The notes under the pieces were generated by a model. That model did no database searches. It worked only from the letters and a program-made list of their open reading frames with translations, and was not told the DNA's origin. Both the position numbers and the translations under genes were made by a program. A DNA stretch of 64,000 bases from Oikopleura dioica (taxonomy: Eukaryota; Animalia; Chordata): positions 16,441,208 to 16,505,207 of the forward strand of contig OU015568.1 of NCBI GenBank assembly GCA_907165135.1, given 5' to 3'. This document shows positions 1-64,000 of this stretch, in pieces (within the stretch, counting starts at the first letter, position 1; every line of letters begins with the position of its first letter).

Positions 1-851
1 CGTCCATTTTCTTTTGTTTTTGCTCCTTTGTCGCGTTCAATGCAGCACGCCCAAGGAGCATTTCGCTGATCACACCGTGTCGCAGCAATTTGTCGATCGC
101 CGGCTAGGGTTGGTTTATGAGCTGCTCTAGAAGTCCAAAACTCACCTGGTGGCCTCCGTCGACGGCGTAATCGCCGGCGCACTTGTGTTGTCGGTCGACA
201 GCGTTCCAGACAGCGTGATTTTCGAGGAGAAACTGGATCATTTCGCAGTTTCCATGAGCAGCAGCCAACATCAGTGCGCTAAATTTGTAGGGTTTACGCC
301 TTCAAAAATTTACAATGGTTCGATATTTTTAGATTTTAATCTAACGTCCTCAACAGCTGGCTCCTACCACCTGTAAAATCAGCATAAATAGAGTGCTCTC
401 GAAAATTAAATGGTTATAATGAAATGAAAAACAAGAGTCTTTGAAAGTTGTGGAAAGTTTTCCTAATGATTTTGATGACTAGCAATGTAACGAAGATTTT
501 CATATGAAAAAAACTTAAAATGAATCCCCTTTTCCCTCTTTTAAGAAAAGAATAAGATCAGTAAATTATCACGCAATCCCGAATTCACCTTGATCCAGTC
601 TCATCTTCCTGATGAGTTGTATCAGCGTCGTATTTCTCAATCAGCTCTTTTACTTTTTCGAAGTCGTTTGCCTGCAGGAAAAATAGTTATCAACAAAATC
701 GCGGAAAAGTTTCAACCTTTGCCGCCTCAAGCAGCTCCTGATCGTAATTTCTTTCGTTTTCACTTTCATTTTTCTCAACAGGAGTGTTTTTCTCCTCGTT
801 GTCTTCACTTTCTTTCACTCGCTTAGCTTGGGGTTCTCCGTCCTGAGTCAT
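1..851 (-). CDS. RMT2: Ankyrin-repeat protein arginine N-methyltransferase 2 (Rmt2)-like gene, 5' part; continues off the window start
   Basis: GT-AG exons 851-717, 671-589, 278-146 and 103-1 splice in frame to MTQDGETQAKRVKE..ELLEAAKANDFEKVKELIEKYDAD..GSSALMLAAAHGNCEMIQFLLENHAVWNAVDRQHKCAGDYAVDGGHQPAIDKLLRHGVISEMLLGRAAL. This matches the ankyrin plus WNA..AGD.A...GH....LL..G..SE.LLG signature of fungal/plant Rmt2. The SAM domain is outside the window. Confidence 0.75.
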
Positions 852-1089
852 TCTAGATCTCTTTAGCTATTTCTTTGAGTAACGCGCGCGATTCAATTTC
901 GCAGAAGCAAATAATGAACAAGTAGCAAAATTCGCGCAAGCAAAATTTATTCACAGAAAAGGAAAATTTTCAATAAAAAAATCATTTACCAAAAATGGTG
1001 GAACTTTTTTGAAGCAAGTTTTGCAGAAATTTTTGCTAATTTTTTTAAAAATAAACAAGAAAAACAGTAGAATCTTTTGCGAAGGTAAA

Positions 1090-1916
1090 TTACAGTAGCT
1101 CGCCATTGAGCTTTTGGATCTGCAGCCTCATTTCGTCGATGATCGAGTTTTGTCTGGAAATGATGGACTTGAGGCTTTCCACTGATTCGCCACCAGAGTC
1201 ATCGTCGCTTTTCTTTGGTGGAGGAGCTCCGTTGACCATGTCTTGGCAACGCTGAGATTCACGATCCAGCAGTTTTTTCATCCCGTCGATTTTGTCCTGC
1301 ATTTCCATTCGCCATTTATCCTCGGTTTCTGTCAGCTTGCGTTCGCATTCTTGAGTGCTAGAAAAATAAGTGTAAGTTCATCTTACAGAATGAAGGCATA
1401 GAGTAGTTCGATCTTTCCTTTTTTTATGTTTTAGATAAAAATCTAAGTACAACATAAGGCCTAACTTGTTTATTTCAAACACCAGGTGTTTAACACCTGG
1501 AAAAACCAAGCATATAAACCGAAAATGGAAACTCAAAGCAGAATGGTAAAATGAGAATCACAAGCTTCAACAACCATTTGAAAGGTGTTTTTAACGATTT
1601 TGATTTGCATTCGACAACATAAACGATAAGTAAAATGAATCAGAAAATTATATATCCCGATAAAGTTGTACCGCCTCTTTTTTTTATCTTTTAGTGTAAA
1701 TAAAATAACCTGAAATTCCGAGAAATTACTTTATTCTTTTAATATATCTTAATTAATTTATATACCTTAGAGTTATTTGATTATTTTTCTCTAAAATCGC
1801 CAGGGAAGTCTTGTCCTGCAAGTTGTTCAGCGATCTGGCGATGAAATTCGTAACAAGAAAAACGAAGAAGACCCCGCAAAGAGCTCGAAAAAGAAACGTA
1901 TTCACTCGGTCAACCA
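1090..1916 (-). CDS. Single-pass (type II-like) membrane coiled-coil protein, about 140 aa
   Basis: Exon ~1916-1766 encodes MVDRVNTFLFRALCGVFFVFLVTNFIARSL.. (hydrophobic segment). It splices GT-AG to exon ~1357-1090 (STQECERKLTETEDKWRMEMQDKIDGMKKLL..LQIQKLNGELL*). Confidence 0.7.
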
Positions 1917-2559
1917 TTTAAAATTTCAAATCACGGATTTTCTTTCTCTTTCAAATAAAAAAAAATCGTCAAAAACCGCGTAAACGAGCTCAAGCGCTAT
2001 GCCCCTGGGCAGCGCGCTCAGCTCATCTCTCAAAATAGGGCCTTTTTGACTTTCAAGTTTTTTCTTTTGCATTTTTTATACTTTTGAGGCTTCCCGGAGC
2101 TTCCTTAGCTTTTAGAGATGAAAAGATAGCTCCCTGGAAGAAAGTAGATACTGTAGCTGTTAGAGAAGGGGGAAGATGTCGAGTAGGAGGCATAGAAGAT
2201 CGAATTTGGAAGGAGAGGGATTTATTGCTAGTTGGAAAACTTCGCTCAGAAGAGTCAGGTACGAAGAGGCCATCATGAAACAAGGGGTTCCCAATCGGGA
2301 CTGCCCATTTTATTGGGTAAACACATCTTGTTCCAAGTTTAAATGATTTAATGTTCCTCAAGAGGGTCACTATTTTAACGGATTAGGAGCCCATGACTTG
2401 TTTATAAAAATCCGTTAAAATGATGACCCTTTTGAGGAATGATAAGTCCGTTAAATTCGTTGTCGCAAAAGAGCTTTCCCGTTAAATGGGGCCCGTTTTT
2501 TTATGTTGTGTTTCCCAGATAGTGGACTTTTCACTTTAATTCACTCACTTTTTTTATTC

Positions 2560-3560
2560 AGACGCGATGCACCGACATTCCTGGACGTCTTTTACGTAGT
2601 CGCCTTGGTCGCCGTCCTCTTGGTCGTTGATGTCTTCTACATCGGTCATAAGCACAGCAACGAGCTAAAGAAAATGTCAGCGCTTCATAATGAAGAAATG
2701 ATGGAGATGCACGCGCGTTTTCAAGAACAGGTGAATTTTTCTCTTAAGAATCTCTTTTTAGGGTTATTCGGATCTTGTTAGTGTTGTTACTTTTCCGATA
2801 CCGAGGATTTAACGGTGATTTTAGGTGAAAAAAGTGAACCAGGCGCATCACGAAATCAGGGACCAGAAATCGAATGACCACGCCAAAGCGAATCAAAAAT
2901 TAAAAGACCTGACTTCCAAAGAAATCGACAATCTTGTCAATGTAAGTCTTTATTCTCCTTAACGGTTTTCAAGGAAGAAAAATTATCTTTGAATTCAAAA
3001 ATATAAGATAAAGAAAGACAAAACTTTCGAGCAGGGCAGGGTGAAGTACCTTCGCGAATACCGTACTTCACCGTGGTGAACTCGAAAGAACCTCCAGAGT
3101 TGGTGAGACTCTATCTACAGTTTTTTATCGCGTGTTGTCCTTCGGATCAACTCGCGTTGATCCAAAGAGACTAAGAAGAATAGGATTCGAACAGCGCGAA
3201 TTGATTTATCCGAACCTATCATATTTTGCCCTCGACTTGGACCACCAAACCAAGCCGTCACCGAAAGAAATTGGGAAAAGTCAAATTATAAAGTTAATTT
3301 AGATGGAAAAGTTCAAAGCTCATACGGGGCCATACCGTTGACAAATAATAAAAAATAAAATAAGCTCTCTTTTCTAAGAAAGTCTAAATATCAACCTCTC
3401 ATTTCTGCTTCAGAATATCAAAGACCAACTCGCTCAACTCAAAGAAATCCAACATGACGCGATTGACTCGCATCATGACGAATCCCATGGCGACCACGAT
3501 TCTCAAGGCGCTCAAGAAGAGCATCAGGAAGAATCGAAAGAAGCGCCTGAGCAAAACTAG
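2560..3560 (+). CDS. Single-pass membrane protein with coiled coil and His/acidic tail (GOLM/GOLIM4-like architecture); first exon not located
   Basis: Exons ~2560-2730 (FYVVALVAVLLVVDVFYIGHKH..FQEQ), 2825-2941 (VKKVNQAHHEIRDQK..) and ~3415-3560 (NIKDQLAQLKEIQHDAIDSHHDESHGDH..EQN*) join in frame by GT-AG introns. Confidence 0.7.
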
Positions 3561-3660
3561 CTTCTAGCATGCATATTTATCTTCTTTACTACTTTAGCCA
3601 CAATTCAACAATTTTCTGTACGATTGAAACAAAAAATAAAGAATCAAAAAAGATCATTTT

Positions 3661-4514
3661 TTATTTGTAATTGTTGCTCCGCGAAGTTAGAAAAATAATA
3701 CCGAGGAATAGAAGCGACGATAAACTGAAAACACTCGGTGACTTCTCTTCCGCCTTTTCCGAAACTCCGTCTCTTTCGGAAGATTCTGCCAAATTGGAAA
3801 TTTTCTCGAGCTTTTTGGATTCTTCAATCTCCTCTTGGATACTCCGCTCGTGCTCCAGAAATGAACTCAAGCTTTTTTCGCTTTTGGAGTCTTTTTTAAA
3901 GGCTCGATTTTGAAATCTTTTATTTCGGAAAAGGAAAAATCCGCCGTTTTCTTGGGTTTGAGCATTATGAAGGGCAATTCTAAGTTGAGTTATTGTTTCA
4001 TTAGCTTGATCCAGCAAGTCCGCATTTCGATTCAATTCATCAATGAGCTCTGATCGAGGAACTTCATCGTCGAGGTCGATGAACTGACCCAGCCGGTTTT
4101 CCAAGTGATAAATTCTCGTCTTTCAATTAGGTTCGGCAAAGAGGGGGAGACATAAAGGAACTACTCTAACTAATGTGAACCCGAAAATGGCTTGAGGGTG
4201 AAATTCTCCCTTTCAACATTTCGCAACTCGCTAACAAGATCCCTGTAGCCCATAATTGCATTGCCCGAGTCGTCAAAAACGCTACTGCTCGCCAGCGAAG
4301 CAGCCTCCCACTTACCTAAATAGCCCGATGGAGGGAAGGAATGCTTTGTCGACTCACTCAGATCAAGAGTACTGTATTCGCTGCGAAGTGAGCTGCGGGC
4401 AGTGGCGCGACGAATGAAGGTTGAAGCAGAGCCGATTGATTCAGTGTCGGAAAGTTGATCCTCGGTAAGGTCGAAGTTGACGACGGTTTCTGCGTCGGAG
4501 AGATGTTCCTCCAT
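3661..4514 (-). CDS. Centrosomin motif 1 (CM1/gamma-TuNA) coiled-coil protein with C-terminal hydrophobic anchor
   Basis: Joining ORF 4586-4170 to ORF 4104-3661 gives YRDLVSELRNVERENFTLK|TRIYHLENRL, matching the CM1 consensus (L..ENF.LKLRIY.LE) of CDK5RAP2/myomegalin/Mto1. It ends in VFSLSSLLFLGIIFLTSRSNNYK*. The junction needs an atypical donor (see findings). Confidence 0.65.
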
Positions 4515-4628
4515 TCTAACTACGATTCTACCAATTTGAGCGATTTGATTTTGTAGAAAAACATTTGATCGGAAGTAAAAAAACAAGATACAGAATGCAG
4601 TAAATTACTATCGATATTATATCGAGAA

Positions 4629-5161
4629 CTGGCCTCGGATTCCTGTAAACAGGAACAGGGACAGGAACAGGGATTTTATTTTTTGCCCATTTGCAAAACA
4701 GGAAACAGGACAGGATAAAAAGCACAGGAACAGGTCCTGTTTTACAGGTTTCACAGGCTTTGCAGGCCTGTAAACTCAAATTTCAGGGTTCTAATTTTTC
4801 CTTGAAGAATCAAAGTTAAGAATTTTTTTCTCGTGATAATCATGTCTATAGACAGTTTCAACTATAAAAGGTTCTTTATAACATATTTGAAAGAAATTCC
4901 AAGAAAATTTTTACGAAAAATACCTGATCTTCCCCATTTCTCGCCTGTTTTCCTGCAATTTTTTTTACAGGCCTGTTTCACTTTTACAGGGCTGTTCCTG
5001 TATACGGGCGTGTTTTCCTGTTTTTCCTGTATTTCCTGTTAACAGGCCTGTTTACAGGTTTATTTTGGTCTCGAAATGCAAGACAGGAAACAGGACAGGG
5101 TCCAAAAACAGGAAACAGGACCTGTTTCAGGTTTTTAGACAGGTCAGAATTCCGAGGCCAG
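4629..5161. mobile_element. Non-autonomous DNA transposon (MITE) with 8-bp TSD and internal ACAGG/CCTGT repeats
   Basis: TIRs CTGGCCTCGGATTCCTG / CAGAATTCCGAGGCCAG; perfect TSD ATCGAGAA at 4621-4628 and 5162-5169; paralogous empty site ATCGAGGA at 6605-6612. Confidence 0.85.
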
Positions 5162-5169
5162 ATCGAGAA

Positions 5170-6600
5170 GCTACAGAACCATTGAGGCAAAGAAGAATTC
5201 GTTCTTTTTCTGTTCTGCTTTCGGAGGAAAAGCCGCAACACACAGACTTGCCTTCAGCGTCGCAGCCGTGGATGAAAAGAACTGGGGTTGAAGAATAGCC
5301 GCATTCCGCCGATTGTCGAGGATTCGTTTCGCCTGAAAGAACAATAAAGTATCTCTCTGATTCAGAGTCTTATATATGAAGAGTTATTGGATAGACCAGG
5401 ATGGTGCATTTTCGGTTATTTTTTCACCGACGAATCAGCGTCCAAGCGAAAAAGTCAGATGAGAGCGGATCATTTCAAAAACCCTAACCGGCTTGCTGAA
5501 ACTGTTCATGTTCTTTTAAAGAAAAAATCACAGAGATACTGATTTTGACGAGCTTTTTTTAAGGTTAACGAAGTTTTCCAGCCCACGTCCGCCTTATAGA
5601 CCCTCAACACCATACCTTTTTAGAATCACCAGAGAATTTTAAGAACGTTGATGGTTTTAGATTCTAGAAAAGTCCACTTCCGGTCGATTCTAGTGCCGGA
5701 AGTTGGCTCAAAACTTAATAAAAGCATGCATATGACCTATTAAATTAAAGCTTGTGAAATTTCTAGTCTTTTGGGTAACCCACCCGAACCGCGGTCAGAC
5801 CAACCGAATAAAATTGAAAAAAATCATCTATTCAGCGCTTTTTTACATAATTTAACCGGTCGGTTTGACCACGATTGAGACTGTCTCTTCTGATAAATTG
5901 ATCATAGGATGACTCAAAATCTTCTGGGCATTAATTTGATAGGTCACACTCTACCATTACTCCCAAATTTCCTCAACTTCCGGCTCTAGAATCGACCGGA
6001 AGTGGACTTTTCTAGAATCTAAAACCATCAAAGTTCTTAAAATTCTCTGGTGATTCTGAAAAGGTATGGTGTTGGGGGGTCTATAAGGCGGAAGTTGGCT
6101 GGAAAACTTCGTTAACCTTAAAAAAAGCACGTCTTTGTAGGGATTCTATCGGTTGAGCCACGGTTCTTGAGCTTATCGCTGGTCCACTGAAATCAACCTT
6201 CTATGAGATAGTGAGATGCAAGTTCAACACTAAAAATTATCCTCCATGATACCATTAAGCAGTAAAATATATTTTAAATAAAATCTCTAAGTCGCTCTAA
6301 ATTTAAGTTTGTTCTTGAAAATTTTGATTTTATAGGTTGCCCGAAAAAACAAAAATGGAGGACTTTCCCGAAGATGACATAAGTTTACCTGACCAAATGA
6401 AGAGCTTCATATCATCAAAGCACGGTTGAGGCATTCTGTGTCGCATTGATCCTCGGTTAGGTCGAAGTTGAGGAATGTTTCTGAGTCTGGGAGTTGAACC
6501 TTCATTCTAACTCTTTTTTCTAACTCTTCTAGCAATTTGAGCGAATTTATTTTGTAGAAAAATATTTCATTGATAGTAAAAAACAAGATACAGAATACAG
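5170..6600 (-). pseudogene. Decayed duplicate fragments of RABEPK and of the CM1 gene 5' end
   Basis: 5170-5340 copies 6610-6790 (RABEPK 3' end, with deletions). 6149-6200 and 6280-6428 copy 9378-9430 and 9234-9383 (RABEPK exon 2 and intron). 6447-6600 copies 4457-4600 (CM1 5' end). Confidence 0.75.
5549..6134. mobile_element. MITE with ~155-bp terminal inverted repeats
   Basis: 5549-5710 is the reverse complement of ~5970-6134 (TTTTTTAAGGTTAACGAAGTTTTCCAGC..AGTCCACTTCCGGTCGATTCTAG). Confidence 0.8.
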
Positions 6601-6652
6601 TAATATCGAGGAGTTACAGAATGATTGAGGCAAAAAAGAATTCGTTCTTATT

Positions 6653-9600
6653 CTATTCTGCTTTCGGAGGAATAGCGGCAACGTAGAGATCGTTGAAAAA
6701 CTCGCCTTCAGCATCGCAACCGCCGTGGATGAAAAGAACTGGCGTTGAGGAATAGCCGGAAACGTCGACTTTTGATTCGCTGGATTCTGGATTGATGTTG
6801 GCTCCGTCGATAGTGACTTTCCAGTCGTCGATGGGTTGAATGTTTGGTGTTCCTAGGTTTACTGATAAGATTCTGCTTGTTGACTTGAAAGAGGCTTTTG
6901 ATTGGCTCAAACAGTGAATGCTATCTTTTGATTGGCTCACTTGAAGAAAATGCCTTTTTAATTGGCTAGGAAAAGAAACACTTCTATTTTATAAGCTTGG
7001 CCGAAGACAACTGGTTTTTGATTGGCTTATACAGAGAACTAACGGATTTGATTGGCTGGAGCAGTGAAAACAGATGTTTTCTTACCTGGTAGATTCGTTG
7101 GTTGCTCAGAATTCTGGGAAGTTTTTGGAGCGATAGGAAGATTCAAAACATGGAAGTTGAAGGCTAATCTGGGCGTGGGCTTCGTTTCGAAAACAACTTT
7201 TCTTGCTTTGAATTGAGTCCAGTGCTCGTTCGTCGGGCTCAATTCCCAAAGCTCGTCGGAAACGATGTTTTCTTCGTTCAAACCTCCAAAGAGGAAGATT
7301 CGGTCGTCGAAGAGGACCATTTTGTGCATTGCCAGATTTCCAGGAGGATTGACGATTGAGCAGCATTTTGAGCGGAAAGTCTTAATGGATCAAATGTAAA
7401 ATTAATTGAATAAACACACACGGGTGCTCACCTTGAGGTTGATTCGGTAAAGAGAATTTGATTTTCCCGTTGCAGTCAAGCCCCCGTGGATGAACATGAA
7501 CTCCTCGTTAGCGCAAGCGGCGTATTCTTGAGTTGGGCAGGGCACTTCGCCGGAGATCTTGTGTTTTTCGACGCTGGTTCCATCGGAGACGACGTAGACG
7601 GATTGATCTTGTGATGGGCCGGAAGGAGTGCCGCCTAAGAAGGACAAATTAACGATTCTTCTAGTTGATTCTAGATTTTCGAGAATAGGGTCGTTGTTGG
7701 GAAAAATAAGCTCCTCTATTTTCAAAAAAAGTGAAAATGGGATTCGATGCAGAGATTGACGAATCGTCCAAGATCAACGACGAGATTAACTGTGGAGTTT
7801 GTCGCTCAATCTTAGAGGTAAAAATTTTCTAGGAACTAAAACTAAAAAAATTCGAGGAACCAAGTGTTGTAACTTGCTGCCAAGGCCATTTTTGTAAAAA
7901 GTGCCTTGACATGGTGAAACAAAATGCTTTGGCGAACAATTTTGCTCCAAGATGTCCGAATTGCCGAAAGGGGAATTTCAAAGAGGAGAAGGCACGACTA
8001 ATGGCGAAGGTTTTGAGCACAATCAAGCTCATGTGTCCTGTCGATGAATGTGGAATGTCGGTGCCTTACGACAAATTCAAGGAGCATCAGAAAGCTTGCC
8101 TCGCGTTGCAGGGGAAGAAATGCCCAGAGTGCAAGCAGGCGACTTCGCTGAAGAAGGCTCACGAGCATTGGATGTGCTTCGAGAAAAACGCAAGAAGACT
8201 AAAAGAAGCGAAGAAAAGATACGCAGCACAGGCCAAAGAACTTGAAGAGATTAAAAAGGAACAACCACCTGGGCCAAAAAGGAAGAAAGTTGAAGTTAAA
8301 ACTGAAAACGAAGCGCCGGCCAGTGAGCGACAACAACGAGAACAGGGAGCTACTGATCTAGGCTTGGCAACCTGTGTAGCAAACCTTTGTCAGGATCCTT
8401 TAACTTCGAGGCTTTCATTTTGCCACTTGCAGCTTTTTATTAAAGCTCTTTGAGAATCCTGACTCGGGTTCTACACAGGTTTCCGGGCCAAGAAACCGAT
8501 AATATTAGAAGAAAGAAATTGGAAAAGGCGAGACAAAAAATAGGATCCTTTCGGGGCGTTGGGCACTTCTATCAGAATGATAAGTCAATTGAAACTGGCG
8601 GGGTAAGAAATCAGATGAGCCAACATGAGATCCAAAACGTCCTGAAATTACTGGCACTTGGAGAAACGCAAATAAATTTAAAGGAATGGGATTTTTTAAA
8701 TATTAATTTATCAATTATAAATAATTGATAAATTCAAATAAAAACTCTGCGAAGTTTTTCAGCCGTGACGTGATAACGGTGCAAGAGAATGGATGGACGC
8801 TCAAGTTCGCAGGCGCCACATGTCCGTCGGCGACGCTGCCACCCGCTTCGATACTCCCCACATGGGGAGGATGCCATTATCTCTGGATCTGCAACAAAGG
8901 TAAAGCACCAGAATTAAAAGTTTTTAAATAAAATTTCAGACGGCGGAGTACCCTTCAAAGCTGTCGTGCAGGAAATTCTTACTCACAACGGACACGAATT
9001 TAGCAGAGAAGAGACGACAAGCAAGTTGGATGGACACGCGCAAAGAATGGCGTCTAAATTTGGATTCTATGAGAGTTTCGTAAGATACAATATTACACTT
9101 CTATAATTTAACGGTTTATCAATAAAATATAATCCAGCAAAACTCGAGTTTAACTTTTAGTGCAGTAAAAACAAAAATAGTTGAATTAGCGTTTTTCCTC
9201 AAAACGCAAAAAAAGAATGAAATATTTGTATAATCTTAAAGTCGCTCTAAAGTTTAGACAGGAAAAGACCTGGAAAAGTTGATTTTAGAAGTTCCCGAAT
9301 AAACAAAAATGGAGGCCATTTCCGGGGATGATATAAGTTTACCTGACCAAATGAAGAGCTTCTTATCGCTAAAGCACGGTTGAGCCACGGTTCTTGAGCT
9401 TATCGCAGGTCCACTGAAATCAACCTTCTCCCAGCCGGAAACTGTAAGCTTTTGAGCCTGGACGGGGATTTTCTCCCGTTTCCGCTTTTAAAATAATCAA
9501 ATAAGAGTACCGGTAGCCATTCGCAAATCCCGTTTCCTGCACCGTCGAATTTTCTGAATTACTCGAACCGAGCAGCACGAGTGGCGCTAGTTGACCGCCA

Positions 9601-9914
9601 TTGTTATCATCAGCGCTTGTTGATATCATTGCGTGCTCATATCTCGCGGTAAACTGTGTTGACTCAAGTGCCCTCCACGCGCCCGTAAATAAATTCAACT
9701 CAACGCAATTGTCGATGAATCCGTCAGGTGTTGCGCCACCGGTGATAACGATTTTTTCGTCGAGTTCTGGTCGCTCCTCGTTTTTGACAACGAGGGAGGC
9801 AGCTCCTGCGCGAATTGGCGGGGACTCGCCGGAAGGAGAAAGAACCCACCAGAGGCCGGGGGCAGGTTCGTCGCCGAATTCGAGAATTGAGTGGATTTCT
9901 AAACCGTCGGACAT
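6653..9914 (-). CDS. RABEPK: Rab9 effector protein with kelch motifs (p40)
   Basis: MSDGLEIHSILEFGDEPAPGLWWVLSPSGESPPIRAG..ITGGATPDGF..ARYEHAM, then kelch blades FIWSGG, FIHGGL, FLFGGL, and C-terminal VLFIHGGCDAEGEFFNDLYVAAI. These parallel human RABEPK (LEPGDKPRKATWYTL..PRYEHAS..FGGMNTEGEIYDD). Exons ~9914-9535, ~9455-9344, ~7641-7431, ~7368-7087, ~6865-6653. Confidence 0.9.
7737..9100 (+). CDS. RING (C3HC4) + TRAF/SINA-type Zn finger + coiled-coil E3 ligase-like gene nested in a RABEPK intron; 3' end uncertain
   Basis: MGFDAEIDESSKINDEINCGVCRSILE|EPSVVTCCQGHFCKKCL..RCPNCR..CPVDECGMSVPYDKFKEHQKAC, with a 39-nt GT-AG intron at ~7818-7856. Further exons at 8493-9080. Interrupted by a MITE at 8358-8492. 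Confidence 0.8.
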
Positions 9915-10263
9915 TTTCGAAAGCCCCTCTGAAGAGGTTTTTAGTTTGAGGGTTCTCTTCCTTGATATCAATTGAATTAGTTCAACTAAAATTTGCAAAA
10001 GAAAGATCATTTCTCAGGAAATCCAGATGATTTTTGAGGAAACAATGAACATAAAAGATGGGCTCGGAAACCTGTGTACAAAACCTGACTCAGGGTCTGA
10101 AAGAGATAAACACCAGACCCTGACTCAGGTTTTTGACGCAGGTTGCCGACACCAGCATAAAGATTATTTGATAATTTCTATTGTACAGCCGATAATTGAA
10201 CTTTTATTAGCAATAGGAATGGAGTAAGAACGGCAGTAAACAAAAGCTAAAAAGGAGGAGAAA

Positions 10264-13200
10264 TTATTGATCATCGCAGAAAATTTTAAAGGCAAGTTTT
10301 TTCTTCGATTTCTTCACAACCGGCTCCCGGAGCTTTTCTTCAGCGTCAGGGAGTTTTTCAAGTTCCAAATCGACGCTGGCTTCTTCGGAAATGCGCGAGA
10401 GTTTCCGATCTCTTGCTTCGATTTCGGGTGTTTTAGGAATCAAGCCGCAGCCCAACTCGTCCAAATTCGATTCCGCAAATCTACCTACTCTAGTTTATCA
10501 ATTTCAGATCAAAAAGCTCATTAGCAACCTCGTCACACGTTGTTAACCGTTCAAAAACGATGTTTTCCGCGAGCATTTTTGTTAAAAAAGGACGGAGGAA
10601 AAAACTTACTGCAATTTGACTGGCGAAAAATCGTGGGCTTCGGCGTCGGGCGAGAATTGGCCTCGTTTGAGCATTTCGTCTTCGTCAAGTTTTCGCTGAA
10701 CGGGAGTGCGAATATTTTCAAGCGCTTTTTCTTTCGCAGCGGCTTTTTCGATCGAGCGGGAGTACTTGAATGCGCGCAGCTCTTCGAAGGAAACTTCTTT
10801 CAGTCCCATGTTGATCTCCTGAAGAGCAGTTAGGTTTGGTTTCATAAATATAGGCCCTTTTTGAGCACCCGAAGAGAACTAGTTCAGCAGATTTTAGTCT
10901 AGCTTTCCGAACAGATGTCGACTAAGCTAAAACTACCCGCTGCAATGCGTTTTGCTCAGGCGACCGAGGGCTTACCAGAATTGCCTTGTCCACCTTTCGC
11001 CGCCGGGCTTCGATCTGCCGATCTTGAAATCTAGGCCGTGCAAAAGAGCTGTCAAAAAGTAAGAACTCGCGAGTTCACAAGCTTGTTAATAGTCCGTAAA
11101 AATTCAAATATTGTTATATTTGCAAGACTTATTTAATAGTTTACGGTTTCTTAAGTACGCAATTCTTTCCAAGATTTCTAGAAAGCTATCAAATATCAAT
11201 TGTTAAAAATATCACTTCATTTTAGTTACTTCTTTTTGGAACATTTATTTATAAATAGGGCCCTCTCGCGAGCTTTTCAAACAGACCTCATCTCAGTTTC
11301 CCGCGCAGGCGACCGAGGGCTTACCAAAATTGCCTTGTCCACCGTAGCCTAACCCTCTCCAGAAGGGTCCCCAGACTAGCTTCCTGCCCGTCTGAGAGCT
11401 AAGAATCGCATCCGTCTGAAGTACTCTGAGAGCCAGCAAAAATAATGAAGGCTAGACTTTGTTAGCTAACATTTTTATTCTAACCGTCCCTCGAAAAATC
11501 CATTATTCAAGGCGTGGAAAAATTTTATGGTCTGAAATAACTTACATTTTTTCGGTACATAAACTTCTGTTTTCCATTTTCCTTTTCTTTCTCTTCATCG
11601 AAGCTCCAGAACTGGTCGAGTTTCTTTCCCTTGATCTCCTTCAATTGCCCCTGTCCCTTCGTGGACTTCGAGCTTCCTTTCGTGATCTTTCCATCATCCG
11701 AGTCGTCACTTTCATCGTCAATGGGAATGATCAACTTCGACGCTTTTGGAACATGCGCTTCAATATCCTTGAGTCCTCCTTTATTCCACTTTTCCGCCTT
11801 TGTTTTGTTTTCTTTTCCTTTAATTTTGATGTTGGGCGGCACTTTCTGGCGATTCCAATCTCCTTCTAAACCCGCCACCGTCGTGGGCTCCGTTTTATCT
11901 TTGAAAATAGAAATCGTTCTTGAAAAGGCTTACTCCGGGAGCTTTCATCCATTCAGATGTTTTTATATCTTATCAGTTTTTAAAACGAATAATCGGCAAA
12001 ATAGCTGGCCCAAATAAACCAAATAGCTCACTATCAAAACCGCAAAGTGGATTTTCTTTTGGCCAGAAACAAGATTCCTATTTTCTTGTAAATAGAACTT
12101 GCAAGACTCGAATAAGCAGAATTCGATTGAACGGAAATTCTGCTTATTCGAGTATTGAAAGTTCTATTTACAAGAAAAAAAGAATCTTGTATCTGTCCAA
12201 AAAAATCCATTTTGTGGTTTTGATACTATCAAATTGATAGTGAGCTATTGGTTTATTTTGGGCTAGTTATTTTTATATGACTGTTTTGATCTTTCGTAAC
12301 TCTCATCATGCTAGAGCGAGTTTTGTAAGCCACTCCTTTTCGCATTCGATTTAACTCCACCAGGTCTATCTCCTTGTGGATCGTCGTCCCTCTTGATCAT
12401 CGTTCCGAACTTCCTCGCCGGCCTCGTCGACCTGTTCCTTTGCCTCTCCGAATTATCAGATTCCAAGTCACTAGCTCTTTGTCGAGATCGCCCGAGAGCG
12501 ATTCGAATGTCCATATTGCTCCGCCACTTTCGCAACTCGGCGAGTTCTTCTTTTTTCGCCGCCAAGTATTTCTCTCCTTCCGTCAAAATTTCATCAGCTT
12601 CGCGGACTCCTTCTTCGATTTCGTGTCTTCCCGCCCAGATCGTCCAGAACTTCGCCATGTTGACAAAAAACTTCTTTGAACGGACAAAACTCATGATTTC
12701 TTGCCAGTTCTTAGCTTCGTCGACTGCTCTGGTGAATAATTCGAAAACTTTTTCGTTTTTGCCGAATCGCTCGAGAGAGTTTTCGCTGCGGATGATTCCG
12801 TTTAGGGCTTTGTGTTGGAGAATCTAAAAATACGAATGAAACGATTTTCCATTAAAAATTGTCAATAAGCCGCCCTAAATTGTCAGTAAAACTACGGGGG
12901 TTCCGTCCTAAATTGCCGAATTTTGAATTTCAAATAGAGAGCGCTCGGTTTTCATTGGTCAAAAGCGCGATCTGACAAATTTATTCGAAAATCGAGAATT
13001 AAGGACAATACCTTCGAAGTTTTACTGACAATTTGGAGCCCTAAATCTCAATTTCTAGGATAACAACTAGAATTTTTAGGGCGTCAAAAGTTTTGACTCA
13101 AAAGCTTCAATAATTTTTTCTCGATTTGAGAAAGCTCACCTTTAGTTGATAACTATCGAAAACATTCTGATTCGCCCAAGTGAAGTATTCGTGCCAAATC

Positions 13201-13876
13201 ATTGGATTCTCTTGCGCTTCGTATCTGACTCGATTTTCCCACTCGTCCTGCTCCTTTTTCACTCGTGCCTGGAATTCTGGATCGTTTTGTTTTGCCAGTC
13301 TTGCCAGATAATCTAAAAAACATATTCAAACATGCGTAACTTGGTTAATTTGATATAATAACCCTTCTTATAGGGTTGAGGTCAGTTTTACAGGCACTCT
13401 AAATAAGAGATTCTCTAACTTGTTTTTGGATAAACAAATTTGAACAAAATTGTGTTACTTTCTGTAAACAACAATTTTTCAGATAACGAAATTTTGCAAA
13501 CCAAGCCTTTTTGATACAAGCTCAATTTAACAATTACGGAACTTACAGTACTCTGATTTCTGACTGATTAATTTTCGCTGGAATTACGGTTGATGCTCAA
13601 AAATCGAGAAGCCGCATGCGGCTTCGAGTGAAATATGACGGAAAAGCCGCGCTTCGCGCGGCTAAAGCGATAATTTACTCGAAGCCGCAAGCGGCTTCTC
13701 GATTTTTGAGCTTGAAGCGGAATTCTAGCGAAAATATATCAGTCAGAATGTATTGAAATCATTACGCTTGAAAATTTAGCGTTATTGTAACTACCTGAAG
13801 ATTGCCCCTTTCTTCTCGGCTGAATATTCTCTTTTTGGCCAAACCAGTCATCTTCCTTTTTCTCTGTTTCCGACAT
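10264..13876 (-). CDS. BUB1B: Spindle-checkpoint protein Mad3/BubR1 without a kinase domain
   Basis: N-terminal KEN box (WFGQKENIQPRRRG); TPR exons (WHEYFTWANQN; FWTIWAGRHE..ADEILTEG); ABBA-like and second KEN-like segment (FWSFDEEKEKEN); Bub3-binding GLEBS formed across an intron (KFMYRKN|EINMGLKEVSFEELRAFKY); terminal ABBA-like LAFKIFCDDQ*. Confidence 0.88.
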
Positions 13877-14029
13877 TTCTCGTCCTTTTTTGAAGCTTTT
13901 GAAAATGCGCGTTTTTCAATTTTCAGCGAATTCAAATTCTGGAAAGTCGCATCGCGGGCGGCCAATCAGCGCGCGCATCAGATTCTTTTCATCCCGCGCC
14001 GAAAAGAAAAAAAGAGGAAATTCAGAATT
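13877..14029. promoter_or_regulatory. Probable bidirectional promoter between Mad3 and the RS-rich gene
   Basis: The divergent ATGs (13876 on -, 14030 on +) are only ~150 bp apart. The interval contains GGCCAATCAG (CCAAT box) inside a GC-rich patch. Confidence 0.55.
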
Positions 14030-15440
14030 ATGGGGAGAAGCAGAAGTCGAAGCAGAGGAAGGAAATCAAAGAGAAAGAGCAGAAGAAGGAGTTACAGTAG
14101 TTCCAGTAGCACAAGTTCAGATTCCTCCAGAAGTTCTAGCTCTGATGTCGCCAGGTAAAAAATGGGCTGATTTTTTTTATTTTATTAAGAATATTTTTCG
14201 ATTATTTTCAGGCGCGAAGCTTCGCCGGACGATGCGTACGACCGGGTTGAAAACAGATCTCCAGATCGTGAGCGAGCGCTGGTTCCTGCCTCCGCCGCTG
14301 CCAAATCCGTCGAACACGATCGCCCGCCACCTCAGATGGTCAACGATCCTTACGTAGCCAGAGCTGGAGCGAACTACAAGTAAGCATTCTTTCATTTTAT
14401 CATCTTTTCTTGAAATTAATTCTAGCGGGCCGGAGAAACCGAAAGACAGATGGGTTGCGGATCATCCCTTCGCACACAAGATCGCTGAGCGTGAAGCTAA
14501 TCAACGAGGCGGATTCCGCGGTAGAGGCCGAGGAAGAGGAGCAATGGCGGCGCAACAAAACATGGGAGATATTGCTGCGCGCCGGAGGAATTACACTTGT
14601 GGCGTACCCGATCCACGCGCTCCTAAGGTACGGGAACTGTAATTCTATGAAAAAGATGATGTTCTCTTAAAACGGGGGTATTTCTTTACCCGTGGTATTC
14701 AAATCTGAAAGTCGTAAAAAGCGACGTGGCTCAAGGATGAACAAGGGCACACATGCAAGAACTTTGAGGTCGAATAAGGGTACACATGCAGCCAGTTAAC
14801 GATAAATAAGGATACCTCCTATTTTCTCCTGAAAGGTCATTTTTTTTAATTCAAAGAAATGGATGGTTCGGTCATTATAGAGATACGAATCTATCGTCCT
14901 TTGCGTACGAACAAACCATTTTTTACCTTATTGCCTGAACACCAGGCCTCTACCACCTGGAAATTCGCCTAATATAAAGCTTTCTTGGGACTAGAACGGC
15001 ACTCATAAAATGAATATCAAAAAGATGTATATTTACCATTTCGGCACACTTGTCAATATAAGCTTTTAAAATGAATCCTCTTTTAATTCAGTTATTGCTT
15101 TTGACGTAATGTTAAACGAAAAAAAAACTGACTGAAAAAATCCGAATAAAAAATGTTTTAAATTTAATAAGTGTGAATGTTTTCGTTTGAACCAATCATT
15201 TTTTAGCCTCAAGAACTGACAGGAGTACCAGAACTGGACAAAGTCAAAATCGAGGCGGCAAAAGTAGCAAACCAAACTGACGCAGAAAAATGGAGAAAAG
15301 AGCGAGAAATGCGTTTTGCAAATGAATCCGTTGAGGACAAAGAAAAACGACTTGAAGACAGGGCGAAAAGGAGGAAAGAACGCAAAAAAGCTCGACTTTT
15401 GGAAGAGCAAAAGGAAAAGTTCAAAAATCGAGAAAAATAG
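14030..15440 (+). CDS. RS-rich, RGG-containing, charged coiled-coil protein (possibly the N-terminus of the HPF1-like gene)
   Basis: MGRSRSRSRGRKSKRKSRRRSYSSSSS.., later RGGFRGRGRGRG and ERKKARLLEEQKEKFKNREK. Short GT-AG introns at ~14155-14210 and ~14380-14425. Confidence 0.7.
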
Positions 15441-15465
15441 TTTGAAAAGTCGATTTTTTTTCAAG

Positions 15466-18400
15466 TTTGAACTCATTTCTAAAGCATGTGGCTCGCGTAC
15501 TGCAAAAGCCGCTATCTTTTATCCAAGCAATTATGCGCGGCGAAGTGCCAGAGGATCTCACGGAGGAGCCACCTCCGCCGATCCCGGAAAGGGTTGAGCC
15601 CGTCTTTCATCACAAGTTCAAAGATGCGATGAACCGAGCTTACAGAATCAAGTTCCCGAGGTCGTTCTTCTTGATGTATGAATTCATGCTAGAGCTAAAC
15701 AAAGGTAAGAGAAAATCGCGGCTTTCACGATTTACAACTGATTTTATCGTAAAAGCCGCGGCCGGCTTTCACTTTAAACGATCGAAAATTTTTCGAAAGA
15801 AATAGCCGCACGCGGCTTTTTCCTTATTGATCTTCTAACTCAATATATGTTTAGCCGCACGCGGCTTTTTTCAACAAAATGTTTTTCGGTTTTTAAGCCG
15901 CGCGCGGCTTTATTTTAATTTTTCTTCCAGCAAAATTGATTTTTGTTCCCATGTGATTTTTTTGATTTAAATTTTCGTTCGTTGAATTTTTCGGAAATTA
16001 GATTTCGCGCTGCCATTGCGCCCGGCTCTAAGGAATACCGATGACGGGAGCCACGTGAACTGGATTTCGTAATTTTAGAGGACCCGCTGAATGAACTCGT
16101 CAAAAACGGAATGCAAATGGTCGGTCCTTACGAAGAGCTACACAAGTGCTACACAAACCCTGGCTACTTGCCCGACCCAGAGAAGTGCATCCAAAATCAC
16201 ATGCGCTACAGATATTACTACGACCCGCCGGAACTGCTCGTCTGTATCATTTCCGTGCGCGACCACTGGCATGTCGGCGTCTATAATGACTTGCCGCAAG
16301 AAACCGCGTCCATTTGTGTCTCCAACGATCAGGTACATCCTTAATTAGGAATTACGCAAAGCGTGACATAAACTAGGGAGGTTTGGTTTTGTTCTGGAAG
16401 CAAATAAAATTGGATTGTACAGGGGGATTACCCAAGATTTCATTTTATAAATTTCTTGATTGAAAAGTAAGTGTTTCAAATCTCCTTCATGAAAAGCCGC
16501 GTAGCGGCGTTTTTTGAAAACGAAGACGCGAAGCGGCTTCGCCAGAGTTATCTTTACAGTCTATTTTTAAATTCTTGCGAAGCCGCTCCGCGGCTCCGTT
16601 TTTCTGAAGCCGCTACCCGGCTTTTCATGAGAGATCTTTCAGACTATGATTAAAGTATTCTACAGGATGCTTAGCACAGCTGCTCACGGCTTTTTTCGCC
16701 TAGTTTCGTTGAACTAAAACTTCTCAGTCTCTTACTTTTTCGAAGAATAGTTGGAAAATTCCCTTTTCCGATGACTACAATCTTCAACAGAACTTTGTTT
16801 TTCATGGCCCCTGAAACCGGGGCTTTTTATAAAAATAGACGCCCCGGAAATCTTGACGGAACTTATCCGGCTTTACAGTCGTCCTCTTCCTGTAACATTT
16901 TTCGCAACTCATCTTTTTTATTAATAATTGAAGAAGCTTTCTTCTCAGAATTTTTTCGAAACGAAAGGATTTCCGTGTTGAAAATCCGCCACTATTTTCG
17001 CCGCGGATGACAGCGAATGTATATTCATATTTCATAAAGATTTCCGGATTTCAAGTCTCCGATTTGGAAGGATTATTTGACACCCGTTATCCTCTAAAGA
17101 ATTCTATCCCGATTCCAAGATTTCTTTTTCTAGCGCTAAACTTGCACATTTGAATCAAGACTCGCCAACCTGTGTAAAAAACCTGAGTCAGGATCGTGAA
17201 ACGAAAATAAAGCCGCTCAGCGGCTTTTTAAAGACGAAGCCGCAGCGCGGATTTGCTTAACTACCCATCCCTGTCTAGCTCATTCAGGACCCTGACACAG
17301 GGTTTCTGCACAGGCTACCGAGCTCATCCACGTTTCATGGGATAAATTTGATTCTAGCGCACTGGAGCTATGTACAGTGTAGCAGCAAACATCTTCGGCG
17401 CCGTCAAAATCGTCCTTTATCGTCGAACCCAAACACTTCCTGTACGAACACTGTACGAAGCGCTTATCGAGTACTGCGAGCGGAACGAGATCGATTTCAA
17501 TCGAAAAACACCGGATTTCAAGCGGCGCGATATGCTCATTGTCAATAAAACAGTGAACGAGGTTTGTTCAATTAAATTATCAAATCTCTTTTTAAAACTT
17601 GTTTAGGTCGGATTTGTCATTGAAGATTACAACGGCTTCACAGAAGAGAAGGAACAGGAACTTGTCAATATGCTCAAAACGCTGAAAAATTCACATAATG
17701 ATGGGCTCATACAGATGCATCTCAAGGTAAAGTTACTAATAAGAGACAGATTTTCAGCCTCTGAAATAAGGGGCTCGAAAGAAAGCTGGGAATCTGAGGT
17801 TGAAAGAATAAAAACGACGCTTTTATAGGACATTGGAAGCTTCGTTTATTATTTTAACATTTTTTGACAATGAAAATTAACAATACTTTAAGACCGATTG
17901 TTGTATCTCAAGTTGTGTGCATTTTAAAATATTTTTTTGAGTCTCTGCTTTATTTTATACTGAGTTCTATTCTCGACCGTAAAATTTGAAGTAGATAGAG
18001 CGGAAAAATTTTTACGCAGATTTTGCCAATCGAGTGGAAAGATGGCCTCGATTCGGTTCTTCCACCTGCAAAATTTCCGATATAAAAAGCGAACTTTCTG
18101 AAGGAAAGAATAAAATATGTCAAATGAAACAACTCCAAAGATTTTAGTGCATTGATATCTTAAAAAATACTTAGAAATAAAATGAAGCGAATACTCTTCT
18201 GTAGTAATTAAAAATTGGACGACCTTTTTCCCTTTCTAGGCTCTTTTTCACTGACGTCATTGAAATTATAAATAAACTATGAATTCAAATTTTCTTTCGT
18301 CTAATTTTGAACTAAAAAATTGATTTTTTCTACAAATTCTTCCCCATTATTACTCATTTTTCTCCTAGCCGATCAAAGACCTGTACTACCAAGCAATGAA

Positions 18401-20026
18401 AGAGTGCGACGCCGGAAACCCTGGCATGGCACTTGAAGTTGGTCTAAGCTTGTTTGCCGATGGCAGCCCGTGCTTAGCTGATCTCACGCGGTCAGTGTTA
18501 TTTAAAAATTGCATGTTTTGACGAATTGTTTCAGTCAATTATTAGTATCAGCATACACAAGGTGCGATCGTGATCTCTTCGCCGAAATTATCGACGCTCA
18601 CCTGAAAGATCGCCGAAAGACTTTAGGTAAACTCGTTTTAGAAATTCATTATCAATTGTTCAAAAATACTGATGTAACAGAGAGACCCTTCGCTCTTGGG
18701 TCATCAACCTGTGTAGAAAACCTGAGTCAGGTCCTGAAAGATCTCAAGCGAAAAGCCGCGCAGCGGCTTTTATAAAACTAATCCGCGAAGCGGCTTCGGA
18801 AGAATCTGAAAATTGAGTCGATAGGATATGTGGCGAAGCCGCTTTGCGGCTTCGTTTAGAGAAAAGCCGCTACGCGGCTTTTCATTTGAGATCTTTCAGA
18901 CCCTGACTCAGGCTTTGTGCACCGGTCGCCGAGCCCAATTTCCTCTAAATTGTCGATTTTTCTGAACTGATTTTCATCGTCATTTTCAGTTTCTCGTCTG
19001 GACCTGAGCGGCTCGATAACTTTCGCCAGTGTTCCAACAATGACTGGTCCCGCTTACGATAAAACCGCGGTCGGAGAAGAGCCAAAGGAACTATCAGTCC
19101 AGGACCGATTAGAAATGATCAAGGCGGGAGTTGAACCCGAACCTGTCAAGCCGAAATGGGAAGGAACGAAAATCGTCAAGTAAGTTTTGATAGAAACATG
19201 AAGGGGGCATTTTGTGGCGCGTCTAAAAGGGCTTTTAAAATTTCTTAGTCACGTTTTTACTGCGAAAATAGGCTTTTCACTTGCAAATATCTAAGGCTCT
19301 CCCGAAATCTGGGTTCGGCAACCTGTGTAGAAAACCTAAGTCAGGGTCTGATTGAGCTAAAATAAAAAGCCGCTACGACAATCGAGCCCGCGAAGCGGCT
19401 TCGCAAATATTACAATTCCGGTCTATTATAAAATTCTTGCGAAGCCGCTACGCGGCTTTTCGCTTTCACTCTTTCCGGCCCAAATTTAGTTTTTCTACAC
19501 AGCCGACTTTAGTCCCAACTTTCAAAGGGTTTTCGACTCGAAAAAGGGCCAAAAGTTGATGCTCTCCCCAAAATTAATTATAAGAACTTGATTTTGCCGA
19601 AAACTTTTCAAAAATTTTGGACTGGCATAGTCAAGTTCTGATCATCAATTTTGGGGAGAGCATCTAGTTTTGGCTCTCTTTCAAGGTCGGAAAATGCCCC
19701 GCAAATGGTCCTTGTCCACATGTGCGTGATATGTTAAGATTTTCTCCGATTTTCCTTCAATTTCACGCCGCATTTTTGCGATTTGACTTCAAGGAAGTGT
19801 AAAAATTAACATTTGTGTTAGAACTGGCACGAAGAAATTCGGCGGCTTCGGCTCTGGCGGCCGTCGAGATGCGTTGAAACTCGCCCAAGCGCGCAAGGAA
19901 AAGCAAGAAAAGCTCAAGCAACAAGCTGGTGCTGCGGAAACCGCCGCTGGAGAAGGTGGAAAGCCAGCGAAAAAGGAACGTGTTTCGAAGTGGGGAGCCA
20001 AAGCTGGCGGGGGCGCCGACTGGTGA
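15466..20026 (+). CDS. HPF1: Histone PARylation factor 1 (HPF1)-like protein with C-terminal extension
   Basis: AYRIKFPRSFFLMYEF..GMQMVGPYEEL..HMRYRYYYDPPELL..HVGVYNDLP..NIFGAVK..GMALEVGLSLFADGS..AYTRCDRDLFAEIIDAHLKDR matches HPF1 (LPEDFYHFW..LQLVGPYDIL..HWRFYYDPPEF..GLELGMDLF..LFAEIIEEHL). About 9 exons, then a tail ending KWGAKAGGGADW*. Confidence 0.88.
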
Positions 20027-20261
20027 ACTCTGCATCTGATTGATCTTGTTACTGCCAGTTGTTGTTGTAGGAAAAATTATTTACTGAAAAACTTTGTGCA
20101 ATAAATCAATTTGGAAAAGCCCGTTGATCAGATAAGAAACAAGAACGTGACTGCAATGGAGGAGACTTCAATGTCATTTTTTTAACTTTTTATTTTTGCT
20201 CGACGATAGAGGATCGGAGCCAAGGAAAGTGAAGCATTTCAACACTTGCAGGCAGAAATGG

Positions 20262-21195
20262 TCAGTTATTGAAAAGCTTGAGGATTGAGCGAGGAGCAAA
20301 TGGCGCTCGGCAAATTGGGCAGACCATGGGCTGAAGAGAAGAAAGGCAGTTGAAGCAGGCTTTGTGACCGCATGGATAGATCGCGGCTTCTTGATGCTCG
20401 TCATCGAAGAATTCAAAGCAGACTTTGCATTTGTAAGCGTCTTTTTCTTCTTCGAATTCCTCTTCTTCGCAATCTTCGTCCTCAGAATCATCCTCGTCAT
20501 CTAGGTTAATATTATTTCTTTTTGAAATTCTCTGTAGAAGCTTACCCAAGTCGCGGTTATCTTCCTTCATTGCGTCCTCAGCAAGAACAAGAGCTCGTTT
20601 TTGAACTTTCTTTCGCCAGGCTTTCTTTTCCTCGAGCTTTTCTTTCGCTGCTGCGTGTTCTTCCTCGGCGTTCTGCTGAGCATTTTCAGCGTTTTGCAAA
20701 GCTTCTTTGATTCTCTCGACATCATTCTGAGCCTTCTCGAGCGCCTCTGACGCTTCTTCAACATCCTCCTCGGCAGAATCTTCTTCATCTCTCGCTTCTT
20801 CGTAAATTTTGTTGACAATCGAGAGTCGTTCATATTTGACTGAATAGAGCATAAAACTAATGATCTCTTTATAATTTCAAACTCACATTCATCGTCAACG
20901 CAAGAAGCAGCATTTTCACAGCATGAACCAATCCAAAACCCTTCGAGGGTAAGATCGTCAGCTCCACAAGCCCCAGCAGGGCAGGCAAAGGTGGCATCAG
21001 AATCGTTGAATATTGCTGTTACTATTTCTGGGAATTTCTCAGCCTTGCAGTCCCGACAGAATCGTTGACCATTTATCTCGGCAGTTGATTCGACCGCGCT
21101 TTAATTTTAAAAAATAATTTGAAAATAAAATTGTTAGAAAAACCGTTCGCAAGAGTGACAAAGGCCAAAAAATCCCCAGTGTCGGACGAACTCAT
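20262..21195 (-). CDS. Cys-rich N-terminus + coiled coil + acidic tract + C-terminal RING (C3HC4) E3 ligase-like protein
   Basis: ORF 20852-20262 ends CKVCFEFFDDEHQEAAIYPCGHKACFNCLSSLQPMVCPICRAPF. Upstream exon ~21100-20887 encodes FCRDCK..FACPAGAC. Confidence 0.8.
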
Positions 21196-22633
21196 TTCGA
21201 GGAAAAACTCGAAGAGTTCTCTCTAGCTTTCTCATTTTCTTCAAAATTGTTTTTTTTTGACAGCAAAGCGACTTCAGTTTTATTCAAAAAGATGAAGTGA
21301 ATGGTGAGAATGGGGCTAATCGGATGCCGACAGTGGATTCTCGAAATCAAGATTTTCCCTTTTTTGCGCATTTTAGCCACTCAGGAGGAAGCTCTTATGA
21401 ATGAAGCTTTTTCTGATATGAAAACATCAGAAGCCCATCCGATATTTATCAAAATCCTCGACACGCCGACTGGTGAATTCTGCTTCTGATTGATCTTGTT
21501 ACTGCCTGTTGTTGGACTTTTGAAAGATCAACACGCATGAACAGGTTTATTCCAAAAAAATTATTCATCGTCAGAGCTTGACCCTCGTAATTCTGATAAT
21601 CCAAGCTAGCGTAACCCAAAAGCAATTATTTCTTATCGCATCTGTTAAATTGAGCCATGTTATGAGAAGAAAAAGTACCTCAAAGAATTATACGTGTTGT
21701 TTATTTTGATATAAAGCATATTTTATTGCAGGCTTTTTTTTTTCAGAATAAAAGATGAAACGAAAGAAGGGAAGGCCGTGGTGCTGGAATAATTGAGCGA
21801 AACAATAAATTCTCGCAGGTGAGTAGCATTTTGAATTATCTATAACTTCTCCCTGAGCGAGAATTAATCACGTTCTCCTCCCAGCTTTAGAAAGTGAATA
21901 ATTAAGAAAGTGAGAAGGGAAGAGGGAGAAAAGAGAAAGCCCACTGTGTCACTTGAAATTTACAGTATTTTGAGAGAGTCGCACAATTATTAGAGATCAA
22001 TGGAAACGCGAGAGTAAATGAAATTTCTCAGAAAGAATTAGAAAGAGGTAAGATAAGAAAATAAAGAGGTCTCGAGGCTGTAGTCGGCAACCTGTGTAGC
22101 AAGCCTGACTCAGGGAAGATCTCTATTGAAAAAAATGTATTCGAAGCTTTGCGGCTTCGTTTTAAAAATAGCCGCCACGCGGCTTATCATTCGAGTTCTT
22201 TCACACCCTGACTCAGGTTTTCTACACAGGTAGTTTCCTGTATCCGAAAGTTTGATCGGCAACCTCTGTAGATAACCAGAGTCAGGTTTTTAAGAGAGAA
22301 AATGAAAAGCCGCGTAGCGGCTTTTTTTTTTGAAACTGTAGCCGCTATTATCTATTTAAAATTTTTAAATAGATAAGAGTGAATACGTTGCGAAGCCGCT
22401 TTGCGGCTTCGTTTTCAGAAAAAGCCGCTACGCGACTTTTCATTTTCGCTCACAAAATTCTGACTCAGGTTTTTAGACGTCATCATCGGTACATCCCTTT
22501 TTTATCCCTCAATTTATCGCCTTTACCAATTTTGAACACCCCACGAAATTTCAATCAGATTCGTAAATGACCTACCCTTGTAGCTGGCGAAATCTAAAAC
22601 GTGTACTCGGAAAAGGAATCTTGAGCTTCGGAA

Positions 22634-25600
22634 ATGCGGAAGAATAAGGAAGGGGGCGGCGCGCAATCCAACTTCCTAGAAGCGATCATCAGAAAGTCAA
22701 ACACGGGTAATCCATTTTCACTCCAATTACATCACATCGCATTTTCTACGTGCCAGGCTGCCAGCTGCAGCAGATTTTATTCTAAGCAAGTTATCGCAAT
22801 TTAAAACTAGAAGGGAATTACTTTTTATCGCGCGAAAAGTCATGCAAAGTGCAGGGCTTTTACTCAGAAGCCGATTTGCTGTTGATTTTTTCTTTTATCG
22901 AACACTTGGTTAGAACATGGTTTAGTCCAAAGATAATCGCCCAAAAAATAAATCCGATAGAATACGACAAACTTGGCTCGGCAAGCTCTGTCCGAAACCT
23001 GAGTCAGGGCCCTAATGAACATCAATGAAATGCCGCGTAGCGGCTTTTTTAAAAACGAAGCCGCAAAGCGGCTTCGCGAAATTACTATTAGAGTCTTTTA
23101 TTAAATTTGGGCGAAGCGGCTTCGCTTTAAAAAAGCCGCGACGCGGCTTTTCATTGATATTCATTAGGGCTCTGACTCATGTTTCGGAAAAAGCTTGCCG
23201 CGCCCAGAACAGAGACTTTTTTCAAAATCTCAATTCCAAGATTGACGATGAAATTATCGTATTTGAGCCCAAGATTGCCCATTTTTTTCTTCGATCTTTT
23301 CTATGGTTTTCTAAGTTAACCCGCTGATTTTTTTTGATTCCCAAGAAAAAACGCTTCTTTTCCTTGCGCAACTATCATCAACACGCATCAGCTGAAAACA
23401 ACCCTGAGAAAACTACAACTCCAAGATTCGAGATTAACCTGCTCCAGATCATGCGAGAGGTCCCTTTGCTTCTTTCTAGGAATTCATGCTTGCAGTTTCG
23501 GATCACGGTGAAAATTATGTTTTTTCAATGATCAGTTCGAAGTTGATGAATTTTGATCGTCAACTTGAAAAAGAGCATAAAATTGAGCCGCGAGAAGAGT
23601 CTCATTGAGAGGACACTTTTGGGCGAAGTTTGAATTGATTGAGCTGACGTGGTTTTATTCTCAGTTGAATCATTTTTTTCAGTTTTTGTGGTTCAAGCGC
23701 TCTAACTAGCACAGGGGTTATGATTTCGTTTACATTTTAAGAAAACTTGAGTGAGCCGCCAACAGATCCGCATTTTATACCATGGAGTTGAGCTCTAAGG
23801 GGAGATTAGAGAATCTGAGCGACCCTGGCCCTGAGAGTCGCTCGATGTGCAGCGCGCGCAATTTCGCGGCAAGAGCACCTAGTCATGGCAAAAACCCTCG
23901 TCGGCTCTCTTATTGGCTCAGACCCCTTTACTTTCCAGATTCTGTTCTTCAGAATCTCGAGATTCTTCTAAACCGCAAAGCAAGCGTGAAAGAAATTTTC
24001 TAGACTTCCCCGACAGTGATTTGTGCGGGATACGGGAAAGAGGGGCCAGGGGCTTTCTCCCCAAAGAGTTAAACTTCATGGTACTCAGTCGGATGAGAGC
24101 GTAAAATTTGAAGTAGATAGAGCGAAGAAAAGTATTCAAGAATTTTCCGCAGATTTTCTCAATCAAGTGGCCTTGATCAGGTTCTTCCACCTGCTGAATT
24201 TTCGATATTAAAAGGGATCTTTTCAGCGGAGAAGTATAAGAACAGAAATGAAACAAAAGCATACAGATATAGTGCGGTCATTTGAAGCATAAGAAATGAA
24301 GCTTTTCATATTTCAGGAGTAAAAGAGCATAATTCCTTGAAAAAATTTATAAAAATTGAATAAACGTAACTTCCCGTTAATTTTCCCCCTTGCCTTTCTT
24401 CCTTCTAAAAAGCCTTATCAGGTCGAATGTGCATTCAATCATTTTCCAGCACTTTAAAACTGCAGCGTAAGTTTTAATCGCCCTGAGCGATTGATCTTCC
24501 ATCATTTGAAGCATTTCCATTTGAAGCCTAAAAAACTCAAATATTAATCAATCAAGCATTTTTTTCTAGCAGTTTCTGCGAAAATCACCATCAGAGCATT
24601 TTAAAACGTGTTAAAATTGCATTTTGAAAGGAAAAAAAAACTGATAAGACAATTTTTTTTGTTCAAAAATGATTTTCAGCTGGCTCATTTCTCCTGGCAA
24701 ATGCGAAGATACAGGAGAGGGTTCATTCATTTTTTCTCGCTTTTTTCTTGGTTGAACAAACACGCGTAAACTCAGCATTAAATTAGGTACACGAGCTTGA
24801 CTCGTCATGCAACAACCACAAAATTCGAGGTTAGCGTCTTTTAACATACCTAAGACATTTTGACATTTGAGTGTGTATTTGAGTATTTCTCAGGCGGGAA
24901 GCAAGCTGACAATACGTCAGAACAGCTATAAGTTGAATTTTGAGAAATAGCGGAGCGTAAAAGAGAGGATTTGAGACAAAAAACGTTTCTTTTAGAAATC
25001 AATCTGAAAGTATTTTTCGCTAGAATTTTGTCAGCGATAACGAAATTTTTCATCAATCCTCTGATTGAGGATGGTGCCAGAAACCGACAAAAAATTTCGA
25101 CAAATTTTGCGTGGGCGGCTTCTCGGCTGCTGATTTCTAGTTTACCGAATCCAGGCTTCTGATTGGTTGAAAATTTCCTTGCAAAATTTGTCGAAATTTT
25201 TTTGTTGGTTCCAGACACCTCCCCTCTGATTGGTCGAAAAAAAGCTTCAACCAATGAAGAGAAAGATAGAAAATTTCGTTATCAGAAGAAACGATTGTAG
25301 AAAAAAAAAACCGCTCCAGAAATACCTTGTTATTCTGAAGAAAAGACCACGTTTTTCTAGCGTCACCAAAAATTGATAACCTTGGGAATAATATTTGAAA
25401 ATTTCGTCACCACCTTGCTCTCGCCTTAAAATTTGAGCTGTAGTCTTAATCCTTTTGGATTAATAATTATCCACGCAAGCCTGATTAATGATCCCTCGGT
25501 AGGGCCTACCGATCGTCTACTCGTCGGATAAATTCACCTACACGACAGGATACACGCGCGGGGATGTCTTGTTCAAGTCAATCAGTTTGGAATTCATGGC

Positions 25601-28600
25601 CGGCCCGAAGACGGATAATGCCATTTCCATGATCGAAAATGGCATGGAAAAGCAAGAAACATTCCAGGTAAGGAATTAAGACGATCCCGCTTTGGGGGGA
25701 AATGCGGGAATGCCGAGAAAATAACTAAGGGAACTAACGTCGTGGAAAAAATTGTTGTTTGTAACGTTATCTTACTGGAAAGTTGTAAATTGGCTATTTT
25801 TTGTTTGTCTTACCGGACTTTTTGTATTTTTCCAACTACCCACTAAAACAGTACTGATAACAGGAAAATTACTGTTGATCTTCGTAAGTAAAACATCATG
25901 TTTTTTTAGGTCGATGCTATTTTTTACAAACGATCTGGAGCGGCGAGAATGTTTCAGATTCAATGTATTCCGATAAGAAATCATAAAGGAACTGGTTTCA
26001 TAAGGAAAATCAAGATTATTTTTAAAGGAAATTAAAATTTTAGGCAAAAAAGAGGGGAGGTATCAGGAACCAACAAAACATTTTCGACAAATTTGCGTGG
26101 AAATTTTTAACCAATCAGAAACCTGGATTTGACTAATGGGCCAATCAGCAGCCGAGTAGTCGCCCAAGCAAAAATTTTCGAATTTTTTGTTGGTTCCTGA
26201 AGTCACCCCAAAAATACTAAATCTGAAGATTGCGGGTTCAACTCTTGACAAGAACATGATTTTTTCTTCCGTTCTATCTTAAATTTTTTTGGGAAGTAAA
26301 ATTCTTGAATGGAAATATTCTAGTTTTCTGAACGCAAGTTTGCTTCAATTTTCCTGTCATCTGCTACAAAGATCGAGTAGATCCTTATAGCATAACTTTC
26401 TCAGAGGCTCATTTCGAAAGGGCTCAATCAAACCAATTACAGAGGAAATCATTTTCTACACGGTGCATTTGCACGAGCCCGAGCTAAAATCGCCAATGCG
26501 CCGCGATGGTCCTGGCAGATTTGGGATGTTTTCTCGCTCAAGTCGCCAGACAAACCCAGGTACGACTCTTCTAGCTAGCATTTATCGGCGGCACAAATTG
26601 ACACGTCTGTGTATTCTTATCTTTTGCATCATTGCCCTGACTCGTATTTACTCGAAGCAACAGCGGTAATTTTTGTGAACAGTGAATGAGCAAGTTTTTT
26701 TTTTCTGAAAAGCTAGAACACTTGTTTTTTGTTTTTATTCAGCTGACAAAACGGCTATATGGTAAGGTTGATTTTCAAGTTTTTTTTTCTTTTTCAGAGG
26801 AAAAATAATTGGCAACTTGACATTGCTTATAAATTTCCTCGAATGGTCATTTCAAGAATTCTTGCCATACGTAGACTCTGCGTCTTGAAACCGTCATTGT
26901 TATGTAATGTCCGCCTTCCAGCATACTAAAAGTATAGTTAACTTCTCAATACACGGGCGCGCGACTAAGCGCTCAAAACACGGGGTCGGGAAAACCGACC
27001 ACCAAGCATTATTCAGCCCCGCGCGGCGCGCGAAATCCGTAGTGTGAAAAACAGCGCCGACTATGTTGACCTCTTATTCATGTTACCGTCGAGGTTATGA
27101 GTTCAAAACTATACTGTAAGAAAGCTTGAACACTCTGAGCTGACAGCTATTCACTAACGATATTATCAAGGAAAAACAACCTCCCAATTTTTCGATAATG
27201 AGCTCGAGAGAAATCTGGTGCAAAACGCCATCCCTCTCGAGAAATTTCATGAAACTTCGCATAGTGGTTCGATTTGTTCATATAAGTGCACATTGCAAAA
27301 ATCAGGTCAAACGGATTGAAATTGAGGGACAAAGTCGCCGTGGTCGGTTTTACCGACCCCGTGTATTGAGAAGTTAACATAAAGATAACCACACGAGACA
27401 GAAGGTGTATTCGGAATACAGTATTCCACTGACTTTTCAAATCATTTTTTCGGTCATACGGAAAAGTCATTCACAAAAATGTCAGGATACCGAGCCAAAA
27501 TTGATTTTAAAAGGTATATTCGGTCAATAAATGGAGATTCCTCACACTTCAGCCGCGGAGCGGACATTAGTTTTTTGATCAGTTAGAAAACATGCTTGAC
27601 TTTGGTACCGGGTACCAAATTTCTGGTACCGGGTACCAATTTTGGTACCGGGTACCAATTTGGTACCGGAACCGTCCGTCTCCCCAAGAGGCTCCATGTC
27701 CAAAATTGACATTTTCGACTAAAAAAGTAAATACACTTACATTGTCATTTGCTTCTTTATGGTCTGCAGACGCGCGGAATAGCACCACAAAGACAATGCT
27801 CACGAAATCATGAGCAAGCTTAAAGGATAGCAGACGGCTTGTTTCAAAATAAGTGAAGGATTCTATAGACTATTGAATCTGTACAATATAGTCTATAGCC
27901 TATAGACTATTAGCCATAGAATCTATAGACTAAAGCTGACTTACTGTATAGACTAGGCTGGTAGCTTTGATATGAGATTAATTTTATTTATTAAATGATT
28001 TTTGAATCAAGTCGCCCGCCATCCTTATTCCAACTCATTTCTTTTCCTTCGGGAGGAATTCGGGCACAAAAATTATGTTGAATTGCTGTCTCTAAGAACT
28101 TAACGACGTCATCAATTTGGAGCTTGCTAACGTCACGCCTATCGCTTCGACAGGCTAGATCAAATTGATTTTGAGTATATTATATATACTTTAAGTCTAG
28201 AATTTAAACTATATTGATATAAATCTTTAGCCGCAATCCTGTTCCAATACAAGTCTCGATCATTTTTTATTCTTTCCAGGGTTGACCGTCCTTCATTTCC
28301 GAAGACCTCATGCCACCCTAAAAACAACAATCATTTTTTGAGAAGCTTATTCTTTTTATTTTCACCTTCTTCGAGCTGCTCATAAAATTTTTGAGGGTGA
28401 ATGTCAATTTCCCATAAGTCTTTCTCTTTCATGACTTTGTGGTAGCCCAAAGCCTCATGGAGATTGCCCATGCCAAAACCTATTGCCAATCGGAACCGAT
28501 TCACGAGAAGTTGTGTGAACAAATCCCAATTTATTTTCAAACCGTCTTCCGTCTCTTCTTTTGCCATTTTCAAGCGAAAATATATATAAGATGAATATAT

Positions 28601-31600
28601 GAGGCGTTTCTTCAAAGTATTTCCTGGCAAGTTTAACTTGTCAAAATAAAAGTTATTCATAAGATCATTCATCAATATCGTATAATTTCAGAATACCTTC
28701 AAAAGCTTCAACAATTTGCTTCAAAATAAAAAGCGTTTATTTTCAGAAGAGTGCAATGAAGACATGTTGCGAATCCCCGAGCGAGAAAGCAAGACGGGCC
28801 CGGATGTCAAACTCCTCGACACAAGCAGTCAATCCGTCCCTGCTTATATTATTCTTCATTATGGAACGTTCAAGCAGATCTGGGGCTGGTTCATTCTCTT
28901 ATTGCCATGAAAGGGTCCCCAAAAATCTGCCAAAATAGATAAGCTTCTCCTCTTGAAAGGAAACTCTCCTTCTTTCTAGAGATTTTTCTCGAGGGGCAGT
29001 TCTTGTAAGTGAATCCACTTAGACCTAATTCAATCAACGTTGAGCTGGCGTCTCATTTTGGTAATCTGTCTTCATTATATTTTCTGACAAGATAAGCGAG
29101 TATTTTTCCCATGTTCTATGGAACCTATCAGACTCAAAACAGCGCCGCTCTAAAATTTTTAGTCCAAATAAAGGAGCGCTGAAAACAACGCGTTTGCGGA
29201 CCCTCTAAAATAGACATTTTACACCGCAATGATGGTTCCTTACAGTGTAGCATTTAATCATAAGGATCAATTTGGCGCAGGAAAGTGGTGATTTCTCGTT
29301 CTTTTGGAAGAATGAGTCGATTTCTCGCAAAAAAGAAAATCGAGTTTTGCGTTTGTGTTTGACAGTTTTGAAAATTTCACGTCAGCGTCGCATTATCCAG
29401 AATATACACTGATAATCGACGCAAAGAATTTATCAATAAATAATCTTGCGCACCACGGAGCAGCTCAGAGATGGGAGAAGATGAGCTGGCTCGTCATTGA
29501 CAGCATGGTCGATGTTATCTTCATTGCTGATGTCGTTATTAATTTCATGACTTCCATTGTCTCCAGCAGTGGGGAAGTTATTATGGACCCAAAGGTAAGT
29601 TATGCAACAAAAATATTTCTAGCCAATCAGATTCCTGTATTCTCTCTTTCAGCCAATCAGAAGCCGAAAAGGCGCCAACGCAATAATCTAGCCGATTCTT
29701 TCGCCTTGGCGGTGATTCGGCTGCTCATTGGCTGAAAATTTTGCGAATGGTTTTTCATTGGCTAAAAATTCGAAAAATTTTCATGCTTCTATTCGTTGAA
29801 AACTTTTCCCTTGAAAACCCTTAATTCTTAAAAATAGATCATCCGCATGAACTACGTCTCAAATTGGTTCTCATTGGATTTACTTTCCTGGTAAGGACGT
29901 TTATTTTACGCAGCTGCTTTATCTCATTCTTCCCCAGTCTGCCTTACGATCTCATTAATTATATCATCTCGGGCGAGGACGACGAGCCAGGAACTACTGA
30001 TGGAGGAATTACGTCTCTTTTCTCGGCTTTGAAAGTGGCGCGACTTTTGAGAGTGGCAAGAGTTGCTCGAAAACTGGACCATTTTGCCGAGTACTCAGGA
30101 ACTGGGCTCCACCCGTTTTTGGAAAATTAAGGGGGTAGAGGTCGAATAAGCTTATTTTCAAGTTGACATTTATTGATTATTTTACTAAGTAGTATTCTGA
30201 ATTAATCTTCTTAAATCGAAGTTGAGACCCTTAAATTTTACCTACTGAATAAAATCTGTTTGAGACTTACGCTGTCTACCCCCTTAAAAGTCACATCAGA
30301 CGCTTCAACTGTCATTTTGGCGTCTATTTTTGACTCGAGATGTTTTAGTTTTGATCTTTTGATCTTCAAATTCATGTTTTTTCGAAAAAACTAACACTCT
30401 TGCAGAAAAAGAAACTCCTCCCTAAGAAAAATCGTCATTTTGGCCACAAGAACATTCCCAAAATTGACCAGGGCCATAACCACGGTAACGTTACCGCGTC
30501 TGGTCGGACTCAAGAATCCGCGAGAATCTGCAAGCAAATGGATTTCCACGATTGAAGACGTTTTCGTTCTACGAAATCTTTTTGTTTTTAACTTCTTATT
30601 TTTTTTATCAGAACTGCTACGTTTTTCACCTGGAGAGATAATGCGTTTTAAACAAAGTTTAACACAGCCATTGAACGAAAAAAAGTGATAACTTGATAAT
30701 TTTAAAATATTGTAATTTTGTTTTTTTTATAACAAAAAACTGCGGAAAGAATAGCAACGTGGCTTTATTTTTTGTTTTCGTGAAGCAGATGTCTTAATTT
30801 TTGATTATGGTTTCTTGCACACTAATTAACAAATGTGACCCCCTTATATTTTCATCAAATTTGTACAATTTGTACGAGAAAATTACCAGGCTTTTCTAAA
30901 AATAAAAAATATTTTTTCTTGACTCGAAATATAATTCTTTCTTTAGGTTTTATATTATCAAATAAAATAAGGGTATCACCATGATTTAAAAAAAAATAAT
31001 TTAAAATGGTTATCTCTCTTTTTCTGAGCCTCTTTTTCGTTCAGAATATAATTCTTACTTTTATATTTACTTACTATTTTATAAAATAAAATAAGGGTGT
31101 CACCATGTTATTTAAAAAATAGCTGATAATAATTATCCCTCTTTTTTGAGCTCCCTTTTTTGAAATTATTTTTGTCCCTCAAAAATAACGTCGGATATAC
31201 CCTTAAATTTCAAGAAGAAACACGTTATACCCTTATTCGTGTAAGAAGCTTGAACGCGCACTAGAAAAATTGACAGTTGAAGTGTCTGACGCGGGAACAA
31301 GCGAAAACGGTATTCCCAAGTCTGGACTGACGTTGAGCCCAGTTGAAAGGCGTCATGCTTATTCTGCTTGTCTGGAAGGGCTCATGAAAGTCGTCTCTTT
31401 CAAGCGCGGCGGGAACGTCTTTTCTAATTCGGTTCCGAGAAGACGTTCTCTGCGACCGCAAGAATCCAACCCGTGGATGATTTTTCAGTTTTCCGCCACC
31501 TCCGGCTGCCCACCGACGTGTGTTAAAACCCTTCTGCTGAAATTAACAAAGCGCCCTTTCGTTACTTTTTACGAAACATAGAAATTCCATCACATTCATT

Positions 31601-34600
31601 TTAGAATAGAGGTATAAAAGTGACACTCTTCATGTACATTAATTCCTGAAAGACTGTGCTACAGTAACTGTAGAAAATGGTTATGTGACATAACTTATGT
31701 CGCGAAGCCGCTTGGCGGCTTCGTTTTAAAAAAGCCGCTACGCGGCTTTTCATTTAGGCCCTTCAGAATCTGACTTAGTTTTTTTTAGTTAAACAAATTT
31801 ACGGAAGTGATTTTATACATCAGGGTTTTGATTGGCCGGCAGGCAAAATATAGCAATCTTATTGGTCATCCAAAGATGCGCTTCCATAGATTGGTTTAGT
31901 CCGTTTTTTTACTAGCCAAGATCAGATTTTTATGAATCCTTAATCTAACCTTAACCCTAACCCCAATTCTCCGGCGCCTCTGTTTCGAATGTTGTCCCAC
32001 GTTTCGCTAGACTAAGTAATTTTTCAAAAGGGTATTCACTGAATTTTCACTTCCGTTTGAGGCGGAATTTTTACGTGATTTTGAATTCGCTTTTTGGCTT
32101 GTCTCAGTAAGAAAACAAACTCACGTTTCTTTGGATTTAAGTTTCAAATAAGAGGCCCTTTTTATCAAACTGCGTGCTCATTACGTCCTAGGTAATAATC
32201 TCTAATACAGGTCCTAATCGACTTCTGTCCTATCTAAATTGCTTCATCTTCCCAGATCCGCCACTTGAAAAAATGAGTGAGATCATCAGAAAGCGACAAA
32301 TAAAGTTAGTCAATTTCTTGGGCTGAGAATTATTGATTTGACACGGGTTGGAAAAGGCCACGTTCCTTGTTCTGAGGAAGTGGATTTTGATTCAAGAGCT
32401 TTTTGACTAAGTGCTTTTGGATTATTCGGGCACTGGCTGGCGTGTCTTTGGTACTCGATTGGGATCCAGGAACTCTGCAACAAAGAAACTGGCGAAGCTT
32501 TACATCCAGGGCTTCCTCAATAAGAACTTTAATATTTGATTCGAAAAAATAAGCAAAAAATCATAGCGAAAAAATTGCAGAAAAATTTTCAGCCAATCAG
32601 AAGCCCGAAATCTACTTACCGTCCAATCAGATATGCTCCTATCCAAATTTCCTTGGTAAAACCAATATGAGCTTCTGATTGGCTGATTTTTCTCGCCCTT
32701 ATTTTGTTATTAAAAAAGAGGAACTCCAAACTCAGCATTCTTGGCTCATAATAATGGGCGAAACCATCAACAAGCCCTTCAAATTTGACGTCGACTGCAA
32801 CTGGGACTGCGAAGTAGACAACCCTCAATACGATGCTACAAAGCTTGAAAGCGATGAAGAGAAAAAATTATGGATTTGTCCTTCGTCAAGCGAGTGTTAT
32901 TCAGGCACTTGGGTCGTCAAATCAGCCGCGTAAACGTTAGAAAAGCCACGCGTCGATCCAAAGGGATCACTTGCCACTTATCCGCTAATTTGCGGAGAAG
33001 GTGGAAGAAGGTTCAGTCGAATTTTACCGCGAGATCTTATCAACAATTCTAGCGCATTCATAAGACAAACCAATCAAAAAATGTGAATTTAAGATGCTAT
33101 CCAATCAGAGAACGTTTTTCGAAGGCGCTAAATATATAAAAACGCCATCTAGCGATCGATTTTCATTTTTGAAGAAAACTCGATTTTTTTTCAAGAAAAG
33201 ATTAATTCGTAAAACAAATCTGCCGTGTCCTCGGAAAAGAATCGCGGATTCCATTCGCCACAATGTGACATCTGGCGTTGGGCAACCGCATAAGTACCGG
33301 AGGTGACTTGCTCAAGTGTTCTTGGCGACGTTTAGTGTCCAGCAATATCTTCAGCTTTCCAAATCTTCGAAAGCAAACCAGTCAGTTTTTTGTCAATTAT
33401 TCTTCGTAAAATGCCTCGTGTGGGGGATGGAAAGTAATGGCATTTTTGACTCGATAATCTTAGGGTTTTCACTTGTCGTAGAACTTGCCACGATGGGTCG
33501 AAATTCCTGCGGGATCAATGAATTGCTGTTTTCTTTATGCAACTGTAGCAAGTCAAATTGATAGTCGATTTAGAATTCAACATTTATTCGTCCGGAATTT
33601 CATTTATCTCCAGCCCAAGTATTTACTCCCAGGAAGGTCGGTTTTCTCGTAAAAATGAGTTTTTCTTCCCCAAAAGAATGTAAAATATTAATTGTGGTTC
33701 CTTTTTTCCTAATACGAAAATACCGATTCTCATAAAATTGAGCTCGTGGCTGGAAAATCCTTAGAATTTTTTTGAAAAGAAATCGCTTTCGTGGTCAATT
33801 TTTGGCGAGCCAAGACATTAGCATCGCTTTACTTCGTGATGACTTCGCTTACCTCGGTTGGCTTCGGCAACGTCGCGGCAAACACCGCAGCGGAGCAGAT
33901 CTTCTGCGTCTGCATGCTGATTTTCGGCGCTTTGCTGTACGCGACCATCTTCGGAAATGTGACGACCATCATTCAGCAAATCTACGCGGACACAAATCGA
34001 TATCACGACATGCTTTCTTCTGTCAGAGAATTCATGCGACTTTATCAGGTACCAAAGAATAAGATGACACGAAAAAAAATATGTTGGCTTTTGATAAGAA
34101 AATTTATCTTTTATTAAAAATTTTTATCACAGAAATTTTAGAAAGGTCCTTAAGGGATCCCCCCCTGTTTTTTCAACTCTTTATCAGGGGTCTCTTTATA
34201 GCATATTTAGATTCCCCATGTTCTGAGGATCATTTTGATGTATCATACTTCCCCTTTACGAACATCTTTACCCAGAATTCTGGCCCTCGAAAGTCGTAAA
34301 ATTGCATATAAATTGTACTTAGCGTGAAAATTGCAATTTTTTTCAACTTTTCAATGTCAACGAAACCAGACGAATAAGGGGTCTATCGATAGCTTAGAAT
34401 GCAAGGAGAAAGAATATGATGACCGCACTAGAATTTTTGGCCATATATTGGCGCTAGAGAGCTTATTAAAGCCAGAAAAGGGCTAAAGTAGCATCAAAAA
34501 GTTGTTCTTAAGAAAATTTTTTTCTTACTAGACCAAAAAGGTTCTCTGTACTAGAGATTGTAGATTAGGCTCTATTTTTTCAGAATCTTGTTTCAGATTG

Positions 34601-37600
34601 CGTCTATCAAAGCCCAATTTTGCTGAATTTCGATTCAAAAATGGCCTAAAATGGCGTTTTTTCGAAAATTTCGAACTTTGGCCCCTCCTAGTGGTAGGTT
34701 TGCCTTGAGCAAAAAATTTCTCTGTACTAGAGAATAGCGGATAGCACCTGGGCTATCCGTAGAGGTATTATACGCCCCAATTCATCAGCTCAAATCGGCT
34801 GAATTTCCAGTTGAAAATGGCCAAAACGGGGGGGGATCCCTTAATAAGGGTATAGACCGCGTTAACTTAAAATTTTTGATTTCTATTATTAATTTTTACG
34901 AAGACAGTTTATTAAGGGTGTCACTCGAAAAATTAAACATCACAAAGATACCCTTACCTTTCTCTTGATGCTGTTCAATTTTCCTAGTGACACCCTTAAT
35001 TAATTGTCGTAGAATTTAAGAATAGAAATCAAAAATTTCGAGTAAACGCGGTCTATCCCCTTATTAAAGTCCCTTCAAAAATTTCGGGTTAAAGTTTGAG
35101 TAAGGGTAAAAAATCATAATTTTAAGTTGCTACCACCTTATTGAACCTTGTTTCTTCTTATTGAAGGCTTCACTGATCGAACTTTTTCTTGATCCAAGTG
35201 GTTCAAATCCATGTTCTCCGAACAGTTCTAATTCTCCCACCACAAAATGTTGTAAACCTCATCCTAAGTTCAACCTTCTGCACCAGCTGAAAACGACAAC
35301 AGTTTATGACCACAAGCATTCCAAAACTTCTGGCCTTCGAATTCTGATCTTTAATCTAAAGTTTAGATTCTAAACGAAAACATCTAAATTTTTAATTTTC
35401 TAAAGCTCAAATTTTCTAAAGAAATTTTTTTGAACAACAAAGTGGTCGCTCATACCCTATACAAATAAAAAAACGCTTTTAGATACCGCACGGTCTGCGA
35501 GAACGAATAATGGATTACATTGTCTCAACATGGACGCTGACGAAGGGGATTGATACTCAGAAAGTGTTGTCTTTTTGCCCAAAAGACTTACGGACCGGAT
35601 CTCCAATTACTAAAACGCTTGCGTGTCATTTGTAAACGACAGTTGAGCTAATAGAGGGCTTTGTAAATTTTGATCGATCAGGTCAAAAACTGGATAATTC
35701 TGACTTCATCACGTTTAAGACTCTCCATCAAAAGGGCAGATTTTTGAAAGTTCCCCGTTGATATATTCTGGTCAAGATGCGGTTCAATTTTCAATAGGTG
35801 CTTCAAGTAAAGTAACCACGAGTCATTATCAATGGCTTTGCGATGTTGGAAAGTAAAACATTTGGAAACATGTCCTCTTAACAATCGAAGATTATAAATA
35901 ATCGTTGTCGAACATCTTTTTTCTTAAAATTCTTGTTGAACAATTAATGATTAAAAATGGAGACTCTTTATCAAAGAAACAGATTTTTCAAAGGTAGTAG
36001 GGGGTTATCATTCTAGCTAAATCCTAACGCTAACCTAGGGGTACGCCCCCAGGATCCCCAATCTACACCCGGAGGCTTCGCCCCCGGCTCCCCCAAGAGT
36101 TCCCAGTCCCTAACCCTAACCACAAGCCAAGATTCTAGAGATATTGGATGGTCGAATGATAGCTCCTCTCTACGCTTTGAAAAGGGTTTTCTTGAACAAA
36201 TGACCATTTCTAAGCAAAAAGCAAGTGTCAATTTTCGAAACCATTATCTGCGTCGATGAGTGAACCCTGTTTTGAGGCCTTGGCTAGCCCCTGCGGTTCG
36301 ACGCATATAATTATCCACATGATAGAAAACGAGGTTCAAAGAAACTTTCCAAGCTCATCAATGGTGCTGAAAAAACGACGTATTTGATGATTTCTAAAGC
36401 AAGTTCAAGCGCCTCTAAAACTACTTGATCCATTTTCAGCTTGAAGGTTTTGCTCCTTGCGCGTAGAAATTTAGATTGAGCTGTTTCTTGAATCTGAGCT
36501 GCATATCTTGCACAGATTGAAAGCGGCATTTCGTTGCTGAATTCTTGTCTCTTGTTGTTTTCATTTTTGCTTGGCAGAAATTTGATATTTGGGATCCGAA
36601 AATAAAGAGCGGACATTTGCGTCCATCTGAACAGAAGGGTCTTCAACGATCATGATGCTTTTCGATATGCTACAGGTAAATTGCGGCAAATCCGAAGTTA
36701 GGGTTAGGGATAATGTTAGCGTTAGGGTTAAGGTCGAAAATTGGGCTCGGAAACGGGGTTGCGTTATGAACCGACAAAAATTCGACAAATTTTGCGTGGA
36801 CGGCTACTCGGCTGCTAAGTGGCCGGTGAGCCGAATCTAGGTTTCTGATTGGTTAAAAATTTCCATGCGAAATTGGTCGAAATTTTTGTTGATTTCTAGG
36901 TTAGGTTAAAATAATAATATGGCGAAGCCGCTTTGCGGCTTTGTTTGTTTAAGAGCAGCTACGCGGCTTTTCATTTATGCTCTTCAGAATTTTTGTACTC
37001 ACGGTATCTTCTTTTTTAAAAGTTTACTTTTCAAATTTTCAGTGTTGAAAAATTCAAATTTGCGTTGAACATTACTTTTCTCATATTTCGTTACTTTTGC
37101 TTGTAACTTTCGCTGGTCGAATGAATGTAAATGAATATAAACACTTGTCGCGTTAACTTTCTTCAGATTCGTGTCTCCGCGCGCTCGCGCTAGAATTTAC
37201 CACTTGCCACATGTCACCGGGCGATATTGTCTACCACAAGTAAGCTTTTGATTTTGATTTGTTTGGCAATTCAACTGGCGAATTCGGGATCATAACAATT
37301 TCACCGCGCAAAAGTAATTATTCCAAAGAACACTTTTTCTTGTCTCCAAAACAAACCGCGTTTTTGCAACTTGAAATCAATCTTTCCAAAGCGATCAACA
37401 CAATGAAAATGAAATCAAAACTGGGCTCGCGAACCTGTGCAGAAAACCTGAGTCAGGGTCTGAAGGTCTAAAATGAAAAGCCGCGTAGCGGCTTTTGAGA
37501 GCTGAAGCCGCTTTGCGGCTTCGTTTATATAAAAGCCGCTGCGCGGCTTTTAATTTCAACTCTTCAAAACATGACTCAGGTTTTCTACACAGGTTGCCGA

Positions 37601-40600
37601 ACTCAGACTCAAGACACTCACTTTTATCAATTCTCGTTATTTTGAAGAGCATTTTGAGAGAGTTATAAAGATAGCGATCTTTAAAATTATATCATGTTTC
37701 AGAGAAAAAAGTCTGTTTTGACAGAACCATTTTGTAACTTTCCCCTGTAAGTCAATATTTATAGTACAAGTTGAAACATAAAAGAGAGCTGAAAAGAGCA
37801 ACAGTAATTTTCAGTCGAAAACGGTCTTTTTAAAGACCAATTATAGTAAGAACAACCCAGTTTTATACCAAGTTTTATACAACCCAGGCTTTATTTAGTA
37901 AGTAAACTTTTTAGTACAGATAATTTTTAAGTAGAAAACGATAATTTTAACCTATCGAAGCGACACCCTTAAGAAGTGGACGATCGTGTTTGTACTTTTG
38001 TTGCCCTCGACGAAATATCGGGCTATATTTTGAGCGAAAAATCTTTCGAAAATCTTAAGGGGATCACTTCGAAATCGCTGTTTGAAAAAGTCATTGCAAC
38101 TTGACCTCCTTAAAAGATCCCATTGTTGGTAGTTTTTTTCTATTTGTTCGTGGCTGAATTTGAAAACTGCGGATTTTCGGATTTTGGATGAGGCTTTGTT
38201 TCTTAGAGGGGAATCTGTCGACGAGTTGAATTTTATCATTTCCGGCTCTCTGGAAATTATTCAAGACGACGAAGTGGTGGGAATCCTCTCCAACGGCGAC
38301 GTCTTTGGCGACGACATTTGGCTCAAGTCCGATTTGAACTTGATTTCAAAGGAAAAAGGGTAGATTTTTTTTAGAAGACGGATTCTCCGAATTTCGAGGA
38401 AAAATAAAGCGGATTCCGAACACGAAGGTTTCGAATCGTTACCGCCAAAATACGCGGCTAATTACACGTTTTCGAACACTCGGAAGAAAATATTTCGACA
38501 GCTCTTTTTGGCGGCTTCAAATTGCTACTTGTCGGGGGTTAAAAAGGGAGCTGTTTTGAAAGGGATCTTTTTTATCAGAAAAACTTTGTTAGCTTGAAAA
38601 TTATTTTATTAATTAAATTTATAAAATTTAATTTTTAATAAAATAATTTTTAAAATAAATATAATTTAATTATTTTTTGATTAAATAATATCAAATTTAA
38701 TTAAATACTAATTAAATAAAAATGATTTTAAAATTAAATTTTATTAATAAAATAATTTTCTTGATAACAAATTTTTTGATAAGAAAAGGATTCTTTTCAA
38801 AACAGCTCTATTTTTAACTCCCCGACGCGCAAGTTGACATTTATGCCGCCAAAAGAAAAAATAGATAAAACAGCATCTACCCTTAATTACAGTCGGCTGT
38901 CTACGTCAGAGCTTTGACCTACACAGATTTGCACGTGATCAAGTTTCGGGCTCGTCAAAACCCTTTCTTTTTGTTGATAAAGTGAAACTTTATTATTGTT
39001 ATTCAATTTTGTGGGAAAGCGCATTTTTAAATGTCGTGTTGAAAAAGAGACCTTTGTGAACTCATGCTTTTCGCCTGTTAGAAGGAGCGTGACAAAATTC
39101 AGACTAAGGGATCAATTCAGTTTTTACGCGTTTACAAACTTGTGACGCGAATTTTGGGAGGAATATTCCTAGCAAATTCATTTTGCGATTAAATTTTCTT
39201 CAGCACAGTGGAAAACTCGCGGACAGGATTATTGAAAAAATTCTACACTTTTATGCCGATAAAGACTATTACCACCAAGCCATCTGATTGGTCAACAATT
39301 TCGCTCTTCAAAAAAAGGGCTTTTTCTGGCCAATCAGATCGCTTGATGGCAATATTCACTATTTCGAATAGCAAGAGTAAGAAACCTGATTTTCAATTTT
39401 CCAGAATTTTCTAGAGCCAGATGAGGACCGCTAAACATTTCAACTTTGAGGTTGAGTAAATGCGGTCCAAATCCTCACGAAAACATGATTCTAAATATAA
39501 GAAACGCCAACCGTTTAGAACCGTTTTTCCCTGCTTTTCCAATGGCTCTTTTTCAGAAATTACATTAAAATTCTCGAGAAAATAGCTTCAAAAAAGGTCC
39601 ACTGTGGTCGAATTTAAACCCGATATGCTATCTCGAACGCTACTTTCATGAGTTTTTAAGAGGTTTAGATACCCATCGCCGTACGTTGTAATTTTCGTTG
39701 CGGTAGTTGAACTTTTCCGGTTTTGGCTGTAAACGGCCTTTTGATGGGCTTTTTCGGGATTCGATCAACGGCCACATGGTCGCTGAGTTGACCATATTGA
39801 TCCGGTTTAGCGACGATTCTCGAGGGCCTCACTTACTTACAAACTAAATAAGCGCTTTGCCATCAGAAAATTTATTTTTTTCGTTTTTGACGAGCCCGGG
39901 TTTAGCGCTCAGGAATGGTCCAAATTCGTGCCCGTTACAAATGGTTATGCGGTTTTTCGTCAATTTCTAATTTTTTTCAATTATCAAAAAATACATTTGA
40001 ATCATGCTATAGCGATTTTTTTAATCAAGTTTCTGATTGGCCATCGCTGAAATCCAGCGATTTTAGCTAAGCCAATCAGCGGCTTGTCGAAAAAATCTGG
40101 GAAAACATCAAAAATCAAGATTTCTTCATTCCCAAATTTTTTCGCGACAAGCCGCTGATTGGATAAGCGAAATTCGCTTAAATTCATCAATGGCCAATCG
40201 GAAACTTGATGAAAAAATCGCTAAAGCATGAGTCATGCTGCATGACTCTTCTGTAAAATAGGGGTCCCCTAGTTAATCATTGACTTTCAGCGTGTGGAGC
40301 CCTTGTTCGTGGGCAAGATGAACTAAGGAGCCACACGTTAAAAGTCAAGGATGAACTGGGGGACCCCCTGTTTTATACTTTCAAAACCTTTAATTATAGA
40401 TTTTGCAATTTATAGAGCAGTAATAAAGACCATAAAAGCTCTTAACCGAGTACTGGGATTCTACCAGCAGTTCCGCAGCCATTTCCAGCAAAACATGCGC
40501 CTGACGTACAACCTGCGCCGCTACCACAAGATCAGGTGACTTCTTCAAAACAAAATTGACGCGATAAAAGGTTTTTAGGAAAACACCTCGTCCCGGCTTA

Positions 40601-43600
40601 TCCAAAATCCTGGCGGATATCGAGGAAGATCCAGCTTCCGACAAGGCCCGCTCTAGTCAGGTGACACTGAGAATAACAAAACGTGAACGAAATGAAAGTT
40701 ATCGTGAATAAGACAAACATAAATAAGCGGATTTGATCTTAGAGAGTTTCTTTATCAAAAAAATATATCTAGACCATAACCCTAATTTTTTGGGACAAAA
40801 TTGGGCCATCTTTTTAGAATTCGGGGAAGCCCCTAAAATCGACCAAAAATGCGACAATTTTGACCAAAATTTTGGTCAAGTTTTCAATCAATCTGGCGGT
40901 AAGCCAATCAGATTTTAGAAAAAATGCCGGAAAATTTCTAATCTTGCACTTTTGTAAAAAATGACTTCGTCAAATGGGGGTCTGGAACCGACAAAAAATT
41001 TCGACAAATTTTGCGAGGAAATTTTTAGCCAATCAGAAGCTTGATTTCGCTCAACGGCCAATCAGCAGCCGAGTAGCCGCCCACGCAAAATTTTTCGGAA
41101 TTTTTTGTCGGTTCCAGACACCATCCCCCCCTTATTGACCCTTGACCCTAACCCCTAACGCTAACCCTAACCTACCCCCTTAGCAATCAAATTTCTAACT
41201 TGAAATAAACCACTAAAAATCGTCTAAAAACAACCCTAGTTGAATTTGCGTCGCCGAAAAAGCAACATTTCCAAAAGCTCAGCAGAAGCAGAAATCCGTC
41301 GAGGATCGAAGAAGTCCATGAAAAACCAGAGTTTCGAGACAAAGCCCGACTCAGGAACGGATTAGTAAACTTGTACTGGTCAATTTTCACACCGCTTAGA
41401 AGCGATTTTGAAATCCGCTTTTTGACATTATTTTTGAAGAGCTGGACGTTCGGAACTTGGAGCATAGAAGCGATTTTCTAACAGGTAATTTTGCCGCTGA
41501 TGGCGAAGCAGAATCAGATAACGAAATAATGATAACGGGCTCACACAAAAAAATTCTAGAGGATTTTCGAATCCAGTTAGAAGGCAGCGAAAATCCGCGG
41601 TCTTTGAACTGGTGAATCAGCTAATTAGCGGTGATGATTATTTGAAAATGGACTTTTATGAAAATGTGCAGCTTGCAATGATAAGCTTCAATTACTGTAG
41701 TATCTTGACATAAACGCAGAATGATAAGACGTGTCAAAGATAAGTTACATGTCTCTTAAAATTGATGAATTAGCGATAAGAGCAAGTTTCTGGACAATTT
41801 CTCGTTAGAGTCCAATTCTGGGCTTGGCAACCTGTGTTGAAAACCTGACTCAGGTTCTGAAGTGCTCAAGTGAGAAGCCGCGTTGCGGCTTTTGATAACG
41901 AAGTCGCGTAGCGGCTTTGCCAATATTCAAAGATTTGAATGGTGATTTTCGAATCTATCTTATTGATATTGGCAAAGCCGCTTCGCGGCTTAGTTATTAA
42001 AAAAGCCGCTACGCGGCTTTTCATTTTTACTCTTCAAAAACTGACTCAGGTTATCTACGCAGGTTGCACACAAAAATCGAGAGGAAAGTTCATTCAACAA
42101 AAATTTTGTGTGTAATTCTGGGTTGGAGCAACATGAAAGCCGATTATCTACTTCCAATAACATATCGGAGGGAGAAAACATACCCCCTCGCCCATGAAAA
42201 ATAAGGCAGTTTTTTTCTAAAAAGAGTTACGCGCTATCATGAATGAGGTTTTACAGTTCACAGTGAAATTTTGAAAATGGGCCAAACATTGTCGCTTTTT
42301 GGAAGAAGCAGAATTAGTGCTCGATTAGCCAATCAAAATTGGCCAAAAATGGCCGACAGTCTTTGGCCCCTTCTCCCAAATTTCATCGACAAACATAGGC
42401 GCAAATTTTGAGCAAAACCAAGAAAAGGACGAGCGTTTTTGGATTACAAATATGATTGCCGTATTTGGCCTATCGGCCAATCAAAACGCTGATCCATAAA
42501 ATCAGTTCCATAAATTTGTTTAACCCAAATTTTGGGCAGAAGCAAGAAAAGGGAGTGATAATATGGATCTGGGTTTTGATTGGCCGGTAGGCCAAATACA
42601 GCAAGCTTATTGGTATTCCAAAAATGCAATTCTTTCTTTTTGGTTCGGCACGAATTTAAGATTTCAATTCAAAATATGGATTTTTTCTAAAAACGAAAAA
42701 CAGGAGATTATTTGTCCGTTAATCTTAATTTTTTGACCGCGCTTATGACCGATTTTCAGCCCGCGGTTCTACTGATGCTATTGATGGCAGCTTATTAGAT
42801 CAAGGTAGGATTTTGCGGGAACGCTTTTGCCAGGAGATTCTTTGTTCCGTTCAGATCCGGAACACGCAGAAAAGAAAGCAGATTCTATTTTTTCGTCGGA
42901 AGAGGAAGTCGAAAACGAAGAAAATGTCGAAGAAGGAGGAAATTTGAAAGAAGAGGCGATACACGTTAATTGCATCTGCAAACAACTTCACGAGGATAAT
43001 TTGTAAGTCACTAGAAAAACGAGGAGCACGTGCGTAATCGCGCCCAGAATGAGTTTCAATGAAAAAACTAAGTATCAATCAGCTGAAAAACGGCGTTTCT
43101 CACGTCTTCAAGACTAAGTTGGATTTTCAAGAAAGCAACGCTTGTTCCTTTCAAAAGGAATGTTACGATGATTTGAATACAAATTCAATCGTGGACTTAT
43201 TAAGGGAATCAACGTCGTAAAACATGATTTTTCTTGGTTAATTCATGCAAGGGTCAACTAATTTGACATTTTTTCTTAAGGGTTTCAACATCGATTGAGA
43301 AAAATATTGGATCTTAGTGTCTAAACCTGTCCCAAAAGTTTGCCAAAGTCGATGTTGACACCCTTAATTGCATTTTTCGTATTTTGCTAGAAAGACTTAG
43401 GGTCACCATTATTTCAAATAGAAGTTCAAATTCTATTGATTCCAGTTTGATATTATCTATTTTCCCTATCTTCCCTACCATAAAAACAGCTGTCCGGCTG
43501 TCTGGAAAAGATGCACAGTACCTTGGCTATTGACAGCTGTTTTTAGATATATAAGAGGCTTGATGAAAAGCAAAATCATTCTCAACCAAAATAATTTTAT

Positions 43601-44973
43601 ATTTGATTGAAATGATCTCTCGAGTATCTATCTTACATCAACTGCTCATTTTTTGATTGTTTAAATTGATTGAATTACTTTTTTAAATGAAAGCTTAACG
43701 ATCAAGCAAAGTTATTGGTACTTGCGCTTTCTTTTATATGAAATAAAAATTTCAACAATTTCCAACAAAAGCAATTTTGATCTCAAATTTATTCGTTTAT
43801 TCTGCCATAAAGCTAAAATTTCAAACCCTAAGCCATTATATAAAATGTTCAAAATTGCAAAAATAATCCTCTTCCCTCAGCTTCAAATATTTATGCTAAG
43901 CACTTTTGCTCTGTCTACTCTTAGGGTGTTCTAATTCAAATAAATCACCCTCTGACCGAGCATAAAACAACTGCGGTATTTAATCTAGCCTTAGAAAATC
44001 ATCTCAAAACCGTAAAGAAATATAACTGCAAGAGGGTTTTTAAATATCCGCGAATCTCGAATTTAGGGCGGCAATTTTGAGATAAGCTTCAAGCTCGGAA
44101 GGATTCTGACTCCTTTGAATACTAAAATCGTGAAGGAGGAAGGGATTTTAGATGCGCGCTAGAATTTTATGCAAAGAGAGTTTAGAATGACATAGCGAAA
44201 CCTTAATTTCCGATATGCGACCACAAGGAGTTGTCGGAGATGTTTTTGGCTAATTTGATTTTCTGAATAATCGAAAATGATAAGGAACACATTATCTTTT
44301 AATAAGCGCATTTTTGACCGGAAATTTCTGGAAGACGGCACGAATCAACAATTTTTGCCCAAAAAATTTTGTTTGGTCATTTTTTCTCTGAAATTTGATT
44401 AGCTTACAAGCCAAATGCGGTTATCTGATTGGTCAAAAATTTTCTCAAAATTTTTACCCAATTTGCCAGCTGAAAATTGATGATTCGTGCCGTCTTCCCA
44501 AAAAGAAACCCCATCATCAAAAATGCACCAATCAGATTATGACATTCACTAGAATAGCCAATCAGATTTCATATTTTCATCAAGTCTTTTCGGTGTTTTC
44601 AAAATGGATTTTTTCCTAGAAAACTAATGAATCTTTGTTTAAAGACGTTCATACGCGTAATGGCAGTTTTTCATGTTTTAGTGGTTCATCAATAAATGTT
44701 TTGAAAACGAAGAAAATCTTTCTTGAGCACTTTTATGACTAAAATTGGAACTTCAGATCGCTGAACAAACGTCTCGATGAGCTAATGTTGATGATGATGG
44801 AAATGAAAAGTGGCAGGCAGACGGCTTTTGGAACAAATGCGGATAGCAGGGCAAATGATAGACCAATTAACTTAGGTGAGTTAAAAAGAGCTTCTTTTTC
44901 TGATAGCTTTTTTGAAGATGTGTTGCCGGATGTTTCTGAAAGTCGAATTTCCGCCGCGGATACTGAGATGTAA
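22634..44973 (+). CDS. KCNH1: Ether-a-go-go (EAG, KCNH1/KCNH5 subfamily) voltage-gated K+ channel
   Basis: PAS cap [23 protein letters not shown] (22634); PAS (25503, 25910); S1 [20 protein letters not shown]|[10 protein letters not shown]; S4 [19 protein letters not shown] (30030); pore [12 protein letters not shown] (33840); C-linker [36 protein letters not shown]; [56 protein letters not shown]; C-terminal coil [10 protein letters not shown]. The symbol marks the subfamily, not proven orthology. Confidence 0.93.
26935..27385. mobile_element. MITE-like element
   Basis: Inverted termini GTTAACTTCTCAATACACGGG / CCCGTGTATTGAGAAGTTAAC. Confidence 0.6.
27600..27672. repeat. Short tandem array of palindromic GGTACCGGGTACC units (~20 bp period, 3-4 copies)
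   Basis: Read directly: tggtaccgggtaccaaatttc tggtaccgggtaccaattt tggtaccgggtaccaatt tggtaccgg. Confidence 0.85.
27991..28567 (-). CDS. Orphan gene (~170 aa) nested antisense in an EAG intron
   Basis: [47 protein letters not shown], then a ~50-nt GT-AG intron, then [31 protein letters not shown].. A probable last exon encodes ..[20 protein letters not shown]. Confidence 0.55.
31261..36600 (-). CDS. Putative second antisense gene whose exons interleave with EAG exons
   Basis: Open minus-strand segments with plausible splice sites at ~36590-36330, 35884-35705, ~35215-35150, ~33543-33400 and ~31530-31261. Several joins are phase compatible, but no recognisable domain. Confidence 0.35.
34154..34840. 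mobile_element. Non-autonomous DNA transposon with TTAA TSD and GGGATCCCCCC termini (Kolobok-like)
   Basis: ttaa|gggatccccccc ... gggggggatccc|ttaa; TSDs at 34150-34153 and 34841-34844. Confidence 0.7.
34845..35063. mobile_element. MITE with (TAA)GGGTATAGACCGCG termini
   Basis: taagggtatagaccgcg ... cgcggtctatcccctta, flanked by TTAA on both sides. Confidence 0.7.
38509..38850. mobile_element. MITE with ~85-bp imperfect TIRs around an AT-rich core
   Basis: GGCGGC..GTCGGGGGTTAAAAAGGGAGCTGTTTTGAAAGGGATC versus GATTCTTTTCAAAACAGCTCTATTTTTAACTCCCCGAC..GCCGCC. Confidence 0.65.
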
Positions 44974-46244
44974 ATTCATTTCCTCCCTGTTTTTTCTTGC
45001 CTGTTATAGAAACTGACATTTTTTGTAAATATAAGCCAATCTCTTTCTTCAAAAAAGTTGAAAGCTTTATTTTTCTTGCGAGTTCCATCCGTGACTGGGA
45101 GCTAGAGAATAATCTCCGTGGATTAGAAAGATACACCAAAAAGAGGAGACCACGTCTTGAGGGGCAGCTAAGCTAAGCTCGTTGCTCACGTTTCCAGAGA
45201 AGACCTTCCATACTTTTTTAATATCGCAAACAAAAATTGAAAAACTTGGCAAGCTGCTCTGATTTTCCGCGATTGCTCAACTTCCAGCTGGTTTCATATG
45301 ATTCGAAACAGAAGACCTAGATTATTGACACCTGTTTCTGAGAATAAATATAGAACAGGAGAAAAATCAGCCTATCGAACTAAAATGTAAAAACACAAAT
45401 TATTCCATTACTTGTTTGAGCCCACGTGCATAAAATGTACTACGAAAAATTTCTGTAAAGTTGGGAAAACATATTTTCACCTCCTCAATCTTACCATTGA
45501 TTATGCTTTAATTCATGGCCTAAAGTTGAAAGGGACTCAACCAATTTATGGAAGTGCATTTTTGGATGACCAATAAGATTGCTTTATTTGGCCTACCGGC
45601 CAATCAAAACCCTGATCCATATAATCACTTCTATAAATTGGTTTAACCCCTTTATAGGCTAAAAAATACGCGAAAATCAATTTATAGAGCTGATTAAATT
45701 TTTAAAATGAAAACTAAACACTAGTCAATATTCTTTAACGATTGATGAGCTATCACTGAATCAGTGATAGTATCATACTGTTTCATATTTCTTTCAAACA
45801 AAACTAAGAAAAAAATAAAATAAAAAACGACAATGATTCTGATGATTTGATTTTGAATTTATTTACAGTAGGGTCAGGCGATATCACGTGACGACCGCGG
45901 AACACGCTCAAACTTTTGGGTGATAGCCTCGGGCGTACTGATCACAAAAACATAGCGGCCCTCCCTTAACCCATCAACGCCTTTACCATTTTAACCCGTT
46001 TTCTGATTTTCCGGTTTTTGACCATTTTCATGAAAAAACGCTTTTTCTCAATTTTAAACGTGAAAAACAGATGAATAATTAATAATTATTAATTATTTTA
46101 TTAAGTAACTTAAAGAAAATCAATTTCACAATATAAAATCAAAACCATAATTTCGCAAAAACTAGGATAATGTGAATTTTTACAGCAATGGGAGTGGGTG
46201 GGGTTGGGGACATAACTGAGATTGATAAACTCAGAGTTCTAAGC

Positions 46245-47384
46245 CAGGGATGCAAATCTGAGCGGCACGGCACGGCACGGCACAGCGGCATGGCACGGCA
46301 CGGCACGTGCCGTACCGTGCCGTGCCGCAGAATAAAATCTGGTTGCGGCACCGCGGCACAGTATAACACTATTTTCACATAAAATTTTTATTATCGGTAA
46401 ATATAAAGGACAATTCCCGTTCTTTGATTTTTGAATTTAAGGGCTTGACGGCCCTTCGGGCCGTTTCAGCCCCGTTCCTTGATTTTTGAATTTAAGGGCT
46501 TGACGGCCCTTCGGGCCGTTTCAGCCCCGTTCCTTGATTTTTGAATTTAAGGGGCTTGACGGCCCTTCGGGCCGTTTCAGCCCCGTTCCTTGATTTTTGA
46601 ATTTAAGGGGCTTGACGGCCCTTCGGGCCGTTTCAGCCCCGTTCCTGATTTTGAATTTAAGGGCTTGACGGCCCTTCGGGCCGTTTCAGCCCCGTTCCTT
46701 GATTTTTGAATTTAAGGGGCTTGACGGCCCTTCGGGCCGTTTCAGCCCCGTTCCTGATTTTTGAATTTAAGGGCTTGACGGCCCTTCGGGCCGTTTCAGC
46801 CCCGTTCCTTGATTTTGAATTTAAGGGCTTGACGGCCCTTCGGGCCGTTTCAGCCCCGTTCCTGATTTTGAATTTAAGGGGCTTGACGGCCCTTCGGGCC
46901 GTTTCAGCCCCGTTCCTTGATTTTGAATTTAAGGGGCTTGACGGCCCTTCGGGCCGTTTCAGCCCCGTTCCTTGATTTTGAATTTAAGGGCTTGACGGCC
47001 CTTCGGGCCGTTTCAGCCCCGTTCCTTGATTTTGAATTTAAGGGGCTTGACGGCCCTTCGGGCCGTTTCAGCCCCGTTCCTTGATTTTTGAATTTAAGGG
47101 GCTTGACGGCCCTTCGGGCCGTTTCAGCCCCGTTCCTTGATTTTTGAATTTAAGGGGCTTGACGGCCCTTTGGGCCGTTTCAGCCCCGTTCCTTGATTTT
47201 TGAATTTAAGGGGCTTGACGTAATTTATATGACTCAAATTTGTGCCGTGCCGTGCCGTGGTGCCGCGGCACCCCATTATTGAATTTTGTGCCGTGCCGTG
47301 CCGTACCGTGCCGCGGCACGGGTATTTTGGTTGTGCCGTGCCGTGCCGGTGCCGCTGGAAAATTTTGTCATATTTCCATCCCTG
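46245..47384. mobile_element. Non-autonomous hAT (Ac/Ds-like) element
   Basis: TIRs CAGGGATG / CATCCCTG; perfect 8-bp TSD TTCTAAGC at 46237-46244 and 47385-47392; inward-facing subterminal GGCAC/GTGCC pentamer clusters at both ends. Confidence 0.92.
46416..47220 (+). repeat. Minisatellite, ~55-bp unit, ~15 copies (inside the hAT element)
   Basis: Unit CCCGTTCCTTGATTTTTGAATTTAAGGGGCTTGACGGCCCTTCGGGCCGTTTCAGC. Confidence 0.95.
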
Positions 47385-47392
47385 TTCTAAGC

Positions 47393-48217
47393 CCTTGTCA
47401 AGCCCCTTAAATTAAGAAATCAAGGAACGGGGCTGAGACGGCCCGAAGGGCCGTCAAGCCCCTTAAATTAAGAAATCAAGGAACGGGGCTGAGACGGCCC
47501 GAAGGGCCGTCAAGCCCTTAAATTAAGAAATCAGGAACGGGGCTGAGACGGCCCGAAGGGCCGTCAAGCCCCTTAAATTAAGAAATCAGGAACGGGGCTG
47601 AGACGGCCCGAAGGGCCGTCAAGCCCCTTAAATTAAGAAATCAGGAACGGGGCTGAGACGGCCCGAAGGGCCGTCAAGCCCTTTAAATTAAGAAATCAAG
47701 GAACGGGGCTGAGACGGCCCGAAGGGCCGTCAAGCCCCTTAAATTAAGAAATCAAGGAACGGGGCTGAGACGGCCCGAAGGGCCGTCAAGCCCTTAAATT
47801 AAGAAATCAGGAACGGGGCTGAGACGGCCCGAAGGGCCGTCAAGCCCCTTAAATTAAGAAATCAAGGAACGGGGCTGAGACGGCCCGAAGGGCCGTCAAG
47901 CCCTTAAATTAAGAAATCAAGGAACGGGGCTGAGACGGCCCGAAGGGCCGTCAAGCCCTTAAATTAAGAAATCAAGGAACGGGGCTGAGACGGCCCGAAG
48001 GGCCGTCAAGCCCCTTAAATTAAGAAATCAAGGAACGGGCTGAGACGGCCCGAAGGGCCGTCAAGCCCTTAAATTAAGAAATCAAGGAACGGGGCTGAGA
48101 CGGCCCGAAGGGCCGTCAAGCCCCTTAAATTAAGAAATCAAGGAACGGGGCTGAGACGGCCCGAAGGGCCGTCAAGCCCTTAAATTAAGAAATCAAGGAA
48201 CGGGGCTGAGACGGCCA
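47393..48217 (-). repeat. Minisatellite of the same family in inverted orientation, ~15 copies (outside the hAT element)
   Basis: Unit on + strand GAAATCAAGGAACGGGGCTGAGACGGCCCGAAGGGCCGTCAAGCCCCTTAAATTAA. Confidence 0.95.
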
Positions 48218-48730
48218 TTTCTTGCCAGTTCAACCGCTATATTGATTTTAACGTAAAAATTGTAGAAAATTCTTAAAATTTTATTATTAAGTTTTCATTA
48301 ATAGAGTTATTTTAATTCATAAAAATAATAATTTATTCGTTTTATACGTTTAAAATCAAGAAAAATGCGGTTTTTCCTTGAAAATGGTCGAAAACGAGAA
48401 AATCAGGAAACGGGTTAAAATGGTCTAGGTGTTGATGGGTTAAGCGAGGGCCGCTATGTTTTTTGTGATCAGTACCCCCCAGGCTACTACCTAAAAAAGT
48501 TTGTGCGTGTTCCGCGGTCGTCTTGTGATATCGCCTGACCCTAATTTACAGTTAAAGAAAAGCTTGAATATTTTGATTCAAAGCATTCATGTCAATTTGT
48601 TTAAGTTGGTTGAAGGATCAGCTGCGTGGTGGACGAAACTTCGGTGCCTCGGGAAGAAAACAAGCAAAATTTACAAAGAAAAGAAAAGCAAGAGGACCGA
48701 CAAAAAAGTGCTCCAAGAGCTTTTCTTTCT

Positions 48731-51631
48731 TTAGATAAATCTTTCTTGGAATTCTTCCTTTAGCGCTTCGCCAGCTTTCGCGATTTTTTCGGTCAAGCTG
48801 ACGACTTTTTCCCGCTTTTTATGAAGCGTCAGTTGAACGTATCCATCCAGCAGTTGTTGAACTAGAATTTTTGATTTTCTATGAGTCATCCTTTTTGGAC
48901 TTACTTTCAGCGCCGTCGTCGGTAGTCCAATTAAGAACCTGCATGTTATCGTTGCCTTGGTCCACTTCGATCGTAAAAAGACGCTTATTTCGTTGAAAAA
49001 TCAAATATTTTTACGATTGGGAAATTTCCTCATCGCACTTTGCTAATTCTAGCTTATTCCAAATCAATGGTTAGACTGCGTCTGACCACAAAAGAGAGGA
49101 TCATCTGATTATCGATCTAATAATTGAGCTCTATAAAAAGAGGTTCAAATTCACAGAAAAGTCCGGCAAGAATTTTTTTCTGAAATTTTATTGGTCATCC
49201 GGCCAAATTCGGGGATCTGATTGGTCGTAAAATTTGAGCCGTGGTTTTATGGGGATATTTTTATTAATATGGCGATACCCTTATTTCAATAATCAGAATT
49301 AACGACTTTTCTTATTATTTTAATAAGGGTATCACTATATAAATAAAAGTATCCGTTATAAAACCGCGGCTCAAATATTTCAACGAATCAGATCCCCTGA
49401 TTTGGCCGGTAAACCAATCATATCTAAGAAAATATCCGTATTTCGCTTTAGACTTTTAAGTTTAGAGGATAAACTAAGGTGCTGTCATTAAGAAATCTTT
49501 GGAAGAAAAGTCCTCAGAACAATTATGATTATAGATGTTTTCGCCCCTTGAGATAAAACTTAGGAAGTCATCGAATTTCTCGTGAGTTATTCAACTTTCC
49601 TTATCGGCGATGCTCATCCATCTCCTCACTCTGTCCAGCGGAAATCGCTCTTCTAGTTTCCCATTGTGATAAGAAGTCAGATTACTCTTTGAGATCGCCA
49701 AAAGCACTTCTCGGTTCTTGTCGTTCTCAGTGGCGAAAAAGGTGTCGCCGAATCCGGGCAATTCACGAGCGTGCTTGATAAATTCCCGCTTTTATGGACT
49801 TTTACAAAGTTTTGATTTAAAAACATGTCGGAAACGTTCTCTGAATGACAGAATCGAAAATTTTGAAATTGCAACCTGTGTAAAAGCCTGACTCAGGTTC
49901 TGTACGCAGGTGACTAATTTTTGCTGAGGTGTCTGGAATCGACAAAAATTTCGACAAACTTTGCGTGGAAATTTTCAACCAATCGGAAGCCTGGATTCGG
50001 TAAACCGGCCAATCAGCAGCCGAGTAGCCGCCTACGCAAAATTTGTCGAAATTTTTGTCGGTTCCAGACACCACCCCAGTTTTGGCGACTTTTTCAGAAT
50101 TTCTTTTCTGAAATCTGATTGGCCGACCGGCAAAATGCGAACATCTGATTCGGTCTCAAATTCGACCAAAAATTGGTGAAAATTGTCGAAATTTTGTCGA
50201 TTCGTTCTGCCTCCCCGATTTCGGAATTCAAATATAAATGCTTGTAAATGAAGAATTCAGTCCATTCCTGTAGAGAAAATTCGTCTTTGGCAAGCCGGAT
50301 CTCTCCCGCGCCTCGTTTGGCTTTAATAACAGCAATGATCGCCGCCGAGTCCTGCGCCGGAAAGAGACTTTCGGCCACCTGTTTGATCGCGCTTTCTGGC
50401 TCCTCTGGGTTTTCGATTTTGTTCAGTATCGCCACCAGCTTCGCCGCGTCCGCTAAACCTATAGAACAAGACCTTACCAAAGTCCCGACGATTTTGAGGT
50501 GCTCCTTGATTTCTTGAAATTCCGTGAAGATTTGTCCCTTGTCGCCGTTGTCGAGCGGCCGCTGCGTAAACCAGAATCGACGGCGGAAGCAAAGTGGCCG
50601 CGCGTTTATTAATGGTTCTAGTTCTGTGAGCGTCCTTGTCGGATCTAGCCACAGTGGGGAGCGAATTTTCTTGTAAGTGCTTTACAAAAAATCAATGAGA
50701 GAATTTTAGGATCTTTTTGTCGCCAATTTTCAGCCGACAAAAACACGAATTTGGCGACATTTTTTCTGAAATCTGATTGGTCAGCCGGCAAAATGCGCGA
50801 TTCTGATTGGTCAAAAATTTTCTAAAAATTTTGGTCAAAATATTCGGCCAAAATTAGTGATTCGTCTCGCCTCCACAAAATTTCTACATAAACTAAGGTG
50901 GCGCTGTTTAAAATAATCCTGGTTTCTGATTGGCTCTCGTTCATATGAGAAGATTTTCGCCTTTATTTTTGGTGTGGCGTCAGGAATTGACAAATAATTT
51001 TCGAAAAATTTTGCTTGGGCGATTACTCGGCAGCTGATTGGCGGTTGAGCCGTATCCAGGCTTCTTATTGGTTGAAAATTTTTTTGCAAAATTTCTTCAG
51101 ATTTTTGTCGATTCTTGACATTTCCAGCTTTTGATCGAAAACTTAACTGGAATTCCACTGAATTAGTTTTCTAAGAGCACTTTTAAAGCAATTAGAAATT
51201 ATGCCCAATTTCAGGAAAATAGAACGTGGATGGCTGAAAAGTGCTCAAGTGGACTTCCCATCCAAGCGGTAGTAATTTATATAAGCACTGTCCTTGGATA
51301 GCTCACTTTTCATCGCGCTCTTGACTTTAATGCGTTTGCTGAGGCCGATTAGGCTCTTGGCCGAGCTCAGCAGTTTAATGGCCGATTCGAGCTGCGATGT
51401 TTCCTTGTCGAGCTCGATGCAGCAGGCATACTCTGACCGCGGCAGCATCATTTTGTCCGCGATAGTCTCCGCAATCGACGACATGGGGACAGTCATGTCG
51501 AGCAGATGCGTCCTGAGACTTCCGTCTGGAAGCGCGATTTTTAAAAACTTTGATTTCGCGCGAATTTTGATGATTTTTCCGTTCCGGTTAGACACTAGGG
51601 CGCCGGGTTGATAAAATACTGCTTCCGTCAA
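48731..51631 (-). CDS. Talin-head-like FERM protein lacking the rod; 5' exons unresolved
   Basis: Exons give: end of F0 and F1 (NRNGKIIKIRAKSKFLKIALPDGSLRT; WLDPTRTLTE..LCFRRRFWF); F2; F3 (KREFIKHARELPGFGDTFF..EVLLAISK..LDRVRRW; SFTIEV..TDDGAE|IQQLLDGYVQLTLHKKR). These follow talin RPLKIRMLDG, WLDHGRTLRE..LRRKFF, YVKLARSLKTYGVSFF, IKRW..SFTL..EGEQIAQLIAGYIDIILKKK. Stop follows ~25 aa later. Confidence 0.8.
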
Positions 51632-52829
51632 AATAAATTATTTGAAAAAAGAACCACTAATTAGTAATTGCGACTGCTAGGTTTTATTGAATAACAAGGA
51701 AAAATTGACGATGAAGACGGTTTCATAATTGTCCAGGGTCACGACTTTCTGTTTTTGGAACGCAAAAGTGATTTTTATGTGAACTTGTGTCGAAATTATT
51801 TCATGATTTTCTACTTAATTTCTATCAATAATGACTTTTTCCATCGAGAAACCTTATTGGTTGATCGACCAATCAGATTCTATGAATTGATTTTCCTCGA
51901 TTTCGACCTCAAATCGAAATAATGTTAGATTTTTTCATCTCAAAATATTAATTTATTCAATATTATAAATATACCGTTATTAATAATTATTAATTAATTT
52001 TTTTAAATATTTTAAATTGTTATTATTTTTGATTTAATTCTTTTCTATAAATTTAATATAATAATATTAAACGAAAATGATTTTTAATAATAATTGAATC
52101 AAATTTGCTCCTTATTTTTATGCAAATTATTCAAAAAACCTCTCTATGACCGTTATTAATCCCGAAATTCCAGAAGAAAATTTTCAATTTTGAATAATCC
52201 CAAAATCATTGACACTAAACGGCCAAATATTTAAATTTCTCTCATGCTTAATTTCAAAGAATCAAAATATTATCTCCATTTCTTTCAACAAAGGCACGTT
52301 TAAAACCTGTTTTACCGTTTTGACTCGAGCGGTGTCATCCCCATCGAAACCACCACGTAATCAATAAGTCCGCAAATTAGGCGACTCAAAAAACGGGGCC
52401 CAGCAGGTTAAGCTTTTCATCCTTGACCGCTTTTTGCGGTTTTATAATTTTTTACCAGTAATTTTATAAGAAAAGGAGAATTTTTGCTTCTCAAAGTGTC
52501 TTACCAAACACTTGAGAAGATAAAATTATAGACAGAATAATCGGAAACAGGTTAAGACTTGAAGCAGGAAAAATCTAAAAATATGGTTAGTTGGTTGAAA
52601 AAATTGGCGAAAAAGCGAAAGTGGGGAAAAATGGGGATTTAGAAATAATTAGTCGGTAGATGGCGCTTTTTCATGAAAATCGAGCCATCTGATTAGTCGA
52701 AATTTCAAATTATCACAAAACAAAATTGTAACGATTAGATCGGTTATCTTTCAAAATTTGAAGCCGCGTGCGGCTTTTTTTATGTTTTTTATTGAAATTT
52801 TAGATAAAGAAAGGGGTGGTGAAATGCAA

Positions 52830-54313
52830 GCAAAAATCGTCAAAGAACTTTTACAGAGAATAAATTCAGACAAGAAAGAAATTTATTTTGTCGGCACGTC
52901 TCAATTAGAATAAAGCCCCCTTGAAAGAGATTTGCTAAATTGGAAACATCAATAAAGCAATTTTAAAACATGGATATCCTAGTCACGAAAGCCAGATTTT
53001 AAACCGAGAAAGAAAACATTTGTGGCAACTCAAGTTTACCCAAAAGATGCTCAGAGTCAAAAATATCAACAAAGTCGATTCCAGACCTTATTATAGTCGA
53101 TAACAACGGTACTGGACTCGGAAACCTGTAGAGAAAACCAGACTAAGGTTTTGAAAGGCTAAAATAAAAAGTCGCGTAGCGGCTTTTTGAAGATGAAGCC
53201 GCGAAGCGGCTTTGCCAATATTTTAATACAGATAAGAGTGATTGTAGTGCGAAGCCGCTTTTCGGCTTCGTTTTCAAAAGCCGCTACGCGGCTTTTCATT
53301 TTAGCCTTTCAAAACCTGACTCAGGGTGCCGGGCGCTGCAACCGTAGTTTTCATTCGCTATTCACATGGCTTGTCAGAAATATTTGGTAAATAGAATTGA
53401 CAAAGCAAACAAAATATTTAATTTATTTTGAGACGTGCCTTACATTAATCGCTGTCAAATGAGTTTTTGTGCTTACCTGGTTAGTGAAAAAATATCAACC
53501 CGTTTCTTTTCGATTGGTTCGTTCGGCAGCCAGCGTTCTTTGCACAGAGGGGTCTAGGGAACCATTATTCTAGCGCTTGTTTGAGAAGGGTTTTCTTACC
53601 TCCTCGACATATAAACCGACGGATCCAGGAGGTAATCCGTTCCAGCGACAGCGCAAGAATTTGATGATCTGCTCTGGATTCAGGCTTTTGTTTGGATCAG
53701 AAATAAATTGGTAAAAAAACAAAGGTTTTTGATTGGCTATCGATAAAATAGCGCCACCTATTGACTTTTCGTCTGAATTTTTCATATTTGTCCCAAAAAT
53801 TTTTTTACGAAAAAAAAAATAAATTTTATCATTTTTTGAAAATATTTTAATAAAAAATTTTCTTTTTATTATTTTTTTGTATTTTTTTACTCTTTTTAAA
53901 AATATTTCTGACCCTTTCCTTCGATCTAAAAAAAATATTTTTTCAAAAGTTTCAAGAAAAAATTACGAAGAGCTAATTTTTAAGAAAATAATTGGTGAAA
54001 AGTATTGTGAAATTTTAAAATGAAAAAATTGTTCTGAAAATCCGCGAATCGAATTCCGTTGTTACCAGAGAGGAGCGTCTAGGAAAGATAATCTTTTTCA
54101 GCTGAGCAAAGGTTGCACCTTTTCGATTCTAAACGATCACCCACGTGACCGTTTCAAGAAGTTTTCATGAACCGAGTTTTTGATTAAAAGATCGCTACAG
54201 ACAGAAATTAGGTTAAAATCGGTAAGGGGCCTATTGATTTGAAAAATCCAAGACATTGCTCTTTTGAAAATTCGATACTGGTGCATTTTGGAATTAGTCC
54301 CTCCAGTTGCCTT

Positions 54314-54357
<44 letters not shown>

Positions 54358-55704
54358 TGTGTTCGATCCACAGTCAAGGCACATCTTTTTCATTTTCAAC
54401 CTTTTTTATCGAAAATAATGAATAAAAAATTACAAACGAAGAATCCGACAACCTGGTTTTCAAAATACAACTCGGAAGATGGCGCTATTTTCAAGAAAAA
54501 CGGCTTCTGATTGGCGCAAAACTTAACATAAAGATATTGAAAAAAGAGAAAGACAAAAACTTGAGTTCAAAATTGGCTCTTTAGCGAGTCACACAGGGTC
54601 CGATAATTTGAGCTCACGCTAAAACTCCACGAAACAGAGCTTGAGAACTCAGGTTTTAAATTGGAGTTTTGAGAAACTCAGAGATGAGAGCTCGCGTGAG
54701 AAATCATATTTTGTGGTGGCGCTCGCGATCCACGAGCCAGTCAAGGCGGGGTGGACGATTTTTGTAAGTGCGCAGCCTTACGCAACGCGCCTACGATCCG
54801 CTGTGGCTGCGCCGACTCGCCGCCGCGCTCGCTCAAATGGAGTTTTTGAAAACTCATGAGATTTCCCTGCTCTCAAGCAAAATCTCAGAAAATCTCCAAA
54901 TGATTTCTCAAGTCACACTGAGTTCTCAATTTGAGAAAATTGAGAACTCAGCCAAAAATGAGTTTTATCGTGAGCTCAAATTATCGGACCCTGAGCGAGT
55001 GTTTATTGAAAATTGAAAATTGCAAACTGCCCTTGTTGAGGAGATAAATGAGCCTCTAATGAGCCTCGATGATTTTGTAATTTTCGGCGAAATACTAAGC
55101 GAAAGCTTTTAATCGCCGCTCTATTCAGATTCTAAGAAGCACTTTCGGCCTTCTGCAGATTTTTGGAAGAAACGAAAATTTATTTGGCCAGATCGAATTT
55201 CAAAAGTTATCGAAAAAATGGCCTAGAACAAAATATAGAAGTTCTTTTATGGCTAAGAGTTTTGATTGGTCGGTAGGCCAAATACAGTAAGCTTATTGGT
55301 AGTTCAAAAATGCACTTTCATTTTTTGGTTCAGTCAAAAAAAAATCGATATTTTCGGACAAACCCTAACCCTAGCCAATAAGATTGCTGTATTTGGCTTT
55401 TCGGCCAATCAAAACCCTGAACCATAAAATCACTTCCTTATTTTGGTTTAACCCATATTTTGAATTTTCCTTCAAAGAAAGTCTGAATGGATTCTTCCCC
55501 AAAACTCGTAACGTGTATTATCAACAAAGCCAGGAATTTATTTTGAGTCAAGGATTTCCGCCCGAAAAAGAATTAAGCTCTTCCGAGGATGGAGAGATGC
55601 TCAATCAAACAGCGCTGGAATCGATTCAATCTTTGAAGCCTCGGAAAATCGCCACGAGCTCGGATGAGAAATATATTGGCGTGTTTTCAGCGCAGTTTGT
55701 TTAA
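52830..55704 (+). CDS. Putative multi-exon gene of unknown function
   Basis: AG/GT-bounded open segment ~53573-53710 (RLFEKGFLTSS..GGNPFQRQRKNLMICSGF..INW) and terminal ORF to 55704. The full structure could not be assembled. Confidence 0.35.
54309..54381 (+). tRNA. tRNA-Phe (GAA)
   Basis: GCCTTGA acceptor stem pairs with TCAAGGC; D arm AGCTCAGTTGGGAGAGCG; anticodon loop CTGAAGA; T loop GTTCGAT; 73 nt; TTTTT Pol III terminator at 54386-54390. Confidence 0.97.
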
Positions 55705-57825
55705 GCACTTTTTAAAGAGATGGGATTTTGGTCTCTAAATGTTTACTGCTGCCGGGACACGTACATATTCTACAAACAGTACTTTTAGAAAAAAATGACG
55801 AGAAATTTTGAATAATTAATATCTTTTCAAAAGCCGAACAAAATGAGCGCTCAAATAGAAACTTTCTGACTAGAGTCAGGAATCGACAGGAAAAATGAGA
55901 CTAATTTTTTGTCCGACAAATCTGTCGAAATTCGAATTTATTATCACGAGTTTTTGCGACCAAAACGTGATTTTTTCAATCTGATTGCTGATTGGCTGCA
56001 TTCCGGCCGGTATCCGTGTTTTCCATCTTCTGATTGGGTTTTATTTTAGTCGACATATTTTTTGTCGCAACAAGAAAATAAGTCATTCAAATAAATCGAT
56101 AGGCAATAAAGTCATTTAATTTTAATAATTGAACAATTTTATGACAAATTTATATTTTAATTATTTAATTTCGCCAACGTGAAACATATTATTCATCGAA
56201 ATTAGTGATAGAAAAACTGTTGATATATAAATAATAATGATCATAATTATGCTATTATTAATAATATATAAAAGCGACAGCGATCAATTATAATTTATTA
56301 TCAATAGAAAATTATTGAGATTCAAATGATATTAAAATGAAGCTTTACTCAGCTGAAAAAAATATCCCTAACAACGTTGTTGGAAAAATTTATAAATCAA
56401 AAATTTTATTGATAAAAAAATGCCATTTCTTACCGATGGCAAAATCTTTGACGACATTTGTCCTTTCAATTTGAAAAGTGAGTTTTGTCGTGTTAAAAAG
56501 CGGCTCTTTCTTTTCCGCTTTTCCGAAAAGTTTTCCTATCGCCGACGTAAGTTTTTCTTCGATCGTCACCATCTCTAAGTGGAAGCAACTCTCACAGAAA
56601 TGAAAAAAATCTTGTTCAAAAATTCAGTGAAAAAAATTTCTTTGTTTTTTGAGAAAAATCAAGCGAGTTCAGCGCTCTCATGGGAACTCAGTGCGGCTCG
56701 CGAGCGCCGTTCGCGCGGCGGCGGCGCGAACGCTGATCGGAGGGCGCCAAAGGGATGGAATATGAGGATTCACGAGACGTTATTCACAGCTTACTCACAC
56801 TTTAGTTATTGACAGGATATTTACTAACTGAAGAATAATCATCATCATCAATGAGTTCGTATGAGTCCTTCGTCAACAAGTTTCTAGAGCAAGGGTTATT
56901 TTTTGAGCAAAATTAATTTTTTCGTCAGTCTTTTGATTTTGAAAGTCCGGATAAGAGCGAAATCAGGTAGAAACACTTTTATAACGAATCAACCTCAACC
57001 TAAATTCTTCAGACTCTTTGAAGGAATCAAAGCAGGACAAACGAATCCACTGAATTTTTCACTGTTTGGCGATTCATTCTGTATTCCTCCTGAATAAAAT
57101 CAATTTCCAGAAGATCTTTCTTATTATTTCTTGCAGGATAAACTTCTATTTAAAGACACCACAGTTTTTGTCGTCACCAAAGTTTTAGCTTTAAGCCGTT
57201 AAATTCTTAGGATTAACATCTCCTTAAAATAGCCTTTTCATCAAAATTTCGCCCGATCATAAACAGATGTTTGCATGGCATTCAAACGTGCCGCAAGTCC
57301 TTTTTTCGAAAATCTACAAAGTGTTTTCTGTTGTCTCCAGCAACATTCGCATCCGAGCGAAAACGACAGCTCGTTAAGAGCTTTTCCGAGCGCTAGAAAA
57401 ATGCAAAACGACGTGTGATAGATGCTCATTGTTGATTTTTGAGTGGCTCGTGTATATTCACTAATTAGCAGGTTGAGAGATTCTAAAAGTGAGAAACAGA
57501 ATATTCAAGAGCAGTTCTATTTGACAGTAGAATTTTTTAAAATATAAATTTGCAGATGAAATATGTAAGCATTTTAGAGACAAAGGCTTCCAGTGAACTC
57601 ATACAGTATAAACAAGTGCTGGGCAGGGCAACTTTACGCGCTTAAATCTGTCGAAAAATTTATCGGACCCTTATGGCTAGGGTAAACTTACAAAAAATCA
57701 ACTTTTAAACGGCAAATTGTAAGGGAATGAAACTTGGCCAGATGATAGATGGTCAAAAACGACTTTTCAAAATTTTTTTGGGGAAGAATCTCTATTGTTT
57801 TTCATCCCTTTTTCGTCAATTTCCT

Positions 57826-60441
57826 TCTAAAATTTTTTAGCAATAAGATAGAAAAAATGAAGGCAACCAATAGATTCGCCTTGAATCACTGATTATTTTC
57901 CACAAAAAATTTAGTAATCGGCCTCACATGACTTCAGAAAAAGGAAAAGAAGCTGAAAGTCTTTGTTATTGTCTTGGAGGACCCCCTTGGAGGACTTTAT
58001 CTGCTGGAAGACCAATATTATAAATATTCAATATATGGCCGTGCTGGGCCAGTATATGGCCACCTATGGTCAACTTTGGTCAAGTTCGGCCGGAGGACCC
58101 CGGAGGACCTCCCTGGTGGAAGACCATCCGCTGGAAGACCAATATTTAAAATATTCAATATATGGCCGTGCTAGGCCAGAATATGGCCAACTATGGTCAA
58201 CTTTGGTCGAGTTCGGCCGGAAGACCCCCGGAGGACCTCTCTGGTGGAAGACCATCCGCTGGAAGTTCAATATTTAAAATTTTCAAAATATGCCCGTGCT
58301 CGGCCAGTATATGGCCACCTATGCTCAACTTTGGTCAAGTTTGGCCAGAGGACCCCGGAGGACCTCCATTGTGGAAGACCATCAGCTGGAAGACCAAAAT
58401 TAAATATTAAGATAAAATGCTTTGCTGGGAAAAGAAATGACACTTCCGGTAAACTTTGGTCACTTTATGCCGGATGACCCCGGAGGACCCCTTTTGCTGG
58501 AAGAAAATCTACTGGAAGACCGACATTTAAAAAATAAAAAAATAATCACAGTCAATTTAGTGAAGAGGTGGGCCACGCCGACCACGAGCTATGTGGCCAG
58601 TCCGTTCAGTGAAGGGCAAGGCAAAGAGAATGAAACCCCGTTTATTAAGCTAAGAAAAGGGCGGGTCAGAGTCAGGGCGAAGCCGACCAAAAGGAGGCCT
58701 CGCCCGTTCATTCTTTTGAATCAGAGTCAGGGCGAAGCCGACCCGAAGGGGAGGCCACGCCCGTTAATTCTTTTGAATCAGAGTCAGGGCGAAGCCGACC
58801 CGAAGGGAAGGCCACGCCCGTTAATTCTTTTGAATCAGAGTCAGGGCGAAGCCGACCCGAAGGGAAGGCCACGCCCGTTAATTCTTTTGAATCAGAGTCA
58901 GGGCGAAGCCGACCCGAAGGGGAGGCAACGCCCGTTCATTCTTTTGAATCAGAGTCGGGCGAAGCCGACCCGAAGGGGAGGCAACGCCCGTTCATTCTTT
59001 TGAATCAGAGTCGGGCGAAGCCGACCCGAAGGGGAGGCAACGCCCGTTCATTCTTTTGAATCAGAGTCGGGCGAAGCCGACCCGAAGGGAGGCAACGCCC
59101 GTTCATTCTTTGAATCAGAGTCAGGGCGAAGCCGATCCGAAGTGGAGGCCACGCCCGTTAATTCTTTTGAATCAGAGTTCGGGCGAAGCCGACCCGGAGG
59201 GGAGGCAACGCCCGTTCATTCTTTTGAATCAGAGTCGGGCATAGCCGACCCGAAGGGGAGGCAACGCCCGTTCATTCTTTTGAATCAGAGTCAGAGCGAA
59301 GCCGACCGGAAGGGGAGGCAACGCCCGTTCATTCTTTTGACGTGGCATTTCCTTCGGGTCGGCTTCGCCCTGACTCTGAGTGAAAAGAATGAACGGGCAT
59401 GGCCTCCCCTTCGGGTCGGCTTCGCCTTGACTCTGATTGAATAAAATGAACGGGCGTGGCCTCCCCTTCGGGTCGGCTTCGCTTTGACTCTGATTGAAAA
59501 GAATGAACGCGCGTGGCCTCCCCTTCGGGTCGGCTTCGCCCTGACTCTGATTGAATAGAATGAACGGGCGTGGCCTCCCCTTCGGGTCGGCTTCGCCCTG
59601 ACTCTGATTAGAAAAAATGAACGGGCGTTGCCTCCCCTTTGGGTCGGCTTCGCCCTGACTCTGATTCAAAAGAATGAACGGGCGAGGCCTCCCCTTTTGG
59701 TCGGCTTCGCCCTGACTCTGACCCGCCCTTTTCTTAGCTAAATAAACGGGCGTTTCATTCTCTTTGCCTTGCCCTTCACTGAACGGACTGGCCACATAGC
59801 TTGTGGTCGGCGTGGCCCACCTCTTCACTAAATTGACTGTGATTATTTTTTTTATTTTTTAAATGTCGGTCTTCCAGTAGATTGTCTTCCAGCAAAAGGG
59901 GTCCTCCGGGGGTCATCCGGCATAAAGTGACCAAAGTTTACCGGAAGTGTCATTTCTTTTCCCAGCAAAGCATTTTATCTTAATATTTAATTTTGGTCTT
60001 CCAGCTGATGGTCTTCCACAATGGAGGTCCTCCGGGGGTCCTCTGGCCAAACTTGACCAAAGTTGAGCATAGGTGGCCATATACTGGCCGAGCACGGGCA
60101 TATTTTGAAAATTTTAAATATTGAACTTCCAGCGGATGGTCTTCCACCAGAGAGGTCCTCCGGGGGTCTTCCGGCCGAACTTGACCAAAGTTGACCATAG
60201 GTGGCCATATACTGGCCCAGCACGGCCATATATTGAATATTTATAATATTGGTCTTCCAGCAGATAAAGTCCTCCAAGGGGGTCCTCCAAGACAATAACA
60301 AAGACTTTCAGCTTCTTTTCCTTTTTCTGAAGTCATGTGAGGCCGATTACTAAATTTTTTTTGTGGAAAATAATCAGTGATTCAAGGCGAATCTATTGGT
60401 TGCCTTCATTTTTTTCAATCTTATTGCTAAAAAATTTTAGA
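57826..60441. mobile_element. Giant modular inverted repeat (foldback-like element), ~2.6 kb
   Basis: 57826-59338 is mirrored by ~59350-60441. Arms contain unique DNA, ~120-bp sub-repeats (GGAGGACCCCGGAGGACC..GGAAGACC) and a 56-bp minisatellite. Confidence 0.9.
58680..59720. repeat. Convergent 56-bp minisatellite arrays (~11-12 forward, ~6-7 reverse) at the palindrome centre
   Basis: Unit GAATCAGAGTCAGGGCGAAGCCGACCCGAAGGGGAGGCCACGCCCGTTAATTCTTTT and its reverse complement. Confidence 0.95.
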
Positions 60442-60827
60442 TTTTTAGCACTTTTACACGGCTCTAGAATGACGTAATTCATATTTTTTCATTAATTTTT
60501 TTATCTGATGTTGATCAGCAACCTTCAAAGAGTATTCTTGCCGAAAATGAGCCCTGTAGGATGTCCCTTTCAAAAGCTCATTTTTTGTAAGTTTACCCTA
60601 CTTATGGCTCTTTCAATTATATTTTTTCTAAAGGAAAATGACATGAAAAATTGATTTCTGGTGTCAAAAATCTAAATCGAGTCGAGAGCTATGATTTTTT
60701 AAAAACGAAAAATAGGGGTACGGTAACTCCACACACAACTGTATATATAATATAAATTTAAAGTTTTAACAGAAAATATATGATAAGCGAATTGAAAATC
60801 ACGATAGACGATCTCAATTCCTTCGGG

Positions 60828-61090
60828 TGGCGGGCGGTCCCGTTCGAAATCGGTTTTTGGGCCCATTTTTCGAACGGCGTTCGAAATTTCCGAAAAATCT
60901 TGACCTAAGAATGAGCTTAAATCAATGTCATCGTGTAAGTAGATGAAGTTGACATCATTATGAAGGAGTTTTCTTACAAATCAGGCGCGGAGCGCATACG
61001 AGCTCATTTTTATAAGCAATTTCAGAAATTTTTCGAACGGCGTTCGAAAAATCTCGAACGGCGTTCGAAATTTCGAACGTAGCCGCCCTA
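60828..61090. mobile_element. MITE-like element with repeated TTCGAACGGCGTTCGAA palindromes
   Basis: Inverted termini GGGCGG..CGTTCGAAA / TTTCGAACG..CCGCCC; the palindrome occurs three times. Confidence 0.55.
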
Positions 61091-62614
61091 CACCCATTCC
61101 TTCTTAGACGACCCGTTCTCAGGCAAGAAAATTTCATATATTATTTTTGAAATCAAGAGATAGCAACTCAATTTTATCATATAATCAGATACATTTTCTA
61201 AATAAATTGGGAGTCGATTTTCAAATGGAAGCGATACAACCGCAAATATAATATCAAAGAAAGAGAAAAGGAGGAAGAATATTAATGATGTTTTCTGAGA
61301 AGATTTGCGTATTTCATCCAGCCCTTGCTCGGTTTTTTTCAAATCATCGTGGTGTTTATATGCATTTTCCAAAAACTTGAGGAATTTTTTATACGAATTT
61401 TCTTTGAAAGCATTTTTAAATTTTTGCTTAAAATGATCTTCACAAAAAACAGTGATACGCTCAACAAAAAATTGTTCTTTTTCGAAGCACTTTTTCAAAT
61501 CTAAAAATTCTGGAAAAAATTTAATGTTTTTTAAAATATTATTTCCATAAGTGAGCAAAATCACATCACTAGAGAAAGACATGATATTCCATCTATAATT
61601 AAGAAAATATGCTAACTTGAAAAGATGAAATCCAAGCAAGGGAGGTAAAGCACTTGACACGAAAGTATCTAAGTCTGGTTCAGATACGAAAACAATCGAA
61701 AAAAAATTAGTATTATTGATGATTTCCTCAAAAATTATCTCATGACAGATCCCTATTGGATAAATTTGCTCCTCTATACAGTGATAAACCTTTGTTTCTT
61801 TAAGTAAACATTTGATCTGCTGTTCTGTTGTTTCTCCAAGGCAGCAATCAAATACTTCGCGCAGGAGACCAATTATTTCTTTCTCATTGATTAAATTTCG
61901 CGGGCCGTTGCCATTACCGAAGTATTTATTGACTGGATCCTCTGGATCTGCTACAGCTGACCAAAGCATTATCATCGCATCGAGAAGACAAGGAAAAGAC
62001 TTTTCCATAAACTCGGTAAAAATCGTTCCATTTCTTATTTTTGATTTTGTTTTGAAAAGAACCGGAAAATGGGGATAATCAGCAAAATGAACATGTGAGT
62101 TTCTTAGAAAAATCATGAGCGATAAGAGAGTTCTATCAAACTGATTCATCCGATTCTTAATATAATTAATAATACTTCCTTAAATAATACGAAACCTTAT
62201 AATTGTCTGATAGGCCCACAAAAACCTTAATAACTTTGGATTTTTTCCAGTCCTTTTCATTTTTTGTTGCTCTTTCCACAACATAAAAAGAAAAATTCTC
62301 GTTTGAGAAAAGAGATCCCAGGATTAGCATGTTGATAGCCATTTGACGTTCTTTCGGATCCGTTATGTGTTTTTCCCGATTCCGTGTCTCATATACTCGT
62401 TTTTCTGGATTTTTATTGTCCTTTTTATTCTTGTCGTAGTGGATAAAAGATCGTATATTTGATTGAAAGTCTCCAACGCAGCTCATTGCACACATTGCTA
62501 TAATGTTGTCGATGCAATCTTCCTTTGATTTTTCAAAATTATCCTCAAATAAATTTATACTCTTTTCACTTGCTTAAAGCTTACATTGAATTTTTTACGA
62601 AATTCTGAATCCAT
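61088..62614 (-). CDS. Orphan ~490-aa protein with two C-terminal hydrophobic segments
   Basis: MDSEFRKKFN, a ~46-nt GT-AG intron, DNFEKSKEDCIDNIIAMCAMSC..SDNYK, a ~45-nt GT-AG intron, then NRMNQFDRTLL... This joins ORFs 62495-62166 and 62149-61088. Confidence 0.7.
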
Positions 62615-62864
62615 TTTACGCGTGTCTTTCTCGAATAAGAATTGCAACTCTATTTGACTTGCCGTATTCGAGCAGAAGAATTAGTAGACTTATGTTTACG
62701 CTGACCAAATACAATACAAATACGACAGTCAAAGACCTTGAAAATTGACTAATTTTCCAACGGAAATTTCAACAGTGAAAAATTTTTGTTGATGGAAATA
62801 AAAGAAATCGAAAATTGTTTTGTAAAAATATACATTTATTCATTCATAAAATAAAGTAACAGTA

Positions 62865-63424
62865 TCAAAAATACAGAAGAATCATATTTTCAAAATCATA
62901 AGGGATGAATCTTTTGGGGAGTGGCAGGGCGGAAGAAGCTGAGAAGCCGACCAGGATGGAGAAGGTTGGAGGAATCGTAGCCAGAATCCCCGTTGCTAGA
63001 AAAATTCGATTATCACAAGATTAACCCGTTACGGCGCAGAGCAGCGCCCATTAGCGAAATATTTCGCCGCAGCGAGACAACCCGGTTAGCGCGAATTTAT
63101 ACAAAGCTGTAAGATGGAAGCTGATATTTATTCTCTACACGTCAGAGCATAGAAGTCAGTAGAAGTACTGTAATGGCATTTTAAAACTAGGAAGAACGTG
63201 TGTTAACCCGCTAGGAGATGTTATTTTGAAGATAAAAGGATGTCCCGCTAAAGGGGTTAAATAAAACAAGCGCGCGAACGAGGTTAAAAAAGAAAGATAA
63301 AAAAGAGGGTTTCAGTTTCGAGGAAAAATATACCTTGGCGGTTTCCAACGGGGAGATCGGCGACGACGCCTTCGATGACGGGATCGACCCGCTCGAAGGG
63401 CGAATAGATTAATTGGAAGGCCAT
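62865..63424 (-). CDS. Possible small two-exon gene
   Basis: MAFQLIYSPFERVDPVIEGVVADLPVGNRQ with a GT donor, joined in phase to an AG-bounded segment at ~62990-62865. No known domain. Confidence 0.3.
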
Positions 63425-64000
63425 TGTTGATTGTTTCGTTGTTGGATTCAGCGTTGTCTTCCTGGTCGGCTTCTTCGGGGTTCGTTTCAATCTTGCTTTT
63501 AGGCTTTTCAATATATTCATCTTTTTATCAAGAATCAATAGATATTCCCAAAATTGCTTACTAAAGATCGAGTTTTCTTTGTCCTAAATTGTCGGTAAAA
63601 TATTCACTGTTGATCCCTAAATTGTCGATTTTCGGATGAGCTTTAGTTTGGCAGGGATTTGATTGGCCAATCGTGACTCGACAATTTAGGGCTCCATTTG
63701 GATGATTTATCAACAATTTAGGACAGAAATTCGTCGATCTTTAGCAAGCAATTTTGACTAAAGACTTGCTGTTTTGACGAAAGGAATAAGGGTGTCTTCA
63801 AGAGTGCGTCAACGTGGTAAAGTGTTAAATTTCAAGCCCATCCCTTTTTCACCGCTTTTCGCTTCGACGGAATGAACGGTTTTTGCTTGATCGGTTCTTT
63901 GGGCGGAGGCGGGCGATTTCCCTAAAAGTGAAATAATTTGACGCAAAATGCCAATTAACTCGATTAAATTGGGACAAGGGGATTAGGTCAATGCGCGCGT

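What the first reader, a model, noticed from the sequence alone, without database searches (positions are those of the whole stretch)
17606..18480. HPF1-like protein appears to have lost its catalytic and PARP-binding residues
Human HPF1 uses Y238/R239 (GYRE) and D283/E284 (ANDECDYGMGLE); E284 is the catalytic base for serine ADP-ribosylation (established). Here GYRE reads GFTE. The ungapped alignment PIKDLYYQAMKECDAGNPGMALEVG puts D/A at 283/284, equivalent to E284A; a gapped alternative keeps E but gives D283K. Either way the active-site contribution is altered while the fold motifs are kept. This suggests a pseudo-enzyme, a PARP modulator or a repurposed paralogue (inference from a remembered alignment).
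Basis: partly seen in the sequence, partly recalled or inferred. Interest (0 to 1): 0.75.

Follow-up and report, generated by a model that had tools for sequence, protein, structure and literature searches.

The report
Catalytically disarmed HPF1 paralogue in Oikopleura
This tunicate gene is a well-conserved, expressed extra copy of the PARP cofactor HPF1 that keeps the fold but has lost the glutamate needed for serine ADP-ribosylation, while a normal HPF1 sits elsewhere in the same genome.

Summary
Window 17634-17645 reads G-F-T-E where HPF1 has G-Y-R-E. Window 18408-18425 reads D-A-G-N-P-G where HPF1 has D283-E284-x-D286-x-G288.

Four tests favour the ungapped register (Asp = D283, Ala = E284):
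- a full-length MAFFT alignment;
- a HMMER profile built from 86 canonical HPF1s;
- matching helix and loop boundaries in AlphaFold models of a C-lineage orthologue and a canonical copy;
- variation among C-lineage relatives.

So the R239/E284/D286 salt-bridge triad reads T/A/N, while D283, the residue whose D283H change abolishes PARP1 binding, is kept.

The gene is much larger than the flagged stretch: 12 exons, 14030-20026, 702 aa. An RS/RGG-rich N-terminus is spliced in frame to the HPF1 domain, and a tail ends in GGGADW. It is not decaying. dN/dS against a sister-lineage cDNA is 0.025, and RNA reads confirm several splice joints.

The genome (Oikopleura dioica complex, inferred) holds three HPF1 copies. 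One, on C4, is fully canonical. It also has PARP1, a PARP2-like gene and two PARG copies, and gives no ARH3 match.

Best reading: a non-catalytic HPF1 paralogue, probably a PARP modulator or repurposed adaptor. Whether it binds PARP is untested. Similar unstudied HPF1-like proteins exist in a lobster and a tardigrade.

The parts
14030..20026 (+). Whole gene: 12 exons, 2109-nt CDS, 702 aa. It has three parts: an RS/RGG-rich N-terminus, an HPF1 domain and a Lys/Ala-rich tail.
   Evidence: Open CDS with one terminal stop. Exon joins are matched by database proteins P0034, P0021, P0024 and P0022 and by RNA joints.
14030..14154 (+). Exon 1: ATG and an Arg/Ser-rich start (MGRSRSRSRGRKSKRK...).
   Evidence: Its join to exon 2 reproduces the sequence of the O. 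dioica-labelled protein P0034 by eye; the tblastn did not cover this low-complexity part.
14212..14379 (+). Exon 2 of the N-terminal region.
   Evidence: P0034 tblastn. Donor at 14379 is seen as an RNA joint.
14426..14627 (+). Exon 3, containing the RGG box (GGFRGRGRGRG).
15207..15413 (+). Exon 4, a Lys/Glu/Arg-rich stretch ending ...LLEEQK.
15414..15484 (+). 71-nt intron with non-canonical GA..AG ends. It joins the RS/RGG part in frame to the HPF1 domain.
   Evidence: The junction ...EEQK|HVARV... is reproduced in P0021, P0024 and P0034. GA-AG introns are frequent in O. dioica (PMC7072748). No RNA read of this strain covered the junction.
15485..15704 (+). Exon 5: start of the HPF1 domain. 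An internal ATG at 15533 could serve a trans-spliced or operon form.
   Evidence: An RNA loose end carries the join to the next exon.
16079..16332 (+). Exon 6: HPF1 N-terminal core (MVGPYEEL..., RYYYDPPE).
   Evidence: Pfam PF10228 49.5 bits against a cut-off of 27.1. Matches PDB HPF1 chains.
17358..17561 (+). Exon 7.
   Evidence: GT-AG ends. P0025 is 100% identical over it.
17607..17726 (+). Exon 8: the shortened alpha6-alpha7 loop and helix alpha7.
17634..17642 (+). G-F-T in place of G237-Y238-R239.
   Evidence: Alignments. Y-N-G-F-T-[E/D] is invariant in at least 8 C-lineage fragments.
18369..18490 (+). Exon 9: helix alpha9, the active-centre loop and helix alpha10.
   Evidence: RNA joint 18490>18535. 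11 differences from the sister lineage: 10 synonymous plus D>E.
18402..18404 (+). It aligns with A281 inside helix alpha9.
   Evidence: It is K or Q in relatives. Helix boundaries from the models.
18408..18425 (+). Loop D-A-G-N-P-G, equivalent to D283-E284-C285-D286-Y287-G288. D283 is kept, E284 is Ala and D286 is Asn.
18535..18626 (+). Exon 10: C-terminal HPF1 helices (...DLFAEIIDAHLKDRRKTL).
   Evidence: RNA joints on both sides. All 7 differences are synonymous.
18990..19179 (+). Exon 11: linker and tail.
   Evidence: RNA joint 18626>~18990 with the diverged exon start between the two sides. P0022 matches.
19822..20026 (+). Exon 12: Lys/Ala-rich predicted helix and the C-terminus GGGADW (20006-20023), then stop.
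   Evidence: P0022 reproduces the exon 11/12 join. The tail motif is shared by all three paralogues.

Best explanation
The window encodes an appendicularian-specific paralogue of HPF1, called copy C here. It keeps the HPF1 fold, but its active-centre triad R239/E284/D286 reads T/A/N and its alpha6-alpha7 loop is 5 residues shorter than in human HPF1. It therefore cannot supply the catalytic glutamate that lets PARP1/2 modify serines. That job is most likely done by the canonical HPF1 on contig C4.

Shown: copy C is expressed, correctly spliced and tightly constrained. It carries an RS/RGG-rich N-terminal region fused in frame to the HPF1 domain.

Inferred: it acts as a non-catalytic HPF1-like factor. 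The most likely mode is docking on PARP1/2 through the retained D283 and a hydrophobic residue at position 268. It would then behave like the human E284A and R239A mutants, giving no histone Ser-ADP-ribosylation and altered PARP automodification. The RS/RGG part would tether it to RNA, poly(ADP-ribose) or chromatin. It would thus compete with, or redirect, the canonical cofactor.
For: - Family and fold: Pfam HPF1 over cut-off. 205 bits against a profile of 86 canonical HPF1s. The AlphaFold model of the 89.7% identical orthologue P0022 has pLDDT 84-97 over the domain, and its 12 best PDB matches are all HPF1.
- Register: L-INS-i, MAFFT on 141 sequences and HMMER all put D/A at 283/284. In both models a helix ends at that Asp, a 4-residue loop follows, and the next helix starts at the G288 equivalent. 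D-A-G-N-P-G matches the common canonical variant D-E-G-D-P-G at 4 of 6 positions.
- Family invariance: G-Y-R and D-E-x-D are near-invariant in about 110 diverse HPF1s.
- Constraint: dN/dS is 0.025 over 165 domain codons at dS about 0.93. 21 of 22 RNA-seen differences are synonymous. Y-N-G-F-T and P-G-M-A-L-E are invariant in the C lineage.
- Expression and splicing.
- Canonical copy present: C4:8866802-8867656, with GYR and NDECD intact.
- Partners present: PARP1 and a PARP2-like gene with the H826 equivalent and a C-terminal Trp.
- Mutant behaviour in human HPF1: E284A gives no H3 modification and binds about 3-5 fold tighter. R239A still binds and restores PARP1 automodification. D283H and F268S abolish binding (PMC7884425).
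Against: - No binding or activity data exist. The one complex prediction gave no answer.
- F280>K and K307>D change two of the five interface I contacts. F280A and K307S weaken human binding 4-6 fold, so PARP docking may be lost or retargeted.
- In most other C-lineage species position 284 is Asp or Glu, so some acid-base capacity may persist in relatives.
- The HMMER posterior in the alpha9 stretch is only about 0.6-0.7.
- Pfam on exon 9 alone preferred a 3-residue insertion.
- The models are of an orthologue, not of the window protein itself, and only secondary-structure boundaries could be compared, not coordinates.
Confidence: 0.6

Rival explanations
1. Repurposed scaffold. Copy C no longer binds PARP1/2, and its conserved HPF1 fold serves another partner. 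The RS/RGG region would then place it in RNA processing or another chromatin pathway.
For: F280>K and K307>D are invariant within the C lineage but unlike canonical HPF1, and the whole active-centre triad is gone. The RS/RGG N-terminus is fused in frame, and paralogue B also has an RS-rich N-terminus. The long stem branch of 1.52 substitutions per site followed by tight constraint is the pattern expected for a new function.
Against: D283, the residue whose D283H change abolishes PARP1 binding, is invariant in every C-lineage sequence. The loop scaffold P-G-M-A-L-E (E292 kept) is also invariant. Position 268 stays hydrophobic. No alternative partner is indicated by any result.
Confidence: 0.25
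2. Still a working Ser-ADP-ribosylation cofactor. Another acidic residue, such as the K-E Glu at 18402-18404 or the retained Asp, would take over as catalytic base in a remodelled loop.
For: The gapped alignment gives an exact E-C-D match, and Pfam on that exon alone implies a 3-residue insertion. The surface around the loop remains acidic. Relatives carry D or E at position 284.
Against: The K-E Glu is K or Q in other C-lineage species and sits inside helix alpha9, aligned with A281. R239 and D286, which position E284, are both gone. Human E284A abolishes H3 modification. A canonical copy exists to do this job.
Confidence: 0.1
3. Decaying duplicate (pseudogene), or an artefact of alignment or sequence.
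For: Loss of otherwise invariant residues is what a pseudogene would show.
Against: The CDS is an intact 702 codons across 12 exons. dN/dS is 0.025. Spliced RNA is present. Orthologues occur in several appendicularian lineages. The same Ala codon is seen in independent RNA.
Confidence: 0.02

Closest known systems
Human HPF1 (C4orf27); structures 6M3G, 6M3I, 6TX2, 6TX3
   Same: Same Pfam family (PF10228) and the same fold. The model of the orthologue matches these chains best. D283, E292, G288-M289 and the C-terminal helices are conserved.
   Different: Y238>F, R239>T, E284>A, D286>N, F280>K and K307>D. The alpha6-alpha7 loop is 5 residues shorter. An RS/RGG-rich N-terminus of about 250 aa and a tail of about 130 aa are added.
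Engineered human HPF1 E284A and R239A mutants (PMC7884425)
   Same: Copy C naturally combines substitutions at the same two positions. The mutants still bind PARP1 (E284A more tightly). E284A loses histone H3 serine modification, and R239A restores PARP1 automodification.
   Different: These are single substitutions in an otherwise canonical protein. Copy C also changes D286, F280, K307 and the loop length, so the mutants' behaviour may not carry over.
This genome's own canonical HPF1 (paralogue A, G000:C4:8866802-8867656, minus strand; orthologues P0033, P0037)
   Same: Same clade (SH-aLRT 98), a similar exon layout and the same C-terminal GGxxDW-type tail.
   Different: Paralogue A keeps G-Y-R and N-D-E-C-D intact and has no RS/RGG N-terminus.
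Unstudied 'histone PARylation factor 1-like' proteins of Homarus americanus (XP_042206072.1) and Paramacrobiotus metropolitanus (XP_055343406.1)
   Same: Both are divergent HPF1 family members that have lost G-Y-R. The lobster protein reads Y-D-A-D-D, with D283 kept and E284>A as here.
   Different: They have independent origins: neither groups with the appendicularian copies in the quick tree. Neither has an RS/RGG extension. No literature on them was found.

Membership tests
HPF1 protein family (Pfam PF10228) | Significant match to the family profile | tested here: met
   Exon 6 alone scores 49.5 bits against a cut-off of 27.1. The own-genome scan gives 46.7 bits. The spliced model scores 205 bits against an independent profile of 86 canonical HPF1s.
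HPF1 protein family (Pfam PF10228) | HPF1 three-dimensional fold | tested here: met
   The AlphaFold model of orthologue P0022 (89.7% identical, identical motif segments) gives HPF1 structures as its 12 best PDB matches, probability 1.00. It covers the C-terminal two thirds of the domain only.
Functional HPF1 cofactor (completes the PARP1/2 active site) | Catalytic Glu at position 284 | tested here: not met
   Ala (GCC, 18411-18413) in the register supported. The Glu is near-invariant in about 110 family members.
Functional HPF1 cofactor (completes the PARP1/2 active site) | Y238-R239 with D286: the salt-bridge and packing network that positions E284 and stiffens the alpha6-alpha7 loop | tested here: not met
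   F-T at 17637-17642 and Asn at position 286. The loop is shortened by 5 residues.
Functional HPF1 cofactor (completes the PARP1/2 active site) | Asp283, essential for PARP1 binding (D283H abolishes it) | tested here: met
   Asp at 18408-18410, invariant in all C-lineage sequences. In both models it is the last helix residue.
Functional HPF1 cofactor (completes the PARP1/2 active site) | Other interface I contacts: F268, F280, C285 and K307 | tested here: inconclusive
   268 is Leu (hydrophobic, within family variation). 280 is Lys (the family is always hydrophobic there). 285 is Gly (common in the family). 307 is Asp (a variable position in the family)..
Functional HPF1 cofactor (completes the PARP1/2 active site) | Physical binding to the PARP1/2 ART domain | tested here: inconclusive
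   The complex prediction returned 'no answer': score 0.00, alignments not used, partner fold uncertain. This is not evidence either way.
Functional HPF1 cofactor (completes the PARP1/2 active site) | Supports serine ADP-ribosylation | not testable with these tools
   Needs a biochemical assay.

The most novel reading that the evidence does not exclude
Copy C is a natural separation-of-function HPF1. It would be an RS/RGG-tethered, catalytically dead paralogue that still docks on PARP1/2 and switches their output. It could do this by blocking serine modification and chain elongation, or by directing PARP to RNA or RNP-bound sites. It would form part of an expanded PARP-HPF1-PARG toolkit (3 HPF1, at least 3 PARP1/2/3-type genes, 2 PARG, no ARH3 match) in a chordate that has lost classical NHEJ. 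HPF1 pseudo-cofactors would then be a recurrent regulatory device, since a lobster and a tardigrade also have them.
Probability: 0.25. Interest if true: 0.75.

Novelty: new variant of a known kind. Interest (0 to 1): 0.55.

Why it matters
HPF1 is treated as a single-copy, near-universally conserved animal cofactor whose Glu284 defines DNA-damage-induced serine ADP-ribosylation. This genome has three copies, and one of them is strongly constrained yet lacks that Glu and its positioning partners. That makes it a natural experiment on what the HPF1 fold does apart from catalysis. It could be PARP shielding, competition with the active cofactor, or a new role linked to an RS/RGG domain.

The setting is also unusual. 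The organism lacks classical NHEJ (PMC6635534), the genome gave no ARH3 match, and PARG is duplicated. The Drosophila study (PMC10238386) linked ARH3 loss to PARG taking over serine-ADPr removal. The result would matter mainly to ADP-ribosylation and tunicate genome biologists.

Tried and rejected
- **Exon-only PDB searches.** Exons 8 and 9 (40 aa each) found nothing; they are too short.
- **MAFFT with exons as fragment rows.** This gave the gapped K-E-C-D register. I rejected it as unreliable because full-length alignment, HMMER, the models and lineage variation all disagree with it.
- **Complex prediction.** P0022 residues 1-170 with the ART domain of an appendicularian PARP2-like protein (P0196 residues 196-422) returned 'no answer'. 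The score was 0.00, the engine ignored my alignments, and the partner's fold was uncertain. It is not evidence for or against binding.
- **RNA reads.** The runs come from a diverged lineage (exons 90-95% alike). Exons 7-8 and the GA..AG junction received no reads at 90% likeness or better, so the fusion junction is unconfirmed for this strain.
- **Careful tree.** It did not finish in time, so only the quick tree is used. The order among paralogues A, B and C is unresolved, and the tool flagged long branches.
- **Pseudogene reading.** Rejected.
- **Joined model.** Exons were searched by reference, and the database orthologue P0022 served as proxy for folding. The joined model was used only inside sandbox scripts, for alignment, dN/dS and HMMER.
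Full report
**What is at the coordinates.** The window is eukaryotic, with short ORFs and GT-AG introns. The flagged stretch 17606-18480 holds two exons of an HPF1-like gene. Exon 17607-17726 reads VGFVIEDYNGFTEE..., and exon 18369-18490 reads PIKDLYYQAMKECDAGNPGMALEVG.... A neighbouring exon (16079-16332) matches Pfam HPF1 (PF10228) at 49.5 bits against a cut-off of 27.1. It also hits the solved HPF1 chains of Nematostella and human. Human numbering was checked with a tool alignment to the full-length chain 6m3g_A, which gives G237-Y238-R239 and N282-D283-E284-C285-D286.

**Gene model.** The gene is far larger than the flagged stretch: 12 exons, 14030-20026, 2109 nt and 702 aa. Ten of its eleven introns are GT-AG. 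The exception is a GA..AG intron (15414-15484), which joins an Arg/Ser- and RGG-rich N-terminal region of about 250 aa in frame to the HPF1 domain.

- The junction (...EEQK|HVARV...) is reproduced by three database proteins. One is labelled 'unnamed protein product, partial [Oikopleura dioica]' (P0034). The other two come from intron-less contigs (P0021, P0024).
- GA-AG introns are documented as frequent in O. dioica (PMC7072748).
- P0022, an 89.7% identical orthologue from a JGI contig, reproduces every join from exon 7 to exon 12.
- RNA-seq of the same species label comes from a diverged lineage (exons 90-95% alike). It shows the joints 18490>18535 and 18626>~18990, and loose ends carrying the 15704>16079 and 17726>18369 joins.
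- An internal ATG at 15533 could serve a shorter, trans-spliced form. This was not tested.

**Organism and genomic context.** The assembly has 64.28 Mb in 19 contigs. The closest named proteins are O. dioica and ascidian HPF1s. I infer a member of the O. dioica species complex.

A six-frame scan of the whole assembly with PF10228 finds three HPF1 loci:
- **A**, at C4:8866802-8867656 (minus strand), reads IGYRPLE and LANDECDFGMGLEFG, so it is fully canonical. Full-length orthologues are P0033 and P0037.
- **B**, at C1:13396908-13397805, reads IGYTLDE and VNEEDGKVDGAILGMEFG. It also carries an RS-rich N-terminus in the same frame as its first HPF1 exon.
- **C** is the window copy.

The genome also has:
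- a PARP1 with two zf-PARP fingers, WGR, HD and ART, ending ...ETLPW;
- a PARP2-like gene ending ...SECPW;
- a tandem PARP3-like pair whose first domain lacks the C-terminal Trp;
- two tandem PARG genes;
- no match to the ARH3 family PF03747.

Four independent tests favour the ungapped one (Asp = D283, Ala = E284).

1. L-INS-i on full-length sequences and MAFFT on 141 sequences give it.
2. HMMER gives it. The profile was built only from 86 canonical, non-appendicularian HPF1s, and the alignment scored 205 bits. The posterior in that stretch is about 0.6-0.7, rising to 0.99 from G-M onward.
3. AlphaFold models agree.
   - In the C-lineage orthologue P0022 (pLDDT 84-97 over the domain), a helix ends at the Asp of K-E-C-D. 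A four-residue loop A-G-N-P follows, and the next helix starts at the Gly of G-M-A-L-E.
   - In the canonical P0033 (pLDDT above 90), the helix ends at D283, the loop is E-C-D-F and the next helix starts at G288.
   - The local architecture is identical with no shift.
4. Family variation agrees.
   - Across about 110 diverse HPF1s, a common canonical variant is D-E-G-D-P-G. The window's D-A-G-N-P-G matches it at 4 of 6 positions and differs exactly at E284 and D286.
   - Other C-lineage fragments read D-D-D-K-P-G, D-D-D-R-P-G, D-E-D-K-P-G, D-D-D-S-P-G and D-D-G-R-P-G. So D283 is invariant, while position 284 is A, D or E.
   - The Glu of 'K-E', the gapped candidate, becomes K or Q in relatives.

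Two results pointed the other way: the fragment-row MAFFT alignment, and the Pfam hit on that exon alone, which placed 30 residues on 27 profile positions. I regard both as artefacts of aligning a 40-residue piece.

**What has changed, and what it means in the light of solved structures.** Sun et al. 2021 (PMC7884425) report the following.
- R239 does not touch PARP1. It salt-bridges E284 and D286, positions the catalytic Glu and stiffens the long alpha6-alpha7 loop.
- Y238 packs on V218 and hydrogen-bonds E292.
- Interface I consists of F268, F280, D283, C285 and K307.
- F268S and D283H abolish binding.
- E284A binds more tightly (0.3 against 1.5 uM) but gives no H3 modification.
- R239A still binds and restores PARP1 automodification.

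In copy C the whole triad is neutralised: R239>T, E284>A and D286>N. Y238 is Phe, and the alpha6-alpha7 loop is 5 residues shorter than in human (9 shorter than in paralogue A). Helix alpha7 begins directly after the Thr. D283 and E292 are kept and position 268 is Leu. F280 is Lys and K307 is Asp, both invariant within the lineage. So the catalytic contribution is gone. The PARP-binding surface is partly kept and partly remodelled.

**Is it functional?** Yes.
- Nei-Gojobori dN/dS between the window CDS and the sister-lineage cDNA (L016) is 0.025 over the 165 aligned HPF1-domain codons, at dS about 0.93. It is 0.083 in the tail.
- All 22 differences that the read table lists in exons 6, 9 and 10 are synonymous except one, D>E.
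- Y-N-G-F-T-[E/D] is invariant in at least 8 distinct C-lineage fragments from marine metagenomes and transcriptomes.
- In a quick ML tree the three appendicularian paralogues form one clade (SH-aLRT 98). The C stem is long (1.52 substitutions per site) and its tips are short (0.11-0.33): a burst of change followed by constraint. The tool flagged long branches, and the order among A, B and C is unresolved.

**Mechanism.**
- *Shown:* an expressed, constrained HPF1-fold protein without the catalytic Glu, alongside a canonical HPF1 and plausible PARP1/2 partners.
- *Inferred:* it is a non-catalytic HPF1-like factor. I favour a PARP1/2 modulator that docks through the retained Asp and the hydrophobic residue at position 268 and behaves like the E284A and R239A mutants. 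Its RS/RGG region would tether it to RNA, PAR or chromatin.
- *Main rival:* it has left PARP altogether and is a repurposed scaffold.
- A residual catalytic role is unlikely, and a pseudogene is excluded. The single complex prediction gave no answer and is not used.

**Novelty.** No paper in the searchable library links Oikopleura and HPF1 in a relevant way. The published HPF1 phylogeny covers Ciona and Styela but not Oikopleura. The exhaustive search (292 family members) shows the C type only in unnamed marine fragments related to this gene. It also reveals independent divergent 'HPF1-like' proteins in a lobster (G-Y-R lost, Y-D-A-D-D) and a tardigrade. I therefore class this as a new variant of a known kind rather than something categorically new.

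Two pieces of context from the literature apply. O. dioica lacks Ku70/80 and classical NHEJ (PMC6635534). ARH3-less animals can use PARG to remove serine-ADPr (PMC10238386).

**Limits.**
- By rule, the spliced model was never sent to a search, fold or complex tool. Exons were searched by reference, and the orthologue P0022 (identical in both motif segments) stood in for folding.
- P0022 lacks the N-terminal third of the HPF1 domain.
- Only secondary-structure boundaries could be compared, not coordinates.
- ARH3 absence rests on one exon-wise profile scan.

Noticed in passing
G000:C1:13396908-13397805 (L002/L004): A third HPF1-like paralogue (B). It reads G-Y-T instead of G-Y-R and has a remodelled, longer loop (N-E-E-D-G-K-V-D-G-A-I-L-G-M-E-F-G). 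An Arg/Ser/Asp-rich N-terminus lies in the same open frame as its first HPF1 exon. Its branch is very long (1.92), and no orthologue appeared among the 150 best hits of the big search.
   Followed up: partly
window 20006-20023; L001 and L002 C-termini: All three paralogues, and their orthologues P0033, P0037, P0022, P0023 and P0039, end in a similar motif: G-G-x-x-D-W, optionally followed by G or N. Ascidian and vertebrate HPF1s end soon after the HPF1 domain and lack it. PARP1/2 bind HPF1 through their own C-terminal ...L-W, so a mimic or self-docking role is conceivable. This was not tested.
   Followed up: no
G000:C1:14471014-14473481; whole genome: Two tandem PARG catalytic domains, and no match anywhere to the ARH3 family PF03747. 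This is the same combination (HPF1 present, ARH3 absent, PARG duplicated or adapted) discussed for Drosophila and other lineages in PMC10238386.
   Followed up: partly
G000:C1:12928037-12931404 (L006) and C1:3897104-3898550 (L008): PARP1 and the PARP2-like gene end in ...T-L-P-W and ...E-C-P-W. Most PARP1/2 fetched here end in S/Q-L-W (48 sequences). The residue before the terminal Trp is Pro, so the HPF1-binding C-terminus is itself unusual in this genome.
   Followed up: no
G000:C1:14160328-14162218 (L007): Two PARP catalytic domains in tandem, preceded by an HD region. No WGR hit was found, and the first domain ends ...KFNFN, without a C-terminal Trp (PARP3-like). The second domain's end was not determined.
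   Followed up: no
window introns and flanks, e.g. 15800-15915, 16485-16625, 17205-17250, 18745-18880, 19340-19450: Many copies of short palindromic GC hairpins (AAGCCGC-nn-GCGGCTT). Some lie near a recurring motif CCTGTGTA(G/A)AAAACCT(G/A)AGTCAGG (near 17170, 18710 and 19335). These look like MITE-like elements filling the larger introns of this gene.
   Followed up: no
L017 (TARA metagenome scaffold, gene 155-1261): In a relative about 60% identical, the part of the same gene that is present reads as one continuous ORF on genomic DNA. It has a single in-frame 38-codon insert where this genome has an intron (17727-18368). This genome splits the corresponding part into 7 exons, so intron content differs sharply between appendicularian lineages.
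   Followed up: no
window 15486-15632: An out-of-frame upstream ATG at 15486, just after the AG at 15483-15484, opens a 49-codon ORF that overlaps the in-frame ATG at 15533. If a trans-spliced short form exists, this would act as an upstream ORF.
   Followed up: no
P0087 (Homarus americanus XP_042206072.1), P0135 (Paramacrobiotus metropolitanus XP_055343406.1), P0099/P0143/P0168 (unnamed): Other HPF1 family members have lost G-Y-R, D-E-x-D or both. P0168 carries C-terminal leucine-rich-repeat-like sequence. Disarmed HPF1-like proteins seem to have arisen repeatedly.
   Followed up: partly
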